Assembly: GCA_002269645.1 (NCBI GenBank)
Contig: NIVC01000301.1
Span: 542,460 to 606,459 of the forward strand
Length of the DNA: 64,000 nucleotides
Reading direction: 5' to 3'
Source of the DNA: Macrostomum lignano
Lineage: Eukaryota
A program made the position numbers and the translations under genes. The notes under the pieces were generated by a model. It saw nothing but the letters and a program-made list of their open reading frames with translations. It made no database searches and was not told where the DNA came from. Within the stretch, counting starts at the first letter, position 1. The number at the start of each line of letters is the position of its first letter. Below, piece by piece: positions 1 to 64,000 of this stretch.

Positions 1-405
1 GAATCCGCCCCTGTTCCGCCCCTAACGGCTTGTATGAATCCGCCCCTGTTCCGCCCCTACCGGCTTGTATAAATCCGCCCCTGTTCCGCCCCCTAACGGC
101 TTGTATAAATCCGCCCCTGTTCCGCCCCCAACGGCTTGTATAAATCCGCCCCTGTTCCGCCCCTACCGGCTTGTATAAATCCGCCCCTGTTCCGCCCCCT
201 AACGGCTTGTATGAATCCGCCCCTGTTCCGCCCCTACCGGCTTGTATAAATTCGCCCCTGATCCGCCCCCTAACGGCTTGTATAAATCCGCCCCTGTTCC
301 GCCCCCTAACGGCTTGTATAAATCCGCCCCTGTTCCGCCCCCTAACGGCTTGGATAAATCCGCCCCTGTTCCGCCCCCTAACGGCTTGTATAAATCCGCT
401 CCTAT
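1..405. repeat. Minisatellite, ~31-32 bp unit (aatccgcccctgttccgccccctaacggcttgtat), ~13 copies, in an intron of the RhoGEF gene
   Basis: Tandem units read directly; the array runs off the left edge. Confidence 0.95.
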
Positions 406-614
406 TTCGGTCTTAGAAAGTTCTTAGAAATCCGCTACAATCCGCCCCTAAAGCTGTCCATAAATCCGCTCCTGTTCCGCCCCTGCTTCTTCTAGGTTTG
501 CTAAATCCACCCTGAATCTCACCTTAGTAATATATGGATTTGCCTTCATGGAAATTCTGTATTTTCAACTATCCGCCCTCCTCCGCCCCAGAGCCTGCAG
601 AAATCCGCCCCCAG

Positions 615-3600
615 CGGCGACGCCGATCGGCACATCAAGGCCGCCCTGGACGGCATGACCGGCATCGCCTCGGACATCAACGAGGTGCAGCGCCGGCACG
701 AGCACGCGCTCCGGGTGGAGGAGCTCAAGTCGCTGCTGAAGTCCGCCCACCTGGACATCGGCAGCCTGGGTGAGCTGGTGCGCGAGGACAGCTTTCGCAT
801 CCACGGGCACAAGGGCGCCCGCCAGGTGTTCCTCTTCCACAAGGCCATCCTGCTCACCAAGCGGCTGCAGAACGGCTGCCTGGCCATCAAGGAGATCATC
901 CGCTGCGCCAACCTCATGCTCATCGAGTCCATTCCCAAGGAGCAGCTCAGCTTCCACATTCTGCCATTCGACAATCCCAAATGCCAGCTCACCCTGCAGG
1001 CCCGCCGCATCGATCAGAAGGCGCAGTGGTGCCGCGACATCAAGCGGCTCATTATTGAGAACTACGAGGCCACAATACCGGAGAAGGCCAAGCACATTGT
1101 GCTCAACATGAGCGAGCTGTTGAACCAGAACTGCAACGGAGCCGCCGCCGCAGCCGCGCCTGCCACGGTCGCCGAGTCGCAGTCGCCTCCGCCATCTGGC
1201 CGGCGCCGCAATCATTCGTCCGGCAGGCGGGAGCTGCACATCTCCTCACCTGAGCGGCCCGCTGCCGGACTGCGCCGGAACAACTCGGACGAGCAGCTGG
1301 AGGTGGCCGCCCCCTTGCAGCGGTCGCGCCCCGTCTCCCGCTGCTACTCCAGCACTGAGGACCTCGGCGACCTGCTCCGCTATCATGAGGAGGCGCTCAA
1401 GGAGATCTTCACCAGGACTACCAGGTTTGCTATTCGAATGAATTTCGAGTTCGGGAGTTGTCCTTATATACACCTGAGAACCGCCCCGAAGTCATCCTGA
1501 GAATCGCCCCGAAGTCACACTGAGAATCGCCCCGAAGTCACACTGAGAATCGCCCCCAAATCACCCTGAGAATCGCCCCGAAGTCACACTGAGAATCGCC
1601 CCGAAGTCACCCTGAGAATCGCCCCGAAGTCTCACTGAGAATCGCCCCGAAGTCACCCTGAGAATCGCCCTGAAGTCTCACTGAGAATCGCCCGAAGTCT
1701 CACTGAGAATCGCCCCGAAGTCACCCTGAGAATCGCCCCGAAGTCTCACTGAGAATCGCCCCGAAGTCACCCTGAGAATCGCCCGAAGTCACACTGAGAA
1801 TCGCCCCCAAATCACCCTGAGAATCGCCCCCAAATCACCCTGAGAATCGCCCGAAGTCACACTGAGAATCGCCCCAAAAGCACTCTGAGAATTGCCTCAA
1901 AATCACCCTAAGCATCGCCCCGAAGTCACCCTGAGAATCGCCCGAAGTCACACTGAGAATCGCCCCGACGTCTCACTGAGAATCGCCCCCAAATCACCAT
2001 GAGAATCGCCCGAAGTCACACTGAGAATCGCCCCCAAATCACCCTGAGAATCGCCCCGAAGTCACACTGAGAATCGCCCCGAAGTCTCACTGAGAATCGC
2101 CCCCAAATCACCATGAGAATCGCCCGAAGTCACACTGAGAATCGCCCCCAAATCACCCTGAGAATCGCCCCGAAGTCATACTGAGAATCGCCCCGAAGTC
2201 ACACTGAGAATCGCCCCGAAGTCACCCTGAGAATCGCCCCGAAGTCACACTGAGAATCGCCCCCAAATCACCCTGAGAATCGCCCGAAGTCATACTGAGA
2301 ATCGCCCCAAAAGCACTCTGAGAATTGCCTCAAAATCACCCTAAGCATCGCCCCGAAGTCACACTGAGAATCGCCCCCAAATCACCCCGAGAATCGCCCC
2401 CAAATCACCCTAAGAATCGCCCCGAAGTCACACTGAGAATCGCCCCGAAGTCACACTGAGAATCGCCACCCAAATCACCATGAGAATCACCCGAAGTCAC
2501 ACTGAGAATCGCCCCCAAATCACCCTGAGAATCGCCCCGAAGTCACCCTGAGAATCGCCCCCAAATCACCCTGAGAATCGCCCCCAAATCACCCTAAGAA
2601 TCGCCCCCAAATCACCCTGAGAATCGCCCCGAAGTCACACTGAGAATCGCCACCCAAATCACCCTGAGAATCGCCCCAAAATCACCCTGTGGATGTCACC
2701 AAAATAATTGACTGCGGTCCACAAACCTGTGCTCCCGCAGGTGCGGCTCCTCGTCGGACAGCTCCGCCGAGATGGACGGTGAAGCCGCCGCCGCCGCTGC
2801 CCCCGCCGGCTCGCCTGGCGGTTTCCTGTCCGGTCCAGACGCCGACTTCACCTCCATCGCCATCGAGATCAACGAAGAGGTTCTTGGCGCTTCCGGCACC
2901 TCAGCTGCCGTTGTCTACGGCACCTCGCCGCGGACTGCAGGCAGCGGCGGCTTCGGCGGCGGTGGCGGCGGAGGCCACCGCAGGCAGCCGAGCGCCGGCC
3001 GCGGCAGCGACATCCTGCGCGCCGCCATCGACAAGTCGGCCGCTGTGTCGGCGGCTGCAGTGGCGGCAGCGGCGGCGGCATCGGCGGGCCCCTCTAGCGG
3101 AAACGGCAGCGGCAACGGCTGTTCAAAGGGCTCAGAGTCCTCGCCGCTGTACATTCACTGCCCCAAGGGCAACTACGACAACGTCGTGTTCGGCCGAGCC
3201 TACGATAAGTACATCGAGAAGACTAAAAAGAAAATTGCCCTAACTGAAACCGACATCGACGAGATTCTGCGGCCTCTGAGGCAGCTGCGCGTCGACACTG
3301 TGTCGGGCAACGGCGACCAGGCCGCTGGCGGCGGCGGCGGCGGCTCCCCGGGCAACACGCCGCCATCCTCCGCCGACTCCTCGCCGAGGCGCATCGTCAG
3401 CCGCATCGCCACCTCGTTTGGAGTCGGGCCGGCAGCGGCCACGCCGACTCGAATCATCCAGGTGTCGGAGCAGCAGCAACAGCAGCCCTCCAAGCAGCAG
3501 CGCAGCCAGTCGGTTGTCAGCGCCGTCCTCGGCGAGATCAAATCCGCCTGGCGCAAAAACTCTTCGGCCAGTTCGAGCAGCGCTGCTCCGGCAGCCGCCG

Positions 3601-4568
3601 CCGTTGCCGCGGTCCCGGCGGCGTCGCATTTGCACCTGAAGCGGAACGACTCGGCTTCGTCAGATAGTGGCGTGTTCCTTCCGGCCCAGAAGCAGCAACA
3701 GCAGCGGCAGCAGCAACAGCAGCGGCAGCAGCAACAGCAGCAGCGGCAACAGCAGCAGCCGACTCGGCGGGCCCGCGCACCCGCACCCCCGGCTCCGAAA
3801 AGCAGCAACGGCAACGGAGGGGGCGGCGGCGAAGGCGGAGGCGACGGCAGCAGCGTGCAGAAGTTCATCCGCTCATTCGCCAACAAGGACGCCAGGGCCA
3901 GGCAGGAGAGCGACATCCTGAATGGCGCCATCGCGCCCAGCCGCCGTCTGCCGTCCGGCACTCGGCCGCCAGCCGCTGAGCCGCCGCCGCCGCCGCCGCC
4001 ACAGTCGACATCGTCGAAATCCGCAGCCCGACAGCCGCACAGAAACGGCGAACAGCGGGGGTCGCAGCCGCAGGCGGCCGCCCCCACCAGCGCCCCGGTG
4101 TCCAGGCGCAGCGCCACGAAGTCCCGCAAGGCTCCGTCGCCGCCACCGCCGCAGCAGCAGCCGCAGTCCCCGTTGACCGCCGCTCACGTTCTGGACTCGC
4201 TGCCGTACGCGGATGATGAGGACTCCAACAAGTCCCAGCATCATCAGCATCATCAGCAGCAGCAGCAGTGGCGCCGCACCCAGGACTGGTCGCAGGAGAA
4301 CCTCTACTGGAAGCGGGCCCTGCTTGACCCGCCGGCGAAGCCTCCCCGGCCCCCGGCCAGCGGCAGCAGCGGGCGGCCGCCTCCGCCTCCGCCACCATCG
4401 CAGCCGCCGTCGGCGCCGCTCGCCGTCAGCGAAGCCTCCGGGACGTCTGGTGCCGCCGCCGCGGCCGCCGCTGCTGCCGGCTCGTCGGAAGGCGGGGATG
4501 TCGACGAGGAGGACCGGCCGCGCAGGGGCACCGTGGCGAACCTGGTAAACCGCTTCCAGCACAACTGA
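615..4568 (+). CDS. PLEKHG1/2/3-type Dbl-family RhoGEF, 3' part (end of DH domain, PH domain, low-complexity tail); exons 615-1424 and 2741-4568; 5' exons outside window
   Basis: Exon after ccccag reads GDADRHIKAALDGMTGIASDINEVQRRHEHALRVEELKSLL...GELVRED...RQVFLFHKAILLTK...CANLMLIESIPKEQLSF...WCRDIKRLIIENY, matching the PLEKHG DH-PH junction. Donor AG|gtttgc (1424) and acceptor ccgcag|G (2741) are both phase 2 and join in frame to ORF 2772-4568. Confidence 0.85.
1483..2690. repeat. Minisatellite, 23-24 bp unit (ctgagaatcgccccgaagtcac[ac/cc]), ~50 copies, filling most of intron 1425-2740
   Basis: Tandem units read directly. Confidence 0.95.
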
Positions 4569-4661
4569 GTGCGCCCTGCGACCGCGCCTTTACCACCGGC
4601 TTTCCTGCGTAATCCGTCATTCAGTTGCAGCCCTGACTGAAGCTAAATGAAAAATATCAAC

Positions 4662-4975
4662 TGACCCTCAGAATCGCCCTTAATCCCCACCCTCAGAATC
4701 GCCCCCCTTAATCCCCACCCAGAGAATCGCCCCCCTTGATCCCCACCCAGAGAATCGCCCCCCTTGATCCCCACCCAGAGAATCGCCCCCTTGATCCCCA
4801 CCCACAGAATCGGCCCCCTTAATCCCCAACCAGAGAATCGCCCCCCTTAATCTCCTCCCAGAGAATCGCCCCCCTTAATCCCCACCCACAGAATCGCCCC
4901 CTTGATCCCCACCCAGATTATCGCCCCCCTTAATCCCCAACCCGAGAATCGCCCCCCTTTAATCCCCACCCCAAA
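4662..4975. repeat. Minisatellite, ~27 bp unit (cagagaatcgcccccttaatccccacc), ~11 copies, just 3' of the RhoGEF stop
   Basis: Tandem units read directly. Confidence 0.9.
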
Positions 4976-6045
4976 AACCCCTTCAGTTTTAGTGAAGTCG
5001 CATGTATCGCTCAGCACAAGTGAATGCATTAAGCGTCTGCTCTGCTTATTTCGCAATAACTCTCAGATATTTTTATTCCCAAATTTTGAGTTTTTTCCTC
5101 ATTCAACCCTGCTTTCCCTCCGATCTCTTATCAGAAAGTAATTTAATAAATAAATAAAACAGCTTGCATTGCTACTCGCCCTGTTGCTACTACTAGTCAG
5201 TAGTCTGCTGGGGTGGCCTTGTTTTACTCTGGCGCAATGTCATGCCGAGCTCTCATCTTGTCTTTTTTTCACACCGAAACTGCACGTTTATCTCTTTTTT
5301 TATTTTTTAAAGTCTGCTTTTCCTGCTTTTGCTAAGTTTTGTTAATATCAGCTGATCCAAGTCAGTTTTTTTCTATAATTCAAACTGTTTTTTTGTCACC
5401 CTGATGCAATGCTGATGCATTTAACTTGTGCACTGGTTCGTGTTCATTGCCTCACTGATTCGCAATCGGCATCCCCTCAGTTCCCCTTTTGCTGTTGTCC
5501 CCCAGTTTTGCTTCCAGACCCAGCTTGCTTCATCTTAATCTGTTGTTGTCTGACGTTTCCTGGAACTGAAATTGGCTAACTTTTTCTATGAAACAGTGTA
5601 AATTTGTTATAACTATGCTTATGAATTCTTATTAGGAATTTATTGCTACATGCTCACCGGGCTGACAGGTGAAAAAAGATATTTTTAGCTCCCAGTTGCT
5701 GCCCCGTTGCCCCCCAGCTCTGAGTTGCTAATAATTCAATATTCTATAATTACTGATATGATTGCCTGTACTGTGCATGAGTTGTGTAACTAATGCCATT
5801 AGACTGGGAATCTGTGCGGCATTATCTACTATTCTAGTCTGTGGCTTATTCTTATTATAATTATATATTATTAACGTTATATTAATTCTCCCGCTCCGCA
5901 TTCGTTAAATGTTTTGCTGTCTTCTCGCCTCTGTTGCTGTCAGTCAGGACTCTGACTGGTCTGGGCTTGCCCGCTTACTAGGGGGGATAGTAGGGTGAGT
6001 AGGGTAATTAAGGGTGAGACAGTTTGAGGGTGAAATGTGAAAAGG

Positions 6046-7234
6046 GGAGACAGGGAAGGTGAGACATTGGATAGGGGAGACATGGAGGGTAAGACATTGG
6101 ATAGGGGAGACATGGAGGGTAAGACATTGGATAGGGGAGACAGGGAGGGTAAGACATTGGATAGGGGAGACAGGGAGGGTGAGACATTGGATAGGGGAGA
6201 CATGGAGGGTAAGACATTGGATAGGGGAGACATGGAGGGTAAGACATTGGATAGGGAAGACATGGAGGGTAAGACATTGGATAGGGGAGACAGGGAGGGT
6301 GAGACATTGGATAGGGGAGACAGGGAGGGTGAGACATTGGATAGGGGAGACAGGGAGGGTGAGACATTGGATAGGGGAGACAGGGAGGGTGAGACATTGG
6401 ATAGGGGAGACATGGAGGGTAAGACATTGGATAGGGGAGACAGGGAGGGTGAGACATTGGATAGGGGAGACATGGAGGGTAAGACATTGGATAGGGGAGA
6501 CAGGGAGGGTGAGACATTGGATAGGGGAGACAGGAAGGGTGAGACATTGGATAGGGGAGACAGGGAGGGTGAGACATTGGATAGGGGAGACAGGGAGGGT
6601 GAGACATTGGATAGGGGAGACATGGAGGGTAAGACATTGGATAGGGGAGACAGGGAGGGTGAGACATTGGATAGGGGAGACAGGAAGGGTGAGACATTGG
6701 ATAGGGGAGACAGGGAGGGTGAGACATTGGATAGGGGAGACAGGGAGGGTGAGACATTGGATAGGGGAGACAGAGAGGGTGAGACATTGGATAGGGGAGA
6801 CAGGGAGGGTGAGACATTGGATAGGGGAGACAGGGAGGGTGAGACATTGGATAGGGGAGACAGAGAGGGTGAGACATTGGATAGGGGAGACAGGGAGGGT
6901 GAGACATTGGATAGGGGAGACAGGGAGGGTGAGACATTGGATAGGGGAGACAGGGAGGGTGAGACATTGGATAGGGGAGACAGGGAGGGTGAGACATTGG
7001 ATAGGGGAGACAGGGAGGGTGAGACATTGGATAGGGGAGACAGGGAGGGTGAGACATTGAATAGGGGAGACAGGGAGGGTGAGACATTGGATAGGGGAGA
7101 CAGGGAGGGTGAGACATTGGATAGGGGAGACAGGGAGGGTGAGACATTGGATAGGGGAGACAGGGAGGGTGAGACATTGGATAGGGGAGACAGGGAGGGT
7201 GAGACATTGGATAGGGGAGACAGGGAGGGTGAGA
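6046..7234. repeat. Highly homogeneous 30-bp purine/G-rich minisatellite (gagacattggataggggagacagggagggt), ~39 copies
   Basis: Units stay in register with the 60-nt lines; accounts for the repetitive ORFs at 5940-7275. Confidence 0.97.
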
Positions 7235-7599
7235 TAAACAGTCAAGCAGACTAAGAGAGATTCGCTAAAATTCATGCAAACGCATTGCGGTGGTGTGGGT
7301 GCAGCCTTCTAGTTTTCTGCAGCCCAGCTCAATCCGCCTGTTTAGGCTCTGGGGCGGGCATTCGAACTTGGCAGGGGCTAATTGGGTCCGCTGATTGCTC
7401 TTTGCCGTATCTTTCTGCGTCCATTAAAGCTGAAGACTAGTTTTGCTACATCTGAAACTGCGCTGGTGTTTACTGTATTGCAGGACTGGGGGCTCTGGTG
7501 GGCAAAACTCTACACTTATTCTGTAGCAATTAGTTAACTGATCCGCCACTGATATCTCTTCCGATCACCTGTTTACTAAAATTGCACTTGATCCAAGCC

Positions 7600-7955
7600 T
7601 GAGAATCGCCCTTGACCCTCTGCAACCCTGAGAATCGCCCTCGATCCGCCCCCACCCCTTTAGAATCGCCTTCAATCCGCCCCAGCCCCTTAGAATCGCC
7701 TTCAATCCGCCCCAGCCCCTTAGAATCGCCTTCAATCCGCCCCAGCCCCTTAGAATCGCCTTCAATCCGCCCCCACCCCTTTAGAACCGCCTTCAATCCG
7801 CCCCAGCCCCTTAGAATCGCTTTCAATCCGCCCAGCCCCTTAGAATCGCCTTCAATCCGCCCCAGCCCCTTAGAATCGCTTTCAATCCGCCCACCCCCTT
7901 TAGAATCGCCCACGATCCGCCCACCCCTTAGAATCGCTCTGAGAATCGCCCTCGA
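7600..7955. repeat. Minisatellite, ~30 bp unit (tagaatcgccttcaatccgccccagcccct), ~10 copies
   Basis: Tandem units read directly. Confidence 0.9.
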
Positions 7956-8539
7956 TCCGTCCCAGAGAACCAGTTTTGGGATGTCAGAGACTTCAAGAGA
8001 CCGGGGCACATATCCATATATTTCAATATCCAGAAAATTCAGAACCGGCCTCACCTCAAATGCAAAAAGAACGAAAGCAAATTTTTAATTGAGCCATTGG
8101 CAAACTCACTCGTTAACTAACTTTGTTTATTCATATCGCACGCATACCTGAAGGGGGTGGACTGAGCATAAGGATTTTGACACCTCGTGCATACAAAAAA
8201 TAGACTAATTTGGTGAGCTTGTTGGTAAGTTGTTTGACTCTGTTGAGTCTCAATCCACAACTCTCACGTGCTGCTCCTTGTGATATGGTTAAAAGTTGTT
8301 TAATAAACCAGAAATGAAAACGCACATTTTTGGATTAAAGATTTCGCCAAAAATATCGATATTAAAGCCTATGAGCTGCACGATTTATGAGTTGGAAAGC
8401 GTTTGAAAAAATATAGTCAAATTTATTATTATGAAATAGCATATAAACGATACACTGATTTGGCTAAGCATAAAGTCTGAGAAGTTTTCTGCGACTGCGA
8501 TCATTTAGGTCCTAAGGCTGCTGTGACATGTCCATGCCT

Positions 8540-8801
8540 GACCCAATCTGACCTAAAACAAATCTGAATCATGCTTGACCCAAATCAAGTCTAAGCTTGA
8601 CCCAAATCTGAATCATGCTTGACCCAAATCTAGTCTAGGCCTGACCCAAATCTAGTCTAGGCTTGACCCAAATCTAGTCTAGGCTTAACCCAAATCTGAA
8701 CCATGCTTGACCCAAATCTAGTCTAGGCTTGACCCAAATCTGAACCATGCTTGACCCAAATCTGAATCATGCTTGACCCAAATCTAGTCTAGGCTTGACC
8801 C
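8540..8801. repeat. Minisatellite, 21-22 bp, two variants (gacccaaatctagtctaggctt / gacccaaatctgaatcatgctt), ~12 copies
   Basis: Tandem units read directly. Confidence 0.9.
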
Positions 8802-8879
8802 CAAACAATGAGCTTCCCCTATAGAAGCCAGACAGCCAGAACGCATTCGCAGTTGGTTGCTCAGGAAGCCAGGCCCAGC

Positions 8880-9911
8880 TCAGTAGTCGGGGGTTCGCCA
8901 CACCAGAATGGCGAACCGGTTCACGAAGAAGTGGAACATGCAGCCGATCTCGTGTGTGCAGTAGGAGCCGTACTGGAATCGGCCGACGATGACGTGCCAG
9001 GCCCGCTGGTCGAGGCTGTCCAGCTCCGACTTGATGTACTTGGCGACGTCCTTCTCCACGGAAAACTCGTCCTGGGCCTTCCTGGCCAGCCGGACGATCA
9101 GCCGCTGCAGGTCCTCGGGCATCTCCTTGTCCAGCGCGATGATCCGCACGCCGTCCATGTCGTCCCGGTCGTCGTCAGCGCCAGCCGCGCCCGCTTGGAC
9201 TCGCTGCTCCGTGACTTTTTCGCTGCAAGTTAGGTGGCATTGTACTCGTGTCGAATTCGACTTTAAGCATTCTCAGCCTACCAGAAAGGCCAACATGGTT
9301 AAAAGTACTGATAGCTCTGTTGCTCACATGTAATCTTCGTTGGGCTTCAGGCCGAGCACCTCGCAGTACTCCTCGATAGAAATGGTGCCTGAGTTGTCAA
9401 TGTCGAACAGGTTCAGCCATTTCTGCGGACGGGTTGGCGGCTTTGTGTACTAAACTGGGGATCACGTGACAGCTAGGTCAGAAACAGGAGATCCGAATAG
9501 CATGGATTCGAGGAAGCTGCAAAGGGTTGCTTAAATTGCTTGCTTCTCTAATCAGTGGATCCCCAGATAGCCAATGGATTGCTAATCTAGCTAGTGGATT
9601 GCTAATCTAGCTAGGGGATTGCTAATCTAGCCAGTGGATTTCTAATCTATCCAATGGATTACTAATCTATCCAATCTATTGCTAATCTAGCTAGTGGATT
9701 GCTAATCTAGCCAATGGATTGCCGAATCAGAGGCCAAAATTGCGACGTTGCTAAGGCACACTCGGCTCTTAGCAACGGGCCACTCCGGCGTCACCTGCAC
9801 GAAGTTCATGTCCAGCCCATTCTCCCGGCAGTAGTCCAGCAGCTCGTCCTTCGTGATGGCACCGCTGTGGTCCGTGTCGATGCACTCGAAGGCGCTGAGT
9901 AGGTCGCACAT
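8880..9911 (-). CDS. EF-hand + dynein-light-chain-like protein (tegumental-allergen-like, TAL type), 184 aa; exons 9911-9795, 9422-9328, 9222-8880
   Basis: Exon 1b MCDLLSAFECIDTDHSGAITKDELLDYCRENGLDMNFVQ|gtgacg (phase 0). Exon 2 KWLNLFDIDNSGTISIEEYCEVLGLKPNEDY|gtgagc (phase 2). Exon 3 linker plus DLC domain (EKDVAKYIKSELD...WHVIVGR...GSYCTHE...FAILVWRTP). All junctions are GT-AG and in frame. Confidence 0.88.
9575..9720. repeat. Minisatellite, ~20 bp (ggattgctaatctagctagt), ~7 copies, in the TAL intron
   Basis: Tandem units read directly. Confidence 0.85.
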
Positions 9912-10424
9912 GACTCTGATTTGGTGCCACCAGAAGGGGCGGCCGCCCTTGGCTAAGTGACAGGTTTAGCCTGGCTAAATGCAGTCCGTGTTTACTGCTG
10001 GCCTGCACTGGACTTGGCCCGGCTCTGCACGCCTCGTGAGCCACTCACTCGCTCTGCAGCCAAAGCTGCATGAAGGCCCCGCAAGACAAGAAGAAATGGC
10101 AAATGTTCCGGTTGGGGTGGCTGCCCGCTTTCAACACACACCTATCCTCCAGCACATCTGCCCACTCAATGGACCCCCATAGGGAGAGAGGAGTACGTCT
10201 GGGAAGACCAGCAAGGGGTCACGTGAGGTTAATGTACATTAGTAGGAGGCGCGAGCGTACACTGCGGGGAGATGCTACTTTTTCTCCCCAGCGTTCCCGT
10301 TCCCATACAGCCATGACATGCCAGACAATAGCATTTCTGTTCGGCTGTAATTTTGCCAAGGAGCGTCTTTTTCGGGCATTTGATACTGAAGGCCGAGTTA
10401 AAGGTATTAAAAGGTAGAAATCGG

Positions 10425-10790
10425 ACACAAGTGACAGAAAGATGGGAGTCCAAGAAAGTGTCTGTTGGGAGTGACAGAAAGTGTCAGATGGGAGTGACAG
10501 AAAGTGTCAGATGGGAGTGACAGAAAGTGTCTGTTGGGAGTGACAGAAAGTGTCAGATGGGAGTGACAGAAAGATGGGAGTCCAAGAAAGTGTCTGTTGG
10601 GAGTGACAGAAAGTGTCAGATGGGAGTGACAGAAAGTGTCAGATGGGAGTGACAGAAAGTGTCTGTTGGGAGTGACAGAAAGTGTCAGATGGGAGTGACA
10701 GAGAGTGTCAGATGGGAGGGACAGAAAGTCAAACGGAGTGACAGAAAGAGCCAGATGGGAGTGACAGAAAGTGTCAGTTAGGAGTGACAG
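10425..10790. repeat. Minisatellite, ~23 bp (gggagtgacagaaagtgtcagat), ~15 copies
   Basis: Tandem units read directly. Confidence 0.9.
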
Positions 10791-10836
10791 ACAGTGCCAA
10801 CAAAATGCTAGCTACAGAAATGTCAGTCTCGCACAC

Positions 10837-10953
10837 CTGAGTGAACTTTTCGTCAAAGTTCTGCCGCTTGCAGTAGGCCTCGAGCTCCTCGCGGGTGATC
10901 TCGCCGCTAAAGTCGGTGTCGATGGACTCGAATGCTTTGAGAAAGTCGGCCAT
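10837..10953 (-). CDS. Second (upstream) EF-hand first exon of the TAL gene: MADFLKAFESIDTDFSGEITREELEAYCKRQNFDEKFTQ
   Basis: 117 nt like exon 9911-9795; own ATG, canonical EF loop DTDFSGEITREE, ends CAG|gtgtgc (phase 0), compatible with the acceptor at 9422; CCAAT and TATAAT-like motifs ~90-105 nt upstream. Confidence 0.78.
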
Positions 10954-11573
10954 GGCTGAGAGTCAGGGGGGCGAGCTGGTCTTGCTGAGGTCTTGCAAAA
11001 AGGCGAAGAGCAACGCAGCTTTGAGAGACTGGAAACGTGGAATTATAGAGAGAGAATTGGAGCCTCAAGGCGGGGCGTGGGCAGAGACTGACCCCCCCCC
11101 CCCCCTGACTGAGCGAGCGGCACAATGGGAGTTGCAAATTGCAAGAGTGAAGCTCGGCAGTTTGGACAATCGCCAGCAGCACAGGTCTCTGCGTGTCTGA
11201 GCAAACAGGAGTCGCTGCCGAGTTGCCACTTGGCCGAGAGAGAGCAAACTCAGTGAGTGAGCAGTGAGTGAGTGAGATGGGGCCGGCGACTGCAAGGCAG
11301 ACCACAGTGGTATGAAGTTGCAACAGCTCTGCTGCACCTGGCCACAATTTGAATGGAAAATACCATGCCATAAAAGACGAGAGAAGTTTTTAGAAAGACA
11401 GAGAAGAGCCCGCGTGCTTGTTTGAAAAACAAAAAGCAATTCGGGTGAGGGGGGGGGTTTGACTGGGTTTCTTAAATTTTGTCTTTTTTGAGAATTTTGC
11501 TGAGCCACACAGGGCGCGCCGAGACAGCGCGGCGACCACAGGTGGGTGGGGAGGGAGATGGGAGAAGCAGAAT

Positions 11574-12137
11574 CTGCTGGTCAGTAGGCACACTGCAAAT
11601 GTATAGTAAAACACCAATACTACTGCTGGTCAGTAGGCGCACTGCAAATGTATAGTAAAACACCAATACTACTGCTGGTCAGTAGGCACACTGCAAATGT
11701 ATAGTAAAACACCAATACTACTGCTGGTCAGTAGGCACACTGCAAATGCATAGTAAAACACCAATACTACTGCTGGTCAGTAGGCACACTGCAAATGTAT
11801 AGTAAAACACCAATACTACTGCTGGTCAGTAGGCGCACTGCAAATGTATAGTAAAACACCAATACTACTGCTGGTCAGTAGGCACACTGCAAATGTATAG
11901 TAAAACACCAATACTACTGCTGGTCAGTAGGCACACTGCAAATGCATAGTAAAACACCAATACTACTGCTGGTCAGTAGGCACACTGCAAATGTATAGTA
12001 AAACACCAATACTACTGCTGGTCAGTAGGCGCACTGCAAATGTATAGTAAAACACCAATACTACTGCTGGTCAGTAGGCACACTGCAAATGTATAGTAAA
12101 ACACCAATACTACTGCTGGTCAGTAGGCGCTGCAAAT
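11574..12137. repeat. Minisatellite, 49-bp unit (ctgctggtcagtaggcacactgcaaatgtatagtaaaacaccaatacta), ~11 copies
   Basis: Near-identical head-to-tail units with no spacers. Confidence 0.95.
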
Positions 12138-12346
12138 TAAACCGTATAATTTGTATCACTTCGCCCAAAATCTGATCCGAAAAAGCAAAACGCCTGCGAG
12201 GCTGAAAAAGAAAGCAAATATTGATTGAGGCCCGAGCGCAGACCGGTCGGATTGCGAAGCTTAGCAAAACTGCAGGTACAGGCTTAGCCAAAAAACGATT
12301 AAAGAGAAACTCGATCAGCTCCACGGCTAAAAAACAGTCCAAGTCT

Positions 12347-13069
12347 CTAGCGGGTGGCGACCTCGGCCTGGTGCACAGTCAGGAGGAACCGGAAGTCATC
12401 GCCGGGCGGTGGCCGGTGCGCCAGCAGCCCCGTCAGCAGCACCAGGAACTCCTCCTGCGGCTCGGCGCTAAGCAACTGCGCCGGCTCAACCTCCGGCGGC
12501 GGCGGCGGGGGTGGCGCCACCTCGACCGCGGGCTCCGGCGACGGCGGCGCCTCGTCCTCAGTGGACGGCTCCTCCTCCTCGGAGGTGGCCTTGCCGCAGG
12601 AGCTCTTGGCAGCTGCCCGCTTCTTCCTCGGTGCTGTGGGCCCGGACACCGACGGCGGCTCGGTCTCCGGATCGGCGTGCTCAAACTCCAGCGCTGCCGC
12701 CGAGACGTCCGCAGTCGGCGAAGTCAGCGGCGTGACGGTCTCGACGTCCTGCGGCGCCGGTGGGGCCTGCCGGTCGGCGATGGTCAGGAGGAAGCGGAAG
12801 TCGCCCGCATTGTCGGCGTCGGCCTCGGGGACGGCGCGGCCGGACTGGCGCGCTTCGAACTCGGCGTTGTGCCGGCTGGTCGGGAAGCTGGCGGCTGAGC
12901 TGTTGGCCAGGCTGTCCACGGCGTCAGTCGTGTCGTCCTCGTCGTCCTCGGAGCCGCGCTGGCAGGCAATGGGCCGTCGCCGGTCGCAGCCGCCGCCACC
13001 ACCGCCGCTGCTGCCGCCGCCGCCGCCGCTGCCGCGGGTGCATCGGAAGCTCTTTGAGAAAACCGGCAT
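12347..13069 (-). CDS. Uncharacterised 240-aa acidic Pro/Ala/Glu-rich protein with a duplicated DFRFLLT(I/V) motif
   Basis: GC-rich open frame with GC3-biased codons like neighbouring genes; tttag acceptor-like site just upstream of the ATG; no domain recognised. Confidence 0.55.
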   Translation of the reverse strand: MPVFSKSFRCTRGSGGGGGSSGGGGGGCDRRRPIACQRGSEDDEDDTTDAVDSLANSSAASFPTSRHNAEFEARQSGRAVPEADADNAGDFRFLLTIADRQAPPAPQDVETVTPLTSPTADVSAAALEFEHADPETEPPSVSGPTAPRKKRAAAKSSCGKATSEEEEPSTEDEAPPSPEPAVEVAPPPPPPPEVEPAQLLSAEPQEEFLVLLTGLLAHRPPPGDDFRFLLTVHQAEVATR

Positions 13070-13727
13070 GGCCGCTCGGGTTCTAAACTGGCGTCGGGGA
13101 GGTCAAAAAGTCACCTGGCAGGGGGACGGCAGCTCTGAGCGGGTGCCACTGCATCTGGTCTGCAGATGCTCATTCCATGTCTATGGCACATGCTGCGGTG
13201 AAGCTGGAGTTCTAAAAATAGCATCTGGAGTGAGAGCACTACGATCATGGATGAATAAAAATGACTACGATGGGCCACTTCCTTAGTTAATGTCACAATT
13301 GCTCACAGATGTCATAAAACCCTCGATACGGTAGCGTTCAAATAAAGCGATTTGCGAGCAAAAAATAGCAAACGTTTCCGAATTCTCTGAGCACTTCACG
13401 AGTCTACAGTATTGTTTTCAGATGCCCCATAGACGGCCCTGACCACCGCAGTATATTTCGGCGGAAAAGTTGATTTACAGTCAAAGCTGCTGCGCATGGC
13501 CAATTCATTTTCAGACAGAAGATCATAAACTGATCAGAATACTGAGCCGGGGTAGTGGATCAAGGTGCAATGCTTTTTCTGATATTTACGGAATAACAAC
13601 AAGCATAATTGAGTACGCAACGTATAATGCAGAAGATTAAATACCTTACGTAAAATTTACATTGCAGGACACGTTAAATTTAATAGTGATACTTCTATCG
13701 GCACTGTGCTAGCTTAATTAAATGGGC

Positions 13728-14850
13728 TGGTCTCCCGTATCCAAGGAAACAAACGGTTGTTATGTGGCTACAACTGCCGAGGTCTCCCGTATCCAGGAAA
13801 CAAACGGTTGCTATGTGGCTACAACTGCCGAGGTCTCCCGTATCCAAGGAAACAAACGGTTGCTATGTGGCTACAACTGCCGAGGTCTCCCGTATCCAGG
13901 AAACAACCGGTTGCTATGTGGCTACAACTGCCGAGGTCTCCCGTATCCAGGAAACAAACGGTTGTTATGTGGCTACAACTGCCGAGGTCTCCCGTATCCA
14001 GGAAACAAACGGTTGCTATGTGGCTACAACTGCCGAGGTCTCCCGTATCCAAGGAAACAAACGGTTGCTATGTGGCTACAACTGCCGAGGTCTCCCGTAT
14101 CCAGGAAACAACCGGTTGCTATGTGGCTACAACTGCCGAGGTCTCCCGTATCCAAGGAAACAACCGGTTGCTATTTGGCTACAACTGCCGAGGTCTCCCG
14201 TATCCAAAGTAACAACCGGTTGCTATGTGACTACAACTGCCGAGGTCTCCCGTATCCAAGGACACAACCGGTCGCTATGTAACGACAACTGCCGAGGTCT
14301 ATCGTATCCAAGGAAACAACCGGTTGCTATGTGGCTACAACTGCCGAGGTCTCCCGTATCCAAGGAAACAACCGGTTGCTATGTGGCTACAACTGCCGAG
14401 GTCTCCCGTATCCAAAGTAACAACCGGTTGCTATGTGGCTACAACTGCCGAGGTCTCCCGTATCCAAGGAAACAACCGGTTGCTATGTGGCTACAACTGC
14501 CAAGGTCTCCCGTATCCAAGGACACAACCGGTCGCTATGTGGCTACAACTGCCGAGGCCTACCGTATCCAAGGAAACAACCGGTTGCTATGTGGCTACAA
14601 CTGCCGAGGTCTCCCGTATCCAAGGAAACAACCGGTTGCTATGTGGCTACAACTGCCGAGGTCTCCCGCATCCAAAGTAACAACCGGTTGCTATGTGGCT
14701 ACAACTGCCCAGGTCTCCCGTATCCGAGGAAACAACCGGTTGCTACGTGGCTACAACTGCCGAGGTCTCCCGTATCTGAGGAAACAACCGGTTGCTATGT
14801 GACTACAACTGCCGAGGTCTCCCGTATCCAAAGTAACAACCGGTTGCTAT
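13728..14850. repeat. Minisatellite, 50-51 bp (ggtctcccgtatccaaggaaacaaccggttgctatgtggctacaactgccga), ~22 copies, abutting the stop of the TSP1 gene
   Basis: Tandem units read directly. Confidence 0.95.
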
Positions 14851-14859
14851 GCAGTTCTA

Positions 14860-15594
14860 TCAGGCCCGGGCATCATCCAGGCCGCCAGCGCTGCCGGAGT
14901 GCAGGGGGCTGCGGTCGTACTGCTCGAACCGAACTCGCGGCGCCGGCTCTGCAACTGCCGGCTTCAGCGGCTGCTGCGTAGGCGGCGCCTGCGGGTGCAG
15001 CGGCTCCGCTGCAACTTCGCGAAGGCCGGCACCTTCACGCCGTTGCCGGTGCCGGATGTAGCAGAGGAAGGCGGCGATGGGGCCGGCGGCCAGGCAGGTG
15101 CCGCCGAGGAACACCGCCAGCATGCGGCCTGTCTCGGCGTTGAAGACCCTCGAGCAGGCGGCCACCTCCTCCGCGCCGCTCTCCGGGCAGCCCGCCCGCT
15201 CCTCGTCTAGCTCCTCTGGCCGAAGGAACGGCGCCGGACAGCCGCAGCTGCGCCGACGGCGCGTCTCCGCGATGCGGATGCCGCAGGCGCTCCAGTCGGA
15301 CCAGGGGCACCACCGGCCGTAGACGGCAGCCTCGGTGCAGGGCTCCGGGCAGGGGCCGCCCGAGCCCGCGGGGTGGCGGGTGGCCTGGCTGATGGCCTTC
15401 CACAGGCAGCAGGTGCAGAATCGGGCGTCGGAGACCCGGCAGCTGCCGTTGACGGTGGCGCAGGCCATGAGCCGCCAGCTGCAAGTGTAGTCCTCCCCGA
15501 CAGGCCGCATCCGGGGCACCATGGCGACCGCGGCTGCCGCTGCCAGCAGGAGGCCCGCCGCGGTGAGCAGCGGGCAGCGGCAGCTCGCAGACAT
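14860..15594 (-). CDS. Type-I membrane protein, 244 aa: signal peptide, Cys-rich segment, one thrombospondin type-1-like repeat, TM helix, Pro-rich tail
   Basis: MSASCRCPLLTAAGLLLAAAAAVA signal; WCPWSDWSACG...RRRRSCGC TSR signature; MLAVFLGGTCLAAGPIAAFLCYI followed by the RHRQRR stop-transfer cluster. Confidence 0.72.
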   Translation of the reverse strand: MSASCRCPLLTAAGLLLAAAAAVAMVPRMRPVGEDYTCSWRLMACATVNGSCRVSDARFCTCCLWKAISQATRHPAGSGGPCPEPCTEAAVYGRWCPWSDWSACGIRIAETRRRRSCGCPAPFLRPEELDEERAGCPESGAEEVAACSRVFNAETGRMLAVFLGGTCLAAGPIAAFLCYIRHRQRREGAGLREVAAEPLHPQAPPTQQPLKPAVAEPAPRVRFEQYDRSPLHSGSAGGLDDARA

Positions 15595-16244
15595 GAGCAG
15601 GGGGATTTGGGATTGCGGTAGCGCAGGAGGGGAGAACCAAGGCTCCGTGACAGCCCCGCGGATTGCAACGGGAGAGACGAAAGTGAGGAATAAGAGAAAA
15701 ATCCTTTCTAGGAGAGAGGGGAAAGGAATCCCAACAGACAGGCCTGTCCGCCCAGCCCTGCAGCACTGTACAACAGCGAGCCCACGCCCTGCAGTGCACG
15801 GCTGCCGCTGTACTCCGAATCCCGTCCACCCCCTCCCAGATCCCAGCGCACTTACGCACGTGGACTGCTCGGGGCCGACACCCCAGCCAGCACTGCACAG
15901 CCAGCATGCTGTACATCTTAAGACTGAAAGCTTGAAGAGTTTAAATATGCAGCGATAGACCCTCATATAATGACATACACCTCAGCATTCCCAGCTCTGC
16001 GTTACAAGAAATTTAAGCTGTAACCACAATCTGTAACTGTAAACACAATCTGTAATCGCAATGCAAAATCAGAGCACTTGACGTTGACAATAAATAAAAA
16101 GGCAGCAGAAAAAGCAGAGTTCATCTCCTCCAATATCTTCGGTGGCAGCTTCACCAGAGCGTAAAGTGGCCTCTGGCAGGCTGAGGAGCTCGAAAGCCCA
16201 AATAAAAAATTATTCATTATATAGGGAAGAAACCCAAAGTTGGA

Positions 16245-16341
16245 CAGACCGACAGGCAGACACTAAGACATATAGACACTCAGACAGACACTCAGACAGA
16301 CAGACAGACAGACAGACAGACACACAGACAGACAGACACTA

Positions 16342-16390
<49 letters not shown>

Positions 16391-16409
16391 CTAAGACAGA
16401 CAGACACTA

Positions 16410-16442
<33 letters not shown>

Positions 16443-16445
16443 CTA

Positions 16446-16498
<53 letters not shown>

Positions 16499-16501
16499 CT
16501 A

Positions 16502-16542
<41 letters not shown>

Positions 16543-16687
16543 CACAGACACACAGACAGACACTTTAGACAGACACTCAGAAAGACAGACAGACAGACAC
16601 ACAGACAGACAGACAGACACTTTAGACAGACACTCAGAAAGACAGACAGACAGACACACAGACAGACACTTAGACAGACACTCAGAA

Positions 16688-16726
<39 letters not shown>

Positions 16727-16730
16727 TACA
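16245..16730. repeat. Imperfect (GACA)n microsatellite
   Basis: Read directly. Confidence 0.97.
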
Positions 16731-17369
16731 GTATGTATATTTTTGCCAGCAGAGCACTGTTGGCAATGCATAAAAGTATGTCAATAAATTCGATATAGCT
16801 CATGTTTGTGATACTTACTACTGACAATTAACAGAGTGATCAGTAGTATCATGAGGAAAAAAGCATTAATAATAAAGATTTGCTGATTTAGAATAAAAGC
16901 AGCAGCTGACTGGGCCGGGGCCGCCGCACGGAATTTCCCGCCGAAAAAAGCACTGTAAAGCGTAGACTGAACCGGAGGCATTGGGCAGAGTTCCCAACGG
17001 CTCAACGATAGAAGACAAGCATCAATGATGAAGGTAAAAAAAGATGCAGATAAAAAATGAAACCAGACGCAATCCGGATCACAAAATCAATACTATCGAG
17101 GTGATTCAGGCGCTGGTGCATAAAATATGGGTGCGTCGCTCTAACTGCCCTACTGTGAGTAGGCAAATTTGCTTTCTTATAAGCAACAATAAAAAATTGA
17201 GTGCTAAAATTCGAATAAAATAGAAATGTATGGGATGGAACAGAGCTGAGTCCGTTTAAATAATGCGTGCAAGCAGGTAGATTTGTATGAGGGAAGCTGA
17301 ACCGTGATGCCAAACACTTCCAGAATGAATTTTATCAACTTGATAAAATTGATTGATGATGAATCTGTC

Positions 17370-18140
17370 GAGCATATGACCAATCTGTAGAGTCTATGAC
17401 CAGTTGGAAGAGTCTATGACCAATTTGAAGAGTCTATGACCAATTTGAAGAGTCTATAACCAATTTGTTGAGTCTATGACCAATTTGTAGAGTCTATGAC
17501 CAATTTGAAGCGTCTATGACGAATTTGAAGAGTCTATGACCGATTTGAAGAGTCTATGACCAATTTGAAGAGTCTATGACCAATTTGAAGAGTCTATGAC
17601 CAATTTGTTGAGTTTATGACCAATTTGTTGAGTCTATGACCAATTTGTAGAGTCTATGACCAATTTGAAGCGTCTATGACGAATTTGAAGAGTCTATGAC
17701 CGATTTGAAGAGTCTATGACCAATTTGAAGAGTCTATGACCAATTTGAAGAGTCTATGACCAATTTGTTGAGTTTATGACCTATTTGTAGAGCCTATAAC
17801 CAATTTATTGAGTCTATGACCAATTTGTAGAGTCTATGACCAATTTATCGAGCCTAGAACCAACTTTCGATTCTATGACCAATTTTTCGAGTCTATGAAC
17901 AAGTTTTAGAGTCTATGACCAACTTTTAGAGTGTATGACCTATTCGTAGAGTCTATGACCTATTCTTAGAGTCTGTGACCTATTTGTAGAGTCTATGACC
18001 TATTCGTAGAGTCTATGACCTATTCGTAGAGTCTATGACCTATTCGTAGAGTCTATGACCTATTTGTAGAGTCTATGACCTATTCGTCGAGTCTATGACC
18101 TATTCATAGAGTCTATGACCCATTCGTAGAGTCTATGACT
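17370..18140. repeat. Minisatellite, 21 bp (gagtctatgaccaatttgtag), ~36 copies, starting at the PAK stop codon
   Basis: Tandem units; sequence drifts gradually along the array. Confidence 0.93.
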
Positions 18141-18141
18141 G

Positions 18142-21132
18142 TCACGACCGCCCCTTGGCAGCCACTATGAGCGGCACCAGGCAGGCCACGGGCGGCGCCT
18201 CAGCAACCAGCGGGTGGCGAAGGAGGTCCCCGGCGCTGGGCCTCAACTCAGCGTCCACCTCCAGACAGGAGTCGGTGAACTCGGACAGCCGGCCGGACAC
18301 TCGGTGGCGATCGCGGGCCAGAGGCCGGCCATTGGCCGCAATGAGGTAGAGGGCCCGCAAAGGGTTCTCGTTGAGGTAGGGCGGCTCGCCGTCCACCATC
18401 TCGATGGCCATGATGCCGAGCGCCCAGATGTCCACCTTGGGCCCGTAGGACTTGCGGGTGACCAGCTCCGGCGCCATCCAGTAGGGCGTGCCGACCATCG
18501 TGTGCCGCTGCCCGCTGCCGCCGCTTTCCAGCTGGGCGCAGAAACCGAAGTCCGTCAGCTTCACGGAGCCGTCCACGCCTGTGGAGGGGAGGGGAGAGGG
18601 GGAGATTCGTTGAGAGTCTACACTGAGACTGAGGAGAGATAGGCAACCCTACCGAAGGGTAGATAGGCAACCCCACTGAAGAGGAGATAGGCAACCCCAC
18701 TGAAGGGGAGATAGGCAACCCCACTGAAGGGGAGATAGGCAACCCCACCGAAGGGGAGATAGGCAACCCCACTGAAGGGGAGATAGGCAACCCCACTGAA
18801 GGGGAGATAGGCAACCACACTGAAGAGGAGATAGGCAACCCCACTGAAGAGGAGATAGGCAACCCCACTGAAGGGGAGATAGGCAACCCCACTGAAGAGG
18901 AGATACGCAACTCCACTCAAAGGGAGATTGGCAACCCCACTGAAGAGGAGATAGGCAACCCCACTCAAAGGGAGATTGGCAACCCCACTGAAGGGGAGAT
19001 AGGCAACCCCACTCAAGGGGAGATAGGCAACCCCACTGAAGGGGAGATAGGCAACCCCACTGAAGGGGAGATAGGCAACCCCACTGAAGGGGAGATAGGC
19101 AACCCCACTCAAGGGGAGATAGGCAACCCCACTGAAGGGGAGATAGGCAACCCCACTCAAGGGGAGATAGGCAACCCCACTGAAGGGGAGATAGGCAACC
19201 CCACTGAAGGGGAGATAGGCAACCCCACTGAAGGGGAGATAGGCAACCCCACTCAAGGGGAGATAGGCAACCCCACTGAAGGGGAGATAGGCAACCCCAC
19301 TGAAGGGGAGATAGGCACTCCTACTGAGAAGCCTTGTTCACTGAAGCAAAGCAGAAAATGACACCCGGATCAGCTGGAATTCGTTCAGCACCGAGAGGCC
19401 GACCTCCACAGTAATTGAGGCGGGCATTCGGGAGGCTGATGAGCCCCGAGGCAAAGGACGCAGGGGAGCAGAAAGCGGAGACTCTCTGTGCCGGGAATGG
19501 CGGCCGGGGTTCGCGCGCCTTCGGGCTGGGAATTCAGACTGATTTGCCGGCTGACGAGGATGGGAAATGGAATCGAGGGTCGAGGGGAGGCGAGTAAAGG
19601 CTAGAGGGAAATTTATCCCCTTGAACACAAAGAGCAAAACTTTTCGCAAATCAGTTGGGCTCAAAGCGAAGCGAAGTTGCAGTTCTTTTAAAGGTCCCGG
19701 GTTTGATTCCTCCTAATCAACTTCGCGGTTTACGAATATGATGCTAGCCTGGGCTCGCTTCCTGTACTTATCTAAGCGCGAATGCACAAGACAAACAGGT
19801 CGAGTTCACAAGCACGCGCACAGGCGTATACTCACGCTTGAGCACAGGCACACTTAAGAAGTTGGCCCTCAAGAACATTAATTGCACGAGCAGAGCCAAG
19901 CCGAGATTCCAATTAAGCCTCGGCAAGCTACGCCGAGCTTGTGAAAGCGAGTCACAAAGTTTTAAATAAAAAGTTATGAATTATAAGCCTAAAATCTAAA
20001 GTTTGTGAAATTTCGATCTTAACGAGATGCCCCCCGACGGCCACCCACCCAGCAGCACGTTGTCGCTCTTGATGTCCCGGTGAATGACCCGATTCTCGTG
20101 CAGGAAGTGCAGCGCGCCGAGCACCTCCCGGCAGACGGCGCCAATCTGGTCCTCGTCCATGCAGGTCTCCGTCACCACGTCCGTGAGGGAGCCGCCGCCC
20201 AGGTACTCCATCACCACCCAGAGCTCGTCGCCAACCAGGAAGCTGTCCAAGAAGTTGACGATGTTGGCGTGCCGGGTCTCCTTCATCACGACTATCTCGT
20301 TGACGATGAGCTCCTTCTTGGGCTGCTTGGCGATCAGCATCTGCTTGATGGCCACCTGACTGCCGGTGCGCAGGTCGCGGCCCGCGTGCACCACGCCTGA
20401 GGCGCCGTGGCCGATCTGTTCGAGCCGCTCGAATCGGCCGGCCGGCTGGCCACCGGACACCACCGAGCGCAGCCTCTCCAGCACCTCGGCATCCGTGGCC
20501 GTCTTCCGCCTGCGCTGCTGCTGCCGAATTGCCGGCGGGGCTTCCGGCGCCGGCGCCACTCGGTCGCCCTTGGCAACGCCGCCGGGCGACTGCGGCCGAG
20601 GCAGCAGAGGCGCCGGCTGTGGCGGCGGCGGCGGCGGCGGCGGCGCGGGCGGAGGTGGCCGAGGCCGGAGAAACTTGTCCGAGCAGCCGGCGGCCGGCTT
20701 GGCGTCAAGGAAGCGCAGCGCCTCGATGAGGGCCTGCGGGTTTTGCTGCTGCTCCTGGCGGGTGATGTTGGCGGCACTGAGCAGGCGGGCCCACTGCTCC
20801 GGCATGCCGCGGAACTCGCGCCTGTCATGGTCGAAGGTCACGTGCATCGTGTGCTTAAAGTTCCTCGGGCTGGAGATGCTCGGCTTGTCTGTCGGCGACA
20901 GGCCCGAATCTGCTGCGGCCGGCGGCGGCTGAGGCGGCGGCGACTTTTTCTTCTGTCGCCGGCGGCCAGTTGGGGCGGGCGGATTCGGCAGCGGCTTGTC
21001 GGGCGGCCGGAGCGGCGGCTGCGCGCGGGCCACGTCGCCGCCAAAGCTGGCCATCCGTAGCGGCGGTGCTGGCGGCCTCTCGTCATCCTCGGCTGTTGGA
21101 GGCGGCGAATTCGCGGTAGCAGCGCTGGCCAT
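18142..21132 (-). CDS. PAK1: Group-I p21-activated kinase, 506 aa; exons 21132-20049 and 18578-18142
   Basis: PPAPPLR SH3-binding motif; [20 protein letters not shown]; kinase motifs [23 protein letters not shown]|[22 protein letters not shown]; C-terminal LVPLIVAAK. Phase-1 intron G|gtgggt...ccacag|GC joins in frame. Symbol denotes the family (PAK1/2/3). Confidence 0.95.
18620..19320. repeat. Minisatellite, 24 bp (gggagataggcaaccccactgaag), ~29 copies, in the PAK intron just upstream of its 3' splice site
   Basis: Tandem units read directly. Confidence 0.95.
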
Positions 21133-23081
21133 TTGCTGAAATACTGCTGATTGTAGCATTTACATATATAAGGTACATAGAAAATCAATCAGCATATACA
21201 AAAATGGCAATTAGGTTTAAGCCCAAGCCAAAAATAACAAAACTTTGTCTTTACAATATACTTATTATGGGATACAAGGGCTATAATAATAATTACTTTA
21301 TATAAATTCCTTTACAATAGACAGAGCTAATCATACTATAAGTCTCCAACACTATTATGTTGCAAATGCTTTTTAGATATACTATGCATATTCTTTTAGG
21401 AATAATATCGAAAATATGATTAGAATGCATGGAAATCTCAAATCCAATTTGCAACAAAAATTATAAATTTTAAAGCTTTTAAAGCTTTGCCTCTTTTATG
21501 CATATATGTACAATTCAATGATATAATGCTATTGTATGCTATATTAATATAGACCCCTATACTAAATCATTACGTTTTTAGTATTTCCTTTTAGTGCACA
21601 TACTTTACTTATTATATTGATAATATATAGACCCAATCTTTCTTAAGTTTTTAAAGATTATTTCTTGTATAAGACACCTTGTTTATCTAGACTTTCAGAA
21701 TATGAAAGAATGTAATTACTAATAATTTAGAAAATTTAAATTCAAATTGATGAAAGTGTCAATCTGCTAAATTTATAAATAGATCAGAATGACAGAATCT
21801 ACTTATTTCCTGCATTTATTTATCAAATGCAGGAATTAATCCAATACCATTAGCTTTGATTGCCTCAGTGAGCCAATGACGTATGGGCTGTATGCCCAGA
21901 AAGGCTTAGACTATATGTCCAAATTCGTTATAGACTTTTTGACTCCCAGGACTTTACCACTGATATTATTGATAATGATATATGATCTATGTCTTAGAAT
22001 CCAGTAATTTTGAAATAAAACCGAAACATCTTCGCCTAAAATAGTAGTCGCTATTTTAAAAACATTGACTTTTGTGTGTAACTTTTTGCGGAAATACACT
22101 TTTTCACGGTAAGTTTTTTTACTGTTTATGGGAAGTGTATATTTTTCTTTTGTTTGTTAAGGCTTGTGCAACGATCTATACACATTTTAAAAAGTACACG
22201 ATACCGTATTATGAATTGTACGCCTGGGCAATTTATCCACTCGGTACCGTGAGAATAACTTTTAAAGTTTTAACTTATTGGCACGGTACGCTACAAAGAT
22301 ATATTATGCAGCAAGTGTTGCGCTACATAAATTTTTTAGAAAGATGCTTTTGATTTTTTAATAGACCTAGGGCAATGCGCATGCATGCAATGCAGGAATG
22401 CAGGATGCAATGCAACCGCCTAAAGGTGGAGGACTGGGGAGTAGTATGGCTTAGTCTTAGGCCTAGCTATGTGGAGCTCTATTATATCGATAAAGCCAAG
22501 GTCATGATGGACTTTTTTAATGGCTCTATATATTTATATTTTAAATAGTATCTAGCTAGACCTAGTGCTTGATAAGTTGATATAGTAAAATAGATAGAAT
22601 TTAGATAGAATTTTTTATTTATTAAATTCTATATCCTTTCAATATAGTCATAAAACATAGAATGATCTTAGATCTACTAAAATATGTCATTTAAAATCAC
22701 TTTTACTGGTTCTTTAACTTTGAATACATGCTTATACCATATCAATTTTGGTATTTATGGCTTTTCCTAATTTGCAAATTAGGAAAAGACTTGTATATCC
22801 TTGTAAGCTTTGCAATATTTCTAGATCTAATAGTAGCAAAAGTGATGACTAGATTGATAATAGTTAGCTTTTTCTTAATTCATTTAATTGGAGCTAAGTT
22901 GCTTTTATACAAAAATTAATAGGCAATCTTACACTTCTGTTCAGTAAATTATTTTGACACTGAATTTTGAACAGGCATGTTAAATAATAATGTAACCAAC
23001 ACAAAACTGAAACAGTGGAACATGGTAGCAGTCTGTTAGAGCGCATAGTCACTTAGAGTGTGTCTGCAGGTCATTAAGGTG

Positions 23082-25557
23082 TCTACAATGGATAGGGGCA
23101 TTTCCGTCAATTAGGCACTATCGGAAAATTACACTTCAACAAACAGAAAATGATGAATTGTAGCTTAAGCCAGCTAATTGAAGTCAAACAAGGACTTAAA
23201 CTGAAAAATACAACCACTTTTGCTCAATTTAAAGCTATTAAAGATTGTTAATCGGCAAAACTAATGTTGAATAAACCATTTTAAACTTACGTAGACGCCA
23301 CTTTTTTGGATGTCCAAACACACAATTTTTAACTTCAACATTAAATAAAAGAGCGAAGAAAACATTTTTTATAGTAATTCTCTTTGTTTCATGAAAAAAA
23401 CACATTAAACTTTGTTAAAATCATTCCTTTTCGTTACAACACCTGCAAGAAGTCATTGATTTTTGTCAGTTTTCTTGCTATACCAAAAATTATAAACAGT
23501 AAGTTTTTGTATCATTTGTACTCATGTTGTACCCTCTCATTTACTCATAAGGCTTTCAATCTACACGTTTTTTAGCTTAAATGAAGGAAAACATCTTTGC
23601 GATAATGTATCAGTATATTTTTTAGCAATGAATTTGCTTAATACATTTTTCTAAGACATTAATTTTTTTTCGATGTGACATCTTAACCACAAGATTGTAC
23701 TCATGTTGTACCCAATAATTTTTTTTAGTGCTTTTTATTAGCTGAAAACGATATATTTATGGATTGCTGACATACAGAGCTTCACAAAAAGTGGTCTGCT
23801 GAACCTTAATCTGTCAAAATACCTTAAATATTAACATTTAAATGTAGTAAGCACACTACTTACACGAGATGTATTTTCATGTTGTACCCTTTATTTTATT
23901 TTTCGCTAGTTTTTTTCTCAAAATCAGTCTTACAAGACTATCATTAAGTATAAAAGCTGGAAAATAAAACAGTTTCACATTAATTTCTTGTTTATTTATC
24001 AATAAAAATGTAATTTATATTTTGCACTATAGTATGTAGATAGTAATTTACATAGTATTAAATCAATTTTCCCCACATTTACTTGTAATATTGCTTCAGA
24101 AAAACTTTCTCTAGATTGTGGAAGCATATGCATTTCTTGCTGCTTGCAAAGTTGCACTGGAACTTCTGAATAATTACGGTGATCGGCTAGTTACTGAAAA
24201 GTAAAATTAGAGATTTACGTTCGGTATATCGCGCAGAAAAATTTTTTTGACAAAGTTAAAAAATATCGTATGAACTTATGCGCAAAAATAACAAAATCTG
24301 AATTGAAAAGTTGATTAAAAGCATTAAGAAACAGTTAAAAAATTATTGACTGAAAGAAAGTTAATTATAAGCAAGCAATTATGTCTCAATATAAAATTTT
24401 ATTCTCCTACGGTATTAATCGTCTTCTTAGATCAGTATAACTTTTATCGGCAACTTTTATTGTTACCAGAAAATTTCTTGTGCTTCTACAAGATAAAAAA
24501 AGAAATTTAATAACAAATTCTAGTTAGATTTCCTGTTTTCAACATTTTTCGTCTTCTTTGCACACTCGGACACAATTTGTGTCCCTATTTGGCGGAAATG
24601 CCCATAGTAATGTCCAATCTAGTACAGGATAGCCCCAAATGGACATTGGGGATATGGGGATACAGACGACGCCAGAGGAATTCCTCAATGTGTGTGTCAA
24701 AGAGAGTGTCGCTCGTGCCATGCATGTTGCAGATCTTGTGCTTTGCGTGGGCCCATGTGCCCTCCATGGTGTTGGTATGGATTGTTGGGTCCGCTGGATC
24801 TACGAAGTGCAGCCAATGGTTCACCGAGACATGGTTGGGTAGACCAGCGTATGCCAACCATCCATTGGTGATGATGCGCATACCCGGTAGTACAAACCGT
24901 TGGATGATTGGTACCAAGGTGGCAGCAGAGCAATCTGGAACGACTGTCATCATGCACTTGTTAGAGCCACGCTCGACCATACCCAGGACTGAGGACCCAG
25001 TGGCCCTCATGCCAGGCCCCCTGATGGTACTTACGATGCATAAATTTCGACTCGTTGATCTCGACCTCCTTGCCAGGGCTGCCCAGTTCGAGCGGGTGGT
25101 CGATGAGGAATTGTTGGCATATATCCCTCAGGAACTGGTGCCAGTCCATGATTGTACTCCAACTGCCAATGCCACATTGGCTCATTGCCTCTGTCAACTT
25201 AGTCTCCATGGACCACCAGTACGTCAGGTCGACAATCTGGACCAACTTCAAGTGCGAACCCTTGAAGAAAGAGCCTTTGCGGATGTTCACTTGGGCATGG
25301 CACACTCGACAGTCCCACGCGTATCCGTTGATGTAGCATTCTACCTGGCGCCGCTGCAGCCTCATGTTTGTTCCACATGGACAGTTGTGAGTGTTGGCAA
25401 GCAGATGGTACTTCGCCAACCACTGAATTGCAGACAGCGTGTCCTGGGTGACAATGTGCAGATCCCGTAGCAACATGTTGAGATTGGGTAGCTTGGTGGT
25501 GTTTCAAACCTCGTTTAACGGGATGATGAACCCAGGTGCTACAGGTCGCCCAGCCAT
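23082..25557 (-). pseudogene. Decayed Merlin/ISXO2-like DDE transposase
   Basis: Zn ribbon CPCG...WDCRVC; EVEINESKF, RKYH, HWVL/GMVERG, LPGMRIITNGWLAY, VNH...FVDP...HTNTMEGTW, EEFLWRR. Lesions: in-frame TGA at 25506-25504, 7-bp insertion near 24990, frameshift near the end; the last codons (YPL*) lie beyond the nested insertion. Confidence 0.9.
23096..24603. mobile_element. Non-autonomous 1.5-kb AT-rich TIR element nested in the Merlin transposase 3' end
   Basis: 23-bp TIRs GGGCATTTCCG(T/C)CAA(T/A)TAGG(C/G)AC, 20/23 identical; 4-bp TSD ATAG (23092-23095, 24604-24607); internal repeated motif actcatgttgtaccc; no coding ORF recognised. Confidence 0.85.
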
Positions 25558-26355
25558 GGCACTGAAGACAAGAAGATATAAGAAATTGAAGCTCAAAAAC
25601 AAGCAACTCACAAGCAACAGCTCCCTTAAACTGACACCCCCTTAAACTCTGTTCGCTCAAACTTTTGGCCATAGACACATTGCCAATCGACGTCATTTGA
25701 CTCAGTGGTACGAATTCAAATGTTAAAATAATTTACTGAATGGAAGTGTAGGATTGCCAATTAATATATATGTGGTTAAAGCCTAGATAATATCCAATTT
25801 ATAATTAATTGATATAATAATACAAATATAATGACTTTTTAATAATATTATATAGGATACAAAATGATACTTTTTGTCTTTTTGGGTCATTTTTTGAAAT
25901 TCAATTAAAAGGTTTTACTAATAATGTAATATTTTTTATCTTGAAAACTCATTAATGTTTTTTACCAGATTATAATAATAATATAATATAATATAAGTTA
26001 TAATATAATTCCTAAAATAACTATATTACGATCATTTAAATATGACAATTTAATTGTAAAAGAATTGCTAATACTAATAGAGTTTGTTTAATCTTATAGC
26101 TTTTAGCAATATTAATTATACTATAACTGATAGTGATACTATTTCTATATTAACTATACCAACTTTACGGTGTTAGATCATACTATACCATATGGTACCA
26201 AGTCATACCATATAGTGCTAGATTATACTATATAATGCCAGATCATACTATATAGAAATATTACAATATTATATATCCCACTTTGCTAATGCCTTGCATT
26301 GCTTTGCTAATTGCTTTGCTAATGCTAATGCTAATGCCACCCCTCATTTTGCATA

Positions 26356-26841
26356 TGAGGGGTGTTGCAAAAGTTTCCAGACTAATGCTCTTCATGGTGA
26401 TAATTTTAGTCTGATTTAGCAAAAAATTTACAAACAAACAGGCAACTTGTATTTTATAATATTATAAAGTTTTAGAAAGTTTAGAGTTGATGGTTAATAG
26501 TAATAAGCGATTGTACACTAGATTATTTATAGTCATGAAATATGATTTCCGAGTTACAGCTACCAATCACTGTCACTGTCGCTTCTATTGCCGGATGTGT
26601 CCATAGATTGATTGCTGGCTCGCTCCACGTATTCGCCATTTACAGAGATGAATTTTTGGTAGCGCTCAATCAGCTTGTCAAAGCCAGACTCCCAGAAGCT
26701 GGCATCAAACTGACGCAGAGACTTGTTGGCTGCTTCGATGACCTCCTCGCACGTTGTGAAGATCTTGCCACGCATTGGCATCTTCATTGGGCCAAAGAGG
26801 TGAAAATTGGCAATGGCAAGATCGGGTAGAAACAAGAACAC
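26356..26841 (-). mobile_element. Mariner (Tc1/mariner) 3' fragment
   Basis: PDLAIANFHLFGPMK...KIF...EV...FWESGFDKLIERYQKFISVNGEYVE resembles the mariner C-terminus; TA followed by TGAGGGGTGTTGCAAAAGTTT resembles a mariner TIR; other end not found. Confidence 0.8.
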
Positions 26842-28457
26842 CTATAACAATATAACTATTTTTAGGCTGAAACTAGAACAGCTTAAAGCAAAAATAGTTA
26901 CCATTTATTGGCATTTAACATTTATAAAAACATTTTAAAATGTTTAGCTTTTTCTTTAAATATCCCAAATAGTTTTGATAGGTAAATAAGATTAGTGAAA
27001 TTGGCTTGGACCTATATATAATATAAAATTATATTATTTAGATAAAACACATCATAAGCAATTCTTTTATCAAGTATACCTACTTGTGCCTACCTTTGAT
27101 TTGCACAAGCACCAGTTGATTTTGAAGTATGGGTTCTACTATTATAGCACACATTAACAATTTCATAATATTTATGCAAGGGGTTAGAAACTTTAAGAAT
27201 TTGGCATTGAGATTTAGCAATTATATGAGTTTCTTTAATTTTAAGATATATAAAACATTTTTCTCTAAATTCCTAAATAGTATCATCCAAGCTAGTAAAT
27301 TATTCAACATTGCAGCCAATATAGAAAAAGGATGCTTGTTTATCTAGAAGTTCAAGATCATTTTGAACTTCAATAGACTGAGAGTCAGACATATTTAATA
27401 GTTAGGGATCAAAATTTTGTTTAGCTAGGCCTAGTATCTAGAAGTTATACACAGTAAAGTTAAAGAGTATATATTTGAATGTCACTTAAGTTATAGAGAT
27501 ACTTGTAAGTATAATATAACAAATTAATAAATAGCAGTTAATAGAATTAGCTTACACAGTAAAGAATTTCTTTAAAAAGTGTCCTATAAACCTAATCTAT
27601 ATAATACTTGTAGTATTACTATGTCTAAAAAATCTGAAGCAAATTACATACAGTGCAACATATGCTACAAGTATAATATAGGGCCTATCATTGTAGTGTA
27701 CTGTGACAATAAGTTTTAAAATTATTCTCATAATGCAGATAATTGGCCACTATTCTCATGGTATCATGACAATAAGCCCTCCCATTTAAAAAACTACAAT
27801 TTTCGTATGCCTGAGCCAAAGGCGAGTGGCCACCAGTCAGTGGTAGATGTATCTAACTGCACCTTAAACCTTGTTTAATTTGACTCATTAGACTAGGCTA
27901 GGCCTAGTTATGGACTCATATCTCAATAGGGTTTGCGCACAAAAATTATTATTCTAGGGTTATTGGGGTATTAGTCACTTTGTTAATTGGGTTGACAAGT
28001 TAACCAATAAAGTGTAAGATTGATGAAATTACCATGTTGTTATATGACTTATATAAGGACTAACCCCTAAGCCATTCAATGTGCATGCCTATGCAGGGGC
28101 AAATATAAAAAAATTGAGAGGGGGCCCAAGCTATGCCAAGCATTACAACCCAATATTGGAAAATAAACCTAGCATAGTTATAGGCCAAAAAAGTGTGGCC
28201 TATTTTTTGGCCATAGCTAAGAGGGCATATATATATAATATATTATATATAAACTTGAATTTTTGTAGTTTTAACTTTAATGATAACATCAGTTTGAATC
28301 ATTTTGTGTTGGCAGTCTGGTTGTTATCATATAATCATAAAAATAAAGTCTATTCTAATATGCTAAGTATGCTATGAAAAAATGTCTAAACTGCTAGTCT
28401 AATGAACTGATTAACTATACAACAAAAATCCTCAGCGCTGCAAGCAGAACCGCCAGA

Positions 28458-29024
28458 ATGTCAGACAATCAGCGGCCAGTCATGGTGTCGCCCTTCTTGA
28501 ACTTTGACCCAGCCCTCATCAATGTCAACCAAGGCAATGAGCAGCAGTACATCTTTGCTGAGGGCGGCCAGGGCCGCGGCCGCTTCGAGCGAGCCTTCTC
28601 CGCCATCGGCGGCTGCGTCCTTGGCGGCGTCTCCGTTGGCGGAGCGCGCGGCCTGTACTCCGGCCTGACGGACGCACAGATGAACAGCTTGAGCAGCAGC
28701 ACGCTGCGGCGCAGCCACCTGCTCAACCACATGGTCCGCAGCGGCGGCTCCCTGGCCCAGACGGCCGGCTGCATCGGCCTGTTCTACGGCATCTACGACT
28801 TCACTTTGTCGAAGGCGCGCGGCGATGTTGACGACAATGCGAACACCATGGCTGCCTCAGTGCTCACCGGGCTCACCTACAAGCTGCCCGGCCTGCTTAG
28901 CGGCGACAGGCGCGCCGGCCTGATGGGTCTGGCCAGGGGCGGCGCCGCCGGTCTCGTGGTTGGCGCCTCCCTGGTGGCGCTCACCACTGGCGAGGGCGCC
29001 AGGCGCCTGCTTGGCGGAGACTGA
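28458..29024 (+). CDS. TIMM23: Mitochondrial import inner membrane translocase subunit Tim23, 188 aa, intronless
   Basis: SPFLNFDP...YIFAEG...RGRFERAFSAIGG...LLNHMVRSG...RGDVDDNANTMAASVLTGLTYK matches the Tim23 pattern. Confidence 0.92.
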   Translation: MSDNQRPVMVSPFLNFDPALINVNQGNEQQYIFAEGGQGRGRFERAFSAIGGCVLGGVSVGGARGLYSGLTDAQMNSLSSSTLRRSHLLNHMVRSGGSLAQTAGCIGLFYGIYDFTLSKARGDVDDNANTMAASVLTGLTYKLPGLLSGDRRAGLMGLARGGAAGLVVGASLVALTTGEGARRLLGGD

Positions 29025-29657
29025 TTGAATAGCCGTAGCTTCGGGATTGTTATATTTGAGATCAACAAAAGTCTAGTTTTAGGCCAGCCACTTGACCCAG
29101 AAGTTCTTTTTAGTAACAAGGACTATCAGTATATATTGTTGGATCTGACGGGTTTTGCAGCAAATTCCGTGAATTCGCTTTTATCATCTCAATATGCAGC
29201 CAGTGCGGCCGTTTGAGCTTTAAATTGGCTTTGTTTAAGCTAGCTGTAGCCTTTTATATTGCTCCTGCTCAAGTATGTGCCCACCTATTGATTGAGTTCA
29301 GACTAGCGTATGCGACAACATCTACTAAAGTACTTTTGATTAGTAAACTACAGCTCGTGAACAACTGGGCTGTCATGCAATGCAGTGGACAGGTTATGCA
29401 TGCTTGCTTCACAGACAGGTGCGTCCAAGTCATCTGTGAATTCCTTCAAATGCAACTCAATATATTATTATTGCTAATCGCAGAACTGAGTCTGAGATTA
29501 ACTGTATTTTAATCGCTTCAGTTCGCTTTGGTCTTGCATTGCCTTCGTATTTTTTATGAAAGTTTCAGTAGCAAAACTGATTTACCAAACTGAAGTTTAC
29601 AGACAAAGGCATACTTTTAATTTCTTAAATTGCTTGTATAGTTTATACATGCACGAG

Positions 29658-29860
29658 TAGCCTAGTAAGGGGTTGTAGCCTGAAAAGTCGGGAGTTCGAT
29701 TCTTGACCCACTGGGAACAATTTGTGTCCTTGAGCAAGATACTCTGCATTCCTTCAGTTCAGTAAAATGGGTGCCAGCATTAGCTGGGTTAATTGGGGTG
29801 TGTGAGGCGACCCCCCAGTCCTTGGACTGAACAGCCGTACGCAGCCATCAAAACAAATAA
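29658..29860 (+). mobile_element. Probable degenerate tRNA-derived SINE
   Basis: A-box-like TAGCCTAGT, B-box GAGTTCGATTC, then GTGTCCTTGAGCAAGATACT and AAAATGGGTGCCAG resembling conserved SINE central motifs, and an A-rich end. Confidence 0.55.
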
Positions 29861-30400
29861 CTTCTAGGTTCAATAACGTGCAAACACTTTCTTTTATTGT
29901 TGCTTCTAAAAGAAATGGCAGAAAACAAGCAAATTCGAAAACCAAAGAAAGTGCAGAAGAGGATGCAAGTTAACAATAAGTGCTGAACAGAATCCAAAAA
30001 AAAATTGGTACCTCGACGAAATTGGGTTCTACAAAAAGTTTACCAAAACTCCTTGCGAAAGTGTTCAATCCGAAGTTTATCTCGAAACGGTAGAGTTTGG
30101 AAAATCAGTTTCTGATTTATGCGGCTTAAAGATGAAAAAATGTTCTTTCCTGAGGTTACGTAAAACCAACCTTAGAGCTATGCACTTTTAAATTGTGCTA
30201 TTATAGTGCGCTTACAGTACAGATGGAAATTTATTGAAACTGCTTCGTTTAGAAGGAGCCGGCCTTCTTATAATTAAAATTTTATAGATCCGGCAGAAGA
30301 TTTAGTACAGAAGAATTTACAAAACAGAACACTTGTACTTCTTGGCGAATTCGAAGCCTCTCCATCAAGTTTCTAGTCAAGTCGAACTTCCGCTTAAAAG

Positions 30401-33143
<2,743 letters not shown>

Positions 33144-34188
33144 GATCTGTGCGTCTCCTGGACTGAGAAACTTGCAGTAAGCGAGCGCTGCACTCCGTTT
33201 GAGCAAGCGCTTGAAAACTCGAGATTTAAATTCGAATGGGTCAACTAGATACGGCCAAACTGTATGAGTTCAGAAGGGTGCGCTAGGGGCTGAGGGCCAA
33301 GGGCCAAAGGTCCAAATTTTGCTAGGCTAGGAGGGGTGGGGCTATACTTGCATTCTTCTGAGGGGTTGGCGGGGCCAGTGCACGGCAGTGGGTGTAACAA
33401 TGAGTTGGTTTGCCCAGGTATAAACGCAGTCCCTGTACGTTCGGGCTAAATTTTGTGGAAAGGAAAGAGAGTGCGCCCAGAATGCTAACTTGGCCCGGAC
33501 CAACCAACCACGCTTCCACACTATCAATGGAATAGAAACATGCCCCTGCCATAAGTGTACACTAATATGCCAGGGGTGTTGCTGGCTTCAATTAGGGCAG
33601 TGGAGCCTAATAGGCTTGTGCGACATCACGTGGCACATTTATAATCACCGGCCTGCACTCTTATTAGCCTGCCCTGCAGGCAGGGGTACTTTAAATTTCT
33701 TAGGCAGGAGAAATATGCACTTTTGAAAGCTGAGAGGCTGAATGAAATTTTGCTCAACGCAATTAATCGAAAAATGTAGTTCCCATAAGCTGGAATTGAT
33801 ACAGTATAACACTGCACTCAGTTCGAGAATCTTGATTTGTCTATGGCCTGCCCTCTCGAGCTGATTCCAACTCTTTGTCAAAGAATTTATTCTAGATCTT
33901 GTAAATAAATTACTATAAAGTACTCTAGATTAATACTTATCAGCTAATGATCAGCATTTTGTCTCAAGGACCACTAGGAACACTTCGTATAGTCTAGTAG
34001 TCCTTGGTTTGTCTATGGCCCGCAAGGCGAGTTTAGAATGTCTATGGCCTGACGGCCAGTACAGTCAGTCGTAGGAGGGTCAGCTAAAAACAGATCTTAA
34101 CAAGTGCGACAGAAGCCAGCTGCTCAAATCCCAAAGTGTCTCTGAATTGAAACTGATTTTTCCGAGTCTTACTTGAACAAACAAAACA

Positions 34189-34409
34189 ATGGCTCAGCTC
34201 CAGCTCCTTATGCTGCTCATCGCCATCATCGCGTTGCTAAGTGAGTAATCATTTCTTTGAATTTCATAATTTCTCATTCAATCATCAGCCTCATTGTCTA
34301 ACGCGCGATTTGTCCGTCTGCAGTTCCAGGTCTCGCCGAAGGCTGCTTTGAGCGCAGCATCAACAGACTGGATCAAGACGAGGATTTCAGAAAGAAGCGA
34401 TCAGTATGA
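34189..34409 (+). CDS. Small secreted peptide precursor, 45 aa: MAQLQLLMLLIAIIALLIPGLAEG-CFERSINRLDQDEDF-RKKR-SV; exons 34189-34240 and 34324-34409
   Basis: aaacaATG context, hydrophobic signal with an A-E-G cleavage site, consensus donor A|gtgagt, acceptor tctgcag|TT in frame, AATAAA at 34526. Confidence 0.75.
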
Positions 34410-35244
34410 GCGAGCCGTGTCTGCGGTCCATTGACTATGAAGACGATTGATGAATTTCAATTGTTTTTTCGAGTTCTTTATTTGTTTCTTTAAGCTTCCT
34501 GTTTAGCCAGTCTATTATTCATCCAAATAAAATATTGAATATTAGAAAGTTGAGTCAAAAATGGTTGGCCATAAGCGCATATGTTTCTTTGACGCCTTTC
34601 TTTGACGAAAATTGTTGATGGGGAAGCGAGAGCTCGGCTTTTGCTGGAAAGTTGTTTTTGCCAGTTTTTCGTGTCCGCAAGCCCAACGAATCCTGCATCG
34701 ATTTTTCATCAATCCACCCAAACACGAAGGTCGCTCTTGCTACTTAAAGTAGCAAACACTGCAAGGCCAATCGAAAAGTAAAAGAACAAATGCAGCACAA
34801 GGCAAGAGAGGCCAGTTTTCGGTCTCTGATGAACTGCAGGGAAATGAAAAAGAAACTTTCTGTGAAAAAGCAACAGTTACAAAAAAATATCGGCATCTTA
34901 AGAGTTGCAGCAAATGAAGGCTGACTTTTTACCTCTGCCAGCTCAGTCTCAGCTGTACTGCTCTGATGGATCTGCTCGGATAATCAAAAATCTATTCCCT
35001 ACTTCCTTTCCTGGAATCTGGGTGTCATGGATACGAATCAATAAAAAACTGTAGACAAACAACCACTGCTCTGCTATCTAAACGGTTAGGGTTACATTAA
35101 AATTCATACTCTGCCAAAACTTTTTTCTAATAAAAAATGGAATGTCTTGCATTTCATTTGAAAGATTTCATCATAGGCAGTGCCCGCCACGGGAAGGCTC
35201 TCAAGTTTCCCCTGGAGCGGCAACGGGAATGAGTTTCTATTTAT

Positions 35245-36601
35245 TTTGAGAACTGCACAATCTCACTAGAAATCTCTTTGAAAACTACAAAAACCCACTA
35301 GAAATCTCTATGAGAACTGCACAATCTCACTAGAAATCTTAATGAGAACTGCACAATCTCACTAGAAATCTCTTTGAAAACTACACAATCTCACTAGAAA
35401 TCTCTATGAGAACTACACAATCTCATTGGAAAATCTCTATGAGAACTACACAATCTCACTAGAAATCTCTATGAGAACTACTGCACAATCTCACTAGAAA
35501 TCTCTTTGAAAACTACACAATCTCACTAGAGATCTCTATGAGAACTACACAATCTCACTAGAAATCTCTTTGAAAACTACACAATCTCACTAGAAATCTC
35601 TATGAGAACTACACAATCTCATTGGAAAATCTCTATGAGAACTACACAATCTCACTAGAAATCTCTATGAGAACTACTGCACAATCTCACTAGAAATCTT
35701 AATGAGAACTGCACAATCTCACTAGAAATCTCTATGAGAACTGCACAATCTCACTAGAAATCTCTTTGAAAACTACACAATCTCACTAGAAATCTCTATG
35801 ATAACTACTGCACAATCTCACTAGAAATCTTAATGAGAACTGCACAATCTCACTAGAAATCTTAATGAGAACTGCACAATCTCACTAGAAATCTTAATGA
35901 GAACTGCACAATCTCACTAGAAATCTCTTTGAAAACTACACAATCTCACTAGAAATCTCTATGAGAACTGCACAATCTCAGTAGAAATCTCTTTGAAAAC
36001 TACACAATCTCACTAGAGATCTCTATGAGAACTACACAATCTCACTAGAAATCTCTTTGAAAACTACACAATCTCACTAGAGATCTCTATGAGAACTACA
36101 CAATCTCACTAGAAATCTCTATGAGAACTGCACAATCTCACTAGAAATCTTAATGAGAACTGCACAATCTCACTAGAAATCTTAATGAGAACTGCACAAT
36201 CTCACTAGAAATCTCTATGAGAGCTACACAATCTCACTAGAAATCTCTATGAGAACTGCACAATCTCACTAGAAATCTCTATGAGAACTGCACAATCTCA
36301 GTAGAAATCTCTATGAGAGCTACACAATCTCACTAGAAATCTCTATGAGAACTACACAATCTCACTAGAAAATCTCTATGAGAGCTACACAATCTCACTA
36401 GAAATCTCTATGAGAACTGCACAATCTCACTAGAAATCTCTATGAGAATCACACAATCTCACTAGAAATCTCTATGAGAACTACACAATCTCACTAGAAA
36501 TCTCTATGAGAACTACACAATCTCACTAGAAAATCTCTATGAGAACTACACAATCTCACTAGAAATCTCTATGAGAACCACACAATCTCACTAGAAATCT
36601 C
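35245..36601. repeat. Minisatellite, 30-33 bp (gagaactacacaatctcactagaaatctctat), ~44 copies
   Basis: Tandem units with variant blocks. Confidence 0.95.
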
Positions 36602-36740
36602 TGGTCGCAAATCCGAGTGCGCGAGAGATTCCAGCTTACAACCCAGCGCTGCGCCTGATTGGATCTTAGGCTATTCAGCCATTTCAGCCACCCCTCCAGC
36701 AAGTCGCAGTCAGAGTGGCCCAGAGATATGCGTCGCTCTT

Positions 36741-36746
36741 TATAAA
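36741..36746 (+). promoter_or_regulatory. TATA box candidate for the lectin gene
   Basis: TATAAA ~105 nt upstream of the ATG at 36848. Confidence 0.4.
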
Positions 36747-36847
36747 CACAGGAGCTTGCAAGAGGACTGTCGTGAATGCCCTGGTGGAGCCCCGTTGCAA
36801 TAAGTCAGACATTTAAATTTCAACAAGTCAGATCGAGGAACTCCAGA

Positions 36848-37605
36848 ATGCTGCTGCACGCCCTGCTGCTGCTGTGGGCGGCGCCTCCGCAGCTGCTGTC
36901 CGAGTCCTGCAGCTCCCCAGAGCCGCCTTCCACCCAACCACTGGCCTGGACTGCGTGAGCTCCGACTTCACTCGGACACTGTCCGGTCTGTGCTCACCGC
37001 TCGAGTGCAGCCACGCCTGCGCCAACAAGCGAAGCTGCCAGGCCTTCACGGTGAGGAGCAGCGGTGCCTGCCAGTGCAGGCTGTTCGAGTTCGACAAGTG
37101 CAGCCACCGCGTGCAGTCGGTGCCGAACTGCACCAACCAGGTGACTGTGTATGTGAGGTCTCTGCCTGGCGTGCCTCCGGGCCACCTGTGCCCGCCCAAA
37201 TACCGGCATGCCAGGTACGGCACCTCCTACAAGCTGGTCACCGCGGGTGCTGCCACCTGGAGCGCTGCCAGCCAGAGCTGCAGCTCGGATCCCGGACTGT
37301 CCAAGTTCGCTGACGCAATCGACCTGGACGAAGCCGAGTACCTGCAGCTGCTGCAGCACCGAATCGCCAGCTCCAGCAGCTTCTTCATCGGCGGGCGCGC
37401 TGAGCAGCCCAGAAACAAATCGAACTGGTTCTGGACGGCCTGCCAGCTGCCCGTTGACCCGACCGTCTGGCACTCCGGGGAGCCGAATACTGACGCACCG
37501 TCTGCCTGCGCCAGCCTCTACAGCGGTTTTTCGTCCGGTGGCCAGGACGATACACACTGCGATGCGGTCCATGGATTCGTCTGCGAGTGCCAGTCCGTGT
37601 TCTGA
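36848..37605 (+). CDS. Secreted PAN/Apple + C-type lectin protein; signal peptide separated from the body by a 1-nt frameshift near 36873
   Basis: Adding one G gives MLLHALLLLVGGASA. PAN-like ECSHAC...CQAF...CQC; CTLD CPPKY...YKLV...TWSAASQSC...WFW...WHSGEPN...C...DDTHC...GFVCEC. Confidence 0.75.
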
Positions 37606-39127
37606 AGTGATAGCTAATAATGTCTTGTCGTTTTGTTCTGTGCACTTGTGGTATTCTGCTGCATCGTCATTGTTATCGTGACAGAGTTGTTATAGGATGC
37701 AGAAGATGCAATATCGTTATGTCGACTCACTTCGCTTTTGTCCTTCTACAAGCCTGTGGAGGCACAGGGTTAAGGCTGAGAATGAGAATAGCCGCTCGAA
37801 TTGCTTTTTTCAACGCAAAAGCTTTCAGATTTCACTGGTAGAACTGCCTGTCTCTTTACTGAATTGAGATTCAACTGCAGACGAATTTCTACTTCAAAGC
37901 ACGCATCAGTGAGCTCGTTGCAATCAAGCTGTGTTGAAAAACCTTTGTTGCAACCAAGCTGTGTTGAGAAAACATTGTTGCTTTGTTCAAAAACCATTGT
38001 TGCAACCAAGCCCTGTTGAAAAACCATAATAAAAGCATGAGCAGTCAGCTGTCACTGGCAAAAAAGCATGTGTTCCAGATGTTTTCATCGTTTTTCAATT
38101 TGATGAAAATAGAATTTGTGAGGCGTATGGTGAGAGTACCTCCAAAAGTAACCTGTTCGCGTGGGTCTGCAGTACCGTATCTGTGTAGCGGATCGAGACT
38201 CAAAAGTTAGCTAGCTGGATGTGGCATTGTCACTTCTTTGTTTTTCCATAACCCTCAAGTAATAACGTTTTATGGCGCATTGGAGAAGTTAGAAACGGAC
38301 ATGGTACCACTTTCGATCATGCAGGTGACTGAACATTATACTCGTCCGAGTATCAAGTTGTTATGTCTACTGTTATCGGTACGCTCGTAGTTGAAGCGCC
38401 CTACGCTGGACATTCCTGGACTTTATCAAACAGACTTGGGTGACAAATCCGGGCAATAAAAGGATTTATGATCATACGCTCGTATAACAAATCAGTGTAG
38501 TGAAAAATTCATTGAAGACACGACTAGAAACCAAGGACCACTAGGAACTCTTCTTTCAAGTCTAGTAGTCCTTGCTAGAAACACAGGCGCAGGTCCGGGT
38601 CCCTTCCGGAGCGTTTTTAAGCTCCATTCTAGAGCCCTAGTGAGAAACGGATCGGATGTGTCGTTGTTTCTATCTATAAACAGTATATACATGTACAGAC
38701 TGCATGTGTATTGAAATCCTATTTACTTTTTTACTCGCTTTTTGAACTTCTGAAAGGCAAATGAAGGCATGAACAGGTTGATATGACAAAAAACAGGAAT
38801 GCAACAGAATGGCTAAAAATCTGAATTCAAGTAAACTTGCCGACCAACCATCCAGTCGCAGACAAGCGTCACTACATACATGTATGCTCTCAGAAGTATT
38901 AAAAAACGGAAATACTTCTTCCGTTTAGAAAAAAAACAAATTCAATGAAACTTCAAAGAGAGGTGTCTATATTTCGGATGCTAAAGTCCTGCAGTAAGAG
39001 CGCGGAGGTAAGGTAAAAGCAGAATACACCGTTTCTTAGTGAGGCACCACTAAGATAATCTCACTGCATCACCGTCGCATCCATGGATTCCAGTCGTTAT
39101 TTTTTTGCTTGTCTTGGCAGTCCGCTT

Positions 39128-39612
39128 GACTTACTTGACTTAGCTGCAGGGGGCTTCGCGCGTCCGGAAACAGCGAGGAGGCGTTGCCGCCCATTTCGCT
39201 AGCCCCTGGCGACCACGGGCAGCTAGTGCTGCGGTGTCGCGCAGGGAGTTCCGGTGGTGCCGGCGTCCGCAGCGCGGTCCCCCTCCGGAGTGTCCAGGAG
39301 GTGGATGTTCGCTCGCCCAGTAGCCCTTAGGTAGCGGACGAACTGGCAGAGATTCTCGGGCCTGAAAACGTCGGAGAGGTCCGGGTTTGGGCCGAGGTAG
39401 GTGAGCCTGTCCTGAGTAAAGGCGGGGCATTCACAGATGAAGTGCTCCGCATTCTCGACACCGGAGAGGCAGAAAGGGCATTCCTCACTGCGGATTTTCT
39501 CCTGGAGGTAACGATGCCTGGCAAAGCAGCCATGACCCGAGAGGGCCATGGTCACCGCCCTGATGTCCCTGCGGTTAAGTCCAAGCAGGGCCCTGCGTAG
39601 GGCGGAGGAGGG
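39128..39612 (-). mobile_element. 5'-truncated non-LTR retrotransposon (R1/LOA/I group) with tandem-repeat tail
   Basis: ORF2 C-terminus RDIRAVTMALSGHG...CPFC...ENAEHFICECP (C-X2-C-X8-H-X4-C); tail AAGTCAAGTAAGTC; perfect 13-bp TSD TGGCAGTCCGCTT (39115-39127, 39613-39625). Confidence 0.88.
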
Positions 39613-40365
39613 TGGCAGTCCGCTTAGTTCTTCAGAAGCTTCTAGAGTTCGTTTTTTAGCTCGGAAGACCAATGATCGCGTCGGTTCGGTTTGTGACTGC
39701 TGCCTCTCATGGAATGGACTATTCAAAACATTTAGCAAGTTTTACAAGACCGCCTATATTACGGACAGACGTAAAATCCGCGTAAGTTTTCCGCGTTCAC
39801 AGATCTTCTGGATAGAGACTACCGACAAACGGAACTACTAAGGTAACACTTCAAGGAATTGACTGAATTGGGTCTACTTGGGCCTTAAAAAAAACAACTG
39901 AGCACGTGTTGCATGTAACGAGCGAACCTCTATCGCTCCATCGATGAAAACCTGTGTGTACTTGTGTGATAGTATATGTTAAATATTGAATATAGGATAG
40001 TGGAGATTGAGTGTGAATTGGAGTTTAATCATCGGTGAAAGTGCACAGCAGAAGATGCTTCCATGCAGCGAATGACCCGTGTATTATGACCGTAAATGAG
40101 TTTTTAATTGCGCTCATTTATAGATTGAACTGCTTGGCGTTACTGTATTTTAGGCGACGCTGGATATTTATTTAGGTGTCATTGTAAATTTTTTAGCTTT
40201 TCTCAGCTCGTTTCCAGTCTAGATGAGTTCACGGAGCTCCTACGAGTACTTTAGCCTTATCAGTCATCAAGGGATTCTAATTCTAATGGGAATTGTCAGC
40301 AGTCAGTTTGCAGCTCCTGGTTAACATAGGTAATGCTCCTGTCAGAGAAATCTATTGAGTAGCCG

Positions 40366-41839
40366 TCAATGACCAATGCAATCGGCGAATAGGGTGAGCA
40401 GTCTCAGTCGAACCCAGCCGTGCTCACTGCCTACACTGGCAGCAGCTACTGTGGAGCAGTTGCTTCCGCCACAGAAGGAGCCACCGCCGCCTCCGGCATG
40501 CTGCGGACTCACTCCAGCTCCACCTCCGCAGTAGCCGCCGCCGCCGCCGCCCGCCCCAGTCGAAGAAGCTCCTCCGCCCCCACCGAATCCGCCATGGCCA
40601 GCGCTGCCGGCTCCGGCGCTGCCGCCGATCCAGCCTGCAGTGCGGCCGCTTCCTCCCTCGCCTTGTTTCTCATCGGTTCTCCCTCAAGAAGCGCTGTCCA
40701 TCCAGCCAGCTCCGCAGCCACCTGCGTCCTGAGAGCTATTAGCCGGACCATTGCTTCCTGGGTTGCCGCCAGCTCCTCCAGATCCCCTTTTGTCGTTGTC
40801 ATTGCCAATCGAATCGCCTCCTTGGATGTTAATCTCCGTTCCACCTAAAACAAATTCGATCTCATTGGATTTCAGCTGTAAACTTAGCAGCGTCTTGTCG
40901 AAATAAAATTTACCTTGGTTGAAGCGCGAGGCGCCTCCGCCTCCGCCCGCCGCGATCAGAAGCTCGCTGTTGTCACTCCGGTACGCGAAGCTGCCTCCAC
41001 CTCCGCCAGCTCCTGAGTTTTTATCGTTGACCGAGCCTCCAGACTGGCCAACCACAATGACCAGCTGGGTGCCGGCGCTCAGGTTGAAGCTGCCAGCAGT
41101 GAAGGCGCCGACGCCTCCGAGCTTGGACTCGAAGGAATTCGCTCCACCATTCGCTCCCGCGGCTTCGATGCGATAGCAGCCTGTCAGGATGATTTCCATC
41201 GTCTGGATTGAACCGTTTCTTCCCGTGCTGCTGTCTGCAACCATCGGGTTCGAGCTTATGTTTAATTACTATTTAAAGCTTATCAAGATCGATGGCACAC
41301 TTGCATCCGCTCATTACTCACTCGAGAAAGTCCTGGTGAATGCAGACGCGTTCAGAGCTCTAGACTGGATCAGCTCACGCAGATCCTTCGCAGTCCACGT
41401 CCGAGCTCCGGGCTCCGACCCGAGCAGTCTCTTCACGTGGCTCTCCGGAGATCCAGGGACCTGAGACGCGTCATTCACGATGGCGAGTTGGCAGACGCTG
41501 TCCGTCTCGATGACAACGGCCACCGCGCAGTGGCGCATTCGGCACAACATCAGGCAGCTGGGCACAGAAGCGACACCCGTGATGTTATGAGCTTGCTGCT
41601 GGTGGTTGCGTTAAGGAGAAGGGCGCCGTCATGGGGTAGGTAGTTCACGCTGCAGGCTGCAAGGTGCAGTTAAATCAATAAGCCTCGACATTAATCATGA
41701 AATTCATGTGATTAAAAAGCTTGACTGCATGCATATTGCAATCCAAAAAATAACCTTGTCCGACTCCAATCAGCAAAGGTTGAATCGCAAGCACCAGCCA
41801 TAAGACTGCGACCATTTTTCCGTCTGTCAGATATGCCAT
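40366..41839 (-). pseudogene. Disrupted secreted protein: signal peptide, PAN-like module, ALK/LTK-type glycine-rich domain; exons approx. 41839/41815-41755, 41656-41379, 41234-40914, 40844-40366
   Basis: MVAVLWLVLAIQPLLIGVGQA signal; SCLMLC...CAVAV...CQL; YRIEAAGANGG...FNLSAGTQLVIVVGQ.G...GGGGGSF...LLIAAGGGGG; the Gly-rich frame continues (GGFGGGGG...GGGGGYCGG...GGGGSFC) past an in-frame TGA at 40686-40684; frameshift near 41587. Confidence 0.7.
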
Positions 41840-42415
41840 GGACTCGTGATGCAGCAATCGTGTGTTTTGCAGAGGTTTTCGGAGCGGGGCTGTCTCTCGC
41901 TTCGAGGCCTACTCTTAATATACTTGTATTAAAGAAGGTCTGTGATTGATGTCACTAATGATTCTGTAGCCAGTTGAATGAGGGCAGAAGTTCAATCTGC
42001 TAAAATGCTCATATACGAGTGTGACTGGTGACATGTGACTTGAGGTGACTTGATGTGGCATGTAAACTCAAAAATGCTTATATTCAAAGACGACATATGA
42101 ATTCACAAAAATGAATTCATTCTAGTCGGCGCGAACTATTTGCAAATAAGAACCTCATCCTTACAATTGAGAAGACCCTTCAACTGAGATGACAGATCAC
42201 ATCAGGTCACCTAGCCTGAGTTCAAGCTGAATTCGAAGTACGAAAATCGCATATATACACTACATCGTTGAAACTTAAATTGTGTACCAGCGACTATGTT
42301 TGACATGTTGTATTTTATATTAAGTACTATAAAAGTTGAAAGGTTTAACATGCTGTCAGTATCGCTCCTGTCTCCTATCGCGCTATCTATCTATCTGCTT
42401 CGTGGCTTGCTGAGC

Positions 42416-42921
42416 CAGGGAGTCAGGGACTATACTTAAACTAGGGACGGGAAACTGGCCAAAAACTGGCTTGAAAAAAGTTGGCTGGCTAGAGTTTGTT
42501 TCGTCTTCAGCTACGCTCGTCATTCATTATATCAGGCTCTATCAGTCATCAGACAGACTAAAGCCAAGCCTTCGTTGCATGCTCATGCAATTGATACACA
42601 AGTGTTATAGTGATGCGTTTTATACCATATAGACAACAAGCCGTCTGACTGCAGATTTTTTTAGGCATTCTCTATACAAAACACTGTGAAAAAATGGGGT
42701 TCTGTGTACAAAAAAGCTCACACTGCTCCTCTCAGAATGAAGATTGACAAACATCGAGTAGTGCAGTGCAGCTTGTAGAGGGATAAATTTTGTACAGGAA
42801 GGCGAAGTAAACAGCTTTCTACGCTCAATAATAAATTCTAGGGAGTAATAGAAAAAACCAGCCTCCAACTATTTTCTGCATGATTTGGCCAGTTTCTCGT
42901 CCCTAGTTTAAGTAGTCCCTG
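42416..42921. mobile_element. MITE-like element (~0.5 kb) with hAT-like CAGGG termini
   Basis: ~38-40 bp inverted ends CAGGGACTA(TA)CTTAAACTAGGGACG(G/A)GAAACTGGCCAAA; flanking direct repeat CTGAGC (6-8 bp depending on boundary). Confidence 0.7.
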
Positions 42922-43803
42922 CTGAGCTTCATCTTGCTCTGGTAGAAAGCATGCATGTATGTTTGTGCGATTCTCACAGTTTTTTTAGCGTCGTACAGCC
43001 TGACAGCCTAAACCATCGGTACATGTAAATTGCAGCCCTTTCACTTTAACTGGTGCTTTTGACCTAGATGTACACATACTATGTATAAATTTAGGACATG
43101 TGCATGTGCGAGACTGCATGCATTGCAATGCCTTTGCCTTTTAACAATTTGTTTTTTCTCAATTACATTCATAAATTTGTTAACCTTAAGTCTTGTACGC
43201 CTTTTCTTTTTAGGACCTTCTGTAATATTCTGTCACGGGGCCCCTGCATGCGCATCGCGCTACATATGTAACAGTAGTGTATTTTATAAAGAATACATTG
43301 TGAGGGTCTCCGGCCAAAATATGCATGAAAGAGACATAAGTGTAATGATTTAGATTTAAAATTGATGAAAATCAATCGCTGATCTCTGTCAATAGTGGGA
43401 AACCACACTCATTCAGTTTTGTTGCAATGTCCGGATTGGGTCCTGCTACATAGCTTTACGGTCAACTTTAAAATAAGCTAAACTTTAAGCAGGAAGAGAA
43501 TACTTGAGAATAGGATAAATATTTTTCAACAAAAAAATTTACGAAGATTTTTAGGTACAATACGCTCTTGGAAACTAAATTTATCATGTCTAATTTAGTT
43601 TAAACACTAACTTTTTTTGAACTCTTAACTTTGCTAGAAATAATCTAGATCTAGATCCAAATCATGGATGGTTGTCTGCCAATCTACAAACATTCAAACA
43701 TTATGTAATACAAATTTAATTGGACGCTAATATAGAAAACTGCCAAATACAACTTTCTATCGCAGATGCCTTGATTTTTCAAGAAAAGTCTGAATATATT
43801 GTC

Positions 43804-46800
43804 ATGTCGGCATCGTCATCATCGAACTTAGTTGACAAAGTTGTCCGAATAAAAATTTCACGTGGACTCAACGACGAAGTTACAGTTGATCCCGAGAATT
43901 TCGAAGATTATAACTTGTTTGATAAGTCAAATCTACCAATCCGATTTCATGATATATACAAAGAAAAAAAGACCATCATTGTGTTTTTGAGGGTAAGTTT
44001 TTAGTATATTTTATATTATACATGTATTTTTAGGCAGTTGTTATTGTTATGGTGACCATATAAACAAAAAATGTTTTTTTGTAGGCCTATAGTCAACACA
44101 TTAAACAGTTACTATCTAAACTAGGTAACGAAATTGTGAGTGTGTATATAATATGAGGCTATAAATACAGTAATTAAAAAATAAAGAAATGAGTTTTTAA
44201 TTATTGATAGGGGGCCTACAATGTGACTAGGTGACTAGTGGTTCATATAATTGACTTTAACTAGCTTAAATTTTGAACCTAACTTTAAATGTTAATGAAA
44301 ATTCTTCTTCCTACATAAAAATAGCAATTTTGCTTATAATTAAAAATAGATTATTTTTTTAAACCAAGTGTAAAGTTGCCAACTTTTTGGCCAACTTAAG
44401 TTACCAACTTTAGAAAAAAAACTAGAATTTTATTTTGGCATACACTTATTATAATCCAGACTATAGGGTCATATACTTTGTAGTAAATGATAAAAGCTGC
44501 CTTTTTATTGAACCAACCTCTACTTTGTTCTTTTTCAAAGCTTCCAACTATCTGCTATACCCCTATATATTCTATAATAAGCTTATTAGTATTATGTATA
44601 ATTATGATAGCCTAGTAATATTCCTATACTATTGGCAGTATTGATAATACTTTTTGGGTGTTAAATATCAAAAGCCTTATAAGTCTAAACTTTTAAAAGT
44701 ATTAGACTTTATTAACTTCTAATACAATTTTTCAATTTTCCAATAGTTTAATAGTCCTATACCATTCCCATTGAACCTAGTTGGAATAAGTGGACAAATA
44801 GTCAAAGAACTAAGCAATTTAATTTGTTTAGTGATAGCTGCCTATACATTTTTTGAAAATGTTATATGCATCTTAATAAATACTTGGTTTAAACAACTTA
44901 ACCTATGTAGCTATGGTCAATGCTTAGAAAAATTATAGAAGATTGCATCTAAATAATAAAATTACCTTCTCTGATATTTTTGTACTAAAGAAAATGATTT
45001 ACCTTTTTTTTATTTAGAAAACTAAAGAAAGCTAATCCTCATCAAACACTTTAGCACCCACAGTGCTTTGCTGCCAAAGAGTACATGGAGGACTTGGCAA
45101 CAATACCTGATGGTGTCCTGCAGCAAGCCAACGTTCAACTTGTTGCGGTTGTGCCCAGCATGCCTGAGCTGCTGTCGGTATGTCTGATTTGTGTTGCTTT
45201 TCATGAGTTTCACCATTGCTGTTCTTGTCTTTATTGATCAAATTGCTTTATTTTTACTAGCTGAAAACAATTCAACACTTTGCAGGTGTTCAAAGAGGAG
45301 ACTGGCTTTAGGCATGCACTTTACTGCGACCCCAGTGCTAACATCTACAGAAAAATTGGCTTTAAATGCGGAGTTGTGCCGCATGACCAATGTGAGTTAT
45401 TGAGAACTGCATGATAACACTAGAAAAAGGACCGCATATTTGAAATAGCTGCCAAATCCTCTCCCAGACCCTCAGTTGCTGGGCCACTCACCCTCCCAGA
45501 TGCTTAGTTGCTGGCCAGCCACTCTCTCAGATCCTCAAGTTGCTGGCCAGCCACACTCTCACTCTCTCAGATCCTCAAGTTGCTGGCCAGCCACTCTCTC
45601 ACTCTCTCAGATCCTCAGTTGCTGGCCAGCCACTCTCTCACCCCCCCAGATCCTCAAGTTGCTGGCCAGCCACTCTCTCACTCTCTCAGATCCTCAGTTG
45701 CTGGCCAGCCACTCTCTCACTCCTCAGATCCTCAAGTTGCTGGCCAGCCACTCTCTCTCTCTCAGATCCTCAGTTGCTGGCCAGCCACTCTCTCACCTCT
45801 CAGATCCTCAGTTGCTGGCCAGCCACTCTCTCACTCTCTCAGATCCTCAGTTGCTGGCCAGCCACTCTCTCACTCTCTCAGATCCTCAGTTGCTGGCCAG
45901 CCACTCTCTCACTCTCTCAGATCCTCAGTTGCTGGCCAGCCACTCTCTCACCCTCCAGATCCTCAGTTGCTAGCCAGCCACTCTCTCACTCTCTCAGATC
46001 CTCAGTTGCTAGCCAGCCACTCTCTCACTCTCTCAGATCCTTAAGTTGCTGGGCCGGCCATCCCAGATCCTCAGTCGCTGGCCAGCCACTCTCTCACCCT
46101 CCCAGATCCTCAAGTTGCTGGCCAGCCACTCTCTCTCTCTCTCTCAGATCCTCAGTTGCTGGCCAGCCACTCTCTCACCCTCCCAGATCCTCAGTTGCTG
46201 GCCAGCCACTCTCTCACTCTCTCAGATCCTCAGTTGCTGGCCAGCCACTCTCTCACTCTCTCAGATCCTCAGTTGCTGGCCAGCCACTCTCTCACCCTCC
46301 CAGATCCTCAGTTGCTGGCCAGCCACTCTCTCACTCTCTCAGATCCTCAGTTGCTGGCCAGCCACTCTCTCACCCTCCCAGATCCTTAAGTTGCTGGGCC
46401 GGCCATCCCAGATCCTCAGTCGCTGGGCCGGCCATCCCAGATCCTCAGTCGCTGGGCCGGCCATCCCAGATCCTCAGTCGCTGGGCCGGCCATCCCAGAT
46501 CCTCACTCTCAGCAGCAGACCCGCCGCCCCTGAACGCCCAGCAGACCCGGTCAACAACAAGCACGTGAAGTCCAGCTGGATGTTAGGCGTCCTGCGCAGC
46601 ACCTACCGCACGGCCGTGCTGTACCGGGACTTCAACGCCGACATGCTGGTGAACGGCGGCTGCCTGGTGCTGGGGCCGGGCCGGCAGCTACACTGCAGCC
46701 ACCTGGACAACGGCATGTTCGACCAGATGCCCATCAACAGCCTGCTGGAGCGAGTCTGCGGCGTCACTATGAGCTTCCCCAAGGACCGGCGCGTGCTGCA

Positions 46801-46807
46801 CCTCTGA
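43804..46807 (+). CDS. PRXL2C: Peroxiredoxin-like 2C (AAED1, AhpC/TSA_2 family), 227 aa; exons 43804-43992, 45055-45177, 45286-45391, 46542-46807
   Basis: TIIVFLR|HPQCFAAKEYMEDLA...ANVQLV; YCDP...IYRKIG; KHVKS...NGGCLVLGPG...H...DQMPINSLL follows PRXL2C; splice phases 0,0,1 are consistent. Confidence 0.85.
45465..46510. repeat. Minisatellite, ~34-39 bp (cagatcctcagttgctggccagccactctctcactctct), ~28 copies, filling PRXL2C intron 3
   Basis: Tandem units read directly. Confidence 0.95.
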
Positions 46808-47590
46808 TTCACCGAGGCTGTCATCAATCTTTTCTGGTCTGCTGCGTTTATTGACAAATTTGTATTGCGGTAAGCAAAAAGTCAAGTCCTAATTAGTCAG
46901 CAAGATTTCTAGTATTCTCATCATTTGTGTTTCTCTGATAGATTTTAAGTACAAGTGCAATGAAGTATTGTTTTGTTCGGCAGTAAATAAAATATCTTTA
47001 ATTGCATTAAGCTCTTTGATTCATTTTCAGCAGCGGTCTCTGCTCAGCTCTCGTCTTTCTCTCATCTCTCATCTCTTCTCTCCTCTTCTCTTACCGTATT
47101 TTGTGTCTGCTCTCTTCTCCTTTATTTCCTCGCCTCGCCTGTTCCCTCCCTCTCCTCCCGTTCTGGAGAGCACTTTTTTGCCAGACGCGGTCTCTCACCA
47201 ATGGGCAGCTGCAGCTAAATGCACTTCATGCAGCGATAGGACAAATGTGCCATACCGGGCTCTGGTTCATTTCTAAGAAATCGAATGCAATGTCCTGCTT
47301 CATTATTGTCACTAGAATAGTGGCACACTTGAATTCCACTCACTCTAGTGCGTGCAAATACTTGCTACTGTAAGTTTAGGTCTGTTTCATGTTTATACAG
47401 TAATGGTTTTAATAAAGATGCATGATGTAAAGAATTTCAAACTGAAAACGAAGACTATAGAGCTTTTCAGTTTTATTAACTTCCTGTAGGAAAAGATCTG
47501 GCCATGCAGCCAAGCTACACGCGCGTCAGAATGTGAAATTAAATGAAATCATACTATTGTGCTCTCATTGCATTTTGAGCTGGCTAAAGG

Positions 47591-48194
47591 TCACGGGTGG
47601 CTCTTCGCAGCCAGAGGCGGTGGGAAGCCTATAAATGTTCTTTTCAGGCCGTGGAATAAAGGCGCTTGAGTTTCCTGCTGGCGTAACTCCACCTTCAGAT
47701 CGGATTTCTCCCGGACTATTGAACACCTTCCGGGTTCAGTCGGGGCCTGACGCTGTCGCTGGTCGGTGCATTCGCTTTCAGCCGGCTGCAGTGGCTGCTG
47801 CTGACTGTCCAGTCTGAGGACTGCCATTCTTTTCGTCAGCTCGTCAACCTGAGCCGCTTCGAACTGCAGTCGAAATCGATCAAACTGTACCGATCTGCTC
47901 GTTAAAATTTCAATAAACTAAATAGCCTCGATCAGCTCCTTACCTGACGCCGACGGACTTCGGTAGAATCCTCCACGAGATGTCCACCGTGCCGCAGCTG
48001 ATTCGCCCACAGTCTAGCAGTGAGCTGCGGTGCGTACGATATTCAAAGGATTTATCACTATTCAAAAGAGGCTTTAAGGTCATCCAGCTACACGTTTTGC
48101 TGGGGATACAGGCTGGAAGTGTGGCGAGACTTACACAGAGCTGGTAACAGTGCGAATTTCGCGGTGGCAACGGCGGCTGCATGGTGTCTGACAT
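47591..48194 (-). CDS. Two-exon orphan protein, 184 aa (exons 48194-47944, 47894-47591)
   Basis: Two track ORFs are joined in frame by a 49-nt intron AG|gtaagg...gagcag|A; AATAAA on the minus strand ~115 nt past the stop; no family recognised. Confidence 0.55.
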
Positions 48195-50393
48195 TCTGAC
48201 ACGGCGAGAACTGTTGAACTCGGGGGCCTTAATTGCATAATAAATTATGCACCAGCTGTAGATAATGGCTCACTTCCACGTGCCGATGCCAACTGCGTTT
48301 CGTGATAGACTTTGCAGCACTACATGTATGTACTGCTTCAAACGCAATTGATAATTACGAGTATATGATTAACTAATTCAAGCCATAGACAGCTGGACCA
48401 AATGAATGTATAGAGTAGTGCATTTTATCGGATTCCGTTCATGTACATTTTTGAGCTCCATGGTGGGTCATATTTAGATAGAAATGGGTCTGGGTCTTTA
48501 TCGAGTGACTGTTCTTGGTCATGACCACGAGCTACATGTATAACTTATAGTTTCATTGTACAGTAGTCAAGCCGACAGTCGATCCACAGCCGTTGTCACA
48601 CACGTTTCGCGCTGAGCAGCTCACCCGCTAGCTCAACTTGAGCAGAAAACGGAACACTTTAGAGGTAGTGAAAGGACGAAGGAATTAGATTATGAGCACC
48701 TGGTGCGACGCCTTCGGCGAAATCATCTCTTAGTGCGATATGGATCCAGGATTTTTCCGGGAGTCATTCACCTCTAATTTTTTCGAACCCCTAGACTTCC
48801 CTGAATCTGGATTCAAGCCCTGCTAATGTATATGGCCGGCCACAAGGTAGAAGTTGATTGCATCTCTCTATTGCAATTTTTGCGCCAGGCACGATTTTCT
48901 AAACAAAGCTTCCTAAGCCCTGCGTGTCTACTCGTAGAGTCTTCGCGTGACAGCCCATGTCTCGTAAATACTTTAAAGCCAGGTTCGGACACTTACACTT
49001 ACTCGAAAGCGTGGATCACAATTAAGCCGCAGACCACTCTTTTATCAGAAAAGGCCACGACAAAAAAACTTTAGAAATTAAAAATTAATAAATCAGTCAA
49101 CTACAGCCTTGATCAAAGTGACTGCCCCGCTTTCACTGGTGGTGCCTCTTGTCACTCTCTCCTTGATGTACTCTATTGAAGTCTTCTAATCTTGTTCCTT
49201 TGAGGACTTGTTTCACTTTGGGGAAGAGGTCCAACTCTACAAGCTGTCTTTGGCTTTGGCTCACTGGAAACGCCTTGTGCGATGTGGCAGTGTAGTGATG
49301 TAGCAACCAGCCATTGTTCTCCCATTGTTCGCAATATGTAAAATAGATGCTTTGACTTTAACTTTGACTTTGACGATCTTTGACATTGTCCCGCTTCCAA
49401 TTTGAAATAAGCATACACAGCAAGCAGGTCAATGAAACTGTTTGATCTATTTGATACTATGATAGATAGTTGATTGATTTATTTAATTTCTGTTCTAATG
49501 TACAAAAATTAAATCGGTTTTTAGTAGTTCTCGCCTTGAGTCCAGCAAAAGTAAAAAAATAATTAAGCAAACAATATGCCAGCTACAGATAATTATGAAT
49601 TAATAACTTTAGTCACGTGACAGCAGACATGGCACACAGCTGCTGGATAGCGGTATATATAAGTCCAGAAGCAAGTTAAGTTAGTATGCAGTCAGTTGGC
49701 GGATTCGATCTGCTCAATTAAAAGCCACCTCTTCGACCAGTGTCTCCAGTGAATATTCGAGCAGTTAAATTCCGACACTGATACTCTCAACAGATTAAGC
49801 AGAAAAAACAGGCCAGATAGCTGTGTATAACAGATTTTCTATTTTTAATGTACAAACAAAAGTGTTTTCGAAATAAACTCATTTGTAAATAAATAAATAT
49901 ACGCATAGCCCGATGAAAACGGTAACCCAGGACAAGAAGCCTCTCAGAGTAGTTGCAGGTAACACAGGTAAAATAGGAAAGAACTGACTCCAGCCAGACG
50001 ATGAGATGTCACGGAAGAAAGTCGCCAGAAAGTCATCGAAGAGAAGAATGACTCTGTTAAGTCTACTTGAGTAAGTAGAATGTTAAGCGCTAACAATGAC
50101 TCTTTCGTGACTCAACAGTACAATCGTTTTGAGTCCTTAAAACAGTCGCCCCAGAGTGCGTTGTTTGCAATGAATTCTTGAACGATTCTTGTCCCAGTAA
50201 CGTTTTTAACGCATAGGAGAAAGATTACAAATATACTATTAATAGATGTTCTATCTAGAAAGGTAACGCGCATTTCTGCTCTCTCCTATCTGCCTGTCTG
50301 TCTGAAAACAATAATTATGTCCATGGGAGATTTGCTGTTTATTTGGTGCTTGCTTAGACACAGGTGGGGGCCATCCAGCTGGTGATTGACAGC

Positions 50394-53068
50394 TCAGGTG
50401 GCCCAGGCCTCCAGCTCGCGCATCTCGTCCTCCTCGGACTTCGCTCCGGCCGGCTTTTTAGCGGCTGCGGCTTCCGGCTGGCCGCGCGGGGCGCTCGGCA
50501 GCTCCGGGACGCTGGTGCCGCCAACGTCAAGAAGCTGCTTGTCCAGGTCCTCCTGCTCCAGCTCCTCCAGCTCCGCCAGCAGGTCGTCCTCGTCGACATC
50601 GTGACCGAAGCCGGCGGGACTGCTAATGGCGTCGCTGATCTCCTGGGCGATCTCCTGCTGCTCGTGGATCTCGTCCATCACGTCGTGCACCTGCGGGAGC
50701 GGCAAAGAGCCGGCTGCGATCTGGATCTGCCAACTGAGGGTCTGGATCTGCGAGCTGAGGGTCTGGATCTGCCAGCTGAGGGTCGGGATCTGCCAGCTGA
50801 GGGTCTGGATCTGCCAGCTGGGGGTTTGGATCTGCTAGCTGAGGATTTGGAACTGCTAGCTGAGGGTCTGGATCTGCCAGCTGGGGGTCTGTCTGGATCT
50901 GCAAGCTGAGGGTCTGTCTGGATCTGCAAGCTGATAGTCTGGATCTGCAGCTGAGGGTCTGTCTGATCTGCAAGCTGAGGGTCTGGATCTGCTAGCTGAG
51001 GTCTGTCTGGATCTGCAAGCTGAGAGTCTGGATCTGCCAGCTGAGGGTCTGTCTGGATCTGCAAGCTGAGGGTCTGGATCTGCTAGCTGAGGGTCTGGAT
51101 CTGCCAGCTGGGGGTTTGGATCTGCTAGCTGAGGGTCTGGATCTGCCAACTGAGAGTCTGGATCTGCAAGCTGAGGATTTGGATCTGCTAGCTGAGGGTC
51201 TGGATCTGCAGCTGAGGTCTGGATCTGCCAGCTGAGGGTCTGGATCTGCCAACTGAGAGTCTGGATCTGCAAGCTGAGGATTTGATCTGCTAGCTGAGGG
51301 TCTGGATCTGCCAGCTGAGGGTCTGGATCTGCTCCCGAATGCTGACAGCATTGAATCCTGGCACCAGTATGCAAGTTTATCCTCTAACTTGAACAGAAAA
51401 CACACCTGATCGATATTGAGATCCTGGTGAGCAGATTTTAAGTGACTTGGCGGCCACTTGCATGGCCTTGAGCACTTCGGTGTTGGTGCTGGCGTTCTCT
51501 AGGCCTCACGCTGGAATTCGATGGTGGTCAGGGTGCCGTCGATCTGGGTGAGCTGCTTCTCGTACCGCTTCTTCTGGCCAGAGCTTGCAGGGCCGCTGTG
51601 GTGTTGAGACAAGTTTTTGGCGGATGGTCAGTTTAGTGTGAGAGAGAGGTTGTGAAAAGCATGTCTAGGTCAAGTTTTCTGCATAAGCCCCAAATTAATG
51701 CAGCCATGCATAGAATCAAACCAAGAGATATTGCTCAAGGTCAATCATTATTTAAGAGACTAGGATATAAAATGCAATCATTATTAGTATTAGCTAAAAA
51801 CAGCCTAAATTTATTTATATGTTACTTTATATTTTTTTGCTTTGATTTCATTCTCTTTTCACAAGGTCATTTTTTGTACTATAAGAATTTTTATAATATA
51901 TTAAAAATTAAAGTGTTTGTTTTTTATATATATAGTAAGCCTATGAAAGCATTTCTATAGTCAAAAATACAATAGCATGGGACCTTTAAAATAAAATGCA
52001 TTTGAGGCCAATATTAAAGTCAAGCTTAACCAAGTTAAGTTAATCTCTGCTTATTTTTTATTTTGATTCTATATATAATACTAGTCTTTAGATAACTAGA
52101 TACCCTGGGCTTAATGTTAAATTATGCAAGCTAAGAAAGTATGTATATCTGATTCTAAGTTAGTTAATTTTTTAAATATTAATTTGTAATAAAAAATTAG
52201 CTACCAATGGCAATGCATATTAAATGATTAATTTACTCAGTTATCTAATATTTTTAAACTTAATAAATAAAGAGAACTATTTAGTTGGAGTTAAATTGAA
52301 TAGATAATAAGTAGAACAGAAGGCCTAAATGAATAAAATATGTAAGACAACTAGGAAGGGCTTGAATATAGATAATTAAAAAGGACAAAGGCAAAGCATG
52401 CAACTAAGGAAACAGATAAAATTGAATAGCCTATTATTGATTGGTTTATGAGTATAAACAATAATATTATAAAACCTAATATAATATAATAAATACTCCA
52501 AACTAAATATTAGATTTCAAGAGTCAATCAAAAAGCAGCAAAAGAATGATAAGAAAAACAATTTTGAACTGACAGGAGGAGAGAAAACAGAAAGTCAAAA
52601 CAAAAAATGCATATAAAAAATCAATAGATTATGATGGCCATTATTGGTATAAAAAAAATAGGCCTAACTAACCATCTAAATTAAATTCTAACTAATATAT
52701 ATTTTTATTTTCTTGAAATAACAAGACAAAACATTCATATGAAAAATAAAAATAAAAAATAAATTTACAATAGATTGATCATGTATTTCGCCTAGCCTAT
52801 ACCATGATTGCAGAGCAGTCTGAAATGGAGGTCTTATTAGGCCTATTACTAAGGCAAAGCATAAGCTCAAGGAAAATAAACAATAGCAAATCCACATACC
52901 TCGTTTGTTCTTTGTTCCATGTTTCTTTGCTTGCGTAATTTCTTCGTGAATTTTCTTTTCCAAAAACTGCGACTTTTTATTTAACATTTCTTCTGTGTTT
53001 CGCAACCTCTGGATCGCCTCTTGTGGAGACTCAGACTTCTCCTTCTTCTTTCCGAATAGAAAAGACAT
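50394..53068 (-). CDS. CHMP4B: ESCRT-III subunit CHMP4 (Snf7/shrub); exons 53068-52900, 51595-51406, 50690-50394; exon 2 carries three apparent 1-nt indels
   Basis: SPQEAIQRLRNTEEMLNKKSQFLEKKI...AKKHGTKNKR|AALQAL..KKRYEKQLTQIDGTLTTIEFQREALENA..NTEVL...|VHDVMDEIHEQQEIAQEISDAIS...VDEDDLLAELEELEQE...MRELEAWA. Symbol denotes the CHMP4 family. Confidence 0.9.
50718..51330. repeat. Minisatellite, 21 bp with 29-bp variants (gctgagggtctggatctgcca), ~27 copies, in CHMP4 intron 2
   Basis: Tandem units read directly. Confidence 0.93.
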
Positions 53069-54231
53069 TGTTCTCAACAATAGCTAAATTAACAAAAAGG
53101 ACAACAATTCTGGATGACACAAAACAGCTTAACGAGGCTGGACAACGCCTTGTTTTGCTTTTTGCTTTACTTACAATAAACTCTACAATATAGCAATGCA
53201 ATCTAAAATAGCAGTTAACATAGCAATTTCGAATTAGTGCGTTATATTCATCAGCTAGCTTAACAAAGTTTTTTCCTTTCCTGTCAATATAAGAATAAAT
53301 AATTTTTGAAAAGTGGCAAAAACTATACTTATTTGACAGTTTTTTAGTTTTTTCTTTCTGAGTACCTGTTTTTTCATCCCTGAATATGTTGTTCAGGCTC
53401 TAAAAGTCTTTTAGCCGGATACATTAACTTTTAACTATTTCGTGACTGAACTGAGCAATTTTAGACAAACTATAGAGTAGGACGCTATTATCTGGGAATC
53501 CTACAGATTTTGCAGATTTTCCTGCAGATTTTCCCAACGAATTCCACAACGGACTTGCTATTCCACAATATTCTAATTCTATAATAATTACATCGCTAAA
53601 TTGACTGCTGTGGCGGCCCAATCAGCACGCAGCCAGCGATTGCGAGTACATCTGCACTGAAACCCCCTGCCCGCCAAGCTGGGGGGTGGGTGTACTCGGA
53701 CAGACAGTCAATATGCTTAGTCGGGGGGGGGGGGGTTCGTGCCACCTTTTTGGCGCGCCTCCCCATGTGATCGCGTGCTTATTTATAAAGCTAATAAACT
53801 TTTACTTTTCCCGCTTGCAACTTACTTCGTTTTTCCGCAAACTGCACATGTAGCTACTTGTTGATTTTGTGCGTGTAGCTCGTAGATGTATGAGTTCGAA
53901 TTTTAAGTACTCGTACATGTACATCTAATTATGACAAAAAGATCTTGGAGATCAAAAAATCAGTAATTGCAAGTTGCTCTAAAATATATCCATCCCAGTT
54001 GTCTATTTGCGTGTTTGATTTATTTTATAAAACGCATTTATCCCTATGCAGACCCTGAGTGCAAAAAAATATTTTTCCGCGTTTAGAAATAACAATGTCG
54101 CGCCAAAATTCGATGAAAATTTACTCGGATTCGATCAATTTTATATAGCAAACGGCGTCATTGATTTGTATCAGACCTTGGGTTTGTCTAGAAAAAATTA
54201 TCAACAGGTTTTCTTGTAAGTTTGGTACGAA

Positions 54232-56423
54232 TCAAAATAACGAGCGCATTATCCCCTCAATTCTTCTGCGACAAACCAAGGCATTCGGCTCTGGAGCGAC
54301 CGAACGAGACAGCTCAATGATGGCAAGAGCAACAACTATGCCCATTGAGGTTGCAGCGAATGCGCCGAAGAACACTTTGTCAGTGCCGGTGACGACGGCG
54401 GCCCAGTCTTTGGTCGTTTTCGGTTGGACAGTCATCCGGCTGGGTGATTCCGCTGGGTGCTGCTGCGACTTCGGACTCAGGGTAACAGCTACTGAGCCCT
54501 TTGCACGCAGCTGCCTTTCTGCACAAGCCAGTTGAGGAAGAGAGCGCGGATCAGCTGGTTGCTGACGCGAGCGCTGCTGTGCTGCTTAAAGTGGCAGCTG
54601 ATGACGAATGCGTTGCAGAGGACGTTTAGAATCGTCATGAGCACGGCCAAACTGAAGTATAGGGCTGCAATTACATGTTAATGATTACCGTTTGTTCCTG
54701 ATGGGACAAATTTTATAACGCACATTACGTGACTCACCGATGAGCGGCATGGACTCGCTCTGCGTGGGCGTGTAGTTGCCAACCAGCTGCAGGAACACGC
54801 ACATGGACAGCACGATGGTGATGCTGAAGGAGACTCGCTCGCCGCACTCGAGTGGCATGCGGAAGGCGAGCGCAGAGATGGCGAGGAGAAGGATGCTGGG
54901 CAGCATCAGGTTCACCACGTAGAATGTCGGCATCCTCTGAAAAAAATTGTTTCCCTGCGCTCAATCGGTGAATTTGAGTCCCCACTTACACCCGATGAGG
55001 AAATCTTACACTGAACGATACTTTCAGTGCCGCAGCTTCAACTGTGATTTCTCCTCGCCAGACCAGCTTCGCATCCGTGATGGAGAACTCGTTGCTCTTG
55101 GAAATCTCGTTAGTTAGCGTCAGGTTTAGAAAGAAGTCCTTTGTGCGCAACTTGATCGCGCTGCTGGGCTAAAATGAGCTACCAATCTGGACCTCGCAGG
55201 TCTGGACATCATACGAGAAGCCGAACATGTGCATGCAGCACTTCGATGTCACGACTAGCTGGGTGCCGCGAACCACCCAGACTGAACTTTGCAGCACCAC
55301 GATAACTCGCTCGTCGGAGACTCGCTTGTAGCTTAATCTGTAGTGGGAAAAAGTCTTTTATAGTATCCTATGCTTTAGTATATTTATTAACAGCGTAGTA
55401 TGATTTCTCGAAAGTTTCATACACATCATAAAATGAGACATCGGGCTGCCAAAGCAGGTCTGCTGGGAGGAAAATCATGTCAGTGCCATCCAGACTGGAG
55501 TTGAATCGACCCAGCCAGCTGAAAGGCGGCTGTCCTTCCAATACTTAAATGGTACGTGAATTATTCAAAGGGGTAATTGATTGACAAAAATCAGTATTAC
55601 TCGTAAAAGAACACGATCTCCTGAGCTGCAGAGTCCTAAAATGATTGCGATGCAAAGTTTTAATTCAGAGACCAACAGACACAGGCTCCGCGAGGACCTG
55701 GTATTGACCTTCAACCGAAAGTCCTAATCAGTCTTACCACTTTAATACGGCTGCTCAGGTGCACGAAAACGCTGACCGTATTGGCTGTCCCATTGTCTGG
55801 CGGAGGCCGGATGGCGCTGTTGTACTCTGAGGCGAGCTTCAGCGCTGCCACCACCTCGGCGTCGGGCGATGCGGGCGAAGCAGAGGCGGCCGCATGGCTC
55901 CATGGCTCCTTCGATTGGTTGGACTCAGAGAGGGAATTAATAGATTGCCGCAGGCTTTTAAACGGCAATGCAGAAATATTTGCAGTTGAGGTGAGCATCC
56001 CCAGTGAGACTCTTCTGGCAGCAGCTGTGGCATCGAATTTCTCGACAAGAATCCTTGTTCTGCTCTCAGTGTTGTTTGCATAGCTCGAACGGGTCTGTTT
56101 GCTGCTCTCTTATGCTTGTCGAGCCATGCAAAGTCTCGCGGGCGAGTCGCTTTCTTAGCGTGTATCGCCCTTGTCCTCTTGACAGGAGAAGCCATTCTAA
56201 TCCAAAAAGTGCGACTGATATTCAGAGGGAGACAGCACTGTAAAAATATCCTAATGACACTACTGGAAGAAGTAAGGCTTGAATGAAACTGTGTAGATTG
56301 AGAGTATGGCAGACAGTTTAAATGCATACAAAACGCATTTACTTTTCCGTGGTAGCTCAACTCCGTGAATACGAGTAAGATTGTGCAGGACAGAAAGAAA
56401 CTCAAGCTGAGAAGTTTTGGCAT
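54232..56423 (-). pseudogene. Divergent nicotinic-acetylcholine-receptor-like Cys-loop subunit (non-alpha), disrupted as assembled; 5' exon assignment tentative
   Basis: YNSAIRP, YWKDSRL, LWQPDV, Cys loop CCMHMFGFSYDVQTC, TM1-2 PTFYVVNLMLPS...CGERVSFSITIVLS, TM3 LYFSLAVLMTILNV, TM4 DWAAVVTGTDKVFF. In-frame TAG at 55171-55169; frameshifts near 55525 and 54515; no vicinal Cys in loop C. Confidence 0.8.
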
Positions 56424-56959
56424 ACAAAGCAACCCAGCCCTAAAAATAAGTGCTGCGCAAGAGTTGAAAACAAATTCTAAAGATGCGCGCCTGCCTGACG
56501 CTCCCAACTCTGCCTCTCGTGTTTATAGCCCAGCCCTCTGTCCGCACTATAGCTTGGCCGACGATAAAGCATCGCCTTTTTTAACGAGTTTTTTTCGAGC
56601 TCTTCAGAGCTCTAGGGGCTCTGTTTGCTGTGACTACCTACGCTGGCACACTGTAGATAGCCTGCACTGCTCGGGCAATGTGTCAGTAGGCATTGTGTAG
56701 CGAGCGCTGGGCCCGGCCCCACAAATGAGAGGGAAGGGTGTTGTGCTGCTTCGATGCATTCGGAGCCCAAGTGTGCATGGCAGCTGCAAAAACGCGTAAA
56801 CACAAACAGACAAAAACTGCTTTTGACAACTGGTACAGTATATAATAAGGCTCATTTGAGCACTCGGCCCTGACAATCGGCTGCTTGGACAGGACAAACT
56901 CAACTCTACTGACATCTCAATTACCTAATAGAAGAAGACTAACCAACTATAAACTTGAA

Positions 56960-57455
56960 ATGTCTTCCCAGAAAACAAAGAAGTCTGTCAAAGATCTCGA
57001 CATGAACCGGCGAGATCCGCAGGACGTGAACATCCACCTGCAGGTGAGTGAATCGAGTCAAGCACGAGAATGATTAGAAATCCGAGGAGTGCAATAAATC
57101 ACTGCCGATTTGTTCACACAAGGTGGAGTTCGATGACATCCTGGCCGAGCCCGAGGGCGCCTACTCAATCAACTGCGTCTGGCGCTGCTCGTACCGCTGC
57201 TACGAGTGCTGGAAGAACTGCTGGTACCGGACCCTCACTCTGCTCTGCGGCTGCTGCATCGCCGCCATGTGGGGCTGCCACTTCGCCGAGTTGGCCTTCT
57301 GCCACGTCTGGTGCTGCACGCCGTACCTGAAGAGCTACATCATGGACATCAAGATCATTCGCGAGATGAACGCGGCCTGCTACGACGCCTGCCTTGGCAC
57401 CTGTTGCTCAGCCTGCGGCAACTGTTTCAGCAGAATCCGAGTGCAGCAGAACTGA
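56960..57455 (+). CDS. CAV1: Caveolin, copy A, 138 aa; exons 56960-57043 and 57123-57455
   Basis: RDPQDVNIHLQ|VEFDDILAEPEGAYS..VW caveolin signature; GT-AG intron, phase 0; TATATAA at 56839. Symbol denotes the family. Confidence 0.92.
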
Positions 57456-57942
57456 TGTTGGCGATCTCGTGAACAGTTTAACCAGTTCCAGCTGTCCCTC
57501 TTCTGTTATGGTGGGCAGTGAAAGCTCGAGACTGAAGGCTAACCTGCGTATAGCTGGCATCCTAAAATACCTACTAACACTTTTCTATTACTTACTCTAC
57601 AACAAGAAACTACGAGCGGATAATCATTTCTACGAATTTAACCCTGTCTAGCGAGAAGTTGTGTACAAAACAATTTCAATTTGTTTTTATAAATATAGCT
57701 GGAACTATAGGCGATACTAACCGAATTATTATTTATATTATATTACTTTAACTTATCCGAGGCAAGGTGAAATACATTGACTTTTTTGGGTGTATTAACC
57801 CGTGATCGCATCTTGTTGAAAACTTTCTGCAACTGCAACAGAGTATCACTTTAAGATCGCTCTCGTTTAGAAGGATGAATAAAACTTATTGATAGATTGA
57901 ATTAAAATACTAAGATTTTATTAAGCGACTTGTAAATAACTC

Positions 57943-59445
57943 GTGGATCAAGGTCTCAATGCACATTGCCTCGACCCGGATCATCTGCAATGCACACTGC
58001 CTCAACCCGGATCATCTGCAATGCACACTGCCCCAACCCGGATCATCTGCAATACACACTGCCCCAACCCCAATCACCTGCAATACACACTGCCCCAACC
58101 CGGATCATCTGCAATGCACACTGCCTCAACCCGGATCATCTGCAATGCACACTGCCCCAACCCGGATCATCTGCAATGCACACTGCCCCAACCCGGATCA
58201 TCTGCAATGCACACTGCCCCAACCCGGATCATCTGCAATGCACACTGCCCCAACCCGGATCATCTGCAATGCACACTGCCCCAACCCGGATCATCTGCAA
58301 TGCACACTGCCCCAACCCGAATCATCTGCAGTGCACACTGCCCCAACCCGGATCATCTGCAATGCACACTGCCCCAACCCGGATCATCTGCAATGCACAC
58401 TGCCCCAACCCGGATCATCTGCAATGTACACTGCCCCAACCCGAATCATCTGCAGTGCACACTGCCCCAACCCGGATCATCTGCAATGCACACTGCCCCA
58501 ACCCGGATCATCTGCAATGTACACTGCCCCAACCCGGATCATCTGCAATGTACACTGCCCCAACCCGGATCATCTGCAATGCACACTGCCCCAACCCGGA
58601 TCATCTGCAATGCACACTGCCCCAACCCGGATCATCTGCAATGCACACTGCCCCAACCCGGATCATCTGCAATGCACACTGCCCCAACCCGAATCATCTG
58701 CAGTGCACACTGCCCCAACCCGGATCATCTGCAATGCACACTGCCCCAACCCGGATCATCTGCAATGCACACTGCCCCAACCCGGATCATCTGCAATGTA
58801 CACTGCCCCAACCCGAATCATCTGCAGTGCACACTGCCCCAACCCGGATCATCTGCAATACACACTGCCCCAACCCGGATCATCTGCAATGCACACTGCC
58901 CCAACCCCAATCACCTGCAATGCACACTGCCCCAACCCGGATCATCTGCAATGCACACTGCCCCAACCCGGATCATCTGCAATGTACACTGCCCCAACCC
59001 GGATCATCTGCAATGCACACTGCCCCAACCCGGATCATCTGCAATGTACACTGCCCCAACCCGGATCATCTGCATTGTACACTGCCCCAACCCGGATCAT
59101 CTGCAATGCACACTGCCTCAACCCGGATCATCTGCAATGCACACTGCCCCAACCCGGATCATCTGCAATGCACACTGCCCCAACCCGGATCATCTGCAAT
59201 GCACACTGCCTCAACCCGGATCATCTGCAATGCACACTGCCCCAACCCGGATCATCTGCAATGCACACTGCCCCAACCCGGATCATCTGCAATGTACACT
59301 GCCCCAACCCGGATCATCTGCATTGTACACTGCCCCAACCCGGATCATCTGCAATGCACACTGCCTCAACCCGGATCATCTGCAGTGCACACTGCCCCAA
59401 CCCGAATCATCTGCAGTGCACACTGCCCCAACCCGAATCATCTAG
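57943..59445. repeat. Minisatellite, 31 bp (cccaacccggatcatctgcaatgcacactgc), ~48 copies, between the two caveolins
   Basis: Tandem units; accounts for three ~500-aa spurious ORFs. Confidence 0.97.
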
Positions 59446-59781
59446 ATCGAGTGTTCAAATTTCAAAGCAAGCACCCTCTCTGAGCTTGCATGAAATTTAA
59501 TGATACGTGAAGTACAAATTGCCGTACTTAGCTATAGGTTGGGTACTCGATCTTGAAAGTATAAAAAATTTATTTTGTGCACAGAAATCCGCTGGCTCAG
59601 AGTGCCACTAAAGCACGGGCGCGATTGTCAGGTGCAGATTAAGATGGCAGTAAAAAAACAATTTTTAAGAATAGATTTGAGAGATTTGGTCATTCGCGGT
59701 GCAGGCTATGCAGCTTATTTTAACAACAGCGGGTCAGCTGGAATGTTCAATGGTGAATTTTGCACAAAACGTCAGAGACCA

Positions 59782-60261
59782 TCAGTTCTGCTGCACTCGG
59801 ACTCTGCTCAAAAAGTTGCCGCAGGCTGAGCAACAGGTGCCAAGGCAGGCGTCGTAGCAGGCCGTGTTGATCTCGCGGACGATCTTGATGTTCATGATGT
59901 AGCTCTTCAGGTGCGGCGTGCAGCACCAGACGTGGCAGAAGGCCATCTCGGCGAAGTGGCAGCCCCACATGGCGGCGATGCAGCAGCCGCAGAGCAGAGT
60001 GAGGGTCCGGTACCAGCAGTTCTTCCAGCACTCGTAGCAGCGGTATGAGCAGCGCCAGATGCAGTCGATGGAATGCGCGCCCTCCGGCTCGGCGAGGACG
60101 TCATCGAATTCCACCTGCAATTGAAGCGTTTGTTAAACTGTTTGTGTCCAATAAATCTTTTGATACTCCCCCCGATTTTCGCCACTCGCCTGCAGGTGGA
60201 TGTTCACGTCCTGCGGATCCCGCCGGTCCATGTCGAGATTCTTCTTCTCCTTCGAAGACAT
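59782..60261 (-). CDS. CAV1: Caveolin, copy B, 134 aa; exons 60261-60190 and 60114-59782, joined by a GC-AG intron
   Basis: MSSKEKKNLDMDRRDPQDVNIHLQ|gcgagt...ttgcag|VEFDDVLAEPEG; 97/110 aa identical to copy A in exon 2. Confidence 0.9.
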
Positions 60262-60829
60262 GCTGGAGTTTTGGGTAGCAGTTGTAAACTAACGAGCTTC
60301 TTCGGCGCTTTGAGCACTCGGTTTGAGAAGAGACTCGGTGCTCTGGCTGCTGAGTTTGTGCCCCCTAATATCATAGAAGAGCACACTCTGTCTTGCAAAG
60401 GAGTGGGGCAGGGCCAGAACTATTGTTTACCCCCAGCCTCCTGCTGTATCCATAGCAAAATAGTGCGGCTCAGTCGATGGGTAGGAGGCTCACAGCAGCC
60501 CTCACACTTCTCTTCTTTGCAACGCTCGCTCTCAAGCCAGTCTCAAGTCCCACGACCTCCTGCTATCACTTTTAGACGCTTTAGTAAAGAAAAAAACATT
60601 TTATTACTCTACAGCTGACAGGGTCGCCATTTTTTAATGCTCGGTGGCAAGAGCAGCGCGCAGTCTGCTCTCAGGCCAGCGGGTGGTCAGGAAAACTAGT
60701 CGCAAGATGAAGATGCTCGGTGCGCCCGAACTATACTGTAGATACTGTACGAAGCACTCAAGTGCTCTTTCACATTCTAAACCAATTGTAAACAAGTTGT
60801 TATGCTTACCTGTAAGCTCCATTTTTCTG

Positions 60830-61240
60830 CTTCTTCATCAGTCTGCTTCTTCATCAATCTGCTTCTTCATTAATCTGCTTCTTCATTAATCTGCTTCTTC
60901 ATTAATCTGCTTCTTCATCAATCTGCTTCTTCATCAATCTGCTTCTTCATCAATCTGCTTCTTCATCAATCTGCTTCTTCATCAATCTGCTTCTTCATCA
61001 ATCTGCTTCTTCATCAATCTGCTTCTTCATCAATCTGCTTCTTCATTAATCTGCTTCTTCATTAATCTGCTTCTTCATCAATCTGCTTCTTCATCAATCT
61101 GCTTCTTCATCAGTCTGCTTCTTCACCAATCTGCTTCTTCACCAGTCTGCTTCTTCACCAGTCTGCTTCTTCACCAGTCTGCTTCTTCACCAGTCTGCTT
61201 CTTCACCAGTCTGCTTCTTCACCAATCTGCTTCTTCATCA
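60830..61240. repeat. Minisatellite, 16 bp (aatctgcttcttcatc), ~25 copies
   Basis: Tandem units read directly. Confidence 0.95.
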
Positions 61241-61649
61241 GTCTTGAACGGGCAAAGTCTATGCCATGCTTTCTTAACCTCGCATATGTAGCAAATCTCG
61301 TTTTGTTTGACTAAAGACTCATTAAACTGTCAAAAGCGACACTGGTTTTATTGATCAAGGAGGGACTCCTCAAAGGTGCAAAGGCGCTCTGGTTTCCAAT
61401 TAAAGACATTTATAAAGCACTGCATTCCAAAATCACAAATTAAGCCTAGCAAGAACGCAATTGCAACAGATTGCAAATCTGGTGCTATCGGCTGCGCACT
61501 AAGAATGAATTAAGTCCAAGTGTAATTGCTTTGATAAGGAAAGTAGTCAACTAAAGGCTATAAAGCATTAGAGGTTGTTCGACTGGTTAATTTTATTTCT
61601 GAATAATGTATAGCTATAAAGACAGCCTGTTGTCAGGAGTGTCCGGCAT

Positions 61650-62075
61650 CTACCAGCCGTCAATGCAGCCCACATTGCCAGCCTGCACGTCGTTCCTGGC
61701 GTTCTTCTGCAGCACTTTGCCCTCCTCGTCAACCACCACCAGGCAGGGGATGCCGCTGACGCCGTACTGCTCGGAGAGGCCCTTGCGCTCCTCGGCGTCG
61801 AAGGGCACCACATAGTAGTCTCCGTGCGACTCGTTCATGTAGCTCCACATGGAGGCCTCGTCGCGGTCGCACGACACGAACACGCACTCCACGGCCTTGT
61901 TGGCAGCCTTGGCCTCGGCGTAGAACTTGGCCAGCACCGGGGTGAAGCTGCGGCAAGGCGGGCACCAGTGCGCGGAGAAGTACAGCATGATCTTCTTGCC
62001 CGGTAGCAGATCTTTGCCGGAGAATTCCTTCTTCTCCTTGTTCAGCAGCGTCAGGTCGATGGGCTTGATCGGCAT
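61650..62075 (-). CDS. Nucleoredoxin/tryparedoxin-like thioredoxin, 141 aa
   Basis: LYFSAHWCPPCRSFTPVL...VFVSCDRDE...YGVSGIPCLVVVDEEG is typical of WCPPC thioredoxin-like proteins. Confidence 0.92.
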   Translation of the reverse strand: MPIKPIDLTLLNKEKKEFSGKDLLPGKKIMLYFSAHWCPPCRSFTPVLAKFYAEAKAANKAVECVFVSCDRDEASMWSYMNESHGDYYVVPFDAEERKGLSEQYGVSGIPCLVVVDEEGKVLQKNARNDVQAGNVGCIDGW

Positions 62076-62589
62076 CCTGTTTGAGCGGATTTCCAGGCTT
62101 TTCAGGGAGGCAGGTGAGGAGCAGGAGAGATGCCAAGGCGGCTGTGTCCAGTCCCGACAGTTCAACAATATATTATGCCAGACAAGCGAGGGAAGAGTTG
62201 CCATTGGTAACAAACTGCCGAGAGGGGTATGCAGGCTGTACGCCAAATGTACATTTGGACTGATGGGGGAGAGGGGAGGGACAGAGAATGCAGAGTACGT
62301 ACTGCAGTTTTCACGCACTCCGGTGTCGAGTGGCCTGCGCGCACTGGTCGGTCCAGTAGGGGGGGTAGAATGAGCTGCAGTCTCATGGGAAGAGAATTTT
62401 TTCTCCCAAGAGAGAATCAAATCGATTTCCAAAGCACATCGCAATGCACTGCAATACATGTATTTTAACAAATGGAAAATTCCACAAAGCGACGTGGCTA
62501 GATCGTGTCGCCATCATGAGTCACTGAACTGGGATTTTTTTATTGCATGCGTTTGTGCAAAATATTACATGCACTTTTAATCAACTTCG

Positions 62590-63070
62590 GCCCGACCACA
62601 GACTACAGAAATGAATTTATTCCCCACATAGGCCTGGCCATAAACTACGGAAACGAATTTATTCCCCACATGGACCCGGCCATAGACTACAGAAACGAAT
62701 TTATTCCCCACATAGTCCCGGCCATAGACTACAGAAACGAATTTATTCCCCACATAGTCCCGGCCATAGACTACAGAAACGAATTTATTCCCCACATAGT
62801 CCCGGCCATAGACTACAGAAACGAATTTATTCCCCACATAGTCCCGGCCATAGACTACAGAAACGAATTTATTCCCCACATAGGCCCGGCCATAGACTAC
62901 AGAAACGAATTTATTCCCCACATAGGCCCGGCCATAGACTACAGAAACGAATTTATTCCCCACATAGTCCCGGCCATAGACTACAGAAACGAATTTATTC
63001 CCCACATAGGCCCGGCCATAGACTACAGAAATGAATTTATTCCCCACATAGACCTGTGCATAGATTACAG
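62590..63070. repeat. Minisatellite, 42 bp (atagactacagaaacgaatttattccccacatagtcccggcc), ~11 copies
   Basis: Tandem units read directly. Confidence 0.95.
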
Positions 63071-63563
63071 AAAACAAATGTAATCTTTCTTTGGAATTGA
63101 ATTCAATCGAAGTTCTTGTACGGTTTAATTTAGAATTCAAATTTGTTTAAAATTCAGGGCGAAATGGTTTATTGCATAACTAATGTGCCAGTATATATTA
63201 GCATTGTTCAAGCGACCTTTGTGCCTGATGAGCAGCAAAGACTAGTCTGCATAAGGCATCATCTTCAATATCTCTCGTAGAATCAATCTGGTTGGCTCGG
63301 AAGCAGCAACCGCACCGGAATGTTAACACATCGGGGACCTCCCTGAGACCCGGCGAGTTCAATGATCCCCGATCATTGCCAAATAAATAACAAGGGCACT
63401 CGCCAGCCAAGACCGATTTAGGATTGAGAAATCCAGTCAAAACTAGCAATACAAATTGATTTAAAATTGCCAGTTCGGTAGCGCAGCTCGGTGTCAATAT
63501 ATTTAGGCTAGCAGAAATGCTCAGGCTCGAGTAACGGTCGATCATCAAGAGGCAATTCGCACT

Positions 63564-64000
63564 TCACCTGCCCCTGCCACCGCCGCCTTTCCGCTTGCCG
63601 CCCTTCCGGTTCGTCAGCTTGTTCCGCTCGCGAGTTATGCGCGCCTTCACAATCTGCTCCACGCTTTTGCGCTCCGACTGCTGCTGCCCACCTTTCTTTC
63701 CTGGGCGGCCGCCTGGCGCCGCCGCTGCTGCTGCCGCCGCGGCCGCTGTAGGACCGTGCCGCTTACGCTGCAGACCCAGGACGCGCATGCCGCCACGGCC
63801 ACCGCCGCCTCCCCGACCTTCTCCGTCGCTGCCGGCGCCGTCATCGTCAGCGCCGTCCTCGCCGCCGCCTCCTAGCGCCTCCGCATCGCCGCCGCCGATA
63901 TCGGGGTTCCGCTTGCGCCACTTGGCGTAGCGGTCGGTCTTGTAGGAGGCCGGCACCAGCTGGCCGCTCTCCGTCCGCACCATCAGCCGCTTGGCCGCCG
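63564..64000 (-). CDS. DDX54: 3' end of DEAD-box helicase DDX54/DBP10 (continues beyond the window)
   Basis: VRTESGQLVPASYKTDRYAKWRK matches the DBP10 C-terminal domain; ERKSVEQIVKAR followed by a basic Gly/Lys tail. Confidence 0.8.
   Translation of the reverse strand, partial: AAKRLMVRTESGQLVPASYKTDRYAKWRKRNPDIGGGDAEALGGGGEDGADDDGAGSDGEGRGGGGGRGGMRVLGLQRKRHGPTAAAAAAAAAAPGGRPGKKGGQQQSERKSVEQIVKARITRERNKLTNRKGGKRKGGGGRGR

Follow-up and report, generated by a model that had tools for sequence, protein, structure and literature searches.

A gene of the flatworm EF-hand/dynein-light-chain family in Macrostomum lignano carries two paralogous ATG-initiated exons, 1a and 1b, in front of a single set of downstream exons, and each of the two could supply EF-hand 1 of the protein. 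Exon 1a belongs to the annotated gene. Exon 1b, which is unannotated, lies between exon 1a and exon 2 and is likely an alternative first exon, which would be a new instance, in a TAL-type EF-hand/DLC gene, of a known mechanism. The whole model, in which exon 1b has been selectively kept and would be spliced from 9795 to 9422 in transcripts that begin at an internal start, is the one that we favour and hold to be probable. All positions are those of the window, that is, the whole 64-kb stretch of contig NIVC01000301.1 that was analysed; adding 542459 to a window coordinate gives the contig coordinate.

Gene layout and family assignment

On the minus strand, exons 1a and 1b are both 117 nt long, begin with ATG and end in phase 0 (Table 1). 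The original prediction had described two paralogous exons of this length with EF loops and phase-0 CAG/GT donors, and its coordinates and content proved exact. A tblastn search of the 64-kb window returns one EF-hand-2 exon and one DLC exon and no more, as had been claimed for the downstream set, and no remnant of another exon 2/3 set is detectable between 1a and 1b. Exon 2 would be common to both possible isoforms; it lies 372 nt from exon 1b, the phases match, and either splice combination gives a 184-aa protein that contains both a pair of EF-hands and a Dynein_light domain. The TATA-like element upstream of exon 1a is probably the core promoter of the annotated isoform, and in the paralogs at loci L003 and L006 a TATAAA lies about as far from the ATG. 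The unique part of the 1a–1b intron is the sole room for any internal promoter. Minisatellites flank both 1a and 1b.

Table 1. Features of the locus in window coordinates (a slash marks an exon border)
Feature	Position	Strand	Description
TATA-like element TATAATT	11041..11047	-	94 nt upstream of ATG-1a
Exon 1a, first coding exon	10837..10953	-	encodes MADFLKAFESIDTDFSGEITREELEAYCKRQNFDEKFTQ; CAG/GTGTGC donor; family-typical EF-hand 1; in annotated CDS
Intron 1a–1b	9912..10836	-	23-bp minisatellite (10430-10796), ~520 nt unique sequence, GGGCGG box (9948-9943)
Exon 1b, candidate alternative first exon, unannotated	9795..9911	-	encodes MCDLLSAFECIDTDHSGAITKDELLDYCRENGLDMNFVQ; CAG/GTGACG donor; canonical EF loop DTDHSGAITKDE
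Intron 1b–exon 2	9423..9794	-	20-bp minisatellite (9568-9722)
Exon 2, EF-hand 2 (KWLNLFDIDNSGTISIEEYCEVLGLKPNEDY..)	9328..9422	-	acceptor ...gtccgcag/AAATGG; donor AT/GTGAGC, phase 2
Exon 3, linker + dynein-light-chain-like domain	8880..9222	-	TGA stop 8880-8882

Judged by its sequence matches, the gene is a M. lignano member of the flatworm EF-hand/dynein-light-chain (TAL, CaBP) family, with whose members it shares a length of about 180 aa, a pair of EF-hands at the N-terminus and, at the C-terminus, a dynein-light-chain-like domain. In Pfam, the EF-hand pair is matched by EF-hand_7, with E=8e-11 for isoA (exons 1a, 2 and 3) and E=9e-13 for isoB (exons 1b, 2 and 3), and residues 102–181 of the 184-aa protein are matched by Dynein_light (PF01221, E=2.9e-24). 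Separate EF-hand matches are found at residues 4–29 and 40–62; the exon 1/2 boundary sits between the two, and the EF-hand_1 match at 40–62 starts exactly at this boundary. Among the proteins of known structure, PDB 9voa_A ("CaBP4", which we take to be probably FhCaBP4 of Fasciola) matches residues 5–183 with E=3.5e-18, and 5x2e_A ("Tegumental protein 20.8 kDa") matches the EF-hand pair with E=1.7e-13. The Antigen Sm21.7 cluster (P0060, Schistosoma) aligns end to end, with 33% identity over residues 4–183, and so does the Tegument antigen of Clonorchis/Opisthorchis (P0031). The Pfam architecture and the full-length matches to CaBP4, Sm21.7 and Tegument antigen uphold the description of the gene as TAL-type EF-hand/DLC that had been given from the DNA alone.

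Divergence of exons 1a and 1b and selection on exon 1b

The two exons are 54% identical in amino acids and 64% in nucleotides (tblastn E about 5e-9 to 1e-8 within the window), and the likeness ends at the exon borders: the local nucleotide score (ungapped-like) is 37 for the exons, compared to 8.0 +/- 1.4 for shuffles, and the scores of the 300-nt flanks, 12 and 9, are at the null level. Exon 1a has 68–90% amino acid identity to exon 1 of the paralogs, with equal length and phase, except that exon 1 of the most distant paralog is one codon shorter. The doubt expressed in the original prediction fell on the wrong exon, since 1a is canonical, family-typical and annotated and it is 1b that is divergent and still a candidate. 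Among 1.84e9 representative proteins, the closest to 1b are M. lignano 1a-type exons and no other protein is closer, which makes a foreign source gene for 1b unlikely.

By inspection, the loops of EF-hand 1 (in both versions) and of EF-hand 2 are canonical (D-x-D-x-S/N-G-x-I-x-x-x-E), and the EF-hands of both predicted isoforms would be able to bind Ca2+. The liganding loop positions of EF-hand 1 are the same in 1a and 1b (D-x-D-x-S-G-x-I-T-x-x-E), so the choice between 1a and 1b would not turn Ca2+ binding on or off. The claim that the first Ca2+-binding hand is the sole difference between the isoforms holds, with the qualification that all ligands are shared. Of the 39 positions, 18 differ between 1a and 1b; they comprise loop positions 4, 7, 10 and 11, surface residues of the exiting helix and residues of the EF1–EF2 linker. 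Relative to 1a, the exon 1b peptide has two extra cysteines, one of which is Cys2, and its net charge is more acidic.

Both copies of the exon look as though they have been kept by selection as coding sequence, a statistical conclusion drawn from a single genome, which allows for a recent loss of function. Synonymous divergence between 1a and 1b has reached saturation, with dS from about 0.9 to more than 1, and despite this exon 1b has no indel and no stop, and its ATG, GT donor and canonical loop are intact. Under neutral drift, so intact an exon has a joint probability of 7.5e-5, which rises to 0.011 when just half of the divergence is taken as neutral. Exon 1b keeps 17 of the 21 residues that are invariant among 1a-type paralogs, compared to 6 of the 16 variable positions (Fisher p=0.015). 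Its GC content by codon position, 0.56/0.31/0.92, is to be compared to 0.61/0.32/0.88 in the remaining CDS and to 45–54% GC in the introns; the third-position value corresponds to 36/39 codons (92%), and at 60% GC a count of 36/39 or more has a probability of no more than 7e-6. ATG-1b has a purine at -3, and the preceding 160 nt are ATG-free. The dN/dS of 1b is about 0.3–0.5, and with dS split equally over both branches the pairwise value of 0.48 is compatible with a fairly relaxed 1b branch; these pairwise ratios come from 39 codons at saturation and do not separate relaxed from neutral evolution, so that we relied on the joint features instead. Nonsynonymous change has been faster in 1b, with dN of 0.29–0.43 between 1b and the 1a-types and of 0.08–0.23 among the 1a-types.

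Annotation, possible use of exon 1b and alternative explanations

IsoA is 100% identical to GenBank PAA85927.1 (BOX15_Mlig001654g1). The M. lignano GenBank annotation was built solely from RNA-seq and transcriptome assemblies, and was filtered (PMC5730564); the 10837 donor is therefore backed by transcripts, contrary to the reservation, made in the original prediction, that no transcript might use it. This RNA-based annotation contains the 1a form alone on all three genomic copies of the locus. Two isoforms of 184 aa had been predicted: both combinations do have that length and the isoform made with the 10837 donor is PAA85927.1, while no protein with a 1b N-terminus is found in the collections searched. 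The exact sequence of isoB is absent from a collection of 15 billion proteins, in which isoA is likewise without a Logan-derived record, and a 1b-like N-terminus occurs in no database protein according to a word-indexed search and to a HMMER search of the 1.84e9 representatives scored with both exon peptides. The missing isoB is a weak negative, because isoA itself has no Logan- or RNA-derived record, the RNA assemblies of M. lignano being apparently uncovered, and because the annotation was filtered. A junction-pattern scan of metagenome contigs gave 0 matches for the isoA and isoB junctions alike, and this collection is uninformative. Peptides that would serve as proteomics targets in M. lignano are MCDLLSAFECIDTDHSGAITK and DELLDYCR.

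The order 1a–1b–exon 2–exon 3 is repeated on NIVC01000301.1, NIVC01001427.1 and NIVC01004077.1. One of the three contigs differs by an 80-nt change in minisatellite length, which shows that they are separate assemblies. Exon 1b is present and identical on loci L001 and L002. Identity among the three M. lignano copies is about 99–100%, in exons and introns equally, so that these copies provide no independent conservation test. A sensitive tblastn search of the paralogous loci L003–L007 found no 1b-type exon.

Regarding the signals around exon 1b, it had been stated that no open in-frame acceptor precedes the second ATG. This needs correction: over the 54 nt that precede ATG-1b the reading frame stays open, and a single AG lies in frame there (9949-9948, ...cttagccaag/GGCGGC), 36 nt before the ATG. 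This AG is a weak acceptor, for it is preceded by A in a species that favours CAG, and the pyrimidine tract is absent. The CAG at 9918-9916, which lies 4 nt short of ATG-1b, would make a better acceptor but is not in frame. Together with the GGGCGG box and the 160 ATG-free nt, this CAG is a sequence hint at a possible second start. Chaining of 1a to 1b is unlikely, to judge from these signals. The 1b donor, GTGAC, departs from the species consensus GT[G/A]AG, and so does the 1a donor, GTGTG, which is used. There is no TATA-like element within about 500 nt upstream of ATG-1b, nor a recognisable core promoter in that region.

Two other routes to a transcript starting with 1b were considered and rejected. 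In one of them, spliced-leader trans-splicing takes the place of a second promoter; the CAG before ATG-1b is a poor match to the published motif [T/C]TNCAG, the terminal ATG of the spliced leader would be out of frame, and the 1a donor lies upstream in cis, so that an internal start would still be needed. As a 5'-end variant of the internal-start model, trans-splicing is possible. In the other, an alternative donor in the 5'UTR of 1a skips 1a; the sole GT seen there by eye is GTTGCT.

We propose that the first coding exon, which comprises exactly EF-hand 1 and the inter-hand linker, was duplicated in tandem long ago. Exon 1a, behind its TATA-type promoter, is spliced from 10837 to 9422 and gives the annotated 184-aa protein. 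The sequence statistics suggest that purifying selection has kept exon 1b translatable, with an ATG and a donor of its own. Most likely, transcription would also start within the 1a–1b intron, with 1b as the first exon and a splice from 9795 to 9422. This would yield another 184-aa isoform, isoB, in which the Ca2+-liganding residues are unchanged and 18/39 positions are different. IsoA would be the major form. The two isoforms would differ in Ca2+ affinity or kinetics, partner binding or localisation, and not in their ability to bind Ca2+. A more elaborate version, which we put forward tentatively and regard as somewhat doubtful, is that of an exon-level diversification of a TAL-type sensor, in which an internal promoter swaps the whole EF-hand-1 module for one with identical Ca2+ ligands but another loop microenvironment and another surface on the exiting helix and linker, the Met-Cys N-terminus is maybe lipid-modified, and isoB acts as a sensor confined to certain stages or tissues, whose affinity for Ca2+, choice of partners or association with membranes is altered.

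It may be, conversely, that 1b is a silent relic in intron 1 of a single-isoform gene, either a formerly used first exon or the leftover of a tandem copy minus exons 2–3, and that its coding look is inherited. This explanation, which we find rather unlikely, accounts for the presence of the 1a form alone in the annotation of three RNA-annotated copies, for the absence of isoB from every protein collection searched, for the lack of a TATA or other obvious promoter before 1b and for the faster nonsynonymous change of this exon; the paralogs, too, do without 1b. However, at a dS of at least about 0.9 a long-dead exon should have lost its ATG, its donor or its frame, and GC at third positions should have moved towards the level of the introns, contrary to the high GC3, the absence of indels and the intact EF-hand core of 1b. 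Silencing would have to be very recent to fit these features.

Use of 1b as an internal cassette after 1a is improbable, even though both AGs are present, the reading frame is open before ATG-1b, M. lignano prefers CAG acceptors and the 1a donor lies upstream in cis. The in-frame AG would give a 235-aa protein with three EF-hands; its acceptor is the poor one described above, no database protein joins 1a and 1b, and, since EF-hands pair, an odd count of them would be structurally awkward. The CAG at 9918-9916 would give a frameshifted, prematurely terminated product, and thus a "poison exon" that lowers isoA, which leaves the conserved ATG, the EF-hand residues and the in-frame GC3 bias unexplained. 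An assembly artefact (collapsed or chimeric tandem copies) could be suspected because M. lignano is a hidden polyploid whose assembly is redundant and repeat-rich (PMC5730564), and because minisatellites lie beside both exons. The recurrence of the same exon order on three independent contigs, one of them with the 80-nt minisatellite difference, contradicts the collapsed or misassembled duplicate that the original prediction had envisaged. Nor does 1b look like part of another transcription unit, given its short distance to exon 2, the matching phase and the lack of any further exon 2/3 set within 64 kb. We consider artefact and separate unit, taken together, very improbable.

Related systems and significance

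Tandem exon duplication is a well-described, genome-wide source of mutually exclusive alternative exons. The pair 1a/1b resembles its products in the equal length and phase, the homology limited to the exon and the single shared set of flanking exons. The difference is that here the first exon, with the start codon, has been duplicated, so that a second transcription start would be needed instead of mutually exclusive splicing. The fast myosin alkali light chains of vertebrates, MLC1f/MLC3f, are EF-hand proteins made from two promoters, alternative 5' coding exons and common 3' exons. The alternative exons of MLC1/3 are not homologous duplicates and swap no EF-hand, whereas 1a and 1b are paralogs that match in length and phase. 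Calcium response differs between the non-muscle and the smooth-muscle isoform of the alpha-actinin ACTN1. In this gene, alternative exons swap part of the EF-hand region and leave the rest of the protein identical, so that the isoforms differ in that motif (PMC4435478). The ACTN1 exons are internal, mutually exclusive cassettes, one version of which is Ca2+-insensitive, whereas 1a and 1b are first exons bearing an ATG, the choice between them would be made by transcription start and not by splice-site competition, and both M. lignano loops keep every liganding residue.

In Fitzsimmons et al. 2012 (PMC3317908), the TAL family is ascribed to parasitic platyhelminths and comprises 13 separate genes in S. 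mansoni; the words "splice", "exon" and "isoform" occur nowhere in that paper. A shallow literature search found no report of an EF-hand-1 swap at the exon level in the EF-hand/DLC family. The species here is a free-living macrostomorph and no parasite, and the host-allergen aspect of the family is inapplicable.

The locus is a modest gene-structure curiosity. If 1b is silent, this is an ordinary gene whose first intron holds an unusually well-preserved duplicated exon. If 1b is expressed, one unannotated isoform is added to the gene set of M. lignano, and EF-hand/DLC diversification extends to free-living flatworms. The TAL family has been studied mainly as schistosome and liver-fluke antigens; expression of 1b would provide a matched natural pair of TAL-type proteins with EF-hand 1 as the sole difference, and hence a clean system for the role of this hand in Ca2+ affinity, dimerisation and partner binding. 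M. lignano permits transgenesis and RNAi, which makes testing in vivo feasible. If the exon-swap reading is true, the EF-hand/DLC family would gain its first described exon-swap isoform, in a genetically tractable flatworm.

A duplicated first exon in an EF-hand/DLC gene

When the minus strand of window 8500-11500 is read and translated, the coordinates and donors of the upstream (1a) and downstream (1b) copies of the first coding exon are exact to the base, and joining either of them to exons 2 and 3 gives, as predicted, a 184-aa product in which Pfam finds two paired EF-hands and, after them, a Dynein_light domain. The EF-hand matches cover residues 4-29 and 40-62 and the exon 1/2 boundary falls exactly between them, therefore exon 1 encodes EF-hand 1 as a whole module together with the linker. 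The original assignment to the tegument-allergen-like (TAL) type holds: the protein has every sequence-testable feature of the flatworm EF-hand/dynein light chain (DLC) family (TAL, CaBP), and matches PDB 'CaBP4' (9voa) and Sm21.7 from end to end.

Features of the gene, its copies and examples of repeat arrays in the window
Feature	Location	Strand	Description
Exon 1a	10953-10837	minus	MADFLKAFESIDTDFSGEITREELEAYCKRQNFDEKFTQ, donor CAG|GTGTGC
Exon 1b	9911-9795	minus	MCDLLSAFECIDTDHSGAITKDELLDYCRENGLDMNFVQ, donor CAG|GTGACG
Exon 2 (e2)	9422-9328	minus	EF-hand 2, phase 2 end at AT|GTGAGC
Exon 3 (e3)	9222-8880	minus	linker + DLC domain, then TGA
Copy L001	NIVC01001427.1		Mlig009106g1, near-identical, 1a-1b-e2-e3
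Copy L002	NIVC01004077.1		Mlig001654g3, near-identical, 1a-1b-e2-e3
Minisatellite arrays	1473-2689, 6043-7234, 11574-12128, 13729-14851, 35247-36602, 57957-59443

The two first exons align without gaps (54% protein identity, 64% DNA identity), with an E of about 1e-8 in tblastn within the window and a local DNA score of 37 vs 8.0 +/- 1.4 for shuffles; the duplication is real and non-random. The downstream set is single, as originally claimed: the 64-kb window contains neither a second exon-2/3 set nor EF-hand exons other than 1a, 1b and exon 2. Both introns contain minisatellites. The window is rich in long, high-identity arrays of this kind (periods 16-52 bp, up to 53 copies), and the ORFs >200 aa in a mechanical list lie mostly within them and are not genes.

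The EF1 loops of 1a and 1b (DTDFSGEITREE and DTDHSGAITKDE) are identical at positions 1, 3, 5, 6, 8, 9 and 12, and both versions should bind Ca2+, in contrast to alpha-actinin, where the exchange works on/off. The exons differ at 18 residues, which lie in the loop (positions 4, 7, 10 and 11), on the exiting-helix surface and in the EF1-EF2 linker (KRQNFDEK in 1a vs RENGLDMN in 1b); 1b has three cysteines (including Cys2) vs one in 1a, and two basic residues vs five. It is plausible that the isoforms would bind Ca2+ with different affinity or kinetics, or differ in their binding partners or in localisation.

Outside the window, several uncharacterised proteins encoded on Logan and JGI transcript-like contigs (P0036, P0041, P0068, P0133) have a TAL-type N-terminal EF-hand pair ~50% identical to exons 1-2 of the M. 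lignano gene, followed by a complete ribosomal protein L6e domain in place of DLC (PF01159, E 1e-27 to 1e-31). They may represent a genuine lineage of EF-hand-eL6 fusions, or the contigs may be chimeric.

Annotation, gene copies and paralogs

The product of 1a, e2 and e3 (isoA) matches a Macrostomum lignano entry in GenBank at 100% identity (PAA85927.1, 'hypothetical protein BOX15_Mlig001654g1'), whose gene on NIVC01000301.1 spans exactly window 8880-10953, with identical DNA. For this assembly, the gene models in GenBank come solely from transcriptome assemblies, both de novo and RNA-seq-guided, with ORFs called by TransDecoder (PMC5730564). The junction 10837->9422 is therefore transcript-backed, which removes the doubt that no transcript might use the 10837 donor.

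Two more contigs of the assembly carry copies in which the exon order is kept, and in one of them an intronic minisatellite is 80 nt different in length. Because it recurs in this way, the two-exon-1 layout is not a misassembly, and this answers the concern that the exon with the 10837 donor might lie in a collapsed or misassembled tandem duplicate. The DV1 line has a redundant assembly and additional large chromosomes, and the multiple copies are in keeping with that redundancy. From 1a through exon 2, L001 differs from the window at 1 of 1,531 intron and exon-1 bases and at one base of exon 2; further on (window 8380-9222), exon 3 has 6/343 mismatches and the 3' flank looks unrelated (116/457). 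Such a mosaic points to gene conversion, or to a breakpoint of recombination, inside the gene. In L002, a 1-nt gap close to the exon 3 end (L002:10143-10170 vs window 8880-8890) gives PAA48706.1 (Mlig001654g3, 190 aa) the C-terminus ...RTPTTELGLAS vs ...RTPDY; the cause is either an indel error in the PacBio data or a genuine frameshift in this allele or homeolog.

The annotated M. lignano paralogs (Mlig008799/016025, Mlig001380, Mlig026868, Mlig005207) all start with a 1a-type exon (MADFL[K/T]AFE[S/A]IDTDFSGEIT...) of equal length and phase-0 end (only in the most distant paralog is it shorter, by one codon), and a second exon-1 copy is absent from all of them. A TATAATT element lies 94 nt upstream of 1a, and TATAAA correspondingly in the paralog loci L003 and L006. 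Exon 1a is thus the canonical exon, and 1b the divergent, unannotated one. A G15 homopolymer (window 11083-11097, minus) immediately precedes the TATA-like element, ~130 nt before ATG-1a, and a C-run (about 11447-11456) lies ~500 nt upstream; these may be places where assembly errors are likely, or low-complexity elements close to the promoter. L003 and L006 (Mlig008799 and Mlig016025) are near-identical copies with an intron 1 of 2.2 kb vs 0.36 kb, and in one annotated product of this pair, P0004, an aberrant C-terminus stands in place of the DLC domain end, which suggests a mis-spliced or degenerating copy.

Constraint on exon 1b

Four independent sequence features argue that 1b is maintained as coding sequence. 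Its similarity to 1a ends at the exon borders (the 300-nt flanks score 12 upstream and 9 downstream, the shuffle expectation), and synonymous divergence is saturated among all exon-1 copies, 1a/1b included (pS 0.52-0.84; dS about 0.9 or more, up to values too large to estimate). Exon 1b is free of indels and stops, and its ATG, GT donor and canonical EF loop are intact; when the 42 observed 1a/1b differences were placed at random on a 1a-type ancestor, frame, ATG, donor and EF loop were kept in 7.5e-5 of trials (0.011 with only half of the differences neutral). It retains 17/21 paralog-invariant 1a-type residues and matches any paralog at 6/16 variable positions (Fisher p=0.015); inspection shows that every hydrophobic core position and every loop ligand is kept. 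Codon-position GC is 0.56/0.31/0.92 vs 0.61/0.32/0.88 in the rest of the CDS, the introns being 45-54% GC, and the 36/39 G+C at third positions have a probability <=7e-6 even with a 60% background. The dN of 1b to 1a-types (0.29-0.43, vs 0.08-0.23 among 1a-types) reflects faster non-synonymous change in 1b which, together with a pairwise dN/dS of 0.28-0.48, indicates relaxed or altered constraint.

A 1b-type N-terminus was found neither in a word-indexed collection of 5.8e9 clusters nor in the best 150 of 1,518 HMMER matches from 1.84e9 representatives. Within these best 150, the nearest relatives of 1b are M. lignano 1a-type exons (BLOSUM 108-117 vs <=102 for others), so 1b arose inside the M. 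lignano clade and was not imported. IsoA itself is recorded from NCBI/UniRef only and is missing from the Logan run assemblies, hence the collections apparently do not cover M. lignano RNA data, and the missing 1b-type protein is a weak negative. A degenerate pattern for both splice junctions gave 0 matches in metagenome contigs.

Possible use of exon 1b

According to the original prediction, the second ATG has no open in-frame acceptor in front of it and the exons do not chain. The frame is in fact open 54 nt upstream, with one in-frame AG (9949-9948, ...cttagccaag|GGC) 36 nt before ATG-1b. This AG is an AAG without pyrimidine tract, CAG being the enriched acceptor motif in M. lignano, and the databases searched contain no protein with both exons; a three-EF-hand 1a+1b product is therefore unlikely, and the second half of the claim probably stands. 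A better CAG (9918-9916), 4 nt before ATG-1b, is out of frame, and cis-splicing of 1a to it would cause a frameshift and termination in exon 2.

M. lignano adds a 35-nt spliced leader to the transcripts of about 30-39% of its genes, and the acceptor motif used is [T/C]TNCAG. Trans-splicing was rejected as a substitute for a second start: AATCAG before 1b fits this motif poorly, and the terminal ATG of the leader would be out of frame if joined there. Because the 1a donor lies upstream in cis, this route too would require a start of its own. Since chaining and the spliced leader both fit poorly, the simplest productive route would be for transcription to begin in the unique part of the intron, about 520 nt long, that precedes 1b, as in the 'alternative promoter' model of the original prediction. 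This stretch includes 160 nt free of ATG and a GGGCGG box, position -3 is a purine, and TATA is absent.

While isoA is already annotated, isoB (1b with e2 and e3) is a well-supported prediction from sequence. We consider it rather likely that 1b is an alternative first exon in current use. All sequence tests of constraint are compatible with very recent silencing, and it may be that 1b is a silent, recently retired relic, which we regard as unlikely. What remains is shared between use as a cassette or poison exon, an assembly artefact, membership of 1b in another transcription unit, and explanations that we have not listed.

A limited check of TAL-family papers found no description of an EF-hand exon swap. 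Alternative exons are well known to arise by tandem exon duplication, and MLC1f/3f are EF-hand proteins with alternative-promoter first exons. The latter and ACTN1 with its alternative EF-hand exons (PMC4435478) are the closest mechanistic parallels to 1a/1b. We see the 1a/1b gene as a further example of a mechanism that is already known.
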